From: Candidatus Hodarchaeota archaeon
GTDB taxonomy: Archaea > Asgardarchaeota > Heimdallarchaeia > Hodarchaeales > Hodarchaeaceae
Reading direction: 5' to 3'
Assembly: GCA_016839815.1 (NCBI GenBank)
Contig: JAEOTM010000204.1
Coordinates: 32,001 to 96,000 of the forward strand
DNA: 64,000 nt
Shown here: one piece after another, positions 1 through 64,000 of the stretch
Position numbering within the stretch: position 1 is the stretch's first letter
Layout: each line of letters opens with the position of its first letter
Made by a program: the position numbers and the translations under genes
Notes under the pieces: model-generated
Told to the model about the DNA's origin: nothing
What the model saw: only the letters and a program-made list of their open reading frames with translations
Database searches by the model: none

Positions 1-1
1 T

Positions 2-1057
2 TCTCAACAAGAGATTGGCGTAGTGGTCTCAGGTACGAAAAGTACACTACTCTCTCAGGGACTTCCGCACTTCAGTTATCAAGATATTGACAAATTAGTC
101 AAGACTATTCGTAAAGAGACAGCTCGTATTGTGGATAGTGAATTAACGCGGATAACCATCAAATCATTGGGTCGATTCAAGGAGGGATTATCTGAAGGTG
201 GTTTTATTGTCCAAGATGAATTATCACCTGAACAGAAAGAAGAATTAGAGAATCTGCGAGAATCAAATCAAGAATTTAAGATTCTAATCAAAGAAAAAAA
301 TTCTGAGCTAAAGCAACTAGAAGACGAAAGGACTGGAATCCTTTCTCAGCTTGCTGAAAAAACGGATAAAATGACCACATTAGACGCTGATGTCAAGCGT
401 GTTCGATCGCAGCTCGAAAATCAACAAAAAGAGCTTGAAGTTCATCAAACTCAATCTAAGGAATTGATCACTGAACTTGAAATGAAAGAAGCCTTAATCA
501 ACAAATTGAAAGAAAACGAGCTGATTCATGAGAAGGATATCCAAGAAGCATTAGCTTCCGTAGCGGAAACTTACCAAATTCAAGAAAACTATTATCAGCG
601 GATGCTTGAAGAAGGAATTCAGTCTCGGACAAAGGAAATCCGTCAAGAAATGAAGATTGATCTGGAAGAAATGAAAACAAAATTAGACACACAAAGTCAT
701 CGATTAGAGGAAACCACACGACAACATAGAATTACTGTAGATCGATTGGAAGAAGCTCTGACTCTTGCTGAAGAAGAACTTTCAGATGCTAAATCCGAAT
801 TGAAAAAAGCAATTACTGAACGTCTTGAGAAGAATGTACTGCTTGATTATACACAACGATTACTATCCACTCACCCGTTATACGCTTCAATCCTCATTTT
901 ATTGAATTTAGGAGGTGTCCTCGATCTTCCGACATTAGCCATGTCTGTAGGGGCACATCCACTTAAATTGAGACAGATGCTTGAAGACCTCGTAAGTAAG
1001 GGTTTAATTACCATATCTTCAGACGATCCTCCAACAATCGCTGCGGTAATGGTTTGA
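2..1057 (+). CDS. Long coiled-coil protein with C-terminal winged-helix-like domain (5'-truncated by the window edge)
   Basis: The frame stays open from base 2 to the GTG at 23. E/K/Q/L-rich heptad pattern. C-terminal LDLPTLAMSVGAHPLKLRQMLEDLVSKGLITI resembles a wHTH. Confidence 0.7.
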   Translation, partial: SQQEIGVVVSGTKSTLLSQGLPHFSYQDIDKLVKTIRKETARIVDSELTRITIKSLGRFKEGLSEGGFIVQDELSPEQKEELENLRESNQEFKILIKEKNSELKQLEDERTGILSQLAEKTDKMTTLDADVKRVRSQLENQQKELEVHQTQSKELITELEMKEALINKLKENELIHEKDIQEALASVAETYQIQENYYQRMLEEGIQSRTKEIRQEMKIDLEEMKTKLDTQSHRLEETTRQHRITVDRLEEALTLAEEELSDAKSELKKAITERLEKNVLLDYTQRLLSTHPLYASILILLNLGGVLDLPTLAMSVGAHPLKLRQMLEDLVSKGLITISSDDPPTIAAVMV

Positions 1058-1076
1058 GAATTCAGAAATTATTGAA

Positions 1077-3212
1077 TTAGTCGAAAGTAGGTTGATAATA
1101 GTTTTCAGCATAACTTTCTCTAAGACGGATCTGAACAGGCTTATTTTTGAGCATTTCAAAGATAGAAGAACTTGAGGAATTTAGCTCGAATTGGTCAGTT
1201 TTTATTAGTGTCACATTCTTATTAACTGATATCAAACACCGTCGTTCATCAGGTTTTGCTTTTAATAGGGAACTCATTTGATCATAAGTCTCTTTTGTAA
1301 CTCCTAATAAATTCGCAATTTTATATGGATCAAATTTCGAATAAAACATTGTAAGAACACCCGCATTCGTCAGCATGGGCAGATCTATTATTGGGTCTGT
1401 TCCTATAAAAACCATTGACACATCATATGCTCGTAATGTCCATGGTCCTCGACCAATTATTGATTTAGGGGTTGAATGCTTAAAGGGTGTTTGTGGTAAA
1501 AGCTTGTTAATTTCGTCCAGGATAATTACATTCTGAGGTAGTTTTTCCTCCTTGAAAGGAGGCCGAAATTTTCGAATGTAATAGTAAAGATACTGGAATA
1601 TTACTTCCAGGAGTAATTGACGGCCTCTAATATCCTCCATTGCTTCAAATGATGATAAATCCAAGATGATATTATGAGAAAGAAATTGAGAAATATCAAA
1701 AGTACTAGAAGTTACGGTAAAGCATCTTCCTGTATTCCCAAATAATAATTTTGTAATACGATTGATAGTGCCCGCAGAGGTGTTTTCTAAATATGCACCT
1801 TTAAGACCAAGGGCATTAGGTTTATTTAACCATTGCAGAAATAGTTTGAAGTCACCTTTTTCTTTGATAGTCTGAATTGTTGCTAATTGGATTAACCGTC
1901 TCATCTGAGGAGATAAAGAATCAGTATCATCAACTATATTCTCAAGTAATGAAACCACAAATTGAATATGATCTTCTGGGGATATTAATGGTTCACCCCG
2001 GGGATCTAATGGAATGTCAAAGATATTGATTCCCCAAGGAAACGAATTAGATCCAAGTTTAATATAGATAAAATCCTGACAAAATGTATGTACGGGGTAT
2101 ATATATTCACCTTTAGGATCGATAATTAGGAATTTCACTTGATTTTGATGAAATTCTTGAATTAAATTGAAGATAAATCTACTTTTCCCTTCTCCTGTCA
2201 TCCCGAATACCCCCATGTGTCGTGATAAATCTTTCCCTGAAAGAATCATAGGAGAAGATGATGTTTTTCCACTCATAATTGGTATACCAATTTTAATAGT
2301 TTCATCTGTATCAAGATGAGATGCTGGAGAAGATACTCTGTATTTTTCCTTATGAGGAACGATTTGATAGCCAAAAAGCGAGTACTGATTGGTAGGAAAT
2401 GATAGAAATCTCATGAGTGTAAAACCATCTGTGAGAAGAGATGGTTGAATTGAACGGTTTCTAACATGTGCTTTAAATCGATTGAAAGATCGTAAAAAAG
2501 CAGGATATTTTCGTGTCTTGATTCCATGGGCCTTTAAAAAGACAGCGACTCGTTCCAACTTAGTCTTAAGCTGCTCCTCTGTACGTTCGACTGCTAAAAA
2601 TCGAATCGCTAGATTAAAACAGCCAGATTCTTCCATAAGATTCATACTATAAGGTTGAAAGCGATGTTCAACTTTTCCTTCGTGAATATTAAATCTGACT
2701 TGGTTTCTATTGTTATTCTCTTCTTGGGAACGGAATTCGTTAGGAATTTTTTCAGAGATGAAATTAATCTGAAAAAGGGCAAAAGTGGGATCTTCAGTAA
2801 TGATTTCAAGTAATCCATTCATAAAATTTACGTGTGTTGTAGAGGGGATGGAATCTAACTCCAGACCGAGTAAACCTCCACTGTGAAGACACGGTTCTTC
2901 AGGATCGAGAAAAAATTTTGATTCAATCATACTCAAAAGCTTGGGTATCGGATCTCTACTTGGTTCCAAAAAATCTGAATGGAGTCCAAGAGAAGTTACA
3001 AATTGTTGAAGTGTCGCTATTGCAGATTGGGTATTCTCTTTGAAAAAACGTCTCTTAGGTTTAACATGCATGCATATGTGAACCGTTTTGGGTTCAAATA
3101 TTGCATATTCTAAAGTAAAAGTATGATGTACGTTTCTTAGAATATTAATGCAAGAATGATCAGTTTTTTCAGGTACGAATTCGAAATGAAATGAGGTAGG
3201 CCTAGCTTGCAA
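1077..3212 (-). CDS. HerA/VirB4-like (DUF87) P-loop ATPase
   Basis: Walker A GVFGMTGEGKS, IIDPKGEY motif, Walker B IILDEINK. The TTG start is uncertain. Confidence 0.85.
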   Translation of the reverse strand: MQARPTSFHFEFVPEKTDHSCINILRNVHHTFTLEYAIFEPKTVHICMHVKPKRRFFKENTQSAIATLQQFVTSLGLHSDFLEPSRDPIPKLLSMIESKFFLDPEEPCLHSGGLLGLELDSIPSTTHVNFMNGLLEIITEDPTFALFQINFISEKIPNEFRSQEENNNRNQVRFNIHEGKVEHRFQPYSMNLMEESGCFNLAIRFLAVERTEEQLKTKLERVAVFLKAHGIKTRKYPAFLRSFNRFKAHVRNRSIQPSLLTDGFTLMRFLSFPTNQYSLFGYQIVPHKEKYRVSSPASHLDTDETIKIGIPIMSGKTSSSPMILSGKDLSRHMGVFGMTGEGKSRFIFNLIQEFHQNQVKFLIIDPKGEYIYPVHTFCQDFIYIKLGSNSFPWGINIFDIPLDPRGEPLISPEDHIQFVVSLLENIVDDTDSLSPQMRRLIQLATIQTIKEKGDFKLFLQWLNKPNALGLKGAYLENTSAGTINRITKLLFGNTGRCFTVTSSTFDISQFLSHNIILDLSSFEAMEDIRGRQLLLEVIFQYLYYYIRKFRPPFKEEKLPQNVIILDEINKLLPQTPFKHSTPKSIIGRGPWTLRAYDVSMVFIGTDPIIDLPMLTNAGVLTMFYSKFDPYKIANLLGVTKETYDQMSSLLKAKPDERRCLISVNKNVTLIKTDQFELNSSSSSIFEMLKNKPVQIRLRESYAENYYQPTFD

Positions 3213-3244
3213 TGATTCCGACTCTTCTATGACGTACTCTCAGA

Positions 3245-3280
3245 TTATTTGTTCGAGGGTTCTGTTCTTGGTGGCATCAT
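3245..3280 (-). CDS. Putative 11-aa micro-ORF MMPPRTEPSNK, upstream of the ATPase
   Basis: ATGATGCCACCA...AAATAA with TTATAA about 28 nt upstream (leaderless spacing). Same length, MMPP start and K-TAA end as 16452-16487. Confidence 0.3.
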   Translation of the reverse strand: MMPPRTEPSNK

Positions 3281-3401
3281 AGAATTGATTTTTGTACCTG
3301 AATTATAAGCTCCTAAGAATTTCTAACCTCCTAGGATAGTCCTAAGATAACAGTTTCATTAAGAAAGAATGACGTAAAAGGATGATTTGACGACGATGAG
3401 A

Positions 3402-3752
3402 TTATTCTTTTGTCCAATTGCGCTTTTTATTAATTTCTTCTTTTTCTCGAAATGCCTCTTCCAAATCGATACCATACCGATTAGCAATTGCGCATAGGAA
3501 AATAAAAACATCCACTAATTCGTAAGATATTTGAGATGTATTCGAATTCAGGTCAATATTTAATCCTTCTTTCTTACGTACAGCTTTAAATAATTCTCCT
3601 ACCTCTTCTCCGAGTAGTAAGCATTTGTCAATGACTGATTGATCTTTAAAGTCTCTCTCCTGTTCTAGTTCAGCCACATACTTTTGATAATCAATCAAAG
3701 GTGGATTTACTTTAAGAAACGGCATTAGATATTCTCTTTCCTTCCAGGCCAT
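3402..3752 (-). CDS. MazG-like all-alpha NTP pyrophosphohydrolase
   Basis: LGEEVGELFKAVRK...ELVDVFIFLCAIAN motif. Confidence 0.9.
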   Translation of the reverse strand: MAWKEREYLMPFLKVNPPLIDYQKYVAELEQERDFKDQSVIDKCLLLGEEVGELFKAVRKKEGLNIDLNSNTSQISYELVDVFIFLCAIANRYGIDLEEAFREKEEINKKRNWTKE

Positions 3753-3777
3753 TTTCTTATACGATAATATTCAAACT

Positions 3778-4299
3778 TTATTGCCTCAGTATCATATCAG
3801 AATAAGAAATATCAATCAAGTCTTCTGCAGGGATTTGGAATAACTGTTGATAATAATCACATTGTTCCTGTAATTTTGCAGTACCAATTGATCCATCACT
3901 ATCAATTGCTTCTACTTCGACGAAATTTCCAAGATTCTTCACAGTATCAATATGAAATTTGACATTATCAATAAAAAAGATTTCACGCTCTTTATCGACA
4001 ATTGTTAACACACCTAAGGTTTTTATCAAGATTTCTTTTAATGAAGAAGTGTTATCTGCTTCAGGATGATGAAGAATTACTGTCGATTGCTTAGCATTTG
4101 CCACATTAGGCCTTTCATAATGAATCAATGCATTTTCAATATTTCCTTCCCGAAGCTTTAAGCGTCCAGATTGCACTTTGAAGTAGGTGTCAATTTGGTG
4201 ATCTTTTCCCTTAAAAAATGGATCTTTCGATAATAAGATCGACCGGATCTCCTTGGAATTCCTGCAATGAGCCTTAAACTCAATATTGATGTGTATCAT
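3778..4299 (-). CDS. CYTH-domain protein (class IV adenylate cyclase-like triphosphate tunnel enzyme)
   Basis: NIEFKA, QIDTYF, RLKLRE and FVEVE motifs. Confidence 0.9.
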   Translation of the reverse strand: MIHINIEFKAHCRNSKEIRSILLSKDPFFKGKDHQIDTYFKVQSGRLKLREGNIENALIHYERPNVANAKQSTVILHHPEADNTSSLKEILIKTLGVLTIVDKEREIFFIDNVKFHIDTVKNLGNFVEVEAIDSDGSIGTAKLQEQCDYYQQLFQIPAEDLIDISYSDMILRQ

Positions 4300-4983
4300 C
4301 TAGAGTAAATCCCTAATTATCCCTAAAACTTTTTGTATGGATTCTTCGGATTCTTCTGTGTTATTAAAAGGAAGGCGGATTACTTTCATTCCGCGACTCC
4401 ATGCTGGATAGGCCGATTCGATTTCGGATAACAACTCCAAATAGCCCTGTTCTAATTCTTGAAGATAAGCCAGAGGAATAAGATCTCCACGTTCAGCTTT
4501 CCGATCTCTATTCTTAATTCGGTGTTGGGCAATTTCTGGAGATACTTCCATAAAAATAATAACACTGGGAGGGATGAGTGAATTGGTCATAACTGAATAC
4601 GCTCGTTCGTAAATAGCCCATTCAATTTTATCCATTTTTCCTGCGTTATACAACATCTTAGCAAAAACACGATCACCTGGAAGTCCTCTATCAATAACTA
4701 CTCCCTTTCCTGTAATAGATTCAAAAGAACCCAGTTTTTGTAATGCATACCGGCGATGGAGAAGATCTATCTGCATGGCAAACGCCCAGCGGTCCTGATC
4801 TTTGTAAAACATTTCTAGTAATTCTAAATTTACAGGTTCATATATAGCACGAAAATCTAGTTTTCTGGAAATAGCTTTGGTCAATGTAGTCTTACCACAC
4901 CCAATTATCCCTTCAATCCAGATAACTGGTTTAGGGGTTGCTTCAAAAAGCTTATCTAGTTGAGTTTCCATTGCATACGACAT
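4300..4983 (-). CDS. Deoxynucleoside kinase
   Basis: IEGIIGCGKTT P-loop, YEPV, DR...DRVFA motif, lid RIKNRDRKAE. Confidence 0.9.
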   Translation of the reverse strand: MSYAMETQLDKLFEATPKPVIWIEGIIGCGKTTLTKAISRKLDFRAIYEPVNLELLEMFYKDQDRWAFAMQIDLLHRRYALQKLGSFESITGKGVVIDRGLPGDRVFAKMLYNAGKMDKIEWAIYERAYSVMTNSLIPPSVIIFMEVSPEIAQHRIKNRDRKAERGDLIPLAYLQELEQGYLELLSEIESAYPAWSRGMKVIRLPFNNTEESEESIQKVLGIIRDLL

Positions 4984-5321
4984 CCATAGAAGAAATAATT
5001 CTTATTTCTATTTCTTAAATCGGTTTCAATTAAGCTTACAATATTACGTATGATAAAGGAACACCAAAATCTAACTTTTATGTTTCTCAAATGTGATTGA
5101 TTTTGATGTGAGTCGGAATAAATACTATTTTACTCTCAGGATTAAAAATCCATTCGTCTACTCGGGAAGTAGTACCCAATTGATACATTTTGAGACGTTC
5201 AATTGATTACTTCTTAGAATAAAGCGAATAAAACTTTCTAGACTAAAATAAATAAAATTCTATTGAAAGAAGTATCAACCAAAGGATGGAGAGTAACCTA
5301 AATTTACCCATGTACATCTGT

Positions 5322-5385
5322 GTTCTAAAGTTAGTACAGGTTTATAGGGTGTTAGAACACCTCAGAGCGATAGAAAGGTTTAAAT
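5322..5385 (+). promoter_or_regulatory. Putative promoter/operator with a GTWCYAAM-GTTAGWAC imperfect palindrome and TATA-like TTTAAA
   Basis: gttctaaagttagtac at 5322-5337, gttagaac at 5351, tagaaaggtttaaa at 5371-5384. The same layout occurs at 8303-8374. Confidence 0.55.
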
Positions 5386-5453
5386 CCAGTGTTTGTAAGG
5401 AAAAAATGATATATCTACAACGATTAACAGTGGAATCAAAGGATAAATATGAA

Positions 5454-7631
5454 ATGATAAAACGAAATGTCTTTTTATTGCTTCTAATAAACTTATTTCT
5501 ACTTTCATTTCTAAATTCATCTTATACTCCAATTTTGTTAACGCTACCTACTTCTTCAAATCAAAAAATTCAGGTTATTGATTATGGGGGAGATTCAAGT
5601 GAAAACCCACCTGAATCAATTACAATGATTAATCTTGTTATTGGAAGGAACAGGGTACCAATTTTCCACCCTATGCGTGATATTCACAACATTCTTTCAC
5701 TCCCATTTGATACGCTTGTAGAAGTAAATCCGACGACCGGGGAAGTACATCCGTCTTTAGCAAGACAATGGTTTGTTACCAGTGACAGTATGCATTACAC
5801 ATTCTATCTTCATGAAAATATTTATTGTCATGATGGATCAATTCTAAATGCTAGTGCTGTAGAGAGAACTTTTAATGCAATCCTTAATGAAAACAATTCA
5901 AGATTTCATCGTGAAGGTGGGTTACAGGAATTCTATACTACACCTCTTGACTCTGTAGAAATACTGAGTGAATACTCAATTCGAATAAATTTCTTTGAAC
6001 CATTTTCACCTTTCATCATGTCAATTGCTTCAAGAATTAGAATAGAATCACTCCTGGGTCCTGCTAATACTAGTACAGTAGAAGAAGTAGATTATGATTG
6101 GCCCATGGGAAGCGGTCCTTATGTTTTTCAGGGCGTAACTGCTGAAGAGGAATTTTATAACTATTCTTTCACTCGTTTTGAGAATTATTTCCGAGGATTA
6201 CCTCCTTTTAAGAACCTTCAGTATCATTTATACTTTGATCGCGAGTCTGCTGTTGAAGCTATAATTGCAGAAAAGGGGGATACCGCCCCTTACTTATCAT
6301 CTGTAATGAATTCCTCAGAATTAAACGAAAATTATTGGCAATATTACCCACTTCCCAGAGGGTTAGATTATGCTCTTCTAAATCATAATCGTGTTGAATT
6401 ATCTAATGAGAAAGTACGTCTAGCCCTGAATTATGCAATTGATAAAGAAGAGCATCAGAAGTACTTTAGTACTGATAAATATAGGAAATTTTATTACACA
6501 CACGATTTTATTTTAGACAACTCCTTACCGAGTAATTTCTCACGGCCTTTATATCCATATGATCTTTCGTATGCAAACCAGTTGTTGGATGAAGCTGGAT
6601 ATCCTGAAGGAATGGATGGTTATCGATTCTCCTTGGAAATTACAGGTCTTCCATGGATGGAATCCCATATTTTATTCTTACGTCCCTATCTTGACGCAAT
6701 TGGTATAAATTGTACCTATAAACCCCTAACTCCAACAAATTGGTGGGAAGTATACTATGCTGGTACATACGATATTTATATTGCTGGATATTCTTTTGAG
6801 TGGGATTGGATCTATAGTGCCTATTTAATGTTCCATTCAGATGGAACCGAGAATACTTGTGGAATTTCCGACCCTGATTTAGATTATTATATTGCACTCG
6901 CCTATCGAACTCCCCTGGGGATAGGACAGGAAAGACAAAGTTATCTAAACAGAATAAAACAGATACTCATAAATTACGCACCCCATATTCTTCTGAATGA
7001 ATTCGATTATGGCTGTTTAAAGACAAAAGAAGTCTCATCTTACGTTTGGTTCGATCCTATTCCATACTGGGGAATTTACTTCAATTATACCAGTTTTACT
7101 GAGACATTTCAACCACTAGTTGAGAGAGCAATAATTGACAGAGAATCAGTTTTTTTTCCATCAACAGATGGATTAATAACCACCGAGGATACATTAACAG
7201 TTTCGATTGAGCTTAGTCACGAACTACAGACATTTCTGCATGAATCAACAGAAACAGGGAAATTCTACAAAATTCTCGTCTCAAATCAAACAAGTAAATA
7301 CAGGCTTCGTTGTTTCTATGACTCAGACGAACTTCAAGGATTCCTTCCCGATGAACTTCATCTAAATAAGTGGGATAGCAATAGTCAGGTATGGAAGAAT
7401 ACTCAAATGGTTGAAAGAAATATCCTGTTCCAATATATCGAGATAGAGTTACGTGGTGATTCGATAATCCGCTTGGGAGAGAAAATTGAGGAATTTCTGC
7501 ATGTGATTACCTACAGGTTTCTACCAGGAATAACTATAGCCGTAGGAGTTCTTGTAACAATTGCAGCAGTGAGTATTCTTGCTAATAGAAAATTCACAAG
7601 GTATTTTAAGGAGGAATATCGATTAAAATGA
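5454..7631 (+). CDS. Family 5 (Opp/Dpp-like) solute-binding protein with C-terminal extension and membrane anchor
   Basis: FDTLV..NPTTGEVHPSLARQW, YTFYLHENIYCHDGS, GSGPY, VRLALNYAIDK. Signal peptide MIKRNVFLLLL makes 5454 a likelier start than 5286. C-terminal TM helix. Confidence 0.85.
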   Translation: MIKRNVFLLLLINLFLLSFLNSSYTPILLTLPTSSNQKIQVIDYGGDSSENPPESITMINLVIGRNRVPIFHPMRDIHNILSLPFDTLVEVNPTTGEVHPSLARQWFVTSDSMHYTFYLHENIYCHDGSILNASAVERTFNAILNENNSRFHREGGLQEFYTTPLDSVEILSEYSIRINFFEPFSPFIMSIASRIRIESLLGPANTSTVEEVDYDWPMGSGPYVFQGVTAEEEFYNYSFTRFENYFRGLPPFKNLQYHLYFDRESAVEAIIAEKGDTAPYLSSVMNSSELNENYWQYYPLPRGLDYALLNHNRVELSNEKVRLALNYAIDKEEHQKYFSTDKYRKFYYTHDFILDNSLPSNFSRPLYPYDLSYANQLLDEAGYPEGMDGYRFSLEITGLPWMESHILFLRPYLDAIGINCTYKPLTPTNWWEVYYAGTYDIYIAGYSFEWDWIYSAYLMFHSDGTENTCGISDPDLDYYIALAYRTPLGIGQERQSYLNRIKQILINYAPHILLNEFDYGCLKTKEVSSYVWFDPIPYWGIYFNYTSFTETFQPLVERAIIDRESVFFPSTDGLITTEDTLTVSIELSHELQTFLHESTETGKFYKILVSNQTSKYRLRCFYDSDELQGFLPDELHLNKWDSNSQVWKNTQMVERNILFQYIEIELRGDSIIRLGEKIEEFLHVITYRFLPGITIAVGVLVTIAAVSILANRKFTRYFKEEYRLK

Positions 7632-8203
7632 ACTCTCCACTCCAAGAGAATGATAATTCGAATCCTCCAATATTCTCATTATCATCTCATTATGGATCTG
7701 CAACCTTCATTCAAAATATTCTAGACTCAGGATCACCAACCATGTCAAAAGAATCACAAAAAACGTTACATGAAGATTTATTAAAAGGAAAGACTCTTCA
7801 AGTGTACTGGTGCCTTCTTACACATGGTAAAACAGGGGTTCGGGAAATCCAGCGTCTCCTTGATTTTTCATCGCCTGGAATTGTATCTTATCAACTGAAT
7901 AAATTAATTGAAGCAGGAATTGTAGCTAAAGACGAAGTGGGTGAGAAATATTATATTACTGAGGAAGTAAGGACCGGTATCCTAGGCTTTTATATCCGAT
8001 TTGGTTATCGAATTATTCCCCGTTTCACGATTTACTTATGTTTATGTATTTTAGGTTTATCTCTGTTTTTTTTGCTTGCATTGGTCATGGGAGATGACTT
8101 TATACAGCATCCAGGTAGTATTTTATTTTTTATTTCAATGGTTCTTGGAATTTTAGTTTTTGTTTTGGAATCAAAGAGAATTAGAGATCTGAAAATGCAT
8201 TGA
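7628..8203 (+). CDS. Membrane-anchored winged-helix transcription regulator
   Basis: LKGKTLQVYW...GVREIQRLLDFSSPGIVSYQLNKLIEAGIV wHTH followed by two TM helices. ATGA overlap with the SBP gene. Confidence 0.85.
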   Translation: MNSPLQENDNSNPPIFSLSSHYGSATFIQNILDSGSPTMSKESQKTLHEDLLKGKTLQVYWCLLTHGKTGVREIQRLLDFSSPGIVSYQLNKLIEAGIVAKDEVGEKYYITEEVRTGILGFYIRFGYRIIPRFTIYLCLCILGLSLFFLLALVMGDDFIQHPGSILFFISMVLGILVFVLESKRIRDLKMH

Positions 8204-8302
8204 AGAGGATATATTTCTATTTTTCAAATCTAAATGACTAAAGGTTCAGCTAAACGTATTGATGTGACATTTCTTTTAACCTTCAAATGGCCTTGTCAAG
8301 AT

Positions 8303-8374
8303 GTACTAACCATAGAACAGGTTAGTTCATTGTGTACCAACGTTAGAACGACAGAAAACCTAGAAACGTTTAAA
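8303..8374 (+). promoter_or_regulatory. Putative promoter/operator, second copy of the GTTAGWAC palindrome array
   Basis: gtactaaccatagaac at 8303, gttagttc at 8321, gtaccaacgttagaac at 8334-8349, tagaaacgtttaaa at 8361-8374. Confidence 0.55.
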
Positions 8375-8446
8375 AATATCTTTATTTTCTTAATTAGAAC
8401 ATGTATAGGGGTTGAAATGATAAACTATACATATTGAGGACAAAAA

Positions 8447-8956
8447 ATGAATAAAACAAAGAAATTTTCAGCTATTATAGGACTTACATTATTGGTAAGC
8501 ACCTTTTTGGCAGGAACAATGATAGTACAAGCGAAATCTTCACATACAAGGCTTAGTTTCGTATACACGCTAGTTCCTACAGATATGGGAGACCCTGAGC
8601 CATGGCAATCAGGGAAAGTATGGCATCTTCGAAATGTTGGTCATATCGGTGAGGCTTGGAGTGATACGGCAGATTTCTACGGAACGGTTAGTTACCTGGG
8701 GAATTTGAATCTTTTTGATGATCTAAATGCACCTACAACTATGAACAGCGTGGGTTGGGGTGCCTTTAGTTTTACAGGGTGGTATAATGGGGAATATGTG
8801 AGCTTTGAGGGGACCCTTGTTCTGAAGATAAACGATTTTTATGTAACAGGGATGTTTGTCTGCAAGGGAAGTGATGGATTTCAAGGAATGCGAATCATGG
8901 GGATTTTTGAAGGAATCATTGGGACAGTTTATTCTGCTCAATGTATTATTCATTAA
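8447..8956 (+). CDS. Secreted beta-rich hypothetical protein
   Basis: Signal peptide MNKTKKFSAIIGLTLLVSTFLAG, GAGG RBS, and a pyrimidine/T-tract after the stop. Confidence 0.75.
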   Translation: MNKTKKFSAIIGLTLLVSTFLAGTMIVQAKSSHTRLSFVYTLVPTDMGDPEPWQSGKVWHLRNVGHIGEAWSDTADFYGTVSYLGNLNLFDDLNAPTTMNSVGWGAFSFTGWYNGEYVSFEGTLVLKINDFYVTGMFVCKGSDGFQGMRIMGIFEGIIGTVYSAQCIIH

Positions 8957-9011
8957 ATAAACCAGGATTCCCCTTCCTCTTTTTTTTTGACAGATCTGTA
9001 TTCTACTAAAT

Positions 9012-9986
9012 TTACCAATGATCTGAATATTCATGTGCGAGAGTGAAGTATTTCTTAGAAAGTAAGAATAAATCTTCTTTTTTCTGATTGTCCTTCTCTT
9101 GAATCGCCTGAAATCCATAAACTTTACCACGAACAAATGCACGGTAACATTTAAAGAAGTCTATATTCTCAAGTATGAGATCATCTCCACTAAACTCAAT
9201 ATACATCTCTACAAAGTAATCTGATAGATCTTTTTCTCCCCAAAAATCGAGATCCATCGAAAGGAATCCAACATCCTCAGCTACATCTCCATATCGAAGG
9301 AGCGAATTGAATTCTATACAATCAAAAATCACAATTTTTGAATCAGGAGGTAAACAGATATTTCTAGCTTGGAAATCACCATGATTATCGGTTATCCGAT
9401 TTTCATTCATCCGCTCACGAAATAATCCTCGATTTCCTCGTAAAAAACAGGTCACCTTTTCACGAAATGTTTTATCTGCTGGATAGAAAGAAGCTGTTGT
9501 CCTAAAATTCTCGTCCCACTTCTCCCCGATATATTTCAAACCACCATATTCAGGAACTTTTGTAGTTTCATCATGAAAATTTGCAAGGGTTTCAGCAACT
9601 ACAGCTACAGATTCTTTTGTCACCTTTTTTTCCTTTAATAGGTTAACTAGGAGATAAGCTTCGTCTAAGCGTTTCATTTTTACGCCATACTCAATAATCG
9701 TCCCAAATCCATCAATCTTACCTGTATTATCTATTGTAAATGTATCTATATACAACTCAGGAGAAAATCGGGAATTTAACAATATTTCCTGTTCACAGAA
9801 TTCTTTTCGTAATTCGAGAGTGGTGAAATCTAATATTTCACCGAATTTAATGGGTTTTTTCACCTTATAAGCGAAATCTCCACTCAAAAAAACCCAAGAA
9901 AAGGGAGTTTCTCTCATAATGATGTTTTCCACTGGATACCCATAAGTAGAAGGACTGAGAAGCATTTTAGGTTGGAATTCATTCAT
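9012..9986 (-). CDS. APH-like kinase domain protein (COG2187 type, without the usual fused P-loop domain)
   Basis: ETPFSWVFLSGDFAYKVKKP, EILLNSRF, HGDFQARNI, IFDCIEFN, DVGFLSMDL. Confidence 0.85.
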   Translation of the reverse strand: MNEFQPKMLLSPSTYGYPVENIIMRETPFSWVFLSGDFAYKVKKPIKFGEILDFTTLELRKEFCEQEILLNSRFSPELYIDTFTIDNTGKIDGFGTIIEYGVKMKRLDEAYLLVNLLKEKKVTKESVAVVAETLANFHDETTKVPEYGGLKYIGEKWDENFRTTASFYPADKTFREKVTCFLRGNRGLFRERMNENRITDNHGDFQARNICLPPDSKIVIFDCIEFNSLLRYGDVAEDVGFLSMDLDFWGEKDLSDYFVEMYIEFSGDDLILENIDFFKCYRAFVRGKVYGFQAIQEKDNQKKEDLFLLSKKYFTLAHEYSDHW

Positions 9987-10066
9987 TTCTTCTCTACCTC
10001 TATAATGCATGAACTAGGAATGTAAGGAATGATATGAGGTCGAATCTATCAAAGATAAAAATTTAA

Positions 10067-11743
10067 TTGCCTAGGAAGAGACTTAAAACGAGAAGTGAAC
10101 TTTTCTACTTTCTAAACGAATATAAGAGGAATAGCCGATTGGGATATCAAAAAAGTTTGAAATTTAAGATCCTTGGATTAAGTCTGTTATTATTGAACTT
10201 AAGAATAATTCCAGTCGTATCCAGTACAGAATTAGGAATGAATATTACTACCAGTCATTCAAGCAGTAATGGAGTCTCAATAATCTTGATGATTGGTGAT
10301 GGGATGGGATTTGAACACGTAGAACTAGCACAATGGGTTGAAAAAGGAGTTAATGGATCATTAAATATGCAGGAACTTCCTATCAAAGGAAAAGTAACAA
10401 CTCATAATATATTGAATGCAATAACTGACAGTGCAGCCAGTGCAACCGCTATGGCCACGGGTTACAAAACTCATAATAGTATAATCTCACAAAGTTTAGC
10501 GGGTGTCGATTTAGTAACAATATTGGAACTTTCTGAACAATTAAATAAATCGACAGGCATCATCACCACAACTGAAGTTACCCACGCAACTCCTGCGGCC
10601 TTTTATGCTCATACGTTAAGTCGTGATAATGAATACGAAATTGGACAACAGCTGATTCCGAGTGGTCTTGATACAATTATGGGTGGGGGAAAAAATAAGT
10701 TCCTTTCCCAATTAGACACTCTTCAAACCCAAGGATATACAATTTTGGAAAATCGATCTGAACTCTTAACAAGTTCTGCCGAGAAAATCTTTGGTCTCTT
10801 TACAAATAGTGCATACCCATATGAGCAGGATCGAGATCGGGAACTAGTTCCATCCCTAGCTGAAATGACAGAAAAATCGATAGAAATCCTTTCCCATAAC
10901 GATAATGGGTTCTTCTTACTAGTGGAAGGAGGACAAATTGATTGGGCTAGTCATGTAACCGAAGCAAAGAACACTGCGCTAGAGACAATTGAGTTTGATA
11001 AAGCAGTAAAGAAGGCTATTAATTACGTAGAAAGCCATAATAATACGATCCTAATAGTTACAGCTGACCATGAAACAGGAGGATTGGTTATTTCCTCAGA
11101 AATGTTTAAGACTCCTCTTCCCAATGAAAATAATACCGATGAGTTGAATGAAGAGTTAAGAATTAATCGAACACGTGAGATCGCTCTTTCTTGGGATACA
11201 GGGGGCCATACAAAGGCAAATGTTCCGCTTTTTGCATACGGAACTTATCTTGAATCAATTCATAATTCCACCATTGATAATACGTATATACATTTGATAA
11301 TGAAGAATTATCTTCTACCTTATGATCAGGGGAAACCTGAACTCACAATTGTCTCCCCAGAAAATCGATCGTATGACAAATCAACACTTATCCTATCACT
11401 CGATTCAAATGAGTCTCTTACATGGGTTGGGTATTCATTAAATAATGGCCCCAATGTATCTGTTCACTCATTAACGAAACACCTTTCTCTTAGTGATGGA
11501 AACTATTTCCTAAAGGTGTATGGGAACGACACAATGAATAATTTTGCGTCTGCCGAAGTCTACTTTACAATTAGTGAAACACAAGAGTCTTCAACAACCA
11601 CAAGCTTAGAAACAACAACTGAATCAACAGTTTCCTCCTTGGATACATCAACTCCAGCTTTTCGATTCGACGCAGTGATGTTTATCTCATTCATAGCACT
11701 ATTCTACTTATCTAAGAAAAGACATCTAAAAGTCAAGTCATAA
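10067..11743 (+). CDS. Alkaline phosphatase, secreted, with C-terminal Ig-like domain and membrane anchor
   Basis: IGDGMG, TDSAASATA, HATPA, VEGGQIDWASH, TADHETGG, GGHT. Thr-rich linker then TM. Start uncertain. Confidence 0.93.
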   Translation: MPRKRLKTRSELFYFLNEYKRNSRLGYQKSLKFKILGLSLLLLNLRIIPVVSSTELGMNITTSHSSSNGVSIILMIGDGMGFEHVELAQWVEKGVNGSLNMQELPIKGKVTTHNILNAITDSAASATAMATGYKTHNSIISQSLAGVDLVTILELSEQLNKSTGIITTTEVTHATPAAFYAHTLSRDNEYEIGQQLIPSGLDTIMGGGKNKFLSQLDTLQTQGYTILENRSELLTSSAEKIFGLFTNSAYPYEQDRDRELVPSLAEMTEKSIEILSHNDNGFFLLVEGGQIDWASHVTEAKNTALETIEFDKAVKKAINYVESHNNTILIVTADHETGGLVISSEMFKTPLPNENNTDELNEELRINRTREIALSWDTGGHTKANVPLFAYGTYLESIHNSTIDNTYIHLIMKNYLLPYDQGKPELTIVSPENRSYDKSTLILSLDSNESLTWVGYSLNNGPNVSVHSLTKHLSLSDGNYFLKVYGNDTMNNFASAEVYFTISETQESSTTTSLETTTESTVSSLDTSTPAFRFDAVMFISFIALFYLSKKRHLKVKS

Positions 11744-11768
11744 TATATTGTATATTTTTCGCGTAAAC

Positions 11769-12785
11769 TTAGGAGAGTGCTTCCTCAAGAATTGGAAGAC
11801 GTAGACCTGTAATATTCTTTACAATTTTTGCTAGATAAGTAGTATAAGAACGATAAGTAGTTAGAAACATTTTTTTTGTGATTTCTGTTTCCCCCGTAAT
11901 CTGGGGATTAAGTAATGCACTATAACACCGTAAAAGATTATGTAAAATTGATAAAATCAGGAAATATTCAATATTGGTTACTTGTAAATCCGAATAAGTT
12001 TGATATAAGTCTACAAACGTCTCTTGAACATCTGTTCCTGCAGACGATGTAGCTACAATCGCAAAGGCTAAATCATGACGGAAATCACCAAGTTTAATAT
12101 CTGCCCAATCAATGACTACGAGCTTTTTCTGTGGAGTTATAATCACATTATTCATGTGATAATCTCCGTGCAATAATGATAAATTCTCAGTTTTAACCTT
12201 ATTATCATCTAACCAATCTATCAATGGTTTTAAATCGTTAATGTTATGGAGAGAGGTCATTCTTTTAGGAAAGCTAATGAGATTATATACATATACATAC
12301 GGATTGGACTTAATATCAAGGATGTTAAAGGAGAAGGAATTATTTAATTCATTCCTCCAATCATAATTATGAATATGAACCATCTCTCGAATAAACATGG
12401 TAATTCCTTCCATCTTTAGCTTATCTGAGTTAGAGTGGAAAATATAATCCGAGAGTAACTTTCCTGGGATCTGTTCCATTATTAAGAAACTTCGAGAGAG
12501 TGTCTCGGAGTTTTTTTTCCAAAGATAGGGACTTGGAACGGAAATTCCCCTAGATTTTAGAGCACTCAATATGCTAAATTCGATCTTTGCACGGTTAGAG
12601 TTTCGTCTATACACTCGTAAGATGAGAGGAATAGTATGATTATTGGTGTTAAAAGAAAAACTAAAGGTTTCTGTATCCGCTCCCTGTAATTTATGAAATT
12701 TGTCAACAGTTGATGTTTCTGAGGAAGGAAATACTTTCGTTAATTCAGTTATTAATTCGTCTTTCAGGTCTTTGCTGATTTCCAT
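11769..12785 (-). CDS. Aminoglycoside/choline phosphotransferase-family protein
   Basis: LLHGDYHMNN and IDWAD motifs. Confidence 0.88.
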   Translation of the reverse strand: MEISKDLKDELITELTKVFPSSETSTVDKFHKLQGADTETFSFSFNTNNHTIPLILRVYRRNSNRAKIEFSILSALKSRGISVPSPYLWKKNSETLSRSFLIMEQIPGKLLSDYIFHSNSDKLKMEGITMFIREMVHIHNYDWRNELNNSFSFNILDIKSNPYVYVYNLISFPKRMTSLHNINDLKPLIDWLDDNKVKTENLSLLHGDYHMNNVIITPQKKLVVIDWADIKLGDFRHDLAFAIVATSSAGTDVQETFVDLYQTYSDLQVTNIEYFLILSILHNLLRCYSALLNPQITGETEITKKMFLTTYRSYTTYLAKIVKNITGLRLPILEEALS

Positions 12786-13399
12786 CTTGATCTAGCTGAA
12801 ATCATTGTTAATATATATTTTCCGTTAAAAAATTCTGCTAATTTCTCTAACAAGCCGCATCAAAAGCAGGAGGAGCACACCAACAAATTAATATTTCACA
12901 GAAATAAATAATATCAAGGAGGATGTTAGGAAGGATACGTATATATAGACCTTTGAACCAGAATAACGTGGAGGTAAAGAAAGCCAACAATAGAATGAAA
13001 AGTATAGAAAAAAAAGAGCGAAAAATAATCAAAGGCTCCCCTAAACCCAAAACTCAAGCGAAAATTAAAACTCATCTCAATTCTAAAATTTCTATTAACA
13101 AAGATCGTGTTCAATCCGTTAATATTTTCCTCTATTCCTACCCCTTTATGCAAAGATATCGATCAAATTCTTACTATCGCCCTACTCTTTAGAAATATCA
13201 CAAGTCCACAAAAATGAATCTTGGACTTTAGTAATAGACCACACCCTTTATTTTTTTGTATCCTATGAGCTTCATATCGAATGAAGTAATCAAGAGATAT
13301 ATATGCCTAAATTTCTTTTACGAGGAGATTTCGATTTAGTAAAGAATTTATAGTCCGTAACCTATAAATTATTAGAAAAACTAATGAGGGATAAAAATC

Positions 13400-14260
13400 A
13401 TGAAAAATCGAACTAAAAGTTTTACGCTTAGTATTGCATTTGTTATATTATTATTCGGGTTAACTATCTCAACGACTCAAGTTTCTGTGGGAACCAGTCC
13501 CATGATAGAAATTCCTGGCAGTTTTGTTTATACGGTAGATTCTAACCATTTTGATATCGGAATGTTAATTGGAAATTCAATGTGTTTGGAATTCACTAAA
13601 TTAAATCCTACTGAATTACCATACAATGTAGAAGATAGAATGAATTATACATTGATCGACGTACAACCTGACCAGTACATATTTGACGAGATCATCTATT
13701 CACCTAATGGTACTATTCATATGGAAGGAAATTATTCAGTTTCCAGACTCGAAATTAGAATTCCATTATTTGTTACAACAAACAACCAAACACTGATTCA
13801 GGAGGCTTTCAGTACCACTCCAGATTGGAATATCTCTTACTTCGAATATTTTCTTTACATGAAACAAACAGCTTATGATTATCCTGAACTCGGAGATACC
13901 ATGTACTCAGAGTATGTTTACGACAGTCGTTCTGGATGGTTGATGAGCTTATACCAAAAGAGGACAGCAGCAGATCAAACAATTACAATGGAAATGGAAC
14001 TTATTGCCATTACTGCGACATTGCCCCCAATAACAACTATTCCCCCTACCTCAACTGAAATCCCAACAACAATGGAAGAAACTTCAGAATCAACAACAGA
14101 ACCGACATTGGAAAATACAACAACATCAGAGCTGACAACTGATGATTCAAATACTTCAACTAATACCACGACTATCCCAGATATCTCGAGTTTTGTAGGA
14201 TTCGCGGAAATTCTCGGAGTAATCGCTTTCGTAATTGTCATCTATCGTAGGAAAAGATAA
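13400..14260 (+). CDS. Secreted cell-surface protein with Thr-rich linker and C-terminal anchor
   Basis: Signal peptide, T/E/S-rich tract, VGFAEILGVIAFVIVIYRRKR tail. Confidence 0.85.
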   Translation: MKNRTKSFTLSIAFVILLFGLTISTTQVSVGTSPMIEIPGSFVYTVDSNHFDIGMLIGNSMCLEFTKLNPTELPYNVEDRMNYTLIDVQPDQYIFDEIIYSPNGTIHMEGNYSVSRLEIRIPLFVTTNNQTLIQEAFSTTPDWNISYFEYFLYMKQTAYDYPELGDTMYSEYVYDSRSGWLMSLYQKRTAADQTITMEMELIAITATLPPITTIPPTSTEIPTTMEETSESTTEPTLENTTTSELTTDDSNTSTNTTTIPDISSFVGFAEILGVIAFVIVIYRRKR

Positions 14261-14852
14261 TATTCGTTTTCAGAATAATCTATAGTAGAACTTGACTATC
14301 ATTCTAGGTGAAAGTAAGGGAAAACTACAATTAATTCTGAATCCTATCTCTTCTACTAGAATTCCTAGAAAATCTCCATGTTACAAGGAATTAAAAGAAA
14401 GTGAAATCAGTGAAATTCAATTTAAGTGACATATTTGTCATTTTCGGTTATCTCAGTAGAGGAAATCAACGCTGATCCCATTCCAGTGGAGGTGAAGGGG
14501 TGCAAAATTAATGGGCCCGTGAAATTATCTGAGTAAAATCGGAAAGTTAAAAGAGCACGGCATTTTTATTGAACTACCCACGTTACGCGGTAAAAAACGC
14601 TTTTTACATTCGCTAAATTACTTATTTACGACTTTTCGATAATTCTTAGTAATTCTTTTGGTCTGAACAAATTAGGAATATTTAGACTTAAGCATTCATT
14701 ATAGTTGTGTATTTTCTTCAATCTTGAGAAACTCAATCTAAATTCATTATAGTGCTGAGGTTATCTCTGAGAGTTGTTGTTCTGCTAAATTGAGAATGGA
14801 TGAATCCTCATGTCCAGAACTCTTTTAAAAGAATTATTAGATAATTTCAATT

Positions 14853-16382
14853 ATGAGTAAGATAGAGAATTTGAAGAAAAGCCTCAACACTATCTTACTC
14901 CAATTTCCCAAGTTTGTTGAAAAATATTCACTAGAGGATCAGCAATTAATAGCTGAGTTTTTAAATGTAATAAAATTTTATGAGGAGGCAGATAACCGTC
15001 GAAATGTACTATTAGCACGCTTTACGGAATTTATCACTAAAACGAGAAATAGAAAACAATACTACGACTTACCCTTTCTCGGATTAACTGTAGTAATCGC
15101 AGAGAACGCAGTATATCACTTAAGTATTGCACGATTCTACCCCTTGGAGTTTTACAACTCACTTTTACAGCAGCTTCGGCCCCTTTTTCAACTTATTAGG
15201 CGAATAGAACCATTAATTAGCTTGAAGTATGAGGAAACACTCCAGGCGACAAGAAGTCTGTACTCACCATTATCCTCTGATGAATATCGACTGTTACAAT
15301 ATACATATTCTCTTCTAAAATCAGAAGGATTAACATCTTTAAATTCTAATTATATTAAAACAGAATTTGGAAAAAAAGAAGATATTCCCAGACGATTAAA
15401 AAAGGAAATAGAAATTTCTCGTTTTTATACATTAATTGAGGGCAGATGGTGGATTCATTTTCATTTTCCAGCCTTTGGATTAAGTCAAGTAGTATTTCAT
15501 TTTGAATTAATTGATAACACATCATTAATTGATCTAATTGACCTTAATAATCCGAATAACACAGTTTTAACCTATAGTAACGTTTTTCAAGTTTTGAATT
15601 CAAACAGTGAATATATTGGTATTTTCACTATTCCCAATAACGATATTAATCTTCTTAAGGATCTTTTTCAACGGTATGAACAGAGTAGATTAGTCAAACG
15701 AAAAGAATTAACTGTAATCAGTCATCGACTAAGGAGTACATCTTTTGATTATTATAAGGAGGAAAAGGGGTGGAGGAACTTATCAGCTAACAAAAAACAA
15801 AGTATTAAACAAGTATTGAGTTCTACAGATCCTGAAGTATATAATTTGGAGCAGAGTTCCTTTAATATTCCAAATTTTAACAATTCAAATTGGTCATTCT
15901 CTGAACACCAATCTCCTGAAAAAATTATCAAATTTTTTTGTACAACACCTTCTGAATTCGCTTATACAGGTCTTCCATTAAACATACCTTCATCAGACTA
16001 TCCTAACTCTCTTAATAGGGATGACATTGAGTTAATACATTATTTTTATTCACAAAAGGTATTAAGTATAGGTTTTATTCCTTGGCGTTTAATAGATGAT
16101 TATTCGTTAAATATCTATGTTGTAAAGGTTCCAGCTGTGCCATTAGCGAAGTTAGAGCACTTCTTAAGTGTTATTCCTTATGCCGAGATTTATTTTGCTC
16201 CAGATAGTTACTATCTGTGGACCGTTCTCCCACCCACTATAATCAGCTGGATAAAAAATACTCTTAAATGGTCTATCATTCCTGTACAACGAATTCATGT
16301 AAGACAGGAATTAACATCAGAGTGGTTTGATACGAAATCACTATTATGGACTAGACCTGAAATTTTGGGACGAAATAAGTAA
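14853..16382 (+). CDS. ~500-aa putative tandem Lrp/AsnC-like (wHTH+RAM) regulator
   Basis: Motifs align by eye with 31219-32676: FHFPAFGLSQV vs LDMGKLGYETY, STSFDYYKEEKGW vs SWNLSTLQEGKNKW, FLSVIPYAEIYF vs FCLTLPHIDLF. Confidence 0.55.
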   Translation: MSKIENLKKSLNTILLQFPKFVEKYSLEDQQLIAEFLNVIKFYEEADNRRNVLLARFTEFITKTRNRKQYYDLPFLGLTVVIAENAVYHLSIARFYPLEFYNSLLQQLRPLFQLIRRIEPLISLKYEETLQATRSLYSPLSSDEYRLLQYTYSLLKSEGLTSLNSNYIKTEFGKKEDIPRRLKKEIEISRFYTLIEGRWWIHFHFPAFGLSQVVFHFELIDNTSLIDLIDLNNPNNTVLTYSNVFQVLNSNSEYIGIFTIPNNDINLLKDLFQRYEQSRLVKRKELTVISHRLRSTSFDYYKEEKGWRNLSANKKQSIKQVLSSTDPEVYNLEQSSFNIPNFNNSNWSFSEHQSPEKIIKFFCTTPSEFAYTGLPLNIPSSDYPNSLNRDDIELIHYFYSQKVLSIGFIPWRLIDDYSLNIYVVKVPAVPLAKLEHFLSVIPYAEIYFAPDSYYLWTVLPPTIISWIKNTLKWSIIPVQRIHVRQELTSEWFDTKSLLWTRPEILGRNK

Positions 16383-16451
16383 GATTAAAGATGTGTTCTG
16401 TAGAAAAAAAAAGGAGGAAATATAAGGAATAGTATCCTTAAGTTATCACAA

Positions 16452-16487
16452 TTATTTACCGTTTCCACGGTCTCCTGGGGGCATCAT
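16452..16487 (-). CDS. Putative 11-aa micropeptide MMPPGDRGNGK
   Basis: GC-rich 36-nt ORF in an AT-rich spacer. GAGGT RBS 7 nt upstream, TTAAAAAG about 35 nt upstream, minus-strand T-tract at about 16404-16412 downstream. Confidence 0.5.
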   Translation of the reverse strand: MMPPGDRGNGK

Positions 16488-16650
16488 CTTAAAGACCTCA
16501 ATTCTTAGATTTGAAAGAGCTTTTTAAGAACCTTAAAATCCACCCAGTGTCACTAAATATTAAAGAGATAAAATAAAAATAATTAATACACTTCTGCAAA
16601 CTGTTTATGAAAATAAATATTAAACTGAAGAACAGGATAACTTACTCTGG

Positions 16651-18747
16651 ATGAAAGGGATAATGAACTCACAACAAAAGGGAGAAAATCAAACTGAGGA
16701 AATCCAGATGGTTGAGCGTATGATTAGAGAGGGGGAATATAACGACGCTCTATCACTAATCAATACAGCCATAGATAAGTTACCGAGTAATTATCGTCTA
16801 GAAGATGAAATTCAGTATAAATTACCGAAAACAGAAATTTTAATACATCAAGGTAAGTATAAGAAAGCTTTAGAGATAATAAAACCTTTAAATGCTCAAA
16901 TTATAAATGTAGAAAATTGTATTTTAAAAATAAGGATTATCACAGTTTATGCTGATGTATTATACTATTTAGGAACTTTCACAGACGGATTGGAAGTTCT
17001 GTCAAATGGGGAGAAGTTATTGGAGGAAGCATTGTCATTTACCAATCAGAATTGTTCGAAAGAACAAGCACATTTATTGAAAGTGAAAGGAAAGATTTTA
17101 GAGAAACTGGGAGAGGAGGAAGAGTCATTAGCTCATTATCAGAAGAGTCTAGCATTATTTCAGGAGATTAAAGATCAAATAGGAATTTCTTCAATTTTGA
17201 ATAATATAGGCATAATTTATCGTAAACAAGGGGCATTAAACCAAGCATTGGAATATTATCAACGAAGTTTGGCCATTAGAAAGCGATTGGATAATAAACT
17301 TGACATTGTTGCCACTCTTAATAATATTGGGATTATTTATATGTTCCAAGGTGACCTGAATAGGGCTTTAGCTCATTATCAGGATGCACTGACTATCCTA
17401 GAGGAAATTGGGCATAAACAATATATGGCCGCAATCAACAACAATATAGGAAATATTTTTTTCGATAAAGGGGAGCTAGATACTGCTTTCAGTCATTATC
17501 AAACAAGTTTAACCTTATGGGGAGAATTAGGCCATCAACAATATAATGCTTATGGAATTAACCACCTTGGTAAAATCCATAGACGGAAAGGTGATCTTGA
17601 AGAGGCATTAGTCCATTATCAACAGGCACTATTATTATTAAATGAAATCGGGAATAATCTGGATATTTCAATCACCTTATTCGATCTTATTTCGACTGCA
17701 TTAGACAAGAATGATGATCAGCTTGCACAGGAATATTTACTGGCTTTAAAACAGATAAAAGAGCAAGAAAAAAATAGAGTAATCGATCAAAGATATCGAG
17801 TGGCAAAAGCTCTACAATTGAAAAATGATGAACGATCTCGAAAGAGAACTAAGGCCGAAGAATTACTGGTTCAGGTTATTAATGAAGAAATTATTGATCA
17901 TGAAATAACTGAATATGCTATGCTTAATCTGTGCGAATTATATATCGATAATCTAAAACGTACAAATGATAGAACCATTTTAATGAAGGTACAGAAGTTA
18001 GTTTTAAAATTATCAGAGGTAGCAAAAGATCAACATTCACATTGGTTAATAGCAGAGGCCTATTTTCTAAAAGCGAAACTATTCCTAATTGATTTAAATC
18101 TCGATAAAGCCCGCGAATTCTTAGGACAAGCGCAGATTATAGCTGAAGAACGAGGAATGAAAAATCTTGCAATGAAGATATCATATGAGCATGATTTACT
18201 ACTCCATGATCTACCCAAGTATGCTGAACTTAGCGAAAAAGACGCCCCCTTAGCCGAACGATTGGAATTCGCAAAATTAGATCATCTTATCAAACGATTA
18301 ACACATATGCGATTATTAGAACTTCCAGCGCTGAAAGAAGAAGAACCAGTATTAGTTTTGGTAATGGCGGAAAACGGATTAAGCTTATTTTCAAAACCAT
18401 TTCTTCCAGAAGGAGAAATCAACCCTCAATTATTTGGAGGTTTTCTTTCTGCTATCCACTCCTTTTCAGAAGCGGTTTTTTCGAGAACATTGGACCGTGC
18501 CCTCTTAGGTGAATATACCCTTGTCATGAAAACAGAAGAACCTCTACTAATGTGTTATATCTGTAAAGGACAGGCATTCTCTGCTCTTCAGAAGCTTAAT
18601 CAGTTTATCCAACATACCACTAAATCTGATAAGTACTGGAATGCTCTATTGCAAGGGAGTCAAACAGGAAAAACCCTTGATAACTCAGACTATGCGTCTC
18701 TTGAACATTTGGCCAGCTCTATCTTTTCACAAACAAGAGAAGAGTAA
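16651..18747 (+). CDS. TPR protein with C-terminal longin-like domain
   Basis: Repeated LNNIGIIY...G.L..AL.YYQ.SL TPR units. C-terminal VLVMAENGLSLFSKPF...LFGGFLSAIHSFSEAVF resembles Asgard longin-like domains. Confidence 0.85.
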   Translation: MKGIMNSQQKGENQTEEIQMVERMIREGEYNDALSLINTAIDKLPSNYRLEDEIQYKLPKTEILIHQGKYKKALEIIKPLNAQIINVENCILKIRIITVYADVLYYLGTFTDGLEVLSNGEKLLEEALSFTNQNCSKEQAHLLKVKGKILEKLGEEEESLAHYQKSLALFQEIKDQIGISSILNNIGIIYRKQGALNQALEYYQRSLAIRKRLDNKLDIVATLNNIGIIYMFQGDLNRALAHYQDALTILEEIGHKQYMAAINNNIGNIFFDKGELDTAFSHYQTSLTLWGELGHQQYNAYGINHLGKIHRRKGDLEEALVHYQQALLLLNEIGNNLDISITLFDLISTALDKNDDQLAQEYLLALKQIKEQEKNRVIDQRYRVAKALQLKNDERSRKRTKAEELLVQVINEEIIDHEITEYAMLNLCELYIDNLKRTNDRTILMKVQKLVLKLSEVAKDQHSHWLIAEAYFLKAKLFLIDLNLDKAREFLGQAQIIAEERGMKNLAMKISYEHDLLLHDLPKYAELSEKDAPLAERLEFAKLDHLIKRLTHMRLLELPALKEEEPVLVLVMAENGLSLFSKPFLPEGEINPQLFGGFLSAIHSFSEAVFSRTLDRALLGEYTLVMKTEEPLLMCYICKGQAFSALQKLNQFIQHTTKSDKYWNALLQGSQTGKTLDNSDYASLEHLASSIFSQTREE

Positions 18748-18776
18748 CAGTAGGTTTACATTTGATTTAAACGTTC

Positions 18777-19565
18777 TCAATCAGAAGAACAGGAGAAAAT
18801 TGAATAATTTCTTTTGTGAGAAAACCCTACTTTTTGATAAAGGCGTATAGCAGGAAAATTATCTTCAGCCACAAATAATGAAACTATCTCTTTCTTTTTC
18901 AGGATCTCTTTTCCAATAGTAGAGACTAAGTTCTTACCAATCGACTGGCCGCGAAATTCTGGCAGGACAAGGATATTCCCTAAATGTGCTAATTCGGGAG
19001 TTTCAAAATGAGTGCCACCACATGCAATGATAAATCCCTTTTTCTTCTTAAAGAAGTAGAATTGGCTTTCTAGCTGAATTGGATTCCAAGGAAAGGTATT
19101 ATTTTTTTTATAAAATGCATTTATGTGGGTTAAATCTGCGGTAGAAGCATGAGTAAATGAAATATCTGCCTCATGAAAGAGTGCGCAAGTACGATTGGTT
19201 ACCATACAAAATTCCGCACTTTGATCATTGAGAGAGAAATTCTGGCGTAGTAAAGTTGCATCGATGGTTGAGGAAACCAATACAAACTGTCTAGGAAGGA
19301 TTGAACGCAACCTGGATAGGATAAACTCCATTATTGCATCGGATGTGTTTAATATTACGACAGAGGGAACTTGAAACCCTTTAAACACCGTAAAAAAGGA
19401 GAGAAGATTATTTCCCTCAAAAACACCAAAAATATCAGATAAATCTAAGCAAGGAGGAAATAAATCACCAATCAACACAAGATTTTCGTATAGGTCTTTT
19501 TTGGCATATTGATAACAACGATTGAGTAAATCTTGATTGTCTTGCGAAATTGGATGGATTTTCAT
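18777..19565 (-). CDS. GNAT acetyltransferase
   Basis: VLPEFRGQSIG and NFPAIRLYQKVGF. Confidence 0.9.
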   Translation of the reverse strand: MKIHPISQDNQDLLNRCYQYAKKDLYENLVLIGDLFPPCLDLSDIFGVFEGNNLLSFFTVFKGFQVPSVVILNTSDAIMEFILSRLRSILPRQFVLVSSTIDATLLRQNFSLNDQSAEFCMVTNRTCALFHEADISFTHASTADLTHINAFYKKNNTFPWNPIQLESQFYFFKKKKGFIIACGGTHFETPELAHLGNILVLPEFRGQSIGKNLVSTIGKEILKKKEIVSLFVAEDNFPAIRLYQKVGFSHKRNYSIFSCSSD

Positions 19566-19582
19566 GAAGAAAATTCAGCACC

Positions 19583-20083
19583 TTATATTTGGTAAACCAT
19601 CTGATAATGAGTTTCAGTTTCATCTTTTGTGACGAAACCCAAATTTTTATACAGATTAAAGGCTTTATGATTCACTTTGAGGACCTGCAACATGATATTT
19701 TTGTTTTCATTTTTTCCTCGTTCGATAATCTCCTTAATTAGCTTTGATCCAATTCCTTTATTCTGAAATATTGGAAGAATTTCTATCACACTAAGAACGA
19801 GTGTATCTGATCTCTGATCAACCTCGATACATCCAATATCCTTCCCAGATATTTGAATAATCTTATACAATTCAGGATTCACAGTCTGTTGATGACGTGT
19901 ATATTGAAAAGCATCATCCCAACCCCAAATTTGGGCTACATACTCTTTAAGTGTTGCTTTCTTGAGAACAAACAGAAACTCTAAGTCCTCTGGGATCCCC
20001 GAACGAAGTGTGATATTTTCCAGCATAAATAGTTGAAAAGAATTAGGGGTTTTTTCTCTTTCTTTCTCACTCAAATGATTCAT
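19583..20083 (-). CDS. GNAT acetyltransferase
   Basis: FQNKGIGS and NHKAFNLYKNLGF. Confidence 0.9.
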   Translation of the reverse strand: MNHLSEKEREKTPNSFQLFMLENITLRSGIPEDLEFLFVLKKATLKEYVAQIWGWDDAFQYTRHQQTVNPELYKIIQISGKDIGCIEVDQRSDTLVLSVIEILPIFQNKGIGSKLIKEIIERGKNENKNIMLQVLKVNHKAFNLYKNLGFVTKDETETHYQMVYQI

Positions 20084-20104
20084 CTATAAACCAGTATATT
20101 CATC

Positions 20105-20887
20105 TCAAAGTAGAATAATAAGCTTACCATGCCAACCGATATTTAACTGATTTTCTCCCTGATAAGTATTCACATGGCCAAATTCAACTCTTATTTGGGT
20201 ACCAACTTGCACTTGGGAAATCTGCTCATTCCATAAAACAAGAGTAATATTACCAGTAGTGTCTCTAAGTTCAGCATGAGCTACTGATAATCGCTTACCG
20301 GTCGATCGAGAGATTACTTCCTTTGGAGATGAGATAGAATGAACAACCCCTTCCACATTAATATCTTTCAATCCCTCTGTTAGGTCATGTATCTTTTGAA
20401 GTATAAATGGAGAAGAAGTTGTCAGTGCTTTTTGATACCAGATTCCTCGCCAATCGAAAGGTCCGACCTCCCAGCCGACCTGGACAAAACCGTGTTTTTT
20501 GTAGAAGTTCTGAGTTCTCTTATTCCAGTCTGGGGTCCCTAAAGTCCAGAACTGGACCTGAGGATATCTTTTCCAGAGCAATGTCATAGCACGAGAGGCT
20601 AATCCCTTGTTATGGAAAGGAGGATCAATAAATATTCGTTCAAGAACACGATGATGTTTTCCCCGAGCTGTTACTAATAAACCTCCCACAATGTTTTCAC
20701 CCAACATAATTTTATAATAATCAAGAAAGCCCATAAAGCGTTCTTGAAAGGAGGTAGAGTCGTAACCAGGAGGACCCCCCAATCCAGGGGCTCCTACTTC
20801 AGTATCACTATCAAACGCTCGCTTGGAGATTGCAGTTAGTTCCATAACATCTTTTTTTTCGGCAGCTTCGAGTCTAATGATATCCAT
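20105..20887 (-). CDS. GNAT acetyltransferase fused to a C-terminal SSB/RPA-like OB fold
   Basis: FHNKGLA and NFYKKHGF, followed by INVEGVV...AELRDTTGNITLVLWNEQ...YQGENQLNIG. Confidence 0.85.
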   Translation of the reverse strand: MDIIRLEAAEKKDVMELTAISKRAFDSDTEVGAPGLGGPPGYDSTSFQERFMGFLDYYKIMLGENIVGGLLVTARGKHHRVLERIFIDPPFHNKGLASRAMTLLWKRYPQVQFWTLGTPDWNKRTQNFYKKHGFVQVGWEVGPFDWRGIWYQKALTTSSPFILQKIHDLTEGLKDINVEGVVHSISSPKEVISRSTGKRLSVAHAELRDTTGNITLVLWNEQISQVQVGTQIRVEFGHVNTYQGENQLNIGWHGKLIILL

Positions 20888-21047
20888 ACAACCATTCTCC
20901 GTTCTCAGTCATCAAATCGTCAATCGGTGTCTAAAATGTTCTATTCTTTTTCTCGTATTAACCAGATGATTGTGGTAATAAAAGTTGCTATTGACTTGGG
21001 ATTGATTATTATTCTGAAATTAAAACTGATAAATTTTGAGAAAACAG

Positions 21048-21701
21048 TCAGTCATCTGATTTTTTGGATGATTTACATGTAGGAATGATGTTGAATAGGT
21101 GTGAAATTAACCGAAGAAAATAAGAAGTAAGATAAGCACGATAAAGGGAGAAGAATAGCGCAATTGACTTAAGAATTTCTTTAGCGGGATGAGTAGAGGG
21201 ATAGATGACGTTTCGTGCTAAGGATGAAAAAACGTGGGCAATTTCGGGACACGATTTAGACCGACATTCAAAATACTTCCCGTTGAAAGATTTAGCAACC
21301 ATCAAAGCTTCTTCATGGGATACAACAGGTGAGGATGAAGTAATTCCAACAAGAGCAAGGGGAACTTCTGGTAGGATATATTTTTGAAATTCAATTATAT
21401 GGTTGGGAATTTCTAAAAATGATTTTCGATTATTTCGATCAAAAAAGATGATACAGGCCGAAGCTCCACGATAATAACTAGGTCTCAGTTTACCAAAGAA
21501 TTCCTGTCCAGCTGTGTCTACTATGATCAATTTAACCCCGATACCATTTAGAGTGATCTTTTTTGTAGTAATATCGACGCCCAATGTTGGTAAATAATTT
21601 GTGTCAAACTTATTTTCCGCAAAGCGTCGGATAAGGGGGGTTTTTTCCACGCTCCCAGACCCTATTGCACATATTTTCAAGAGATATTCATTTGAATACA
21701 T
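21048..21701 (-). CDS. Rab-like small GTPase with altered G1 and G4
   Basis: GSGSVEKTP (G1 variant), YLPTLGVD, DTAGQEFF, YYRGA. No NKxD. Confidence 0.85.
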   Translation of the reverse strand: MYSNEYLLKICAIGSGSVEKTPLIRRFAENKFDTNYLPTLGVDITTKKITLNGIGVKLIIVDTAGQEFFGKLRPSYYRGASACIIFFDRNNRKSFLEIPNHIIEFQKYILPEVPLALVGITSSSPVVSHEEALMVAKSFNGKYFECRSKSCPEIAHVFSSLARNVIYPSTHPAKEILKSIALFFSLYRAYLTSYFLRLISHLFNIIPTCKSSKKSDD

Positions 21702-22030
21702 CAGTAACTAGCTCAGCTAGAATCCAGCTTTTATAGCCGACGAAATCCACCATTCGTTTTATGGTTAACTAGTATGATCGATAACAGTTAAAGAATTAAC
21801 TAGAGAATGTATTCGAGAAAAAGGGTATACGAAAAATAGAAAAAAGAGGAATACTACAAATATTAACCAGTATTGTGTTATTCACCTCACTACTTTAGAA
21901 TCCCTCAAGATAGTCGAAAATCCTTTTAGAAAATTGTACGAACTAGGAGGTACAGGTACTTTTAAAGTGGAAAAAATCGTCAATTTGCAGGGAAAAACAC
22001 ATTCTCCTAGCAATACCTAAGGGTGAGAAG

Positions 22031-24706
22031 TTGCCTATATTTAACAGGTATCTATTCAAGAAACTCATTAGAGATTCCGGAAGGACAAAATTATTAGTAA
22101 CATCTCTCCTTCTCTTGAGCATTATTGGGGTGGCATCATATATTGCTTTAGTAATGGGATATCAATCTCTTGAGTACTCGTATGAGCGATTTTACATAGA
22201 AAGTAGCTTCCACGATTATGAAATTCAGGCAACGGAAGGACAATGGTTAGATCAAAGCCAGCTGAGTACCCTTACTGAAGGTTTCCTAGTACAAAATACT
22301 GCTATCCAGGCGATTAATTACCGTTTGTTAATAGAAAGTGGTTATAACTATTCTAAGAAAGACATCTTCATCACTGGGGCAGGAAAGATTGTAGGATACA
22401 ATACAAGCACTCCGTACGAACAGCAAATTAACCGTTTATCCATTAAAGATGGAAAGGAGTACATCCCGAATGGAAACTCGAGTATCTCATCGAATGGATC
22501 ATCGAATCAGGTCATAGTGAACAACCAATTTGCAGACAGGCTAAATCTAAAAATTGAGGACCAGATTACCCTTCGAATGAATAAAGGAAAACAGGTTACG
22601 ATACGAGGAATTGCGTATTCCCCAGAATACGCTGTGGTTATTCCTTCTAAGTGGGGATCTATCATTCCGATGAACCAATATGGAATATTTTACATGCCAC
22701 TTTCCACTGTTCAGATGGATCTTAACTTAACAGGGAGAATTAATAACATTCTAATTAAATTTATACCAGAAACCACAGATTTGGTACAAAAACAAATCAT
22801 AAAAGATTATCAGAATTTAATCATACAATCATTAAACGTCAGTCTCCTTGATCCTGTATCATCAGAATTTCAAGTCTCTAATTGGTTTATAAGACTGAAT
22901 ATTGAAGGATTCAGAGAAATTGCACAATTCTTACCCTTTCTTGTATTGTGTGTGGCCACTCTTACCATTTTTGTATCGTTTAATCGACTAATCTATCACC
23001 AAAAACGTGAAATTGGGGTCATCCTCTCCTTAGGATTTACTCCAAATGATATTCTTATCCATTATATCAGCTATATCCTAATAATTGCTGGAATTGGAGC
23101 CATTTTAGGAACAATCACAGGGATATTCTTCACTCATGTGGTTGCGAGTTTTTTCGGGATAATCTCTTCGATTCCACATATATTAGTTAAGATTGATCCC
23201 TTGGTTATTCTCTTTGCAGGTTTAATGGGATTTCTAGCTTCTTTTATTGGCGGATTCTATCCAGCTTTTATTGGAAGTCGCTTAAATCCAAAACAGGCAA
23301 TAGGGAATTACACTAAAGCACTAAACCTTGGAAAATTGGCAAAATTAGGGATTATTGACAAATCTCGTCTTAATGTACAGATAAAGATGTTATTTAGGAA
23401 CATCTTCAGAAATGGATGGAGAAGTCTCACAAACACCATGGGGGCTGCAGCTACCATGATAGTTCTATTTATATCACTTACTCTACTCTTTGCCATGACG
23501 ACAACTATAAATACAGAATTTAACCAGATTAATGATTACGATCTAGAACTTACATTTACAAAACCGAAATTAGGAGATTTAAATCTTTATAGTGAATTAT
23601 CAAAATTAAAAACTATAAAGACGGAATATGGAATAGAGGCTTACGACTGTGTTTTGGAAATTCCAGTAATTTTTTTTTCCGATGACCTAAAAAAGTCAAA
23701 TGAAGGAATGTTAATTGGATTTAATTCCAGCACTCCTATCACTCACAATTTTAAGTGGGATACTCAGTTTTCTACTCAGTGGGAGAGTCCTAAATCAACC
23801 ATAGTGTTAACATCCGGACTGGCAAATTTTTTCGGACTTGAAAATAGTGTAGACAATGAGATAGTTGTAAAACATCCACGAGTACTTAGCGTAGAAGAAG
23901 AACTGTGGTTACGATTATTTTATTTCCAGAATGGAAGAAATACAACTCTCACTCTATTACAGGATCAATTCGAGGATAGTCCATATGTAATGAACTACAA
24001 TCAAAGTACTGAGTTCCAGACAAAGAACAGTCGAATCTCTGTTGGTGGAGTATCAAAAGAACTCTGGGGAACAATGAATTACGTTTCATTAGACAAAATG
24101 ATAAGTATGTTAGGCCTGAGTTTATTTAATGAATTAGGAATCGATCTGACTCCAGTGTCGAAAATTTATATCAAACTCAATTCACACGGAATAAAATTTC
24201 AATCACAAATTGAAAGTAAACTATTATCCACTCTGAATGATATTGAGTCTATTACAACAATAACACAAATTCAAGAAGGAACGGAAGCGTACTTAGAAAT
24301 TTTAAATGTCTTAATCCTTCTCCTAATAATTGTAGCTATTATAATTTCAATCTTATCACAAATAACAACCGTTTTTCTCAATACTCATGAAAGAAAGAAG
24401 GAACTCCTAACTATGCAAGTCCTAGGATCCTCAGATTTTGAAATTTCGTTTGGTTTCTTAGCTGAAAACTTACTTCTTACAGTACTTGGATTGATATTAG
24501 GGGCCCCTATTGGCTTCAGATTGACCCAAATGATCGTTACTACCATGTTCCCAATGATGGTGTATCTTCACATCACATTCGAGGTTGAAATTGTCATTCT
24601 CATTATTCTAAGTGTCATAATAACAAGTATTGTTACTCAAATTCCCACATTATTATCTCTTTTCAAATTAGATTTATCATTGATCTCAAAAGAGTTTATT
24701 GGATAA
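22031..24706 (+). CDS. FtsX/MacB-like ABC permease with two repeats
   Basis: QKREIGVILSLGF and ERKKELLTMQVLGSS motifs, with large extracytoplasmic loops. Confidence 0.88.
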   Translation: MPIFNRYLFKKLIRDSGRTKLLVTSLLLLSIIGVASYIALVMGYQSLEYSYERFYIESSFHDYEIQATEGQWLDQSQLSTLTEGFLVQNTAIQAINYRLLIESGYNYSKKDIFITGAGKIVGYNTSTPYEQQINRLSIKDGKEYIPNGNSSISSNGSSNQVIVNNQFADRLNLKIEDQITLRMNKGKQVTIRGIAYSPEYAVVIPSKWGSIIPMNQYGIFYMPLSTVQMDLNLTGRINNILIKFIPETTDLVQKQIIKDYQNLIIQSLNVSLLDPVSSEFQVSNWFIRLNIEGFREIAQFLPFLVLCVATLTIFVSFNRLIYHQKREIGVILSLGFTPNDILIHYISYILIIAGIGAILGTITGIFFTHVVASFFGIISSIPHILVKIDPLVILFAGLMGFLASFIGGFYPAFIGSRLNPKQAIGNYTKALNLGKLAKLGIIDKSRLNVQIKMLFRNIFRNGWRSLTNTMGAAATMIVLFISLTLLFAMTTTINTEFNQINDYDLELTFTKPKLGDLNLYSELSKLKTIKTEYGIEAYDCVLEIPVIFFSDDLKKSNEGMLIGFNSSTPITHNFKWDTQFSTQWESPKSTIVLTSGLANFFGLENSVDNEIVVKHPRVLSVEEELWLRLFYFQNGRNTTLTLLQDQFEDSPYVMNYNQSTEFQTKNSRISVGGVSKELWGTMNYVSLDKMISMLGLSLFNELGIDLTPVSKIYIKLNSHGIKFQSQIESKLLSTLNDIESITTITQIQEGTEAYLEILNVLILLLIIVAIIISILSQITTVFLNTHERKKELLTMQVLGSSDFEISFGFLAENLLLTVLGLILGAPIGFRLTQMIVTTMFPMMVYLHITFEVEIVILIILSVIITSIVTQIPTLLSLFKLDLSLISKEFIG

Positions 24707-24800
24707 CAATGTGATGTGTAATCTCTGATATACTCCCTCTCATGAGTTTACTCGGAAGGGAGTTAAGTTTATGAATATATAGTTCTCCTCAGCTACCAAG

Positions 24801-26228
24801 ATGGTTTCTTCAAGATTCTATTTGATTCTCATTTTAACCTCATTTTTTGCATTTTTCCTTGGACAAATAAGCACAATAACAGTGACATACCAAATACTAC
24901 AAGATCCTATCCCAGATTATATTTTTTATAATGGAACTGTTATTACCATGGAAAATAATCAACCTAGTGCGGAGGCAGTTGCGGTTATGGGAAATCTCAT
25001 TAGTACTGTTGGAACAGAAGCAGAAGTTTTTTCTTACGCTGATTCTACAACCGTATTGATCAATTTACACAAAAAAACACTGGTTCCAGGATTTATTGAT
25101 TCGCACTCTCATTGGATTGGAGATCGTGGATTAACCAATACCACAGAATTGAATGATGTCATCAATGCCTTAATCTCTTATGGATGGACCAGTATTTCGG
25201 AGCTATTTGTAAATCAGGATCGGCTAACTGAACTCCAAGCTGTAGATGACTCTAACTTATTAAAAGTTAGAGTTAATTGCTATCTCCCTTTAGGTTATGG
25301 ATTTGATAGGTTTGGGGATTGGTATCAAGCTTATACTCCTGGTCACGAATTTAGCTCTCGGTTACGAATCGCTGGAGTGAAATTATTTGCAGATAGGTGG
25401 TATTTTGAACCTCTAATTCTGATCAATCAGTCTGAAATGTATCAACTGGTTCAAGAAGCGCATGCATTAGGATTTCAAATTGCTACACACAGCGTAGTTC
25501 CTAATGCAACGGATATTGTCCTTAATGCTTACCAATCGGTGATAGGTAGCGGAACAAATGAGCTTCGACATCGAATCGAACATCTGGTGTTGCTCAGAAA
25601 TGATCAAATTACGAGGTTGGCAGAACTGGCGATTCTTGGATGTATTCAGCTTCCTTGGTTTAATTCAGATTGGAATGATAGAATTGAACCTGCAATTGGT
25701 AGAGATAGGGCACTTCTGGTAGGACGATGGCGAGATCTACTTAATGTAGGAGTTCACCTCATGGGGAGTACTGATTATCCGTACGTCCTTGGGGAGGTAA
25801 AGACTCCAATGGGTTGTTTAGCCTCTGCGGTCACAAGGATAGGTACATTGGGTGAGACTCCTGTCGACTTTATGTTAAACGAAAGGATAACTCCTGAACA
25901 AGCTTTACGTACATTGACCATAAATGGTGCTTACGGAACTTTCCAAGAAAATGTAAAAGGCAGTATTCGATTTGGCAAGTTAGCTGATTTGGTCGTCTTA
26001 TCAGACAATCCTCTAATGGTTCCTGAAACCAATATCCAAGATATTGAAGTACTATTAACAATGATTGATGGAAAAATCGAATATTTGAATCCAGAAGGTC
26101 CTGAAATTACTAATTTTCTCTCTAGTCGAACTGCTCCCATAAGCTCTGCAACATCAGTTGGGATTCTTCCTTTAATTATTACTTTTGGTGTCCTCTTCCA
26201 AATTAGAAATCTACAGAAAAAATCCTAA
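24801..26228 (+). CDS. Amidohydrolase family 3 (YtcJ-like), secreted and C-terminally anchored
   Basis: PGFIDSHSH, RHRIEH, GSTDYP, GKLADLVVL. Hydrophobic segments at both ends. Confidence 0.9.
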   Translation: MVSSRFYLILILTSFFAFFLGQISTITVTYQILQDPIPDYIFYNGTVITMENNQPSAEAVAVMGNLISTVGTEAEVFSYADSTTVLINLHKKTLVPGFIDSHSHWIGDRGLTNTTELNDVINALISYGWTSISELFVNQDRLTELQAVDDSNLLKVRVNCYLPLGYGFDRFGDWYQAYTPGHEFSSRLRIAGVKLFADRWYFEPLILINQSEMYQLVQEAHALGFQIATHSVVPNATDIVLNAYQSVIGSGTNELRHRIEHLVLLRNDQITRLAELAILGCIQLPWFNSDWNDRIEPAIGRDRALLVGRWRDLLNVGVHLMGSTDYPYVLGEVKTPMGCLASAVTRIGTLGETPVDFMLNERITPEQALRTLTINGAYGTFQENVKGSIRFGKLADLVVLSDNPLMVPETNIQDIEVLLTMIDGKIEYLNPEGPEITNFLSSRTAPISSATSVGILPLIITFGVLFQIRNLQKKS

Positions 26229-26271
26229 TCTCAAAGCTTGAACACTAAAGCAAGAATTCGGGATTAGGTTC

Positions 26272-26835
26272 TTAATCTTGAGTCAAGATCAATTCCGTAA
26301 GTCTAGTGAAAATAAGATCCATTTGTGATAGATCAGAAAGAGGACATTCAAAATAATGAAGATTAAGTGTCTTTGCTAATTGTTGGCCTTCCTCGGAGGA
26401 AATAGATTTATTGTTTCCATTCACCGCAACAAGACCTATGGGAACTAATTTACCTTGAATTTCCTGAAATTCGTGACACAATTCTTCAACTTTCTTAAAA
26501 GAATCAAGATCGCCTTTATCATAGAAAATAAGACACCCGTGGGCCCCTTGATAATACATACTACGTAACGCTTTATATTTTGCTCTTGAAACGATGTAAA
26601 TTTTCAATTTGACCTCAGTAGACCTTATCTTAACAGTCTTCAAGCCAAAATCGCTCCCTACAGTCGATGAATAATCAATTTTAAATGTAGAATCGGCTGT
26701 TAAACGGCCAAGATGTTGAATCAAGTGAAAATTGGTACCAATCATACAAATCTTGAAATTAAGTTTATCAGAGGTCATTTTACACAAACTCATACACTTC
26801 TCTCCACAAACTCCAAAATGAGAAGTGATCTTCAA
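26272..26835 (-). CDS. Rab-like pseudo-GTPase lacking the P-loop and G3
   Basis: FKICMIG, STVGSDFGLK, YYQGAHGCLIFYD and EEGQQLAK..NLHYFEC are retained. GxxxxGKT and DxxG are absent. Confidence 0.75.
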   Translation of the reverse strand: MKITSHFGVCGEKCMSLCKMTSDKLNFKICMIGTNFHLIQHLGRLTADSTFKIDYSSTVGSDFGLKTVKIRSTEVKLKIYIVSRAKYKALRSMYYQGAHGCLIFYDKGDLDSFKKVEELCHEFQEIQGKLVPIGLVAVNGNNKSISSEEGQQLAKTLNLHYFECPLSDLSQMDLIFTRLTELILTQD

Positions 26836-26921
26836 TTCGAAAATTTCAATTTACCATAAAATAAAGATTCTTATTCCACACGCTTCTAGAAAGAACGAGA
26901 TACTAACAAGGAGGTTTACGT

Positions 26922-27827
26922 ATACGCGCTTATGATTTTATTCAAACGAGTGTTTTTACTGATGATCGATATGGATTCTCGGGAAACCAGTTGGCAACGT
27001 TTTGGAATCTAAAAGAGAATGATCTAACACAGGAAGAGATGCAAGGTATTACTCGTGAAATGAATTTCTCTGAAACAACATTTGTATTTCCCTCTACAAT
27101 TAAGAAATGTATTAGAAAAGTACGAATTTTTACTCCAGGTCTTGAAATCCCATTTGCAGGCCATCCAACATTAGGAACAGCATTTGTATTAAAACATCAA
27201 GATATACTTAGTCATGATCAAATGACAGCATTTTTAGAGTTGGGAATCGGTCCAATTGAGGTGAAATTTAAAACAAACCATCATATACAGATGTATCAAT
27301 CGAAACCTGAATTTCAGGAAGTATTCGAGGACAAAGAAGTAATGGCACAAATTTTAGGAGTATCTCCTGGCGTAATTGCAGATTATGGACCCATGCAATT
27401 TATTTCAACAGGTTTTCCATTCTTAATCGTCCCTATTACCACACTAAAAGCGATTCAAGCAATCAAACTTAATTCAACTCTTTTGATGGACACTTTAAGC
27501 AACTATCCATCTCAGGATTTAGTAGTGCTTACCCCTGAAACCATTCATCCTGATTCACAGGCACATGTGCGAATGTTTGCGCCATCTGCTGGAGTTTTTG
27601 AGGATCCAGCTACAGGAAGTGCAGCTGGACCGATTGGAGGATATATTGAAGCCCATAGAATTCTAAAAAATCATGTTAAGGGGTCAAAAATATCTTTAGA
27701 GCAGGGACATGAGATTAATAGACCAAGTAAACTTATTGTAGAGTGCCTCTTCGAAAAAGAGGAATTTCAACAAATAATTGTTGGTGGTACAGTGAAGTTA
27801 ACTGCGGAAGGAAGATTTGTGCTCTAG
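26922..27827 (+). CDS. PhzF-family isomerase/epimerase with an apparent ATA start
   Basis: EMNFSETTF, EIPFAGHPTLG, EDPATGSA. The conserved VFT...GNQLA N-terminus lies upstream of TTG 26991. GGAGGT sits 6 nt before ATA 26922. Confidence 0.88.
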   Translation: MRAYDFIQTSVFTDDRYGFSGNQLATFWNLKENDLTQEEMQGITREMNFSETTFVFPSTIKKCIRKVRIFTPGLEIPFAGHPTLGTAFVLKHQDILSHDQMTAFLELGIGPIEVKFKTNHHIQMYQSKPEFQEVFEDKEVMAQILGVSPGVIADYGPMQFISTGFPFLIVPITTLKAIQAIKLNSTLLMDTLSNYPSQDLVVLTPETIHPDSQAHVRMFAPSAGVFEDPATGSAAGPIGGYIEAHRILKNHVKGSKISLEQGHEINRPSKLIVECLFEKEEFQQIIVGGTVKLTAEGRFVL

Positions 27828-28750
27828 GGTGACTTAAGCAGAATCCTCTCAATTTGATCTTTCTGTTCATAGATCCAGTAGAAAATCTCCTCTGCACGTT
27901 TTGCTTTTGATATATCTACAGGATGGTAATAAAGTAAGAAAAACAGCTGGATTTGCATTAAAACTGACCAAAATCCTTTTTTTTCATTTTCATTCATGAT
28001 ATTGGTTTGTAAGTATCCATTTACCATAGAATGTAAAATTGTGTACCAACTAGCAGAAAAATTTGTATTATGGGAATCAAAGATCGCACTTAAGACTCCT
28101 GATACAAGATAACATAAATCAAAAATCTTTATCCCATATGTAACTAATTCAAAGTCTAAGATGGCAATAAGTTGTGCATTTTTATGAGTTCCTTGAAAAA
28201 GAAGGTTTTCTAGATGAAAATCTCGGTGAATAACTTGCCTGGAGAACACTTTTTCGAAAGAGGAGAAACTACTTTCAACAAGATCAAGATAGGGAAGGAT
28301 TCGACTTGCATTATACCTTCCAGAGGCTTTCTGAAAGAACTTCAATACTCTTTCTCTCAACCCTTCAAAGAGTGGAGGAATATCACTGAAGTTCAACAGT
28401 GGAGCGGGAAAAAGACTAAGACTGCTATGTAATGATCCTAAAATGATTCCAAACCGTTCACACCAAGAAACATTTTCTGAAATTATTTCTAGATCAATAG
28501 TAGTACCTTCAAGGAAGGTATATAAGCAATAAGGAGTATTCTCTGTTATGGTAAACTGAGAATGATCTTGTGTTCTTAATGGAGAATTTACTGGGATTCC
28601 CTCCTTATGTAAGAATTCAAGGATTAAATTTTCTCTTTGTAGCTGATTCAAATCTTGTTTAGATTTCAGAATATACCGTTGTTCGGGAGTAATGATCAGC
28701 TTACTCCTCTTATCTTGACCAAGCTCTTTAATTTGATGGGAATGTGCCAA
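27824..28750 (-). CDS. Phosphotransferase (homoserine kinase type II / APH family)
   Basis: IHRDFHLENLLF and ILDFE motifs. Confidence 0.85.
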   Translation of the reverse strand: MAHSHQIKELGQDKRSKLIITPEQRYILKSKQDLNQLQRENLILEFLHKEGIPVNSPLRTQDHSQFTITENTPYCLYTFLEGTTIDLEIISENVSWCERFGIILGSLHSSLSLFPAPLLNFSDIPPLFEGLRERVLKFFQKASGRYNASRILPYLDLVESSFSSFEKVFSRQVIHRDFHLENLLFQGTHKNAQLIAILDFELVTYGIKIFDLCYLVSGVLSAIFDSHNTNFSASWYTILHSMVNGYLQTNIMNENEKKGFWSVLMQIQLFFLLYYHPVDISKAKRAEEIFYWIYEQKDQIERILLKSP

Positions 28751-28951
28751 TTTCCATGCTTGAAGAATCTTTTCCAGATTTTACCCTCAGATACGTTTAG
28801 TTGTCTCCGTAGATTTAGTCTTAATCTACATACTTAACTTTGATTTATTTTTGTGATATACATTTGATTAGAGGGATATTACAGGAAAATTTGTAAGGAA
28901 TCAAAATTTATACCCCCAGAGGAGTAAAATCAATTTCTGAGAGTTAAGATA

Positions 28952-29476
28952 ATGAATTCAGCAACACAACACAAGTTCAAGTGGCCTATAGGTGTTACTT
29001 TACAATTCTCCGCATCCGCCGAAGAAGTATGGGATCTAATATCCACTCCAGAAATTTTGGAGAAAACTCATCCATTCTGTAAAAGAAACCCAGTTCATAC
29101 CTGGTTTGGTGAGGGATCCAAGGATACTATTGAATATTACAATGGTAGAATCATGCATAGAGAGTTTTACTTTTGGAAAGAAGGACTGGGATATGATCTC
29201 TTGATTGGTCGAGAAGGAGGACGAAAATCAAAAGTGACATGGAGAATTAAACCTCAAGATACAGAAAATAGTGCTCTAACGATTACGATTTTTCCGAATA
29301 ATCTACAGGAGCGGTCGTGGATAAGATCAGTGCTTTTATACTACAGTGTAGTCAAACCTATGCTTAAAAAATATCTTCTTTCGGTATTAACTGGATTCGA
29401 TCATTACCTCAACACTGGTGAGCCAGTCTCCAAAAACCAGTTTGGTACTCATAAATGGTTCTCTACTCAAGATTAG
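28952..29476 (+). CDS. SRPBCC/START-like protein
   Basis: ASAEEVWDLISTP N-terminus, length, and C-terminal helix. Confidence 0.7.
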   Translation: MNSATQHKFKWPIGVTLQFSASAEEVWDLISTPEILEKTHPFCKRNPVHTWFGEGSKDTIEYYNGRIMHREFYFWKEGLGYDLLIGREGGRKSKVTWRIKPQDTENSALTITIFPNNLQERSWIRSVLLYYSVVKPMLKKYLLSVLTGFDHYLNTGEPVSKNQFGTHKWFSTQD

Positions 29477-29574
29477 TTGTTCCAAATACATCCTCAATCA
29501 ATTCCAAGGTGAGGAGCTGGAAGGGAAATTCTACCCAAATCTATTTAAAATCATTAAAAGTGTAAAGTTGATTT

Positions 29575-30426
29575 ATGTGCCTCACCTGCTACCAACATAC
29601 ACGGAAAATCTGGTACCAACAAAAAGATGCGTATGATATCAGTTCTGGACGATTTTTGAAAATCTTTCCTGGAAAATTTCGGGAACATTGGTATAATTTT
29701 TATGGTGCACGTCTGCAAAAGATGGTAGATAATGCCACCTATGATATTGCTGCTGATGCGAATCGGAAACCGTACACAGGCCTGAAAAAAGCATTTTACA
29801 ATTATTTTGCAAGGAATTTTTTAGGGGGACAAGTAGCTTCGTCTCTTGATGAATTACTCCAAGTACTTGAGAACGCAGAGGACCTCTATTTACATTATTG
29901 CAGTTGTAAAAAGGGAGCAACAGGTGAAGCTGATCTTCGATGTATTTTTATCAATCATTTAGCTCGGTACAATCGGAAACGTCATATTGAGGGCGAAGGA
30001 CGCTTTCTCGACAAGGATGAAGCTAAAGAGATTATTATTGATCGTCGAAATCAAGGACATTATGGGACCATTTTGTGGGGGATGCGGCCCAATATTGATA
30101 GTATCTGTAATTGTGATCAGAATTGTGCTGGTTTGTATACTCCTGAAATCCGTTGGGGACTCCTCCCATCATTCATGATTAGTCAAGTTGTGAATGCTGA
30201 TAAATGTGATCCACACTGCAATAGCTGCTTAACTACCTGCTATTCAAAAGCGATTCTTAAACAAGAAGACTCTCCAGTAGATAGCGTGGATCAGGAAAAA
30301 TGTATAGGCTGTAATTTATGTGTCGAACGTTGTCCATATGGTGTGTTTGTGAGTACCCCACGAAAAATTTACTACGATGCTGCTATTGGCAAGAAAGTGG
30401 AGCTAGAAGCCTTAGAGCTTGAGTAG
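29575..30426 (+). CDS. 4Fe-4S ferredoxin-domain protein
   Basis: CSCK, ICNCDQNC, CDPHCNSCLTTC, CIGCNLCVERCP. Confidence 0.88.
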   Translation: MCLTCYQHTRKIWYQQKDAYDISSGRFLKIFPGKFREHWYNFYGARLQKMVDNATYDIAADANRKPYTGLKKAFYNYFARNFLGGQVASSLDELLQVLENAEDLYLHYCSCKKGATGEADLRCIFINHLARYNRKRHIEGEGRFLDKDEAKEIIIDRRNQGHYGTILWGMRPNIDSICNCDQNCAGLYTPEIRWGLLPSFMISQVVNADKCDPHCNSCLTTCYSKAILKQEDSPVDSVDQEKCIGCNLCVERCPYGVFVSTPRKIYYDAAIGKKVELEALELE

Positions 30427-30438
30427 ATCGCTTAGAAC

Positions 30439-30768
30439 CTACTTGTGTGGTAAGGTTGAAGTAAATGCAAGTCCTTTTTCAATCCAAAAATGAAGAATAG
30501 AATCCTCTGAAACACCTTCCTCATCTACAAAGATCATTCCTCTTAATGGTTTCCCAGTAAAGTCCATTTCGCGAGTAAACTCTGTTTTTAATGCTTGTTC
30601 GTAGTGTTCCTTGCCAACTCTCACCATAAGATCGTCCTTTATTACTCCAACAGTCATATTTCCATTCAGCATGAATGCAAGTCCTCCAAACATCTTTTTT
30701 TCGGTTACTCCAGGAGCTGCATCTAAAAATTCTCGAATTCGTTGAGCTAAACCTTCATCATAGACCAT
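30439..30768 (-). CDS. TfoX/Sxy N-terminal-domain family protein
   Basis: EKKMFGGLAFMLNGNM...LMVRVG...MDFTGKPLRG. Confidence 0.9.
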   Translation of the reverse strand: MVYDEGLAQRIREFLDAAPGVTEKKMFGGLAFMLNGNMTVGVIKDDLMVRVGKEHYEQALKTEFTREMDFTGKPLRGMIFVDEEGVSEDSILHFWIEKGLAFTSTLPHK

Positions 30769-30936
30769 TCGGGAGAACACCTGTTGAAGATGGATAATTA
30801 AGTAGAAGATTGTGTAAGAAAATATAGATACTTGTGTGAAAATCTCGTTTTGAGATTTATAAATTCACCCTGCCAGAATGACAACGTAATGAGCGAGATT
30901 TTAATAGAAAAGTCAGAAAAAAGAAGAGAATGGGTA

Positions 30937-31131
30937 TTAATACCCAATAGGGGGATAAGGTCCTTCTAGCGGGTCAGCTATCCCTTGACTGAGAGCAAAG
31001 AATGTTACAACCAGCCAAAGGGTGATCCAGAAGATTTTCATCCAATTTTTTCGCTTCGGGATTCGATTAAACACTTTTGGTCTCCTTCTGTATAATTTGT
31101 CAAAAAGGACTCTGAGCAATCTACTGCTCAA
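30937..31131 (-). CDS. Small secreted pro-peptide candidate; predicted mature tail DPLEGPYPPIGY
   Basis: Basic n-region, hydrophobic core, SQGIA putative cleavage site, 12-aa Pro/Gly-rich tail. Alternative ATG at 31041. Divergent from the 485-aa regulator. Confidence 0.6.
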   Translation of the reverse strand: MSSRLLRVLFDKLYRRRPKVFNRIPKRKNWMKIFWITLWLVVTFFALSQGIADPLEGPYPPIGY

Positions 31132-31218
31132 TGAGTATTGTGATTCAGGCTTATATATTCGAAAGCAGTTCTTGGGAGACTTTAATCAAAAAGAGGGGTA
31201 AACTAATGGGGAAAGTTA

Positions 31219-32676
31219 ATGCACCAAAGTCAGGAAGTAGAGCCTCTTTTTGAATCTACTGCCATTGTAGATCCTTTTGTACGAGATTTCTGTGCATTTT
31301 GGGAACACATTCACACCGAAGTGATAAAACGTAGGGTACGGAAAATATCGAAAACCGCAGAAATCACTCAAGCTCTCAAAGATGTCCAAACTATTCGTTT
31401 TTATGAAAAGTACAAATCTCATCCCTTACTTGAATACTCGGAAGCGTGGATGAAAACATTGGGGTCATTCTCAATCCTCTGGTATGGAGGTCGTGTGTTA
31501 ATTCCCCTTCGATTAGTAACTTATGAGCTAGCATATGCACAGGATCAATTATTACATACGTTCTTGAAGAATATCTCAACCAATCAGATCCAAGGAAATG
31601 AGGAGACCTTATTTCGGGTTCTTTTTCCCAAGTTACTTGAAATGGCACTTCCTTTATCTAAATCAGATCTTATTTTATTGAAAGGATTCCAAACGGCATA
31701 TATAAAAAGTCAGAACCGTCGAACTGGACCCTCCACTCAAACCTTTGCATACCATATTCCGGAATTAAACGCTGAGACGATCCGCAATAAACTAGAATAT
31801 TTCCGTTATTTTCAGCTAGCCATCCCTATGCATTTTCTCGATATGGGAAAATTAGGTTATGAAACATATCTAACAGTCCATTCGAGCATGGTACCTGACC
31901 AGCTTTCACGATATTGCCTAATAGATATCAACATGGGAAGTGCACGATTAGGCCTTTTCCAACTGCCTTATAGTAGACCGGAACTACTTACACTTCTAAA
32001 AAGCACTCAAAGTGAGGAATACCCTACTCCTTCAAAATTGATTCCTATGACCCGAAGAGTGCATTCGTGGAACCTTTCTACTCTCCAAGAAGGAAAAAAC
32101 AAATGGATAAAACCCTATTCATTTTTTTATGGGGATCCTTCTTCCCCTCCACAATTCGCTCCTGCCACCATGGACATGTCCCTAGATCCATTGTTCCAAC
32201 CTTTCCGTCCATTAACTCATGCAGATGTAATTTTGCTTTCTTTTCTTGTATCTGTAGGAAAAATTCTCAGACTCAAAGATTTAGCCTCTCAAGTTCAGCT
32301 GCATCCCAATACAGTATCAAGGCTTTTAGCTGAATATCAAAAGGCTGGTTTACTCAATCAAATAGTCCAATATTACAATCTAGGCTTAAATCTCCCAGTT
32401 TATCTTTTCATTTCGATACCAAATACTACTAATCGTATTCACTTCCTAGATTTCTGTCTTACTCTCCCCCATATTGATCTTTTTACAACAACCACTACTG
32501 AAGAATCAGTGTACTTCGGCCGAACTGATCTTCCTCATTTTTGGTGTCGAGATTTTGTAACACGATTGCAGTTTTTACGTAACAAGTATTCCGAGATGTC
32601 TTTTCATTATACCTTTGAACCTCCTTTAGTGATACGACGAAATCTCTCCCTAATGGACACTTATCAACAATCTTAG
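31219..32676 (+). CDS. ~485-aa putative tandem Lrp/AsnC-like (wHTH+RAM) regulator
   Basis: Two HTH-like segments (LNAETIRNKLEYF; LKDLASQVQLHPNTVSRLLAEYQKAGLL), each followed by an Lrp-like linker (DMGKLGY; YYNLGL). Confidence 0.65.
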   Translation: MHQSQEVEPLFESTAIVDPFVRDFCAFWEHIHTEVIKRRVRKISKTAEITQALKDVQTIRFYEKYKSHPLLEYSEAWMKTLGSFSILWYGGRVLIPLRLVTYELAYAQDQLLHTFLKNISTNQIQGNEETLFRVLFPKLLEMALPLSKSDLILLKGFQTAYIKSQNRRTGPSTQTFAYHIPELNAETIRNKLEYFRYFQLAIPMHFLDMGKLGYETYLTVHSSMVPDQLSRYCLIDINMGSARLGLFQLPYSRPELLTLLKSTQSEEYPTPSKLIPMTRRVHSWNLSTLQEGKNKWIKPYSFFYGDPSSPPQFAPATMDMSLDPLFQPFRPLTHADVILLSFLVSVGKILRLKDLASQVQLHPNTVSRLLAEYQKAGLLNQIVQYYNLGLNLPVYLFISIPNTTNRIHFLDFCLTLPHIDLFTTTTTEESVYFGRTDLPHFWCRDFVTRLQFLRNKYSEMSFHYTFEPPLVIRRNLSLMDTYQQS

Positions 32677-32790
32677 TGGGAAATTTGAAGTGATACTTTC
32701 CCAAAAAGTCACTCTTTGGAGGTTATATGAATTGAGGAAAATTGTGGAATGGGTGTAACAACTATCTCATCTCAACTAAGGGGTTCATAT

Positions 32791-32904
32791 ATGAGCACTG
32801 GGATAGTTTTTTGGCCCTCAGTGAATAAACAAAGCCAAAGTATGTCAAAACCTCTCAGTATCCGTGAGTCGCGTTGTCAGGGGTGTCCAATGCGCCTCGG
32901 ATGA
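32791..32904 (+). CDS. Putative 37-aa peptide with C-terminal CxxC (MSTGIVFWPSVNKQSQSMSKPLSIRESRCQGCPMRLG)
   Basis: AAGGGG upstream of the ATG. The stop codon lies inside a strong hairpin followed by a T-tract. Confidence 0.45.
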   Translation: MSTGIVFWPSVNKQSQSMSKPLSIRESRCQGCPMRLG

Positions 32905-32930
32905 GGACTTCTTCCTCATCCCCTTTTTTT
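32899..32930 (+). terminator. Hairpin plus T-tract terminator
   Basis: Perfect 9-bp stem ggatgagga-cttct-tcctcatcc, then cc and T7. Confidence 0.7.
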
Positions 32931-33005
32931 CTTATGGAGATTTTTCTTAAAGTATTCTATAAAATAGTGGATGAGCTAACAAAAATATTTACATATCTAA
33001 AGTTA

Positions 33006-33188
33006 TTAGACTCTTTTCTGCCTCTCGAAATATCCACGAAGTATTGAATTGGCTTTCAACCGAGGTCTAGCTCTCTCAAATTTGAGGTGAACAGTCTGAG
33101 ATCGATCTTCATACCGATCTAACGACATTTTGATTTTTTTCTTATTTTTAAAATACTCTTCACTTGTAAGATTGGCTTTTCTTTTCAC
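33006..33188 (-). CDS. Small basic hypothetical protein
   Basis: 60 aa, K/R-rich, AAGGAG upstream of the GTG. Confidence 0.5.
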   Translation of the reverse strand: MKRKANLTSEEYFKNKKKIKMSLDRYEDRSQTVHLKFERARPRLKANSILRGYFERQKRV

Positions 33189-33529
33189 TCAACCAGCTCC
33201 TTTTTTTAGGTACTGATCATCTTCCTTCCACTTACAGGAAGAAGGTATGTGGAAATGTTATTTTTTCTTCAAGAAGTCTTGGAACTCTTTTATCAAATTA
33301 ATATCAATTTAACAATTGCACTCCTTGGTTAATCAGCCCCATTCTTACTGTAGACTTAAGGAAGTGCTAGGAGATGGTGCTTGTGAGGAGTTCTCTCCTA
33401 GATTCCACTTTAGTTATGAGTATAGAAAAGGAGCACTTCAAGCATCTTATCAATACTAAAACCTGCCATGAAAGTAAGGTATTAAAAGCTGAAAAGACTT
33501 TGTAGAGTAATTTCTACAAATACTTAAAC

Positions 33530-34705
33530 GTGAGAACCTTGAGAAAATCCGTTAGCAAAGGAAATATGTTAATTTTCTTCCTTTTTGTAAGTAATTTTGT
33601 TTGTTACGTGGCAGATTCCCGAGTAGATCAAGGAGAAGAATGGTTGTTTGTTGAAGTAGCCAGAATAAGTACAGGAGGCGATGCTTACACGATTAAAATT
33701 GAAGAAAACTATTGCTACATCAGTTGTGGATATGGTGGATTTAGAATTTTTGATATAAGCAATACAAGTTCCCCCATTGAGGTTGCTCACGTTCCTCAAC
33801 CCGCTAGCGGGTATGCCCATCAGTTTATCATGCATAACAAAATCGCATTTATCGGGAATGGGTATGGAGGAATCTGGATCCTCAACTGTACTAATCCTGA
33901 AGCTCCAAATACAATAATCGAATATAATCATGATTATTCCTGGGATATTCAACTAAATGGAGATATTCTTTATGCAGGTAACGGACATATTGTCCCCCAA
34001 GAAAGTATAACCGTTACCAACATAAGTGATATTACTCAACCTGTTCATGTAAGGACGATTCTAACTGATGATGATATCACCGATCTACAAAGGGTAAACC
34101 AACTATTATACGCTGCTAGTTCCACCAAAGGTTTTCTTATATTTGATATTTCCAGTCAAACAAACCCATTCTATTTAGGAAATTATACTGATCCTTTAAA
34201 TCCTGATATTTACCTTGTTAGCTTTGATATTATTGATGAATATGCATTCGTGGTATATTATCAATATGGTCTGAAAGTATTGAATATTAGTGATCCTACA
34301 AACATTACACTGGTTACCGAGATAATCGACGAAACAGTCGATTATTACTCCATTCATGTTTTGAAGAACGTGGCGTACATTTCAAATATCAACCACGGTA
34401 TTCAATTAATTAACGTGAGTGATCCTACTGATTTGGAAATTATCGTAGACTATTCCTATCCCAATTGTGGGACTAATGATATCCTTCCACAAGAAGATCT
34501 ATTATTTGTCGCCGATAGAAATATCGGATTTCTGATTTTTAATGTAACTAAACAGGTAAAATTAGTAACCTCCACATCAGAGGTAACAACGACTGATGTA
34601 TCAAGCATTTCTTCACCCACAAATGGAACAACTTCTTTTCCTCCTCTTTGGTTCTTTATAATCTGTGGTTTATTTTTTTCACATTGGAAAAAAAGAGATT
34701 TATAA
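33530..34705 (+). CDS. LVIVD-repeat beta-propeller surface protein with C-terminal anchor
   Basis: Repeated GFRIFDISNTSSP / GLKVLNISDPTN / GIQLINVSDPTD. Thr/Ser linker then TM. Confidence 0.88.
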   Translation: MRTLRKSVSKGNMLIFFLFVSNFVCYVADSRVDQGEEWLFVEVARISTGGDAYTIKIEENYCYISCGYGGFRIFDISNTSSPIEVAHVPQPASGYAHQFIMHNKIAFIGNGYGGIWILNCTNPEAPNTIIEYNHDYSWDIQLNGDILYAGNGHIVPQESITVTNISDITQPVHVRTILTDDDITDLQRVNQLLYAASSTKGFLIFDISSQTNPFYLGNYTDPLNPDIYLVSFDIIDEYAFVVYYQYGLKVLNISDPTNITLVTEIIDETVDYYSIHVLKNVAYISNINHGIQLINVSDPTDLEIIVDYSYPNCGTNDILPQEDLLFVADRNIGFLIFNVTKQVKLVTSTSEVTTTDVSSISSPTNGTTSFPPLWFFIICGLFFSHWKKRDL

Positions 34706-34797
34706 CAAACAAAAGAATTCAAGTGTTTCCACTTTGTCAAAAATCTTTGATCCGAAATTATATAAAATTAAACTGTGCAAAAACAATGTGAATTCTA

Positions 34798-35148
34798 ATG
34801 GCATATCAACAGCAAGAAAGGATCTTAATTAGTACCACTGATGAGATCCCAGGATATAAAATTGAGCAATATTTTGGATTAGCGTTTGGTGCGACGGTGA
34901 GAAGTCGTGGAATGGGAGGAGATTGTTTAGCTGGTTGCCAATCATCTTGCGGAGGAGAAGTCACTGCATTTACTGAAATGGCTCTCGAGGCAAGAAACCA
35001 GGCTATCAATCGCATGTTTGATGACGCGAGTCGGATGGGCGCTAATGCAATCATTGGATTAAAGTTCGACAGTGATCAAATTGGTCAAGGTGGCAATACA
35101 GCAACCATCGCTTATGGAACCGCGGTTAGAGTAGCACCTTTTCGATAA
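34798..35148 (+). CDS. YbjQ/UPF0145 family protein
   Basis: TTDEIPGYKI, GGEV, AR..AI.RM...A...GANAIIG, AYGTAV. Unusual CLAGCQSSC segment. Confidence 0.92.
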   Translation: MAYQQQERILISTTDEIPGYKIEQYFGLAFGATVRSRGMGGDCLAGCQSSCGGEVTAFTEMALEARNQAINRMFDDASRMGANAIIGLKFDSDQIGQGGNTATIAYGTAVRVAPFR

Positions 35149-35150
35149 CG

Positions 35151-35762
35151 GTGAATATGATAAACTTTCCCATTGCAATCAAATTACTTATTAAACGTTG
35201 GGAATTATCCTGGCGTTTTAAGTTTGCACACCATCCAATATGCACAAATTACCGGACACACTTTTGGAAAGTGGGAGGTCTCTACCTTTGCCAAGGGTGT
35301 AGTTTGGTTTACTCGTCGTTCCTCATAACACTTCTGTTCTTAATCATTTTTCACGTGATTCTTCTTCCAGCCCAATATTTAATTGTAGGAATGAGTCTCT
35401 TAGTATCTATTCTCTTGATTGAAAAATATAATGCTAACCTGCGATTTATAAAGCGGTTAGCTCGAGTAGGAACAGGTCTTGGGTTGGGAATCTCATTTTC
35501 TGCCTTTTTACTCTACCCAGATCTTTTCATTAAACTAGGTGGCCTTTTTGTCTCTCTTGCTGGTTTTTATTTATTCAATTATATTCGACGTACGAAAGAG
35601 AAAGAGGATAAATGTCAGACATGCGCTGACTACCAAGGGCATAAAATCTGCTATGGATTACGATTAGAAGCTGAAGCAATGAGGAAATATTCAGAATATG
35701 CTTCTGATTTACTACAACCGAGCTTGAAGTCAGCTTATAGTAAAAAACTCAAATATGACTAG
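35151..35762 (+). CDS. Membrane protein with Cys/His clusters (DUF2085-like)
   Basis: HHPIC..LCQGC, four TM segments, CQTC...C. Confidence 0.65.
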   Translation: MNMINFPIAIKLLIKRWELSWRFKFAHHPICTNYRTHFWKVGGLYLCQGCSLVYSSFLITLLFLIIFHVILLPAQYLIVGMSLLVSILLIEKYNANLRFIKRLARVGTGLGLGISFSAFLLYPDLFIKLGGLFVSLAGFYLFNYIRRTKEKEDKCQTCADYQGHKICYGLRLEAEAMRKYSEYASDLLQPSLKSAYSKKLKYD

Positions 35763-35829
35763 TAAGATTGATTAAAAAAAAAGGAGGAAATGTTGTTGTT
35801 TCCTCCAGATAGGTTCTTCATTTCGATAT

Positions 35830-36516
35830 TTATTCCCGTTCTTTGTACTTTAATCCAATAAGAATTAGTACACCAATATTTATCGGAAGTAAGAATCCTG
35901 GAAATCCCTTAGCTTTTGTTGTAGTTGTAGTGGTGGTAGTTGTAGTAGTTACAATGGGAAGCATTTCAATTGACTCTAAGTATGGAAGAAATTCGTATAC
36001 GATGGAAAAAAGATCACTATTATTCAAATCGGTGTTTCCGATCTCTAACAGCTGTGCAAATACAACAATCTCTAGGTCTGGATTTTCCATCTCTGGATAT
36101 TCAATGAATATCAGACATAGCTGATTCTGATCAGTTTGAAAGTGTTCATTGATACTTCCTGATAGCCACATATCGTTTTCTGTAAAAGGATCACCAAGCA
36201 TCCAGAAAAAATAGTAATCCCCTAAAGGAGCGCGAACAAAAAGAAGACTCCCTGTAACTTCATTATCTGCAGAATCTGAAGGGAGAGACAATAGGGTAAG
36301 AACCACTAACGACTTTGTTTCTCCACGAGCTGGTGCAATAGAAAAATCATAATCAATAGTTACCCAAATATTGACTCCATGTTGCGATACCTCAAGGATG
36401 GATATCTCTGAATCAGATGTGGATGCATAGATCGGAGGAACACCAGAGAAAATTATTGGTGCTATACAAAGTAGCAAAACACCTAATGTATACTTTAGCT
36501 TCATATTCTGTCCCAT
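35830..36516 (-). CDS. Secreted surface protein with poly-Thr linker and PGF-CTERM-like anchor
   Basis: Signal peptide, poly-Thr tract, GFPGF-TM-KYKERE tail. Start overlaps the hcp stop. Confidence 0.85.
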   Translation of the reverse strand: MGQNMKLKYTLGVLLLCIAPIIFSGVPPIYASTSDSEISILEVSQHGVNIWVTIDYDFSIAPARGETKSLVVLTLLSLPSDSADNEVTGSLLFVRAPLGDYYFFWMLGDPFTENDMWLSGSINEHFQTDQNQLCLIFIEYPEMENPDLEIVVFAQLLEIGNTDLNNSDLFSIVYEFLPYLESIEMLPIVTTTTTTTTTTTKAKGFPGFLLPINIGVLILIGLKYKERE

Positions 36517-37130
36517 TAGCCAGGTGGATTTATCCAGTCATCTTCTGCTTCAATATTGCCCTTTGCTTTTCCTTCCTCATCATATTCAGTGTAAGTCCAT
36601 TTAATCGTTTCGTAAGTAAAAGAGACAGTTTCTTTCGGAATTTCATCAACACTGATTGTACCAAAGCTCTGTACTGAAGTGATTTTTGCATTGGTAAGTT
36701 CAATAGTATAAAAATTCAAACCATCAGGTTCGTAATAGATTCTTAAGACTACTGAAGGAATAATAGTTGATTTTACGCACCTTTCAAAGATTTTAGGAGA
36801 CGATTTATCCACAGATTTCATTACTCGAAGAGGAGAGTGTTGCTTTATAGTAAGATCTCCAGTCATTAGATCATACGGATTGCTGATAGTATGAGAGTAA
36901 CCAAGGGCGGTTATTGAGTTTTCACGTCCTGCAATGATCGATTCACCATCAACTCCCTCAATAAATAGGTTCATTGATATCGAAGTAAAACCAGAATATT
37001 GGGTTTCGGTGATTGAGGCATTTACATCTTGGCCATAGCTAGCAATTAGCACGGTGAGAGTAAATATTCCAATAAAAATACCTAGAAGAACAACCAAACG
37101 TGTATTATATTTTATCTTCATTCTTTTCAC
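36516..37130 (-). CDS. hcp: Type VI secretion Hcp-family tube protein with N-terminal signal/TM segment
   Basis: LFIEGVDGES...RENSITALGYSH, KSVDKSSPKIF, YTIELTNAKITSV, ETVSFTYETIKWTY match Hcp1 motifs. Confidence 0.85.
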   Translation of the reverse strand: MKRMKIKYNTRLVVLLGIFIGIFTLTVLIASYGQDVNASITETQYSGFTSISMNLFIEGVDGESIIAGRENSITALGYSHTISNPYDLMTGDLTIKQHSPLRVMKSVDKSSPKIFERCVKSTIIPSVVLRIYYEPDGLNFYTIELTNAKITSVQSFGTISVDEIPKETVSFTYETIKWTYTEYDEEGKAKGNIEAEDDWINPPG

Positions 37131-37291
37131 ATCATTTTTTCATAGATTTGAATAAGAAATACGATCCAGCTCAATGAATTCTAGGATTCTTATGCTTATC
37201 CAAAAAAAAGGGCCCTGATGAGAGAATCCTTCAGCTTTAATGCCTTTTTCTGTATCGAAACTTGTTACTCGTAACGTTTATCGGGCGTGGG

Positions 37292-39259
37292 TTATTCTGA
37301 AGACTGATACGAAAGGTGTACTAATCTTTTTGCTTTTACAAGGTATTCTTCGACTTGTGCTTGGACAAGACGCTCTTTGAGGGGGGCGTTATCTTTTATC
37401 AAGCGCTCCCACATACTTAATTGAGTCGTTAAAGTAGATTCTTCTGCAATGACTCTGTTAAGAAGAAGTCGAAGGTTATTCTCTTCAGCAGTAATCTTCG
37501 CCTGAGCTAGAAACTGCATAGCTTTCGTTGGAAACCCCTCAATTAATGCTAATTTCGCTTGAAGGATTACAACATCAACCAACAAGGGAAAGGAATGTTG
37601 TTCCTGCGCAGCCGTAGCAAGATCAGTGATCAGCTTTTTAACGTCTAGAAAAACTTCATTTACATCTGTTATATCAATAGAGGCGGATCTGAGCTCAAAC
37701 AAGAGCAGCTCACAGAGATTCAATACAGCAATTTTCTTAGAATCAGCAAGATAATTCAGGAGGTTGACTTGTATGTTTGGGTTATCGATTATTTCCTGAA
37801 GTAATTCTTGAGCTCGGGCTTTATCTTTGATTCGAATACTTGTTTTCAAAATTAAGGCTTCAGCAAGTTTATACCACTGATCAAGAAATTCTTGACTCTG
37901 GGGATTCGATTGATAGTATTGAGTAAACATTGCAAAATAATTCTTAGCCTCTGTGACGTCTCCATTATCGAGCATCACTAAAATCACCTCAAAAAAAGCT
38001 AATCCTTCTGTTTCCTTCCCAAAACGGAGTACTCTATGTTCTAATTCTTTTAAACATCTCTTATAATAAGTCAATGCAATGGAGTTATCACCTTTCGATC
38101 GATAAACACGGCCAATATGAAGAAAAGTTTGACAAAAATAAAAATCATCATGAATGCTTTCCAATAAGGGAAGAGCTTTTTGGAAATTATGAAGAGCAGA
38201 ATCTAAGTTACCTTTGAGGTGATAAAGATTACCCATATCAAGCAATGTCCAACAATGCACAATTGGTCGTCCATTGCATTTATAAATTACTTCACTACAT
38301 TTATAATACTCCAAAGCTTTGTTAAAGTCCCCTTTGGCATATTGGTGTAAATCTCCAAGAAGGTGCCAACATAGTTGTGTCCCATCAGTGTCCTCCAACT
38401 CCTCACAAACACGAAGACTCTTTTGAATCGATACAATAGAGTTCTCAGTTTCTCTGATATTATGAAAAAACATCCCTATTCCAAAATATACTCGAGCACT
38501 GCGAAAAGATTGTTGTATTCCATCAATTAGCTTTTGACTTCTCTTAATATAATCAACAGCCGCATTTAGATCCTCCAAATCCTGATAGGTATAAGCAAAA
38601 TTAAGAAAGGTTTCAGCTAATCCTTCTTGATCATGAAGCGACTTATTAAGGGTCACACACTCTTGTAGAACAGATAATCTTTGCTTATTTTTGGAGCTCA
38701 ATCCCAAAGCAGTTGAATAATCAAGAAGGACTTGGATTAACTCCAATTTCTTATCTAGTGCCTTATAGTGTGATATACTAATTTGAAACGCCTTTTCTGC
38801 ACGATTACGTTCTCCTAAAGCTCGGTATATAAGCCCCTTATTCCTCTGTAAAATTGCAGTCCGATTTGATCTCTCTTGGGAGGTAAGATTTGAAATACGA
38901 TCAAGAAGCTGCTCTCCCTCTTCCACAAGCTGTAAGTCCTGTATTAGCTTCTTTCTAGCATAGGTAGAGAAAAAGTGCTTAGCTAATCTTAGCGATTCAA
39001 TTTTTGTAATAAGAGCATCTAGCAAAAATAACAGGTCCCCCGAGTGTTGTTCCCGTACTAAGAATAACGTATTATCTGCTAAATCAAGCCCATCTTCACT
39101 TTTGCCAATATTGCCCAGGATCTCACTCTTCAGAAGTTGACAAATCAAATCCTCTTGAAATTCAAGGTTAGCAGTTTTTAACGTATCATTAACTGCTACT
39201 AAGGCCTCTTGGAAGAGATTCTGATCAATCAGCTTTTTGATGTTCTGGTGACTCTCCAT
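37292..39259 (-). CDS. TPR protein of Asgard type
   Basis: Multiple TPR units. C-terminal half is similar to 16651-18747 (LAEALILKTSIRIKDKARAQELL, LNLCELL, AKLALIEG). Confidence 0.85.
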   Translation of the reverse strand: MESHQNIKKLIDQNLFQEALVAVNDTLKTANLEFQEDLICQLLKSEILGNIGKSEDGLDLADNTLFLVREQHSGDLLFLLDALITKIESLRLAKHFFSTYARKKLIQDLQLVEEGEQLLDRISNLTSQERSNRTAILQRNKGLIYRALGERNRAEKAFQISISHYKALDKKLELIQVLLDYSTALGLSSKNKQRLSVLQECVTLNKSLHDQEGLAETFLNFAYTYQDLEDLNAAVDYIKRSQKLIDGIQQSFRSARVYFGIGMFFHNIRETENSIVSIQKSLRVCEELEDTDGTQLCWHLLGDLHQYAKGDFNKALEYYKCSEVIYKCNGRPIVHCWTLLDMGNLYHLKGNLDSALHNFQKALPLLESIHDDFYFCQTFLHIGRVYRSKGDNSIALTYYKRCLKELEHRVLRFGKETEGLAFFEVILVMLDNGDVTEAKNYFAMFTQYYQSNPQSQEFLDQWYKLAEALILKTSIRIKDKARAQELLQEIIDNPNIQVNLLNYLADSKKIAVLNLCELLLFELRSASIDITDVNEVFLDVKKLITDLATAAQEQHSFPLLVDVVILQAKLALIEGFPTKAMQFLAQAKITAEENNLRLLLNRVIAEESTLTTQLSMWERLIKDNAPLKERLVQAQVEEYLVKAKRLVHLSYQSSE

Positions 39260-39413
39260 TTAATCCAAACTAGATCTGATACCAGTATTTTAACTTATCA
39301 ATCACAACTCTCTAGAAGAATTAAAATCTGACTCTAATTGTTAAAAGGAAATATCCTAAATGTGAGGAGAGATTCTATGATCTTAAAAAACCATCGTGGA
39401 CAAAAAATTAGAT

Positions 39414-39989
39414 TTAGATCTGCTTTCTAATTTCATTAAAGGCCTTAGACACCGAATCATCCATTAAAGTGGTTTTATATGTTATAAAAGACTCTAGTAT
39501 TCCTTCTCTAAAGAAAGATTCCAGTTTTTCCAATTTGTCATTCCTATTTTCATACTCAAGCTTATCAGTACAGTGTAGAAACAAAAAAATCTTAGCGTGA
39601 GGGGAAACACGATTTCTACACGCAATAACATTCTGAAAAAACTTCTGGGTTTTTTCTATCTCGAGTTGATCAGAACAACTCGAATCAACGACGTAAATAA
39701 GAGCAATACTGGTTTGGAACCATGATTCACAGGGAACCATCCAATCCTGCATAAGGGAAATACTTCCCCCTAAATCAATTAGATCAATTTCCCGATTGTT
39801 GAAGCGTATGCGATTGATATTTAGACCATGAGTTATCGGAATTTCCAGCTGTAAAACCCTTTGAGGACCTCTACCCTGAAAAACTAGCATAATCGACGTT
39901 TTTCCGGGATGGCCTAGTCCCAATACAATTATTCTTTCATCACTGAAAGGTATTCCTTTCCCGATTAGCTTCACCTTTCCTTTAGTCAA
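39414..39989 (-). CDS. Rag/Gtr-like (Arf-related) small GTPase
   Basis: GLGHPGKTS, DLGGS, LIYVVDS, SPHAKIFLFLHCTD, YKTTLMD. Confidence 0.75.
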   Translation of the reverse strand: MTKGKVKLIGKGIPFSDERIIVLGLGHPGKTSIMLVFQGRGPQRVLQLEIPITHGLNINRIRFNNREIDLIDLGGSISLMQDWMVPCESWFQTSIALIYVVDSSCSDQLEIEKTQKFFQNVIACRNRVSPHAKIFLFLHCTDKLEYENRNDKLEKLESFFREGILESFITYKTTLMDDSVSKAFNEIRKQI

Positions 39990-40206
39990 AACAAGCTATC
40001 TATCTTTATTTCTGATACTCAATCTTATTTATCACTTCAATTACTTCAGTTTTAATCGGCTTTCCAATGCGAACAGTGCATTGGGCTTTTGTGTCTCAGA
40101 TAAAAATTTCATTGTAGATTCCGAGAGGATACAAGTTTTAAAAAGGTGGTCTTCTCACTCTTCAGAATATTGAGGATTCCTATCCTCAATAATAGAAGGT
40201 GATCGT

Positions 40207-41358
40207 ATGAAAAATTGTCCCAGTTGCAATTCTCAAGTGAGTACAAAAGATATTTTCTGTTCTAATTGTGGATATAACGTATTAACAACCGATGTTGTCA
40301 CTCAAGCACACGAAATGCTCAAAAAAACAATAGATTTGAATTTGACAACAATAGAAAAATTTAAAAACCTTCAAAATCAATTAAATGGTTTATCAACTAT
40401 TCCAGATGAACTAAAAAATACAAAAGCCTATTTAAATTCATTAAACGACTCCTTTATGAGTTCTCAAATACAACTTGACGAATTATCACAGATAAGAAAA
40501 GCAGAGGAGGAAGATGTCAAAAAACTAGAAAACCTCTCCGTGACCTCGCTAGTCGCAAGAATTAAAGGGAATAAAGACAAGCGACTAGAAAAAGAGCGAT
40601 TAGAGTTATTAAATGCCCTGAACAAGGAAGAAACCGTTAAAAAGGAACATGAAAGATTAATAACTGTTATAAATAGCACCAAGTCCCAAGTTCAAGAATT
40701 AGAAAAATTAAGTTCAATAAAAGTGACTTTAGAAAAGGACTTACGTAACCTTCTAGATGAAGTGTGTGAAGGGGTGGCTGATCCAGTCGAAGATGCGATT
40801 GAAAAGAAATTAAGGGAAGCAAAAAATAGTCTACAGCCAATTGAACATCAACGGGGACGGATCATGAGAGCAAAAAATCATCTTGAGCATGCTATTGACA
40901 ATCTTCACCTAGCAGAAAAAGAACTCGGGGGGGCAAGTGGGATGGCTACCTGGGACACATTTTTTGGTGGAGGGATGATTGCTGATTCCATCAAACATTC
41001 ACGGATGTCTACTGCACGAGATAGAGTATATAGTGCCCAAACGAGCTTAAAACATGCCCAACGAGAATATCCAGATATTCCAGACATGAAAGGAGGTTAC
41101 ATTGAAGATATCTCATTCTTTTGGGACGGATTCATGGATAACATCTTTAGTGATCTTTCAGCACGTGATAAGATAATGAGATCACGTCAGAGTGTGCAAG
41201 AGGCCTTAGACCACACCCAATCATCTTTGAACTATCTTAATAAAGAAATTGACATGCTAAAGATAAATTTTGACAAAAAAAACAAGCAAATCACCGAACT
41301 TGAAGATCAATTATATCAAGAAAGGATTAGAATGATTCAAAAAGCCATCAATACGTAA
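40207..41358 (+). CDS. Zinc-ribbon plus coiled-coil protein
   Basis: CPSC...FCSNCG, long coiled coil, TWDTFFGGGMIADSIKH and DGFMDNIFSDL segments. Confidence 0.75.
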   Translation: MKNCPSCNSQVSTKDIFCSNCGYNVLTTDVVTQAHEMLKKTIDLNLTTIEKFKNLQNQLNGLSTIPDELKNTKAYLNSLNDSFMSSQIQLDELSQIRKAEEEDVKKLENLSVTSLVARIKGNKDKRLEKERLELLNALNKEETVKKEHERLITVINSTKSQVQELEKLSSIKVTLEKDLRNLLDEVCEGVADPVEDAIEKKLREAKNSLQPIEHQRGRIMRAKNHLEHAIDNLHLAEKELGGASGMATWDTFFGGGMIADSIKHSRMSTARDRVYSAQTSLKHAQREYPDIPDMKGGYIEDISFFWDGFMDNIFSDLSARDKIMRSRQSVQEALDHTQSSLNYLNKEIDMLKINFDKKNKQITELEDQLYQERIRMIQKAINT

Positions 41359-41447
41359 GTCAGCTCTATAATAGTACCACTAACGATAAAATTTATGATT
41401 CTTCAGTAGATTATTATCCAAGGAAGTAGAACGTTAAGAGGTAAATT

Positions 41448-42419
41448 TTGGTGCACATTCCAGAAACTGTACTAGAATGGTTACTAGAGGATGAAAATCC
41501 CTCTGTCCGATATAGATGTATGCTAGAATTGCAGGATCGGCCAAAAACAGATGGAGTGGTTAAAAAAGTTAAAAATGAAGTAGATACGTCTCCAATAGTT
41601 CAGAATATATTACAGAAGATGCATCCAGAAGGATATTGGGAAGTGAAAAAACGAGATGGACGGATGATTGGAGCAGGAGTGGAATATGCAGACTGGAGTA
41701 CCACACATTATGTCTTGAGTTATCTAGTAGAGCTAGGTATGACAAAAGAGAATCCACAAGTGAAAAAAGCAGCAGACCGGTATCTTTCGCTCCAACAACC
41801 AGACGGAGACTTCTGGGATCATTTTTCGTGCTTGTACGGACTAAATATCCGAACTTTCATCAAGCTAGGATATTTTGAGGATTCACGACTCCAAAAGACT
41901 ATAAATTTGTTGAAAACAATGATTCGTGAGGATCAAGGCTATTTGTGCGATATGCATGAAGGAAAAAGGAAAACACGTCTAACCAAGAGCTGCTATCGAG
42001 GAACGGTTAAAGCGCTATTTGCCATCAGTGAACTGCCAGAGCTATGGACGGAAGTATATGCTCAGCGTTTAATCAACTACTTTCTTGATCGGAATATCCT
42101 TTTTAAAACAAAAAAACCTGCAGACTTTGTCACGAGAGAAACAGGGAAAACAATCTTTCCCTTTTCGTATCGAGCAGGACTTCTTGAAACTCTCTATGCC
42201 CTAGGAAGAATGGGGTATGGTGAAGATCCCCGTGTTTCCGCTGCTTGGAATCTTCTCCAAGAACATCGAACTTCGACTGGCAAATACGTGCTTGACTGGA
42301 CTCCTGGCAAGACCACCAATCGTTATTTCTATCCAGGTCCAAAACAAACAGAAAACAAATGGGTAACATTTTATGCATATTTATGCTTAAGATACAAAGA
42401 AGAAGGCATTCAATCATAA
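41448..42419 (+). CDS. Alpha/alpha-barrel (prenyltransferase/squalene-cyclase-repeat-like) protein
   Basis: WLLEDENPSVRY, MHPEGYW, LQQPDGDF, NKWVT. Confidence 0.7.
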   Translation: MVHIPETVLEWLLEDENPSVRYRCMLELQDRPKTDGVVKKVKNEVDTSPIVQNILQKMHPEGYWEVKKRDGRMIGAGVEYADWSTTHYVLSYLVELGMTKENPQVKKAADRYLSLQQPDGDFWDHFSCLYGLNIRTFIKLGYFEDSRLQKTINLLKTMIREDQGYLCDMHEGKRKTRLTKSCYRGTVKALFAISELPELWTEVYAQRLINYFLDRNILFKTKKPADFVTRETGKTIFPFSYRAGLLETLYALGRMGYGEDPRVSAAWNLLQEHRTSTGKYVLDWTPGKTTNRYFYPGPKQTENKWVTFYAYLCLRYKEEGIQS

Positions 42420-42507
42420 AATTCTAGGTTTCAGAAGGTTAATAATGAGGTTAACAAAACTCAGTGAAATTACTTTTGAAGTTACATAGAGCTTCAATTA
42501 CAAAGGA

Positions 42508-43347
42508 ATGAGTTTAATGAGTTTAACAAAACAATTTGATCTTAACAAGAAACTAATTGGCAGGAGTAGATGGGATTGGGCTGAAAAAAACCACAAAGAA
42601 TTAGGGAAAATGCTTGAATACCAAGCATGTTTAGTACCTACGCTTCCAGAAGATAAAGAAGAAAGGAAAAAATTCATCGCCGATCGTGATGACGAAATTA
42701 TCCCCTTTGAGGAGGAGAAAAAGCGTGCATCGTTTTTCTTTAGTGCAAAACCGATACCTTCAAAAGAGACCTCCCATTTAACCAATTTATTCGGATATGC
42801 ATGCCCCATAAAAATAGGATCAGGAAGGGGGATGAGAAAGTGGTATGTTAGCGAATATACCTACACAACCATTATTCCGTCCAAAATCGAGGAAATCATT
42901 CTTTTCGCGGTAAAAAGGGGATTCCGTACTCCATCAAGAGAGTTCTATCCTTATCCTTTTCCAGAAGAAATAGGCCAAGTTTCTATCACAGAGGATGATT
43001 TGTTCAGAGACGCAGAAGTAGGGTTTAGTTTTACAGATGCCTTGCACGCGCTTCGACTAACCTTAAGCATGAGGAAATCTACTTGGGGCAAAATTAAAGG
43101 TCAAAAATCACCTATTTCAACAGCATTAAATAAACATAAAAAACTCAAGGGAGAAGTGAGTCGTTTTCAGGCTCTTTCAAATGCTCCCAGCATAGGAGGA
43201 GTAGGGTTAGTAACCGAAGATCTGGGAATTAGTACCATTGTCATTCCTAGTGGAGAGCAGACAATAGTCCAAGTCGGATCGTTTAAGAAAGATCCTAAAC
43301 GAGCGATCAAGGCCCTGAATTATCTAGCCGAATATGTACAAATTTAG
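42508..43347 (+). CDS. Hypothetical protein
   Basis: 279-aa ORF followed by a T-tract. No motif recognised. Confidence 0.7.
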   Translation: MSLMSLTKQFDLNKKLIGRSRWDWAEKNHKELGKMLEYQACLVPTLPEDKEERKKFIADRDDEIIPFEEEKKRASFFFSAKPIPSKETSHLTNLFGYACPIKIGSGRGMRKWYVSEYTYTTIIPSKIEEIILFAVKRGFRTPSREFYPYPFPEEIGQVSITEDDLFRDAEVGFSFTDALHALRLTLSMRKSTWGKIKGQKSPISTALNKHKKLKGEVSRFQALSNAPSIGGVGLVTEDLGISTIVIPSGEQTIVQVGSFKKDPKRAIKALNYLAEYVQI

Positions 43348-43476
43348 GGGAAATTTTTTTCCCAAGACCTCTTTTTTTTTCCATTACTTGTCTCTTGTAC
43401 ATTCTTCTCTAAGCACATATTTTTAAACTCCTTACAGTCATTACCCAAAAACCATCAAATCACCGAAGGAATCCAA

Positions 43477-44127
43477 ATGGTTCTCTTGACAATCTTACAT
43501 TATGACCCAACTGCATTTGATTATGCGTTTATTGATGTGATGCACCTTCAAGGGGTAATTTATCCCCTTTTATTTCATCTATTCTTGGTTCAGTATGTAT
43601 ATCAGGATGTAGAGGAACCAAATTCATTTCAAGGGAAATTTTGGACCGGATTAGTATTCTGTACCAATATTCTAGGACTTATCCTTTACTTTTTCATTAC
43701 CAAAGAACAAACACTAAGTACACGGATAACAGCCGCATTTAGCATGATGAATGCATTCATTCTCTTACTTGTTGGTGACTTGTACTTTTTTGCAATTACT
43801 CCTTCCGTTGCGCAAGTATTTTTTGGACCGATTCCTTTATTCTTCCAGTTTGTTATAATACTCATCATTCTTGGATCAGGTATATGTGCTTTGTGGATTG
43901 GGTTTCAGGTAATTGGAGGGAATTGTTCAGAAGCAGAAATTCTTCATACACTTATTCTCGCAAGTATTGGTCTATTTCTAATCTGTATTACACTACCCAC
44001 GGTGATTCAAACTCCATCAAGGGGTGGAGGATTTATTGGTGTAATTGGAGGTATGTGTCTCATCACTCCTATTTACACTCTTCTAGTTCGAGACGCTATT
44101 CGAACAAGGGAATATCAAGATGACTAG
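43477..44127 (+). CDS. Multi-pass membrane protein
   Basis: About six hydrophobic segments. YVYQDV...W..LV....ILGLILYFF resembles a PLDc_N-like segment. Confidence 0.7.
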   Translation: MVLLTILHYDPTAFDYAFIDVMHLQGVIYPLLFHLFLVQYVYQDVEEPNSFQGKFWTGLVFCTNILGLILYFFITKEQTLSTRITAAFSMMNAFILLLVGDLYFFAITPSVAQVFFGPIPLFFQFVIILIILGSGICALWIGFQVIGGNCSEAEILHTLILASIGLFLICITLPTVIQTPSRGGGFIGVIGGMCLITPIYTLLVRDAIRTREYQDD

Positions 44128-44139
44128 ATTGGAATTGGA

Positions 44140-44829
44140 ATGAAAAATCTGAAAATACAGCTCCGAAAGAACTGGCAACAACGAGTCTTCCTCTTCGGGA
44201 TGATTGGAAGCATTCAATTTCTTGTTCTTTCAGGAGTAGCTATAATTTTCTATCCAGGGAATTATTTATTCTTCAACGAACCTTTAAGCTACTTAGGATT
44301 CACACACATTGAAGGAGAATCAAATTTAATAGCAGGTTTTCTCTTTAATTCAAGTATGTTTCTATTAGGTATCTCAATAATCGCTTTATTTCCTAGTATG
44401 ATTCCTTTTTTTAATTCAACAGTCCCTGAAAAATGGTTTAGTCTGGCAGGATCAATCTTCGCAATTTTTTCTGGAATCGCGATGGTAGGGGCCGCACTAA
44501 CCCCAGGGGATATTAACTACGAGGCTCATATCCTTATTGCTCCTTATACCTTTTTATTCGGAATCCTCATGGTAGCATTCTTTACTGTGCCAATGATTCT
44601 AAATAAGGATTATCCAAGACAATATACACTCGTAGCAATTAGCTATGTGTTTATTATGATGATCTGTTTAAGCCTGCTGTCCCTTGGCCCCGCATATGAC
44701 ACTCCAGAAGGGCAAACATTTCAAGTCACTACTCAAAAACTCGCAATCTATTGGGAAGTCCTAACATTATTTGTATTATCCTTGGGAGGTCTAAGATACA
44801 CAGCTCCCTCACATTCCGACATAATTTGA
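44140..44829 (+). CDS. DUF998-like membrane protein
   Basis: YPGNYLFFNEPLSYLG, FN, PGDINYEAH, QK motifs. About six TM segments. Confidence 0.7.
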   Translation: MKNLKIQLRKNWQQRVFLFGMIGSIQFLVLSGVAIIFYPGNYLFFNEPLSYLGFTHIEGESNLIAGFLFNSSMFLLGISIIALFPSMIPFFNSTVPEKWFSLAGSIFAIFSGIAMVGAALTPGDINYEAHILIAPYTFLFGILMVAFFTVPMILNKDYPRQYTLVAISYVFIMMICLSLLSLGPAYDTPEGQTFQVTTQKLAIYWEVLTLFVLSLGGLRYTAPSHSDII

Positions 44830-45027
44830 AGTTTTTAGGGGAAATTACTAGGAATATCGGCATAAACAGTATGGAAAATCCCAAGGATGCTTCCACTGTC
44901 TGGCCAGTAGTCATCTACAGGATAGTGGAGGTGTAACTCCTCCTGTCCAGAAATCTTTTCAATGAGTTGTCTGATAATATTTGTCATAGTTATATTCTCA
45001 AAGTGCTAGATGAATGAGGATTGATGG

Positions 45028-45495
45028 ATGAAATTAACAGACCATATATTCATTAAAGTAAATGAGACGAAAGACTTGGTTCTGGTTGAAACAACTTCAG
45101 GGATGACAAAACTGGATGCGTCAAGTTTAAATAAACTAATGATGGCTTTAAAGCCGCTTTATTTTGAAATCAATCCATTATCCCGGCTTCTGTGGCAATT
45201 AATCAAACAACCTCAACCTGAACTAGTAGAGAGAATTTTGGGTCATTTTGAATCCGATCCAATGGTTTCTGAACGCCTTCAGGGGTATTTAACCTACTTA
45301 GAAAACCAAATCAGCAAGCAATTATCATTAATTGAACCCCAAGATAGCAATGCAGCTGTTCTTGATGAGGAGGATGAGAGGTCTATGAGATATTGGGAAT
45401 CAAGACGGCAGAGAGTAGTGCAAGCAAAAAGCCAGTGGCTTAGAAAACAAGACTCAGAGGAGTTACTGACAATTTTAGCGCCAAATCTACCTTAA
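45028..45495 (+). CDS. Hypothetical protein
   Basis: 155-aa ORF with GAGG RBS. Confidence 0.65.
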   Translation: MKLTDHIFIKVNETKDLVLVETTSGMTKLDASSLNKLMMALKPLYFEINPLSRLLWQLIKQPQPELVERILGHFESDPMVSERLQGYLTYLENQISKQLSLIEPQDSNAAVLDEEDERSMRYWESRRQRVVQAKSQWLRKQDSEELLTILAPNLP

Positions 45496-45757
45496 CTCTG
45501 ACTTATATTAGGATTCTAAAAATAGGGGGAGGGAAAAACTCAACCTATAAAAGAGATGGGAGGATTGGGTGAGGGAAAATGAATAATTAATACACAACTT
45601 CTATGCAAGCTACGTACTATTCTTAAAGTTATTAAAAAAATCGAAAATTACGTTTCAGAGAATAATTGAAAGGAGAATCAAAGAGCATTTAAGATTAGGA
45701 GACAATTCAAACCCTCCTATTCTAGAGAAAAAAAAGAGAGAAGGAGCAGAAACCTAA

Positions 45758-46786
45758 GTGGAAAATCTTCAATACAATAATTCAACCTCAAGATGCATAC
45801 GGTGTGGAAAAAGTATAGGAATCTCAAGGAGTTTCGAAAAACAACGTCTATATTATTGTTCCCTTCAGTGTAATTTAAGGAGTTTATGGATTGGATATCT
45901 TTTTTTTGGATATTTTGGCTTCATTTGGAGTGAGGCCTCGTTTGAACGAATTAGCTCGAAATCCACTCTTGATATGTTCGGTATTTGGGAAGGTACTTTT
46001 CATTTTGGTTTAAACTTAATTTCCCTCTTACTGTTTGGATGGGGAATTGTAGGTACGATCGTATTTTTTTTCTATCAGATCTACAATCGAATGGACTATC
46101 AATCAGATCCAAGAAATCAACACCAATTAGGACTCACCACAGACCACAGACCAATATATCCGTTCATCCTTCATTCTGGGGGAAAACAAATATTCATATT
46201 GATTTTTATCTTGGTTTTCTATTTCATTCTCGATTGGAACCTACTTTCAGTAATCACACGAAATAACCTCGTCAATCTTATGCCGAAATCGTGGGAAGTG
46301 TCTTCATTGGATGGTTCGATACCCACTTTCCTTTTAAATGCTCCTTTTCCATTTATTGAAGCATCGAGAAATACTCCAGGAATTCATTTTCCTGTAGCGA
46401 ACGGTGATTACTTTTTTATTAAGTCCACCTCCTTACTGATGGTTCCAGCAATAGTAATTCCTCTTATTGCAATTAGTAACGCGCGTACGGCTTGGAAAAT
46501 GCCAACTATGTTTCTTATTTTCCTTCTTACCGTTTTTATGAACATAATTCGGTTGCTAGTACTATTTACTCTTCTCCATCAGGCATTAACTACTGGTACT
46601 AATCCAGAAACTGCCTTTTACCAGATATTCGATGCTCCTCACACTCTAATTCTTGCGATCTTTCTTTTCCTGACGACCGGTGTTGTTGAGATTTTAGGTA
46701 TTCCTCTTCTGGACAGTCTTGCGGAGTTGTTCCTGATTCCACGTGATTTGAGTAGCAGATTTTTCCGGTCAATTCGAGGGGACTAG
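45758..46786 (+). CDS. Exosortase/archaeosortase-like membrane protein with N-terminal zinc finger; catalytic Cys apparently replaced
   Basis: CIRC...YCSLQC, then FMNIIR and DAPH at sortase-like positions. KSTS stands where C[TS]G is expected. Confidence 0.55.
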   Translation: MENLQYNNSTSRCIRCGKSIGISRSFEKQRLYYCSLQCNLRSLWIGYLFFGYFGFIWSEASFERISSKSTLDMFGIWEGTFHFGLNLISLLLFGWGIVGTIVFFFYQIYNRMDYQSDPRNQHQLGLTTDHRPIYPFILHSGGKQIFILIFILVFYFILDWNLLSVITRNNLVNLMPKSWEVSSLDGSIPTFLLNAPFPFIEASRNTPGIHFPVANGDYFFIKSTSLLMVPAIVIPLIAISNARTAWKMPTMFLIFLLTVFMNIIRLLVLFTLLHQALTTGTNPETAFYQIFDAPHTLILAIFLFLTTGVVEILGIPLLDSLAELFLIPRDLSSRFFRSIRGD

Positions 46787-46854
46787 AACCTACAGTGTTT
46801 AAATGTAGCCCCGCATCTCTCATAACCAAATAATTAATATAACACAAGGAAAAA

Positions 46855-46883
46855 AGAAGTGACCACTAGACACAAGACCAGAA
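46855..46883 (+). repeat. Dispersed repeat copy R1 (block A only)
   Basis: agaagtgaccactagacacaagaccagaa is 27/29 identical to 47472-47500. Confidence 0.9.
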
Positions 46884-46930
46884 CTACTCATAAATATATT
46901 AGTATAGCATCAATCAAGAAGCGATGAATT

Positions 46931-47455
46931 TTGAATAGGAGTCAAAAGGATAAGTATATAATTAGAGTTTCTCTATTAAGCCATCCTGAGGATCTATTAC
47001 TCCCTTTAATCCGTGCATTGATTCAAAAATATAAAGGACAAACAACAAATCATACATTTGAAGACTTAACTCTCACTGCTTCAACAATAAAGATCCGGGT
47101 GGCTAATAGAATTGTAAAAGTGATTCTAGTACAGCCTATTGGTCGTGGATTCTTCAAAAAAATGTACGGTCATCACTTTCGATCTAGTGGAGCCATTATT
47201 GCATTTTCAAAAGATAAAAATGATTCATTTGAAGCATCAAGGGCCTTATACCAGCGTTTCAAGGATATCAATACTGCTGAGGTTCCAATTGCATTTGTGG
47301 GGATCCAAGAGTCACCTGATGACCTTGTTACTGATGAAGCCATTCAGCTGGAGGTAGGTACCTCTGAATTCTATTATTTTATTCAGCAGAATGATTTTGA
47401 AGTATTAGGGAAAATCCTCCTCTCCTTAGTAACAAAAATCTTCACACCTGCTTAG
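46931..47455 (+). CDS. Highly degenerate small-GTPase-fold protein
   Basis: Strand order YIIRVSLL / IKIRVANRIVKVILV / SSGAIIAFS...SFE / VPIAFVG matches the Ras fold. No G-box residues. Confidence 0.55.
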   Translation: MNRSQKDKYIIRVSLLSHPEDLLLPLIRALIQKYKGQTTNHTFEDLTLTASTIKIRVANRIVKVILVQPIGRGFFKKMYGHHFRSSGAIIAFSKDKNDSFEASRALYQRFKDINTAEVPIAFVGIQESPDDLVTDEAIQLEVGTSEFYYFIQQNDFEVLGKILLSLVTKIFTPA

Positions 47456-47471
47456 CAGCAGTTATTCACAG

Positions 47472-47616
47472 AGAAGTGACCACCAGACATAAGACCAGAA
47501 GACTTATCTACACACTCTAATTGACTCCTTAAGGTTATTTTTCTGAGTTTGAAAAAAACGAGAAGACTGACCCTTTCCACGTTAATCTTGTATTATTAGT
47601 CCTTGTGTGATAGGAA
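47472..47616 (+). repeat. Dispersed repeat copy R2 (full)
   Basis: Block A, then gactccttaagg, aaaaaacgagaagactgaccctttccac and ccttgtgtgatagga. Confidence 0.92.
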
Positions 47617-48020
47617 TGAGTTAGAAAATTAAATGGAAATCCCATAAGCATTCAAAATTCCTTTTTTAAGGCGATATAGTATATACTAATTAATCGATAT
47701 TTAGAGAGTACTAAGAACCACAAAAAGGACGTTATCCCCAATATTTTTACTTGTAAATGAGAGGACTGAAGAATTTCACATTCTAAAGTCCTTAAAATCA
47801 TGTCTAGCATTGTAATCGGTCTCTATTGTAGAAAAAATAAGTTTCTATCGAGAAATGAAATGAGAATTCCGATTTAACACGCCTGACGTCCACATTCCAC
47901 CTCTAGATGATTCCTTTTATTTTATCAAGTTCTTCAATAATAATTTAAAGCTCTGTTGTGAAAAGTAAGGAATAAGTAGGTCAACCTCGCTGAAGCTGGC
48001 AGGCAAAGAGAGGGAAATAT

Positions 48021-48653
48021 ATGAGAAGCCAAAAGTTAATTGGAACGAAAATTCGAATAAAAATCGTACTGATTGGAGATGGAGGGGTTGGAAAAACCAC
48101 TCTTCGACGCACATGGTTAGGAGAAGAGTTTAAAACCGAGTATCATATGACTATTGGCGCTGATTTTGCATCCAAAGAAGTAAGTTACTATCATTCCCCA
48201 ACAAAAACTACCTATAAAATCAAATTTCAAGTGTGGGATTTAGCTGGACAACCGATGTTTAAGGCAGTACAAGAGCTGTATTACCGGGGTGCAGTCGGAG
48301 CATTATGCTTTTTTGATATAACAAATCAGGAATCGTACATGCATTTGGTCGAGTGGATTCAAAGTTTCTGGAACTTAAATGGCAAGGGGAAAAGTCCCCT
48401 GCTTATTGTCGCTTCAAAATGTGATCTTCGCGACAATCCCGCATTTCCAAATCAGGTATCTGCCCACTATGGCAAAGAATATGCGGAAAAACTATCCAAA
48501 TCACTAAAAGATGAATTAGGGTTTTCTGTACATTATGTAGAAACCTCCGCAAAAGACGATATCAATGTGGATAACGTATTCAAGATGTTAGCAGGGGAAA
48601 TTATATCTAGCTACACCTTTCAGGAAAAAAAGGAAGAAACACCTACAAGGTAA
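48021..48653 (+). CDS. Rab-like small GTPase, paralog A
   Basis: GDGGVGKTT, TIGADF, WDLAGQ, YYRGA, SKCD, ETSAK. Confidence 0.95.
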   Translation: MRSQKLIGTKIRIKIVLIGDGGVGKTTLRRTWLGEEFKTEYHMTIGADFASKEVSYYHSPTKTTYKIKFQVWDLAGQPMFKAVQELYYRGAVGALCFFDITNQESYMHLVEWIQSFWNLNGKGKSPLLIVASKCDLRDNPAFPNQVSAHYGKEYAEKLSKSLKDELGFSVHYVETSAKDDINVDNVFKMLAGEIISSYTFQEKKEETPTR

Positions 48654-48824
48654 TTTATTTACCTTAACTAATTTTCCACATCAGTAATCCGTGGAAAAGG
48701 AGTGGGAGTTCCGTGAGAACAGAAACAGAAGTGCAACCTCCATCCAAAGACAATGATAATCCTATATATTACAAAACTCTCAGAGAAGAAAAGTCCATAG
48801 GACACTACTATTGAATAATTAGAA

Positions 48825-49439
48825 TTATCTACCTTTCTTCTTACGGTATAAAATTAAAACAAATAGATTGGGAAAGAAGGAAAGATACAGAAGACCAGGA
48901 GTGAAGACAGAACGAGAAGCAGGGAGAGTGGATAAAGGCCAGGTAGTGATTCTAGAAGGTGCTCCAACAAAGGTGGAAACACAAAAGGTGTCACTAGAAG
49001 TGGTAATAGCCAACCAGATAACTCCATAAACAAAACAACCCTCCACGAGAAAATCAAAAGAAGAACTAGTAGACAAAGAATAGGAAGGAGGAGAAATACT
49101 AACTGGATCAGAATAATTCCAAGTAACTCCTCCAAAGGTGACCTCATGCCAGAGACGAAGGGAAATGACCTCACAAGGAGAAGAACCATGATAGGTTAAA
49201 CGGATAACGAGTTGAGAATAACCCATACAATCCCAGGTAACCACCTCGGTATAATTAGGAGGATGAGGACCAGGGACAAATTGTGTCTCTCCATAATAAC
49301 CGAGAACAGACAAAGAAAATCCATCGGATGAGGTCGAAGGAATTGAAACGAAAAAAATGCTATTTGACAAAAATAGAAGACTAATCCCTATCAAAAACAG
49401 ACCAGAAAGGAACTTCATTGCAAGAGACCTTCTTATCAT
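48825..49439 (-). CDS. Secreted/anchored hypothetical surface protein
   Basis: Signal peptide and TPGL-TM-RKKKGR tail. The coding strand is strongly pyrimidine-rich. Confidence 0.65.
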   Translation of the reverse strand: MIRRSLAMKFLSGLFLIGISLLFLSNSIFFVSIPSTSSDGFSLSVLGYYGETQFVPGPHPPNYTEVVTWDCMGYSQLVIRLTYHGSSPCEVISLRLWHEVTFGGVTWNYSDPVSISPPSYSLSTSSSFDFLVEGCFVYGVIWLAITTSSDTFCVSTFVGAPSRITTWPLSTLPASRSVFTPGLLYLSFFPNLFVLILYRKKKGR

Positions 49440-49530
49440 CTTACGTGTCTAACTAGACTTAAGAAATCTTGGATGACAACACACCTATCACGCAAGAATT
49501 AGGGTGAGAATATTTTTTCAAAAAGGAGAT

Positions 49531-49670
49531 AATCCCCAGATATAAAACTCCAAAACTCATCAACCACACTTTTACAACTCCTGGAGGTGATTTCTTCTCT
49601 TATTTAGAAATAAACGCGAGGCCTGACCCTTTTTACATTTCTAATAAGAAAGAATCCTTGTACGATTAGT
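49531..49670 (+). repeat. Dispersed repeat copy R3 (degenerate, full length)
   Basis: ccccagatataaaac...aactcctggagg...aaacgcgaggcctgaccctttttac...tccttgtacga. Confidence 0.8.
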
Positions 49671-49722
49671 ATTGAACGGGACGTGGAATAATAGAAGGTC
49701 AGTCAAAGAGAAACTTTCAGTT

Positions 49723-52533
49723 TCAGTCACGCTTAGTGTATATGAAAAGACTGAGTAGGGATATAAACACTAAAAAGAAAGACCAAGAGGGACTCCTTCG
49801 ACCAGAAGTAGTTGTGGTTGTCGAAGTGGTTGAGGAGTCTGGTGGAACGGTGCTAGATTCCGTTGTAGTCTTGAGAACATTCTGAATTGAAAAAACATCA
49901 TCAGAAATATCTTCACCTATCAATCCCTCAGAACAGGTAGCTATAATTTTGATCAAATAAGTTCCACCATCAGCAACACTCGTAGAATTCCACATGTAAC
50001 TAGCTGACATTAGACTGCTCCCCAATTTAAACCAAGTAACACCATTATCATAAGAAAGGTAGAGATCATAAGTAATTGTATGATTGAGTGAATCAACACC
50101 CTCAGTCCATTGGAATTGAACATTACCTGAAAGGATTTCTCCCCCATTAGGATAGATAATTTGTGGAGGTGAAAAACCATGAGATTTTGCTGTTATGCTA
50201 AAAATATTATCAGAAATATCAGCAGCAGTTAAACCATCTGAACAATTGGCTACAACCTTAATTAGATAATTTCCTTCATCCAAAAATAAAATATTCCAAC
50301 TATAAACATTTGAAACCAAATCAGACACAAGTAAACTCCAAGTAGCTCCATTATTAGAAGAATAATATATAGTATATAGCACTAAATGGTTCCATGAATC
50401 AGTGGCAGTATTCCAATGAACGGAAATCTCCCCAGACAGGATTTCACCACCATTAGGATAGAGGACATGAGGTATGGACAATACATGCTTCAGATTCTCA
50501 ATTAAGAAAGGACCATCAGAAAAATCAGTCGTGATTAATCCTTCAGAGCAATTGGCAATAACTTGAATAAGATATTCAGAACCATCAGCGACTGTATTTG
50601 TATCCCAATCATAAGTGGTCACTGATAGACCAGTCTGAAGTAAATTCCATGAAAAACCATTGTCAGAAGAATAGAAAAGGGTATAGCTAATGTTGTGATC
50701 CCAGGAATCAATAGACATCGCCCATTGAATCGTAATCATTCCTGATAAGATTTCTCCTCCATTGGGATTAATCAAAACGGGCGTTGAAACCTTATGTACA
50801 AATAGAAGATAAGGAAGCGTCAATGGGTAGAGATCCTGATTGTTGGCAGATCCACCAATATCATATGGTTGATCCACTATCCGATCTGAATCATTATCAG
50901 GAGAAGTCCAAGCGTTCCAGTAGTTATACGAGAAAATATTCTTCAAGGTAGGATTCGTTTGATCATCAAAAGCTTGAGAATTACCGAGATTATTGAAAAG
51001 AAAATCATTTCGTTCAATGTGGTTATGATTTGAATCATAACAGTAAATAGATTCAAAAGAAGAGTTCTGGTACAGGTTCAACATCACTGTATTGTTATTT
51101 GCTTGACCAATAAGCATACCCCACCCAAGAGAACGAGTAATTGAATTTTGGGAGAAATTATTTTGATGCGAGCCCCAAACATACACACTGGTATCTTCAC
51201 ACTCAATGATTGTATTCTCGAAAATAGAGTTGTTATGGGAATAAACTATGTAAAGGCCTATAGAAATAGGTCGATAGAAAATATTCCCTTGGATAATGCT
51301 CATATGTGTATTATAAAGATAGATACCGTTATAATCAGCATTAGAAACAGTATTATTAGTAATAGTCATGTTAGTACAATATATGAATTGTAAAGCACTT
51401 GTAAGATTAAAAAAATTCTGATCAGAGACTTCCATAAGCGTACAATTAACTAAGATTACCTGTCCAGCATCAGATGGAACAACCCCTCCATTTATATGTT
51501 GCCAAAAAATGAGGGGACGGCTATTAATCCAATTATTTTCTACCTGGGTTTGTAGATAATCCGTTAGAGTATCTCCAGAGATATGAATCCCTAAAACAGC
51601 TAGATGATTATCAATCAGAGTATTATTAGGAGCAGTTTGAAGAAAAATATTCCGTGCTGTTTCATTCAGAGTATTATTGATTAAACGGTTGGAATATGAG
51701 GAGGTAATCCGAATACCATTATCACCAATATTCCCGAACATATTATGAGTAATATTATTGGTATTGGCATTAGACGATAAATAGATACCTTTTCCTTGAT
51801 CTACAATCACATTATTAGAAACTAAATTATCTTGAGAATCCCAAAGAGAAATTCCTTCACGAGAGGAATTGAGGAGAGAATTGTAAGTAAGAGTATTATT
51901 ATGGGAACTACTAAGATAAATTCCTCCATACCGATTATGAGAAATATTATTGTAGGAAATATCAAGAGAACCTGAATTACCAATGCTAAAGGCGATGTGA
52001 TCATGGCCTATGATCCGATTGTGGGTAAAATTACTAGTAAAACAGGAAGACAGAACAATCGCATCCCCTTGTCCCACAAGGCCTTTGCTTCTTTGGATGG
52101 TATTATTAAAAACAACCGCATTCGTGACATTAGAAAAGAGAATGCCAAATTTGCCACGATCCAGAAAGCAGTCACCTATAGTGAAATAAAGATTAGTATT
52201 ACGAATTTCAATTAGAGTATCCGCCGAAGATCCCGTAATGTTATAATTAGTAATTTGATAGGGGGAAGCTACTGAGCCATTTCCAGGCCAAGATTCAGAG
52301 GTAGCAGTCGAAATGAATGCAGAATTGCTGTCGATGAAAATTGAGCTATGGGTCAGATAGGAAAACATAGGAACAGCAAAATTCCTAATAGGTGATAATG
52401 GTTCGGATGCTAGAAGATGTGTTTGAGGGGGTACAAAAACATACCACGTAAAAAGGCCTGAAGACACTAAGATATATATTAAGATTATAACATTCAATTT
52501 TATATTTATTTCTGGTTTTTTACTTAATTTCAT
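49723..52533 (-). CDS. NosD/parallel beta-helix surface protein with three PNGGE Ig-like repeats and C-terminal anchor
   Basis: WPGNGSVASPYQI, many GIYL.SS.NN.I repeats, three PNGGEILSG units, Thr tract, SPSW-TM. Start moved to MKLSKK (52533) because the 52713 start lies inside repeat R4. Confidence 0.88.
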   Translation of the reverse strand: MKLSKKPEINIKLNVIILIYILVSSGLFTWYVFVPPQTHLLASEPLSPIRNFAVPMFSYLTHSSIFIDSNSAFISTATSESWPGNGSVASPYQITNYNITGSSADTLIEIRNTNLYFTIGDCFLDRGKFGILFSNVTNAVVFNNTIQRSKGLVGQGDAIVLSSCFTSNFTHNRIIGHDHIAFSIGNSGSLDISYNNISHNRYGGIYLSSSHNNTLTYNSLLNSSREGISLWDSQDNLVSNNVIVDQGKGIYLSSNANTNNITHNMFGNIGDNGIRITSSYSNRLINNTLNETARNIFLQTAPNNTLIDNHLAVLGIHISGDTLTDYLQTQVENNWINSRPLIFWQHINGGVVPSDAGQVILVNCTLMEVSDQNFFNLTSALQFIYCTNMTITNNTVSNADYNGIYLYNTHMSIIQGNIFYRPISIGLYIVYSHNNSIFENTIIECEDTSVYVWGSHQNNFSQNSITRSLGWGMLIGQANNNTVMLNLYQNSSFESIYCYDSNHNHIERNDFLFNNLGNSQAFDDQTNPTLKNIFSYNYWNAWTSPDNDSDRIVDQPYDIGGSANNQDLYPLTLPYLLFVHKVSTPVLINPNGGEILSGMITIQWAMSIDSWDHNISYTLFYSSDNGFSWNLLQTGLSVTTYDWDTNTVADGSEYLIQVIANCSEGLITTDFSDGPFLIENLKHVLSIPHVLYPNGGEILSGEISVHWNTATDSWNHLVLYTIYYSSNNGATWSLLVSDLVSNVYSWNILFLDEGNYLIKVVANCSDGLTAADISDNIFSITAKSHGFSPPQIIYPNGGEILSGNVQFQWTEGVDSLNHTITYDLYLSYDNGVTWFKLGSSLMSASYMWNSTSVADGGTYLIKIIATCSEGLIGEDISDDVFSIQNVLKTTTESSTVPPDSSTTSTTTTTSGRRSPSWSFFLVFISLLSLFIYTKRD

Positions 52534-52666
52534 TGATGTCAAACCGATTAGAGTGAATTTCCGAGGATTTGTACGACTCACAAATCTGATCACCTTAATG
52601 ATAGGGTTCACTCCTTTATAAAGCTTTGAAGAGTGCAAAGAAATAAAAACAATCACAGCCACCAAA

Positions 52667-52804
52667 AGAAGAAACCCACCAGACATACGACCAAAAAACG
52701 ATTCTAGACACATCTTACGACTCTTTAAGACTTTTTTTTAGAAAAAACGAGAGAACTGACCCTTTCCACATAATTCTAAAATTTATAGCCCTTGTGCGAG
52801 GAGT
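52667..52804 (+). repeat. Dispersed repeat copy R4 (full)
   Basis: cccaccagacatacgacca...gactctttaag...aaaaaacgagagaactgaccctttccac...cccttgtgcgaggagt. Confidence 0.9.
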
Positions 52805-53030
52805 AGGAAGATTGGGGAGAACAAAAGTTAGGATACTGCGTTTATAACTGCAAGGACCTCACGGAAGTATTCAAGAAGATCAATCTTTTCCTCAAGCGCT
52901 TCGTTGAGTAACCTCTCCACCATTTTAATCGATCCACTCATTTTAATTGGTTTAAATATCCACCTCACTGGATAACAAACGTCATATACTTGAAGTTCCA
53001 AATTATACTAGTCAGATTGAGGTAAATAAA

Positions 53031-54113
53031 ATGACTGGACAAGACGTTTACCAACGCCTTCGTGAACATCTACACAATCTTCCTGTAGGTTTTCCCAAAA
53101 CCGATTCAGGAGTTGAAATACGGATTCTCGAAAGACTTTTCACCAAGGAAGAAGCTGAAATGGCATGTCACCTTTCACCATTTGTAGCAACAGCTGAGGA
53201 TATCGCAGAGGAAATTGGACAAAACCCAGAAAACGTAGAATCCCTTCTAGAGCAGATGAGTAGGAAAGGATTAATATATAATTCTCGTAAAGGAGGAAGG
53301 ACTACATATCGAGCAAGTTGGTTCTTTGTAGGTATTTTTGAACATCAGATCAATCGAATGACTAAGGAATTTGTGGATGATTTCGATCAGTATCTGGAGG
53401 ATGGATTCCGTGATGAACTACTTTCTTATGAAACGCAACAACTGCGAGTGGTGCCAGTTAATAAGGCGATAGATGCAACAAAGCAAGTAGCCACATATGA
53501 AGATGCCCGTGAGTTGATTAAACAACAAAGTAAAATCGCGGTTCTAAATTGCATCTGTAGGCAAAAGAAGGATCTGCAAGGGGGGTCGTGTTCCCGTCAC
53601 GAGGAGCGAGAAATCTGTCTTGCGTTTTCAAGTGGGGCATATTACTTCATGGAACATGGTTTGGGTCGAGAAATTAAACAAGAAGAAGCATTAGAACTTT
53701 TAACCTTCGCAGAGGAAAAAGGGCTTGTTATAAATCCGGGAAATGCCCAAAAAACATTTTCGTTGTGTTTGTGCTGTGGGGATTGTTGTGAATTTCTTGG
53801 ACTCCTAAAAACGTACCCAACTCCCAGTTCATTAATAGGGAGTAATTATTTTGCGCAAGTAGATAGTGATTTGTGTTCAGGCTGTGAGACTTGTGTAGAT
53901 CGTTGTCAAATGGACGCTATCGCTATAATAGAAGATATCTCTACTGTTAATCTTGATCGGTGTATAGGCTGTGGGCTATGTGTTACAACATGTCCAGAAG
54001 AAGCTTTGACTCTCCAACGTAAAGCAGAAAAAGAACAGGTAGTTCCACCAGCAACTATTAATGAACTTTATATGAAAATTGGAACAGAAAGGTTACAGCG
54101 TAATTCTATGTAA
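53031..54113 (+). CDS. 4Fe-4S binding protein with N-terminal wHTH-like domain
   Basis: YQRLREHL..LPVGFPKTDSGVEIRIL, CICR, LCLCCGDCC, CSGCETCVDRC, CIGCGLCVTTCP. Confidence 0.9.
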   Translation: MTGQDVYQRLREHLHNLPVGFPKTDSGVEIRILERLFTKEEAEMACHLSPFVATAEDIAEEIGQNPENVESLLEQMSRKGLIYNSRKGGRTTYRASWFFVGIFEHQINRMTKEFVDDFDQYLEDGFRDELLSYETQQLRVVPVNKAIDATKQVATYEDARELIKQQSKIAVLNCICRQKKDLQGGSCSRHEEREICLAFSSGAYYFMEHGLGREIKQEEALELLTFAEEKGLVINPGNAQKTFSLCLCCGDCCEFLGLLKTYPTPSSLIGSNYFAQVDSDLCSGCETCVDRCQMDAIAIIEDISTVNLDRCIGCGLCVTTCPEEALTLQRKAEKEQVVPPATINELYMKIGTERLQRNSM

Positions 54114-54274
54114 TGAAATTTACAAATGATCAATATTGAAAACGAGAGGACGGATCCTTTCCACAATTCTCCTGAGAAATAGCCCATCTGCGATTAATTC
54201 TAAGGAGTATACTAGATCTGGAATCAAGAACTTTATATAAAGAAAATCCTGTATTAATGTGAGGAGTTCTACTC

Positions 54275-54820
54275 TTGACTTCAGAAGCTTTTCTTTCCCC
54301 CCGAGATTTACAGAAAGAACAATTGATAGGTTGGGCATTGTTTCTTATAGGAAGTATATCGGCTATTTTGCTGATACTTCTATTTTGGGAGTTAGTAAAA
54401 ACTGACAATGCTTTTATTGGAACATTGTTGCTAGGGGGTATTGTTTTTGGATGGAGTGTGAGTTCTTATATTTTCAAAGAAGCAAAATTTCTCTTCGATG
54501 TGAGACTTTCACCTGAATCCCTTTTAATAGAAAAGATTTACACTAATTCAGAAAAGAAGAGTCTGCAATACGATTGGGTGGCCATTAAAAACATAGTTTT
54601 AGTAGAAGAGTTTAATTTTAGGACCTTCTCAGGATATAAATTGAAATTGTCCTTTATTTTAGATTCTGGAAAAGTTTCAGAAGAGGAAGAGTTTTCTTTG
54701 CGTATGTACGATAGAAGCTATGAAAAACAGAGAGAATTGTACAATCGAATTAGTTCTTTCTGGATGCTTGCAAGCAACGAGATGACTGATAATTTCCACA
54801 CAGTTAGTCCAAATTATTAA
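54275..54820 (+). CDS. Two-TM membrane hypothetical protein
   Basis: Two hydrophobic helices followed by a soluble domain. GAGGAG RBS before the TTG. Confidence 0.65.
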   Translation: MTSEAFLSPRDLQKEQLIGWALFLIGSISAILLILLFWELVKTDNAFIGTLLLGGIVFGWSVSSYIFKEAKFLFDVRLSPESLLIEKIYTNSEKKSLQYDWVAIKNIVLVEEFNFRTFSGYKLKLSFILDSGKVSEEEEFSLRMYDRSYEKQRELYNRISSFWMLASNEMTDNFHTVSPNY

Positions 54821-55364
54821 AAAACTGACCATACATACTCGGGTTGGCCCAGTGCCACAAAAGAGCAAAGGCTTTCCTTACTTCAAAATATGCTTCTCTA
54901 TATTTCTCTGAATCAATTTCTTTAGGGATATGTTGACGAAAGATTGTTAGCAGTTCAAAAACATCCGTTTTTAGAGGTATAAGGTCTACTTCTTTTCTTA
55001 TTGGACTCATATTTGTCTCAAGAATTATGTGATCCTTATCTTTCACTTTCAGATCATACTCTTCGTAAGCCCCGATTTGCCATAAATAGCGCTTTACAAA
55101 GAATTGAATACCTTCTAACCGCTCGGAAACTGCGGTTAATAAATCCATGTCATATGTATGAAGTGCATTCTTAAATAGTCCATCCCTCATCATGGAAAAA
55201 AAATAAACAAAACCTAGTTTTCCAACAATCAGCGCAAAATCAGGAAATCTGGAGAGGGTGTTGATCAATGCGATTGTTACCTCTTCTTGATCATATATTC
55301 TTCGAATCGTGGACTTACACCCCTTACAAATGAGCAGAATCTCTCTCATTCCTCCATCACGCAT
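54804..55364 (-). CDS. Hypothetical protein with N-terminal CxxC
   Basis: 186-aa ORF containing LICKGCK. Confidence 0.6.
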   Translation of the reverse strand: MRDGGMREILLICKGCKSTIRRIYDQEEVTIALINTLSRFPDFALIVGKLGFVYFFSMMRDGLFKNALHTYDMDLLTAVSERLEGIQFFVKRYLWQIGAYEEYDLKVKDKDHIILETNMSPIRKEVDLIPLKTDVFELLTIFRQHIPKEIDSEKYREAYFEVRKAFALLWHWANPSMYGQFFNNLD

Positions 55365-55541
55365 TTACCCCCTCTTAATCTGTAGATCTTCGGTATTACA
55401 ACTTGAACAGCTAAAGTGAATTGAATAATAAATATCGATTACCTGCTCAGGTTCAAAAGAGGAAAGACTTATTTCAGCAAATCTATTCTTATACCCATAA
55501 ATGCTTTTAAATTTGATTTTAATGTCAGACAATGTATCCAC
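55365..55541 (-). CDS. Small 58-aa protein with CSSC, absent from the ORF track
   Basis: Runs from GTG 55541 to TAA 55365, directly abutting the next ATG at 55364. Confidence 0.45.
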   Translation of the reverse strand: MDTLSDIKIKFKSIYGYKNRFAEISLSSFEPEQVIDIYYSIHFSCSSCNTEDLQIKRG

Positions 55542-55769
55542 TCAATTTTTTATCGATAGATCATTAGCTTTCATATTCAGAACCGTTTTTCTTATGTATA
55601 AATCTCTGTATGTTTTCAAATTTAAACGAGTACGATAGTTCTTCAGCTCGAAAGTCAACTTGAAAAATGAGGAGAGAAAGAGTGAACAAAATATACGATC
55701 CGTCTTGAATCTCTAGAATTCAAGAATTATTCATTCGCTATCGCTTATGAAAGGCTGTAGACTCCAAAA

Positions 55770-57284
55770 ATGTCCAGAATAAAAAAGAGACTTGCATTAT
55801 CACAAGAAAAACGGCGAAAATTCATCCAACAGCGGTTTAGCCGTCAAAAGATCAAAGAAAAAACCAAACAACACCTGGTACTAAAGATCTTTCTTGGGAT
55901 TGCCCTGCTGCTGTTTAGTGGGCTGTTTATAATTCTACATACCTACGATGCGTATCTCGGTAATATAATCCTATTTTCCCTAATATTTGTCATGACGTTT
56001 ATCCTAGTCGCTAGATATCACCATGTTCAAATCACAATTATTCTAATTTCATGTTTAATTGCCCTTTTTATGGCAGCACTATTATTGGAAGGATTTGAAT
56101 GGCATAATGTGGTTGACCATTATATGGAATGGGAAGTACTCGCAGTAGTATTTGGTATGTCTCTATTGGTCGAATCTACAGCTGAAACTGGGCTTTTTGA
56201 TTGGGTTATCATCCGTATGCTCAAAATATCAAAGGGAGAAGTCTATCCTCTCTTCATTATGACATTCCTATTAACTTTAGCCTTATCTACCGTATTAGCA
56301 AATGTAACAGCCATGATCCTAATCAGCTCAATGATATTTACTCTCGCAAATGCATTGGATTATGATCCGACTCCATTCATACTTTCAGCTGTTCTCGCTA
56401 CTGATGTAGCTGGAATGGCCACATTAGTCTCTTCCTTACCCGCAATTCTGGTAGGAACAACGGCAGGAATAGGATTCATTGATTTCTTATTAATTTCTTT
56501 ACCTTTTGTGTTAGTTTCTATCCCCATTTGCATTTTTTACTTGAACCGATTCTTTCCCCCAGAGAAAATCCCCTTACGAAGTTTAGAGGATACTCCTGAC
56601 GTCATTGATAGAGAAATGATTCTATCACTAGATCCTTGGGGAGTTATTGAAGAGAAGAGACGATTTTATTTAGCCGCATTTTCTTTAGGAGTCACTATTG
56701 TAGGATTTGCTCTTGCACAATTCCTATCAATTCCCCTTGGAGTAGTTGCAATATCTGGGGGAGTTATAGCGATGATTTTAACCCAATCAGAAGAAAATAG
56801 GCTTCTATCCCAATTAAATTGGAGTACCCTGCTCTTTTTTGGAGGATTGTTCATCCTAGTGGGAGTCCTAGAGGAAACCAATGTGTTAAATGACCTTGCG
56901 AAGTGGCTTGAGAATATTTCGGGAGGGGATTTACTTCTTTCAGGAATTTTGATCCTTCTGATTACAGCAATTTTCAGTGGGGTTCTTGATAATATTCCAG
57001 TTACTGCTGCACTTTTGCCGATAATCACAGACATGAATATCATTCATGAAACAACTAATCCGCGCTATCTATGGTTTATTTTGGTCTTTTCTGGTGCATT
57101 AGGAGGCGGGTGGACTCCTTTCGGATCTGCCGCAGGAATTGTAGCCGTTTCATTATTAGCTAGGGAAGGAAAACCATTAAATTTCGGACAATTTCTACGC
57201 TGCTTTATTCCAATCTCAGCTCTGTTAGTAGTAATTGCTGGGGTTTATCTTTCAGTCCTTGCATTATTTTTTGGTATTATTTAA
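55770..57284 (+). CDS. SLC13/ArsB/NhaD-family transporter
   Basis: LSTVLANVT, WSTLLFFGGLFILVG.LE, SGVLDNIPVT, LGGGWTPFGSAAG. Confidence 0.92.
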   Translation: MSRIKKRLALSQEKRRKFIQQRFSRQKIKEKTKQHLVLKIFLGIALLLFSGLFIILHTYDAYLGNIILFSLIFVMTFILVARYHHVQITIILISCLIALFMAALLLEGFEWHNVVDHYMEWEVLAVVFGMSLLVESTAETGLFDWVIIRMLKISKGEVYPLFIMTFLLTLALSTVLANVTAMILISSMIFTLANALDYDPTPFILSAVLATDVAGMATLVSSLPAILVGTTAGIGFIDFLLISLPFVLVSIPICIFYLNRFFPPEKIPLRSLEDTPDVIDREMILSLDPWGVIEEKRRFYLAAFSLGVTIVGFALAQFLSIPLGVVAISGGVIAMILTQSEENRLLSQLNWSTLLFFGGLFILVGVLEETNVLNDLAKWLENISGGDLLLSGILILLITAIFSGVLDNIPVTAALLPIITDMNIIHETTNPRYLWFILVFSGALGGGWTPFGSAAGIVAVSLLAREGKPLNFGQFLRCFIPISALLVVIAGVYLSVLALFFGII

Positions 57285-57311
57285 ACCAAGGGCTATTTTC
57301 GAGTTATTTTC

Positions 57312-57444
57312 AAGTGAACACCAGATAGAAGACCAGAAAGCTCCAGAACACGCTCACTTTGAATCCTGAAAGCTTTTTCTCCTAAAAGACAAGAGGACTG
57401 CCCCTTTCCACTTTATCTAGGAAAATAGCCTGTATGTGAGGAGT
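57312..57444 (+). repeat. Dispersed repeat copy R5 (full)
   Basis: aagtgaacaccagatagaagaccagaa...gaatcctgaaag...caagaggactgcccctttccac...gcctgtatgtgaggagt. Confidence 0.88.
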
Positions 57445-57732
57445 GGCCGCTGGCTAAGCCTGTTGAAAAAACACCACGTGAATTTCTTTGAAGAACAATG
57501 TCTCTCAACCTTCCCCTGAGCGAGATCCAATGAATTTTCTCACTGAAAATTATGAAAATAATCACGATTGGACCAATTATATGAAAGAACCTCTTGAGTC
57601 AAACTGAAAAAGGTGGCTGAGAAGTTTTAAAGGAAATTGTATTCTTCAAAAACAATATATAGCTCTCGAGTGAAAATATAGAAATAAGTAGTACAATATC
57701 GCTGAAGCGAGTAGATAAAAAGAGGGAAAAAT

Positions 57733-58365
57733 ATGAGGAGGAATATGTTAAGCGGAACGAAAATCCGAATAAAAATCGTACTGATTGGAGATGGAGGGGT
57801 TGGAAAAACCACTCTTCGACGCGCATGGTTAGGAGAAGAGTTTAAAACAAAATATCTCATGACAATTGGCGCAGATTTTGCATCCCAAGAGGTAACTTAC
57901 TATCATTCTCCAACAAAATCGACTTATAATATCAAATTTCAAGTGTGGGATTTAGCTGGACAACCGATGTTTAAGACAGTACGAGAGCTGTATTACCGGG
58001 GTGCAGTGGGAGCATTGTGCTTTTTTGATATAACTAATCAGGACTCTTATATGAACTTGGTCAAGTGGATTCAAAATTACTGGGACTTAAATGGCATGGG
58101 GAAAAGACCCCTACTCATTGTCGGGGCAAAATGTGATCTTCGGGGCAATCCTGCATTTCCAAATCAGGTGTCTGCCCACTATGGTAAAGAATATGCTGCA
58201 GAACTATCCAAAACACTAAAAGATAAATTAGGGTTTTCTGTTCATTATGTAGAAACCTCCGCAAAAGAAAACATCAATGTGGACGACGTATTCAGGATGT
58301 TGGCCGGAGAAATTATTTCTAGCTACTCCTTTCAGGAAAAAAAGGAAGAAACGCTTACTCAGTAA
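57733..58365 (+). CDS. Rab-like small GTPase, paralog B
   Basis: Same 210-aa length as paralog A, with about 35 substitutions by manual count (~83% identity). G4 is AKCD. Confidence 0.95.
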   Translation: MRRNMLSGTKIRIKIVLIGDGGVGKTTLRRAWLGEEFKTKYLMTIGADFASQEVTYYHSPTKSTYNIKFQVWDLAGQPMFKTVRELYYRGAVGALCFFDITNQDSYMNLVKWIQNYWDLNGMGKRPLLIVGAKCDLRGNPAFPNQVSAHYGKEYAAELSKTLKDKLGFSVHYVETSAKENINVDDVFRMLAGEIISSYSFQEKKEETLTQ

Positions 58366-58399
58366 TTTTTTTACCTTTACTCATTGACTGTTCAAAAAA

Positions 58400-58813
58400 T
58401 CATTGGATAATTTGGAAACCAGCCTGTTTAAAATGGGAATCATAGGTAAAGGCAATATCTATGTTTAAAGCCTCCATAACGATAAAACTCATACAATCAG
58501 TAAAACTAAAGGTTTTATCTTGATGTAGCTTGAAAAAATCCCACCCTTTTTCTTCTAGTGCCCCTTGTATCCAGATAATTCGGATGTTAGGTGATTTTCT
58601 AATAGATTCTCCAATTTGAATGACTTCCTTATGAGCCACACGACCCCGTAACAGCGTGAAAAGCTCATCAAGGATGTAATTCGTGGTTACCATCTTCCCA
58701 TATGTTCCCTCCTGGATTTGACTTTCAATAATGAGAGCAGAAGAATAATTGATATCATTAGCCACTTTGGAAGCAAAAAATGCACCCGTATCAACAAAAA
58801 TCATTTTATACAC
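58400..58813 (-). CDS. vapC: PIN-domain toxin
   Basis: IFVDTGAF, NYILDE, SFTDCMSFIVM, AFTYDSHF. Confidence 0.93.
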   Translation of the reverse strand: MYKMIFVDTGAFFASKVANDINYSSALIIESQIQEGTYGKMVTTNYILDELFTLLRGRVAHKEVIQIGESIRKSPNIRIIWIQGALEEKGWDFFKLHQDKTFSFTDCMSFIVMEALNIDIAFTYDSHFKQAGFQIIQ

Positions 58814-58837
58814 CTTAAACTCGAAAATAATAGAAAC

Positions 58838-59080
58838 TTAGTCAACTTTGTAGATAATTTGATCTACTTCTTGAGAGGCCTTCTCAACGGTAACAAATGA
58901 TTTAGTTTTCAAAGAAAAATAGGGATCATTTGCCTCAATCTGGTCACTCTTGAGAAGAGCAAGAATCGCTATTTTTACTGCTTCTTTGATGGACAGATCA
59001 TGTTGAGTCGCATAATCACGAAGGATCGCATGTTCCTCTGGAGACAGGGTGGTTTGAACCACCTTTTCACGAGATGTCAT
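58838..59080 (-). CDS. Putative RHH-type antitoxin
   Basis: VVQTTLSPEEH...LSIKEAVK, directly upstream of vapC. Confidence 0.8.
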   Translation of the reverse strand: MTSREKVVQTTLSPEEHAILRDYATQHDLSIKEAVKIAILALLKSDQIEANDPYFSLKTKSFVTVEKASQEVDQIIYKVD

Positions 59081-59084
59081 CAGT

Positions 59085-59117
59085 CATATCTCATATCACA
59101 TGAAACATATCTCATAT
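59085..59117 (-). promoter_or_regulatory. Putative TA operator: direct repeat catatctcatat x2
   Basis: Copies at 59085-59096 and 59106-59117. An inverted copy atatgagatat lies at about 59305. Confidence 0.55.
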
Positions 59118-59144
59118 ATATATCTTATCCTTTCAATTCAGTTA

Positions 59145-59237
59145 TGACTCCTTAAGGCTTTATCTTTTAGAAAACGAGAGGACTGACACTTTCCACACTA
59201 AACAAAGATTAGTAGCCTGTGGGCGATTCGTGGGAGT
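59145..59237 (+). repeat. Dispersed repeat copy R6 (lacks block A)
   Basis: tgactccttaagg...aaaacgagaggactgacactttccac...gcctgtgggcga...gggagt. Confidence 0.9.
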
Positions 59238-59376
59238 GCGTAGAACTACACCGAACACTCGTTTGTATTCCCTTGATTCTTGGTTATGTTTCCCAAGAGT
59301 CCAGATATGAGATATTGAAGCGCTAAGCAGAAAACTTAAATACTTGCAAAACCATGAAATAGCTAAGTGATGTGAA

Positions 59377-59619
59377 TTGACACTTGATGGATTAGTAAAA
59401 GTGACAAATCGGGGGATGATAACTATTCCAGCTAACCTTCGAAAAAAATATGGGCTTAAGGATGGTGATCAGGTAATAGTTATGGAGGATGAAGGAATGT
59501 TGAGAATTATTCCAATAGAATCTATTGTAAGTCTTCAGAATAGATCATTAACCACAAGAGAGATGATGGAAATTCTGATAAAATCCAGAGAAGACGAACT
59601 GGAGCTAGAAGATAGATGA
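59377..59619 (+). CDS. AbrB/MazE/SpoVT-family antitoxin
   Basis: KVTNRGMITIPANLRKKYGLKDGD. Confidence 0.93.
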   Translation: MTLDGLVKVTNRGMITIPANLRKKYGLKDGDQVIVMEDEGMLRIIPIESIVSLQNRSLTTREMMEILIKSREDELELEDR

Positions 59620-60026
59620 AACAGAAAATCTGCCTTGATACAGGACCCCTGACATTACATTTTACCAGAGATGAACCAAAAGAAATAACCGATTTGATGC
59701 GAGAAATTAAACATCAAAAAACTGAAGCTCATGTCATGTCACCTATCTTAGTAGAAGTCTTTAACCACTTATGCATAGCAAAAGGAAAATCGTTCGCAGA
59801 AGCCAGTATAAGTGCTTTACAATTAAATTATCCCCTCATATTTGTACCCATCACGAATGATACCCTCCTGAAAGCTGGAGGATTAAAATGCCAATATCGT
59901 CGCATTCTATCGTACTTTGATAGTCTAGTCATCGCCTATGCATTAAATGAGAAACTGGTACTGCATACCACCGAAAAAAACTTACCCACAATTCAGAATC
60001 TCAAAATAAGAACCTATAATTACTAA
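59616..60026 (+). CDS. vapC: PIN-domain toxin
   Basis: CLDTGPL, ILVEV, LSYFDSLVIAYA, LHTTE. ATGA overlap with the antitoxin. Confidence 0.88.
   Translation: MKQKICLDTGPLTLHFTRDEPKEITDLMREIKHQKTEAHVMSPILVEVFNHLCIAKGKSFAEASISALQLNYPLIFVPITNDTLLKAGGLKCQYRRILSYFDSLVIAYALNEKLVLHTTEKNLPTIQNLKIRTYNY

Positions 60027-64000: not shown

Follow-up and report, generated by a model that had tools for sequence, protein, structure and literature searches.

We identify a 36-nt open reading frame (ORF) at positions 16452–16487 (minus strand) of the 64,000-nt stretch of Hodarchaeota DNA analyzed here (the window) as what is very probably a real, selected coding gene that is genetically coupled to the convergent 509-aa gene at 14853–16382 (plus strand). 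The two genes form a tail-to-tail cassette, which has undergone duplication and been passed on as a single unit.

Sequence and expression signals of the micro-gene

The ORF reads ATG ATG CCC CCA GGA GAC CGT GGA AAC GGT AAA TAA, comprising 11 codons and a stop, and encodes MMPPGDRGNGK. A Shine–Dalgarno-like GAGGTC (16494–16499, minus strand) lies 6 nt 5′ of the first ATG. The promoter region (16520–16546, minus strand) contains the TATA-like CTTAAAAAG at 16528–16520 and a second box, ATTTTAA, at 16539–16533, the latter preceded by a TGGGTG motif at 16546–16541. A T9 tract on the same strand (16404–16412), likely the oligo-T terminator of the micro-gene, is found 39 nt past its stop codon and 21 nt short of the stop codon of the 509-aa gene (16380–16382). 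Local GC content peaks at 55% over the micro-gene, compared to approximately 25–30% in the flanks. The spacer is a single-copy sequence in this genome and is therefore not the end of a repeat or mobile element.

These signals recur among relatives. GAGGT or GGTGA precedes the start by 5–9 nt in a majority of the 53 relatives described below, TGAGGTC is 60-fold enriched, and in the closest orthologs a TATA-like box is fixed 20–22 nt from the ribosome site. In 45 of 53 micro-genes, the stop codon is followed, at a median distance of 35 nt and always within the spacer, by a T5+ tract (median T7). The window sequence confirms the ORF, ribosome-binding site, TATA-like box, and T tract that the original prediction had placed here. 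Its further claim of a complete, self-contained transcription unit is supported by the promoter box, the ribosome site, the oligo-T tract, and conservation of the ORF at the codon level. In the 3′ UTR, ahead of a C/T-rich stretch and the T tract, there is also a short inverted repeat, AAGGA-N6-TCCTT (16424–16439, minus strand); judged by eye, several relatives carry hairpins of differing sequence at this position.

The micro-gene diverges from a gene at 16651–18747 (plus strand) that encodes a TPR-repeat protein and lies outside the conserved module. The original prediction described this neighbor as a TPR-longin protein and considered it a possible partner of the peptide. Pfam matches to TPR_12 and related families bear out the TPR assignment, but the longin part finds no support, as the C-terminal 148 aa have no Pfam match. 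The gene is also absent from the 13–17 kb around the three closest orthologous loci, which speaks against it as the partner.

Codon-level selection across a peptide family

A convergent ORF of 10–12 codons, of the form M-(x)-P-P-x-D/G-G/P..., is located just 3′ of 53 of the 69 homologs of the 509-aa gene that are present in 22 genomes of the genus. The family consensus is M-(M/x)-P-P-x-D/G-G-(G/P)-(P/G)-G-x-K, with a length of 10–12 residues. When control placements were compared, an M-(x)-P-P micro-ORF was present in the convergent downstream position at 52 of 67 homologous genes and at none of the 67 in any of the three controls (same strand downstream, and each strand upstream). The genome background of such ORFs is 0.76% per 250-nt window.

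Nucleotide changes within the family follow the reading frame. Beyond the PP motif, family-wide GC content at the three codon positions is 0.70/0.62/0.20, a strong triplet periodicity, and differences among similar micro-gene pairs are distributed 25/23/48 over the three codon positions. Orthologs of MMPPGDRGNGK encode MMPPGDRGNGGK and MMPPSDRGSDGK. Between the micro-gene and its closest ortholog (locus L021) there are 7 synonymous differences in 7.0 synonymous sites (pS 1.0), no nonsynonymous differences in 26 sites (pN 0), and one in-frame codon indel, although the corresponding 509-aa protein and its L021 counterpart are only 50% identical. Codon-level tests of the window peptide clade and of two other copies reveal strong purifying selection. 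Arg, Asn, and Lys in the window clade are fixed despite saturated synonymous change, as are His and Phe in an orphan copy. Codon-level conservation at orthologous loci, which the original prediction had proposed as a check, is borne out by the GC periodicity, the saturated synonymous sites, and the pN of 0.

We find it hardly credible that the ORF is incidental and that the conserved element is instead a promoter/terminator pair or a noncoding small RNA. The very short length of the ORF might invite such an explanation. However, the strong triplet periodicity, the near-zero pN/pS at saturated synonymous sites, the in-frame indel, and the conserved start, ribosome site, and stop position all argue for translation; the type of stop codon varies while its position is kept. 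There is also no conserved RNA fold: RNAalifold predicts no pairs in 52 aligned micro-genes, and single-sequence folds of the spacer are no better than those of shuffled sequences (z −0.2 and −0.8). A structured RNA was rejected as a candidate, with no Rfam family reaching the gathering score anywhere in the window, which also contains no tRNA or tmRNA.

Constraint on the peptides is uneven. The exact tail sequence is less well conserved than length and composition, paralogous cassettes of the same genome encode different peptides, and in several lineages the tail changes faster than the partner protein (e.g., 42% vs 68% identity). Judged from the sequences, this faster change would fit either diversification or weak sequence constraint.

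A cassette with a tandem Lrp-like partner

The micro-gene follows its partner family closely. Searches of whole genomes with a sequence-only model of the micro-gene gave 76 matches, of which 58 are convergent with a family gene, mostly 35–160 nt away; some of the others adjoin decayed family genes or lie where a contig breaks off. Micro-genes occur throughout the partner-family tree and are missing mainly in three long-branch clades (median root-to-tip distance 1.96 in clades without the micro-gene vs 1.42). Each of the other 21 genomes of the genus contains both components. Beyond the genus, searches of 38 genomes of the class yielded a single weak match per component: that of the family HMM is partial, and that of the micro-gene model is the N-terminus of a 442-aa ORF, which we discarded as a false positive. 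Among the genomes searched, the peptide family is restricted to the genus. Synteny around the partner family varies between loci. Of the two neighbors considered in the original prediction, the 509-aa protein is the one to which the micro-gene is specifically tied, as seen in the co-inheritance of the pair across the entire family tree.

The peptide family is not confined to this partner: copies are also found beside HerA-like and TFB-like genes. A second member in the window, MMPPRTEPSNK (3245–3280, minus strand), is a true leader ORF 32 nt 5′ of a gene for a HerA-like ATPase (1077–3212); 4 other genomes retain it, with synonymous differences and with a TTTGGGTGTTTATTAATC promoter. Another conserved copy adjoins a TFB-like gene with no partner-family gene nearby. 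A HerA-like gene also ends just 5′ of the micro-gene in 10 of 52 cassettes. Together with the M-x-P-P start, which is invariant in all copies, and a promoter motif common to some of them, these arrangements are what would be expected of a trans-acting peptide whose target is shared and is not the adjacent protein, such as a recognizer of the M-x-P-P N-terminus, the translation machinery, or the HerA-like ATPase. Linkage to the 509-aa family would then reflect only co-regulation or co-duplication. The promoter motif, [TA]GGG[TA]G, was detected in 17 of 52 micro-gene promoters vs 2% of controls; that a third of the promoters share TGGGTG points to a common factor rather than a paralog-specific one. 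No k-mer was enriched in common between micro-gene promoters and the family genes' own promoters. We nevertheless consider a shared target improbable. Convergent orientation and a spacing of 35–160 nt have been kept through more than 50 duplications, among proteins down to approximately 25% identity, and the protein branches are longer in the clades that lost the micro-gene.

The partner itself, identified in the ORF listing and analyzed with AlphaFold2 and Foldseek, belongs to a regulator-like family held in a fixed cassette with the micro-gene, and neither Pfam nor NCBIfam gives a match for the 509-aa protein. Its AlphaFold2 model (pLDDT 91.3) comprises an N-terminal four-helix bundle (residues 1–125) followed by two fused Lrp/AsnC-like modules (residues 142–509), each with an HTH and a RAM-like α/β domain. 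The order of secondary-structure elements in the model fits two HTH plus β-α-β-β-α-β RAM modules. The top Foldseek match is NirDL (4ch7, E = 7.6e-5), and VIA-align superposition on 4czc_A gives a Z score of 12.3 over 271 residues (rmsd 5.1, 10% identity). At the level of the predicted structure, these matches support the tandem Lrp-like fold proposed in the original prediction.

Sequence searches, by contrast, do not recover this relationship. AsnC-type HTH/RAM domains were found in none of the 63 family members examined at E ≤ 0.05, where the only matches are to nine unrelated families, each in a single one of the 63 members, and no DNA-binding domain of the partner is detectable by sequence. 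When the family profile was compared to all PDB sequences, NirDL/AhbAB was absent at E ≤ 1 and nothing usable was returned. A language-model search retrieved Asgard clusters with HTH_24 or HTH_AsnC-type domains (scores of 0.84–0.87), which we treat as a lead only. A similar pattern was obtained for the 485-aa protein encoded at 31219–32676, which the original prediction had called a paralog of the 509-aa protein. The two share a NirDL-like architecture (Z 12.7 for the 485-aa protein), but homology at the sequence level was rejected, with a BLASTP E value of 1.5 and hhalign profile–profile probabilities of 0.1% and 1.6%. The 485-aa gene is likewise adjoined by a small ORF for a Pro/Gly-rich 12-mer, ending ...ADPLEGPYPPIGY.

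The sirohaem decarboxylases NirDL and AhbA-AhbB (4ch7, 4czc) also use two Lrp-like modules as a unit, fused in NirDL, with a large ligand bound between them; their scaffold has an Lrp/AsnC-like fold (PMC4145669). The partner family differs from them in its low identity, the lack of a profile-level match, the extra N-terminal bundle, its multiple copies per genome, and its occurrence in one genus only among the genomes searched. No haem-pathway genes were found among the annotated neighbors.

Because the nearest solved relative is an enzyme on an Lrp fold, the peptide could be a substrate or precursor (RiPP- or cofactor-like), with the NirDL-like partner serving as enzyme or scaffold. The absence of a DNA-binding signature recognizable by sequence and the invariance of E127, Y301, and W307 in the family are both in keeping with such a role. 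Very short precursor genes also exist; mccA of microcin C7 has 7 codons. However, the peptides carry no leader or signal sequence and no conserved modifiable core (no pattern of Cys, Ser, or Thr), and their tails vary freely between paralogs. The conserved neighborhood of the partner family lacks known maturase, transporter, and immunity genes, no RiPP maturase domain is present in the partner or its neighbors, and the family profile has no sequence similarity to NirDL/AhbAB. We therefore regard a substrate role as highly unlikely.

Candidate roles of the peptide

We tentatively favor, with less than even confidence, MMPPGDRGNGK as the cognate ligand or effector of its tandem-Lrp partner. The peptide would be made in the cytoplasm without a leader and would bind its own partner protein, thereby switching the regulatory output of the latter. 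The most likely binding site would be the asymmetric cleft that separates the two fused modules, as it corresponds to the amino-acid site in single-module Lrp proteins and to the large-ligand site in NirDL. Antisense overlap with the partner mRNA may add mutual control at the RNA level. Lrp/AsnC regulators bind their effectors at the interface of two RAM domains (PMC2995911). In its modeled fold, the partner resembles these regulators in combining HTH and RAM-type α/β elements. It differs from them in that two modules are fused in one chain behind the 125-residue helical bundle, the domains are undetectable by sequence, and the proposed effector is a gene-encoded peptide rather than a metabolite.

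A precedent for such an arrangement is found in Firmicutes, where leaderless 8-residue peptides from 24-bp ORFs beside a cytosolic receptor are proven signals (PMC10518010). As in the LCP/SIP-RopB pairs of the RRNPPA group, the ultrashort ORF directly encodes the mature peptide and lacks any signal or pro-sequence, is equipped with its own signals for expression, adjoins the gene of a cytosolic regulator-type protein, and is missed by annotation pipelines; the peptides likewise differ between paralogous or orthologous pairs. Unlike in LCP-RopB, the partner lacks TPR and HTH_3-type Pfam matches and is modeled as a tandem Lrp-like region behind a helical bundle, the host is archaeal, and the arrangement is strictly convergent. 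The peptides also differ from RRNPPA ligands in being hydrophilic, Pro/Gly/Asp-rich, and invariant in their M-x-P-P start. Counting against an effector role are this composition, the peptide copies that have other neighbors, the fast-changing tails, the promoter motif common to a third of the micro-genes, and a partner whose nearest solved relative is an enzyme and in which sequence searches recognize no DNA-binding domain.

The main rival explanation, which we consider unlikely, is a cis-acting module that couples translation sensing to antisense control, in which slow, aIF5A-dependent synthesis of the peptide sets the stability or termination of an RNA of ~100 nt. This RNA would match the 3′ UTR of the convergent 509-aa mRNA in antisense along its full length and so control the 509-aa gene; in the HerA-associated copy, control would instead fall on the ORF that follows in the same transcript. 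Pro-Pro, Gly-Gly, Pro-Gly/Gly-Pro, and Asp followed by Pro or Gly stall ribosomes under eIF5A depletion, and eIF5A also promotes termination (PMC5499558). The composition argues for pausing along the peptide string Pro-Pro, Asp, Gly-Gly, Pro-Gly, and 57% of family residues after PP are Gly, Pro, or Asp, the same classes that stall. The dominance of PP, GG, PG, and D-x-P/G recalls polyproline/eIF5A-dependent uORFs and arrest peptides, and the better conservation of length and composition than of the exact tail would suit such a device. The leader ORF at 3245–3280 is directly compatible with it.

The layout of the transcripts is also favorable to cis control. At 37 of 53 loci, no T5+ tract is present on the partner's sense strand before the start of the micro-ORF, and with most loci lacking one, the partner mRNA probably runs antisense across the micro-gene. 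In the other direction, the micro-gene's own T tract is always reached before the partner's stop codon. Convergent, 3′-overlapping sense/antisense pairs are known from type I toxin–antitoxin loci such as txpA/RatA and bsrG/SR4. The cassette resembles these in its tail-to-tail units and in the expected 3′ overlap of their RNAs, but it pairs a small gene for a hydrophilic peptide with one for a 509-aa regulator-like protein in place of a small membrane toxin.

Several features speak against translation sensing. The copy at 16452–16487 is followed on its strand by a terminator of its own and not by another ORF; a regulatory leader ORF would not be expected to converge with its neighbor and be followed by T9, in contrast to the copy at 3245–3280. 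No conserved RNA structure is available to couple translation to termination, and residues that do not stall ribosomes (Arg, Asn, and Lys; His and Phe) are fixed through saturated synonymous change. This last point is not decisive, since arrest peptides can be sequence-specific too.

Beyond the single pair, the Hodarchaeota Pro-Pro dodecapeptides could act as paralog-specific effectors of fused double-Lrp regulators, in a form of peptide-code signaling that is either intracellular or cell-to-cell. This generalization is more doubtful than the pairing of one peptide with its partner. We found no published description of a peptide/tandem-Lrp pair.

Conserved protein genes of 10–12 codons almost always escape annotation and, to our knowledge, few have been recognized in any organism. 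The gene described here is supported by over 50 copies that look independent and show clear selection at the codon level. Its hosts, the Hodarchaeota, belong to the Asgard archaea and represent the closest archaeal lineage to eukaryotes; very little is known of their regulatory biology. If translation sensing were the function, the micro-gene would be a compact aIF5A/polyproline-type device at the 3′ end of a gene. If instead the peptide is an effector, the partner would be the first Lrp-type fold with a ribosomally made peptide effector, adding a new ligand class for Lrp/AsnC proteins. The cassette would then be the first peptide-plus-receptor module in archaea, and the paralogous pairs would constitute a peptide-code system built from parts unrelated to the bacterial RRNPPA systems.

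A coding micro-gene opposite the 509-aa protein gene

The micro-gene (16487-16452, minus strand) reads ATG ATG CCC CCA GGA GAC CGT GGA AAC GGT AAA TAA and encodes MMPPGDRGNGK. As the original prediction held, this 36-nt ORF carries the parts of a complete transcription unit on the minus strand: a GAGGTC ribosome site 6 nt before the first ATG, CTTAAAAAG at 16528-16520, TGGGTG followed by a second TATA-like box (ATTTTAA) at 16546-16533, and a T9 tract (16412-16404) lying 3' of a short inverted repeat (16424-16439). ORF positions also bear out the predicted orientation, convergent with the 509-aa ORF (14853-16382, plus strand) and divergent from the TPR protein gene (16651-18747). With 55% GC, the ORF is an island within a spacer of 25-30% GC in a 4.24 Mb genome of 36% GC.

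Codon-level comparison with orthologous loci, which had been proposed as a check, favored a coding ORF. Set against its orthologue at locus L021 of a relative, the ORF shows differences at all 7.0 synonymous sites and at none of the 26 non-synonymous ones, and a single whole-codon indel separates the two; identity between the two partner proteins is just 50%. Differences between similar micro-ORF pairs are distributed 25/23/48 over the three codon positions. Past the PP codons, GC in family micro-ORFs is 0.70, 0.62, and 0.20 at positions 1, 2, and 3, a pattern that our ORF selection rule did not impose. In an unpaired paralogous copy, M(N/S)PPQDHPPGF, compared between five genomes, six codons show synonymous variation and one shows non-synonymous variation. 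No conserved RNA structure is predicted for the micro-genes, Rfam gave no family match, and single-sequence folds are no better than shuffles. A non-coding micro-gene is highly improbable, and these data indicate that the ORF is very likely a selected coding sequence.

Recurrence and transcript layout of the cassette

Homologues of the 509-aa protein occur in 21 of the 21 other genus genomes searched, as a rule with multiple copies per genome (10 at most), and in none of 19 genomes outside the genus. A family HMM run against 61 genomes of the class hit all 21 of the genus, and 38 others yielded one weak partial match; among 1.84 billion representative proteins, the profile matched only 191. 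Downstream of the three closest homologues, the opposite strand encodes MMPPGDRGNGGK, MMPPSDRGSDGK, and, at the third, both MMPPRDGPDSGL and MMAPNDHGNDGK, each preceded by GAGGTC and by a TATA-like box at a constant distance of 20-22 nt. A convergent ORF beginning M-P-P or M-x-P-P lies 3-161 nt past the stop codon of 53 of 69 family genes and has 10-12 residues in 49 of these 53. When scanned by position, M-(x)-P-P ORFs were found convergent downstream at 52/67 genes, as opposed to 0/67 downstream on the same strand and 0/67 upstream on either strand, and their genomic background is 0.76% of 250-nt windows.

A sequence-only micro-gene model, run over the 22 whole genomes at E <= 0.01, gave 76 matches, 58 of them convergent to a family gene and mostly 35-160 nt from it. 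The remaining 18 include three at contig ends, five of the unpaired copy beside a TFB-like gene, and one adjoining a decayed family gene. In relatives, family genes with several in-frame stops or reduced to short remnants (G021:C96:7534-8653 and G016:C90:2132-2305) adjoin micro-genes that still match the model, so a micro-gene can outlive its partner.

Nearly all lineages of the family tree, the deepest included, have the micro-gene. It is missing mainly from three long-branch clades (median root-to-tip 1.96 versus 1.42), a contrast that is descriptive only, because three clades represent few independent events. Paralogous cassettes within one genome all encode different peptides. Orthologues are unevenly conserved: in the window's clade the peptide is held far more closely than the protein, whereas in other clades the peptide tail changes faster than the partner. 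Together, these data show that the micro-gene is coding and under selection, and that it shares a cassette with the gene for a tandem Lrp-like protein.

Across the family, a TATA-like box lies about 30-38 nt before the ATG and GAGGT or GGTGA 5-9 nt before it. A T5+ tract (median T7) follows 45 of 53 micro-gene copies at a median of 35 nt past the stop; as it always falls within the spacer, the micro-gene RNA should end ahead of the partner's coding sequence. In the sense direction of the partner gene, no T5+ tract precedes the micro-ORF start at 37 of 53 loci, and the partner mRNA probably extends through the micro-gene in antisense. Of 52 family-linked micro-genes, 17 have [TA]GGG[TA]G immediately 5' of the TATA box (-46 to -48 relative to the ATG), versus about 2% of control regions; the window's instance is at 16541-16546 (minus strand). 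This motif could serve either as an operator or as a BRE-like element recognized by a special TFB.

The partner protein and its neighbors

The original prediction of a tandem Lrp-like protein stands at the level of fold but not of sequence. The 509-aa protein has no Pfam or NCBIfam match, and none of 63 family members has an AsnC-type or other recurring Pfam family. With an AlphaFold2 model predicted from the family alignment (pLDDT 91.3) as query, the only significant Foldseek matches in the PDB are to sirohaem decarboxylase NirDL (E 7.6e-5), and VIA-align superposes residues 142-509 with Z 12.3 (271 aligned, rmsd 5.1); residues 1-125 are modeled as a generic four-helix bundle. NirDL is described as two fused Lrp/AsnC-like modules (PMC4145669).

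The proposed paralogy with the 485-aa protein (31219-32676, plus strand) likewise fails by sequence, with no detectable similarity. Residues 148-485 of the 485-aa model (pLDDT 85) do align to that NirDL chain (Z 12.7), so that one architecture is common to both proteins, and the model's C-terminal module matches many true Lrp/AsnC regulators (Z 6.4-7.3). The 485-aa protein is a member of a second multicopy family, found in all 22 genus genomes. Divergent beside its gene, a small ORF (about 30937-31131, minus strand) finishes with ...ADPLEGPYPPIGY, likewise a 12-mer rich in Pro and Gly. The window holds the 509-aa gene, the 485-aa gene, and a HerA-like ATPase gene with a leader within about 30 kb. 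One contig of a relative (G018:C28; loci L021, L092, and L122) carries homologues of the first two at 21519-23036 and 26130-27578, and, from 47581 on, the HerA-like orthologue together with a leader ORF.

The TPR protein had been suggested as an alternative target of the peptide. The 13-17 kb surrounding the three closest orthologous loci contain no homologue of it, and we rejected it both as a partner and as part of the module.

Other settings of the peptide and its possible action

A related peptide, MMPPRTEPSNK (3245-3280, minus strand), is encoded by a leader micro-ORF 32 nt upstream of the HerA-like ATPase gene (1077-3212, minus strand; PF01935). The leader is conserved in four other genomes, as MMPPRTEPTNK twice, MMPPRTEPSNK, and MMPPRAEPTNK; codons change synonymously (Arg AGA/CGT and several for Pro), and the stop is TAA, TAG, or TGA. 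The leader's promoter in relatives is TTTGGGTGTTTATTAATC; TTTGGGTG precedes the TATA box, the spacing fits a leaderless or very short-leader mRNA, and [TA]GGG[TA]G occurs in 4 of 5 copies. In one family clade (10/52 cassettes: L013, L015, L016, L017, L028, L031, L032, L034, L036, and L039), the micro-gene follows a HerA-like ATPase gene on the same strand, 46-433 nt past the end of that gene, and faces the tandem-Lrp gene. Directly upstream of the window's leader ORF, deoxynucleoside kinase, CYTH domain protein, and MazG-like pyrophosphohydrolase genes form a run (3402-4983, minus strand) that could, with the ATPase gene, be a nucleotide-centered, possibly defense-type cluster.

The main rival reading, a translation-sensing or antisense device acting in cis, draws on this true leader ORF among the paralogues and on a peptide made almost wholly of residue classes that need eIF5A (PMC5499558); we regard it as rather unlikely.

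The unpaired copy lies outside the window in the same genome (C32:43921-43956, minus strand) and at loci L075, L078, L079, and L081. It has the promoter, ribosome site, and T-tract layout of other micro-genes and converges on a TFB-like gene (zinc ribbon plus weak TFIIB repeat match); at L075, a gene for a 509-aa EF1A-like GTPase lies about 800 nt away. That the peptides act on a shared target in trans is doubtful, and that they are enzyme substrates is improbable.

Our literature search found no published description of such a peptide gene/tandem Lrp-like pair. Among systems known to work, the nearest analogue is the leaderless communication peptide-RopB pair (PMC10518010), but the 509-aa partner falls outside that family on receptor fold. 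Tentatively, and by analogy, we favor the partner's cognate effector as the peptide's role, at somewhat less than an even chance. Effectors of Lrp proteins are bound at RAM interfaces. NirDL is described as binding a large ligand between its modules (PMC4145669). For these two reasons, the cleft is our proposed peptide site: the leaderless peptide would bind its own partner protein between the fused Lrp-like modules, and the 3' antisense overlap of the two RNAs may add a second layer of control.

Follow-up and report, generated by a model that had tools for sequence, protein, structure and literature searches.

A divergent gene pair of a tandem Lrp-like regulator and a small signal-peptide-like protein in Hodarchaeales: a candidate peptide-signalling module

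Introduction

The closest functional analogues of the gene pair described here are the RRNPP(A) and arbitrium systems of Bacillota and their phages, such as Rap-Phr, PlcR-PapR, PrgX-PrgQ and AimR-AimP. In these systems the gene of a cytoplasmic regulator adjoins a gene of about 40-55 codons that encodes a signal-like leader and a short C-terminal peptide, genomes contain several cognate copies, and divergence is faster in the peptide part than in the leader. The archaeal locus has the same build, with the released peptide being putative. It differs in that it comes from an Asgard archaeon, that the receptor would be a tandem Lrp/AsnC protein, that the leader carries a long, conserved basic n-region, and that the components are non-homologous. 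Since the regulator has the fold of a tandem Lrp protein and gave no match to a TPR domain in Pfam or NCBIfam, the module is not a member of the RRNPP group.

With respect to the regulator, the nearest comparison is with local Lrp/AsnC regulators such as AsnC of E. coli (acting on asnA) and BarR and Ss-LrpB of Sulfolobales (PMC2995911). These share with our protein the combination of winged helix-turn-helix (wHTH) and RAM modules, a divergently oriented target gene, and a short control region common to both genes, with palindromic elements and probable autoregulation. However, the protein studied here carries two such modules in one 485-aa chain together with an N-terminal domain of 140 aa, and its presumed target is a 45-aa, putatively exported or membrane peptide instead of an enzyme or transporter. 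Two Lrp-like modules that form a pseudo-dimer in one unit are also found in the siroheme decarboxylases NirDL and AhbA-AhbB (4ch7, 4czc, 4czd), which, unlike our regulator, do not have the extra N-terminal domain and the retained HTH_AsnC sequence signal.

About communication between archaeal cells "little is known", according to a 2025 study in which the signal of Haloferax was found to be a proteinase-K-resistant small molecule (PMC12240190). Literature searches on Hodarchaeales Lrp proteins, on quorum sensing in Asgard and other archaea and on fused Lrp proteins turned up neither an archaeal cassette of regulator and pro-peptide nor this protein pair, and they found no previous account of an archaeal peptide pheromone-receptor family that is genetically defined. 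Here we analyze such a candidate pair in a 64,000-nucleotide stretch of a Candidatus Hodarchaeota genome (hereafter the window).

The small gene and its start codon

A preliminary description of the window had placed an open reading frame at 30937-31131 on the minus strand. This frame is present, with a product ending in FFALSQGIADPLEGPYPPIGY, and its division into a signal-peptide-like part and a 12-residue tail was retained, but the TTG at 31131, which would give a product of 64 aa, is probably not the start. At four orthologous loci the homologous frame begins with an ATG located 13 residues ahead of the hydrophobic core. Because this ATG aligns with GTG 31074 of the window frame, and an AGGAG lies 7 nt upstream of that GTG, the product is most likely a protein of 45 aa. 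The gap between the two genes, previously given as 87 bp, therefore becomes 144 bp when counted from the likely start at GTG 31074, in agreement with the norm of about 140 bp in the family. The resulting features are:

30937..31074, minus strand: small gene, 45 aa, from GTG 31074 (ATG 31041 and TTG 31131 being alternative starts)
31082..31086, minus strand: Shine-Dalgarno-like AGGAG, 7 nt 5' of GTG 31074
30976..30993, minus strand: c-region LSQGIA with a small-x-small pattern (G-x-A), candidate signal peptidase I site
30940..30975, minus strand: C-terminal tail of 12 aa, DPLEGPYPPIGY (by the codon table), candidate released peptide

The product thus consists of a basic n-region (VFNRIPKRKNWMK), a hydrophobic core (IFWITLWLVVTFFA), the small-polar c-region LSQGIA and the tail. 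DPLEGPYPPIGY and IADPLEGPYPPIGY are candidate tail peptides. In the wider family, a Shine-Dalgarno-like tetramer precedes the small-gene start in 35 of 52 members, as compared with 11 of 52 in a control window.

Conservation and selection in the small protein

The layout of the small protein was derived from 52 non-redundant sequences. After the start methionine comes x-[RK]-K-L-R-x-R with additional basic residues, for a total of about 20 aa, giving the n-region motif MxxKLRxR...K-LLP. In the RxR motif the first arginine column holds R or K in 45 of the 52 sequences and the second holds R in 32, while a near-invariant position before the core is K or R in 49; L-L-P and a hydrophobic core of 13 residues follow. 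The c-region, S-x-S-L-G-x-A, is rich in Ser, Thr and Ala. Its G column contains G, A or T in 48/52 and its A column A, G or S in 49/52, i.e., small residues occupy the G-x-A positions in 92-94% of the sequences. Behind G-x-A there is often D-P or P-P, and then a Pro/Gly-rich tail of 10-17 aa. Across paired loci the protein measures 42-57 aa.

This layout has the features of a Sec signal peptide, with a basic n-region, a core within the range of 7-15 residues, a polar c-region and small residues at -1 and -3. Read as such n-, h- and c-regions, it would offer two possible -3/-1 sites and place the tail outside the membrane. The core and c-region together comprise 19-21 residues that are apolar or small, long enough for a transmembrane helix, and up to D-P the apolar stretch measures about 20 residues. 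The n-region, at about 20 aa, is unusually long and conserved in sequence, which is atypical for a signal peptide. Other export and sorting routes fit poorly. A class III (pilin-type) signal is not apparent, as no [KR]-[GAS] cleavage motif precedes the hydrophobic core. The conserved RxR motif, some 14 residues ahead of the core, is no twin arginine of a Tat signal, a lipobox cysteine is lacking, and in comparison with PGF-CTERM/archaeosortase sorting signals the order of the motifs is reversed and N-terminal.

In a database of 5.8 billion proteins the small family comprises 27 clusters, all from Hodarchaeales-type metagenome-assembled genomes (MAGs), and none of these clusters carries a Pfam domain or a name other than "hypothetical protein".

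Selection was examined with six orthologous species pairs from a clade other than that of the window, at pS values of about 0.35-0.47. The pN/pS ratio was 0.12 for the N-terminus and core of the small protein and 0.63 for its tail, whereas the cognate regulator gave 0.21 overall and 0.11-0.31 per 30 codons. Between loci whose regulators are at least 70% identical, the n-region shows 78% identity and the core 74%; for the c-region the figure is 83% and for the tail 54%. By this comparison of sequences, the putative processing segment is the most constrained part of the small protein and the tail is the most variable. The small frame is a real gene under purifying selection.

The type of tail follows the regulator clade. 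In the regulator tree, tails of the ADP...PPP type occur in the outgroup and two clades, and Gly-rich tails with a hydrophobic residue and Asp or Glu at the end occur in a large derived clade. As the tree came from a quick, unfinished search and such labels are common to relatives, the match between tail and clade reflects co-inheritance only.

Architecture of the regulator

The 485-aa protein encoded at 31219-32676 had been described as containing two modules, each with a helix-turn-helix and an Lrp-like domain. Structure and profile comparisons bear this out, and the protein can be divided as follows:

31219..32676, plus strand: regulator gene, 485 aa (AlphaFold2 model, fold matches and profile against the PDB)
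Residues 1-140: N-terminal helical domain
Residues 148-207 and 214-284: wHTH and RAM domains of Lrp-like module 1, followed by a linker
Residues 334-385 and 392-465: wHTH and RAM domains of Lrp-like module 2

An AlphaFold2 model of the regulator (m9446eda25bba), built from an alignment of 45 sequences, reached a pLDDT of 90.5 and a pTM of 0.88. Its best Foldseek match was the fused Lrp-like siroheme decarboxylase NirDL (4ch7; E 3e-6 over 358 columns), followed by many single Lrp/AsnC regulators at TM scores of 0.55-0.67. An exhaustive VIA search returned 4czc_A with a Z of 13.8 on residues 148-483 (275 residues aligned), and the next rows were whole single Lrp proteins on residues 329-483, with Z values of 6-7 and an rmsd of 3.4-4.2 over 135-148 residues. 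When the family profile was compared with the PDB, the second module matched PH0140 (E 3.8e-10) and the first PH0061 (E 3.9e-6). The two-module description is correct because the fold matches to NirDL and single Lrp proteins and the profile matches together account for both modules. For the N-terminal helical domain of about 140 aa, the structure search gave no clear match.

At the level of sequence families the signal is partial. Seven of 45 members match the AsnC-type HTH models PF13404 and HTH_24 (PF13412); with the window regulator alone, all HTH matches in Pfam were below threshold and none was found in NCBIfam. The RAM domain PF01037 was not detected by sequence in the regulator or its family, and is recognized by fold alone. 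The regulator family thus has the AsnC-type winged HTH of the Lrp/AsnC (FFRP) proteins. Whereas the canonical form is a single module of about 150 aa that dimerizes via its RAM domain, here two modules are fused and joined to an N-terminal domain. The regulator is an architectural variant of Lrp/AsnC by descent, not a canonical member.

Among its language-model neighbours are large unnamed HTH_24/AsnC clusters of 440-494 aa from Thorarchaeota. The sole long member inspected as a possible fusion of regulator and membrane anchor, P0019, looks chimeric, running into a PGF-CTERM-like protein.

A second family of double-Lrp-like proteins, of about 500 aa, occurs in the same genome and is likewise linked to a tiny gene for a Pro-containing peptide, an 11-codon frame (MMPPGDRGNGK) that was confirmed at 16452-16487. 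That micro-ORF is arranged tail-to-tail and has no signal sequence, unlike the small gene described here. Profile similarity between the two protein families was not significant (hhalign E 0.097), and downstream of the 485-aa regulator gene no MPP micro-ORF is present. These cases suggest that the coupling of double-Lrp proteins to Pro-containing micro-peptides is a theme in the genus.

Pairing and distribution of the two genes

Database searches yielded 10 close regulator homologues, all from Hodarchaeales MAGs, and a profile search yielded 74 cluster representatives. A whole-genome profile search detected the family in every genome of the genus (21 of 21), at 1-14 matches per genome. From the order's two other genera came weaker full-length matches, and in the rest of the class only partial, Lrp-like matches were seen. 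A metagenome scan with alignment A1 added 3 loci only. After extra regions had been included, the set comprised 75 non-redundant regulator genes.

At the eleven loci first examined, close orthologues and regulators of only 30-32% identity had a divergent small ORF of the same build. When the architecture of a basic segment, a hydrophobic core and a short tail was sought across the larger set, such ORFs were found upstream of the regulator in divergent orientation at 53 of 66 loci and on the same strand at 9 of 66, as compared with 5/70 and 13/70 in two downstream controls. A hidden Markov model (HMM) of the small protein identified a homologous divergent gene, about 140 bp away, at 53 of the 67 regulators with upstream DNA. 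In the 4.2-Mb assembly that contains the window, only two of 82,570 ORF tails matched this model significantly (E 4e-19 and 1e-17; next match E 0.046), and both adjoin the two full-length regulator paralogues. The pairing of regulator and small gene is beyond chance.

A canonical small gene was absent at 14 of the 67 regulators. Most of these stand second in tandem arrays of regulators, where a single small gene is shared. The others are one rearranged locus, with the small gene downstream, and the clade of L007 and L008, where no convincing small gene was found; L008 may have a degenerate copy and L007 a frame-broken version. The pair is retained in other genera of the order (G070, L085; G069, L043), in one case with a longer tail. 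Even P0061, P0073 and P0075, members reached only at weak E-values of the profile, have a small divergent gene with a transmembrane segment, and tails such as PVPAPPGGDGGSTGPT. The short flanking frames that the preliminary description had expected beside regulator homologues are thus found as a conserved adjacent small ORF, down to profile-level relatives.

Neighbouring genes vary between loci, and a conserved third gene for a transporter or protease was not found. In some distant members only, an Arf-type GTPase gene follows the small gene. Together, the two divergent genes form a self-contained regulator/small-protein module that is specific to Hodarchaeales.

The intergenic control region

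The length of the region between the paired genes is nearly constant, mostly about 140 bp. In and around the locus of the window, the following elements were annotated:

31150..31165, no strand assigned: conserved intergenic element CTTATATATTCGAAAG, which reads TTCGAATATATAAG on the minus strand
31112..31131, minus strand: TGAGCA-N6-TGCTCA hairpin with T5 behind it, in what is presumably the 5' leader of the small gene
30931..30946, minus strand: terminator-like hairpin with a T-rich run over the stop codon of the small gene (consensus scan only)
32899..32921, plus strand: terminator-like 9-bp stem with T7, 220 bp past the regulator stop (consensus scan only)

In the clade of the window, 5 of 5 orthologues carry the element CTTATATATTCGAAAG, at a distance of 61-72 bp from the start of the regulator, and its minus-strand form would be a BRE/TATA-like promoter element of the small gene. 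The leader hairpin is kept in five orthologues, with 2 of 6 base pairs changed on both sides, a weak signal in view of the few sequences.

Palindromes in the intergenic regions include TTCGAA and TTCTCTAGAGAA, the latter accompanied by CCGGATA in many paralogues. Within the Gly-rich clade, many paralogues carry the palindromic arrangement CCGGATA-N2-3-TTCTCTAGA(GAAA) at 58-84 bp upstream of the regulator, and a TTTAAAT/TTATAAAT box is found near -35. TTCGAA was considered as a family-wide operator and rejected, as it occurs in only 12 of 52 intergenic regions, all from two clades; in the clade of the window it is better read as a BRE/TATA element of the small gene than as an operator. Lrp proteins bind palindromic sites and are mostly autoregulated (PMC2995911), and by analogy the regulator may bind the palindromic intergenic sites and control its own gene.

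A model for the module and its alternatives

The explanation that we favour, while giving it a little less than an even chance, treats the 485-aa protein as a cytoplasmic transcription factor in which the two fused Lrp/AsnC modules would act as an intramolecular pseudo-dimer next to the additional helical domain at the N-terminus. Like local Lrp regulators, it would bind the shared intergenic region of about 140 bp and control both the small gene and its own gene. The 45-aa product would enter the membrane with its N-terminus inside and its C-terminus outside, by means of the Sec-type signal-like sequence, and would most likely be cut at the conserved S-x-S-L-G-x-A segment, so that a Pro/Gly-rich peptide of 10-17 aa is released outside the cell. 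Processing and release of the tail are favoured because the pattern of small residues at i and i+2 behind a polar c-region is the best conserved part of the protein, and the tail resembles a diversifying product. Duplicated modules each have their own small gene with a distinct tail, and regulator and peptide therefore form a cognate pair. Against this explanation stand the long conserved n-region, the apolar span of transmembrane length, the 14 of 67 regulators that are unpaired, and the fact that the nearest structure, NirDL, is an enzyme. The genome of the window encodes two archaeal signal peptidases I and at least 15 peptide-binding proteins of family 5 (SBP_bac_5, Opp/Dpp-type), a context that is permissive only.

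A full signalling loop would go beyond this explanation, of which it is the subset with feedback: the released tail would build up outside the cell, be re-imported, e.g., by Opp-type transporters, bind the tandem-Lrp protein and alter its DNA binding, in a quorum-sensing-like manner analogous to RRNPP and arbitrium systems. In local Lrp regulators the ligand is usually connected to the divergently transcribed gene, as for AsnC/asnA and BarR (PMC2995911). The pairing and the n/h/c layout apply to such a loop as well, and tails have diversified among orthologues and among recent paralogues, with the leader conserved, as in pherotype systems. Up to 14 matches per genome recall the expansion of Rap-Phr pairs, and genes for family-5 peptide-binding proteins, at least 15 in number, are present in the genome. 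On the other hand, the RAM-domain ligands reported so far are amino acids and small metabolites bound in small pockets (PMC2995911). No peptide-binding domain was recognized in the regulator, including the N-terminal domain for which a clear structural match is lacking, and no transporter or protease is linked to the module. Rapid evolution of the tail may also be mere relaxed constraint. We consider the complete loop possible but rather unlikely, and the same holds for the feedback step of the peptide on the regulator taken by itself.

An uncleaved, bitopic micro-protein of 45-55 aa is a further possibility that we regard as improbable to a similar degree. Its basic cytoplasmic N-terminus could dock the regulator, possibly at the family-specific N-terminal domain, and thereby tether or release it, or the micro-protein could be a membrane effector under the control of the regulator. 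A simple signal peptide does not usually have such a strongly conserved basic n-region of about 20 aa, which supports a membrane protein, and purifying selection on this region is stronger than the regulator average (0.12 vs 0.21). The apolar span of about 20 residues up to D-P would suit a membrane anchor, and a 1:1 ratio kept after duplication is a typical trait of pairs that interact physically. However, the small-x-small pattern at i/i+2 following the polar, S/T-rich c-region is the best conserved part of the protein, and this is more indicative of a protease site than of a motif for helix packing. An external tail of 12 aa would also offer an effector little, and no fused regulator-anchor forms were found, P0019 being a chimeric call.

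The two remaining readings are effectively excluded. If the 485-aa protein were a siroheme decarboxylase of the NirDL/AhbAB type and the small ORF unrelated to it, NirDL as the best structural match would be expected, but identity to NirDL is only about 10%, siroheme-decarboxylase and AsnC_trans_reg2 models gave no match, the neighbours examined contain no haem-pathway genes, and the 1-14 matches per genome and the tight linkage to the small gene do not suit such an enzyme. The small ORF is short, has a non-ATG start in the window and is missing from the gene calls of some assemblies, which might suggest an open frame arisen by chance within a promoter region. This is contradicted by homology over more than 50 loci, by start and stop positions that are conserved, by a pN/pS of 0.12, by the Shine-Dalgarno motifs and by the genome-wide exclusivity of the pairing.

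Significance

In its furthest-reaching form, which we consider doubtful, the favoured explanation would mean that Hodarchaeales use peptide cell-cell signalling with Pro/Gly-rich peptides of 10-17 aa and cognate cytoplasmic tandem-Lrp receptors, in more than ten channels per genome. The module provides a concrete candidate for such a system, with defined peptides, a defined receptor and a defined control region of 144 bp. Even without signalling, it comprises a new fused Lrp architecture and a new conserved micro-protein family that is often missed by gene callers. Hodarchaeales are among the closest known archaeal relatives of eukaryotes and the lineage most relevant to eukaryote origins; if the signalling function is true, the module would be a peptide-signalling invention of their own, non-homologous to RRNPP.

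Predicted hairpin in the presumed small-gene leader and region 3' of the regulator gene

Predicted structures and a short ORF lie within and beside the gene pair formed by the 485-aa tandem-Lrp regulator and its divergent small gene:

31112-31131, minus strand, hairpin in what is presumably the small gene's 5' leader, with 8 pairs by terminator scan
32899-32921, 9-bp stem followed by T7, resembling a terminator for the regulator gene
32791-32904, 37-aa CxxC ORF, the end of which falls within this stem and T7

The leader hairpin has a perfect 6-bp core (TGAGCA/TGCTCA) followed by T5, and it lies within the 64-aa ORF as which the small gene was read in the preliminary description. A hairpin occurs at the equivalent place in four orthologues with differing stem bases, and in two of the six pairs both sides have changed. 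It might act as an attenuator or, alternatively, as a 5' structure with a stabilising effect.

Second double-Lrp gene and regulator arrays

The window contains a further double-Lrp-like gene, accompanied by a very short ORF:

14853-16487 region, second double-Lrp-like gene, 509 aa
16452-16487, minus strand, 11-codon ORF (MMPPGDRGNGK), tail-to-tail with the 509-aa gene

Comparison of family against family with hhalign gave no significant sequence relation between the 509-aa family and the regulator family. Regulator paralogues form local arrays of three to five genes at four loci (L050, G052:C234; L051, G061:C14; L052, G052:C126; L054, G059:C14), within which co-directional tandem regulators have a single divergent small gene in common.

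Possible variants of the arrangement in relatives and in another family of the class

In the regulator clade without the canonical small gene (loci L007 and L008), the nearest divergent gene is some 640 bp away, and its 167-196 aa product has, as the small protein does, an N-terminal basic segment and a TM helix (MGRNRFDLILFLSLVSISLLLY...).

1760-2263 (L007) and 1560-2150 (L008), minus strand, divergent gene upstream of the regulators

At L048, a locus of another family of the class, a signal-peptide-like small ORF (2662-2820, minus strand; C-terminal end AIAPGNGGFGPDPNSDGG) precedes a partly Lrp-like 577-aa ORF (835-2565) on the same strand; this pair may be an analogous module with a co-directional layout.

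At the loci of P0075 and P0061, two distant members of the regulator family, a 91-133 aa ORF and a gene for an Arf-family small GTPase (PF00025) come after the divergent small TM gene, in its orientation.

873-1374 (L090) and 899-1453 (L092), minus strand, positions given for this arrangement

In these lineages the regulator may control an operon with a eukaryote-signature GTPase.
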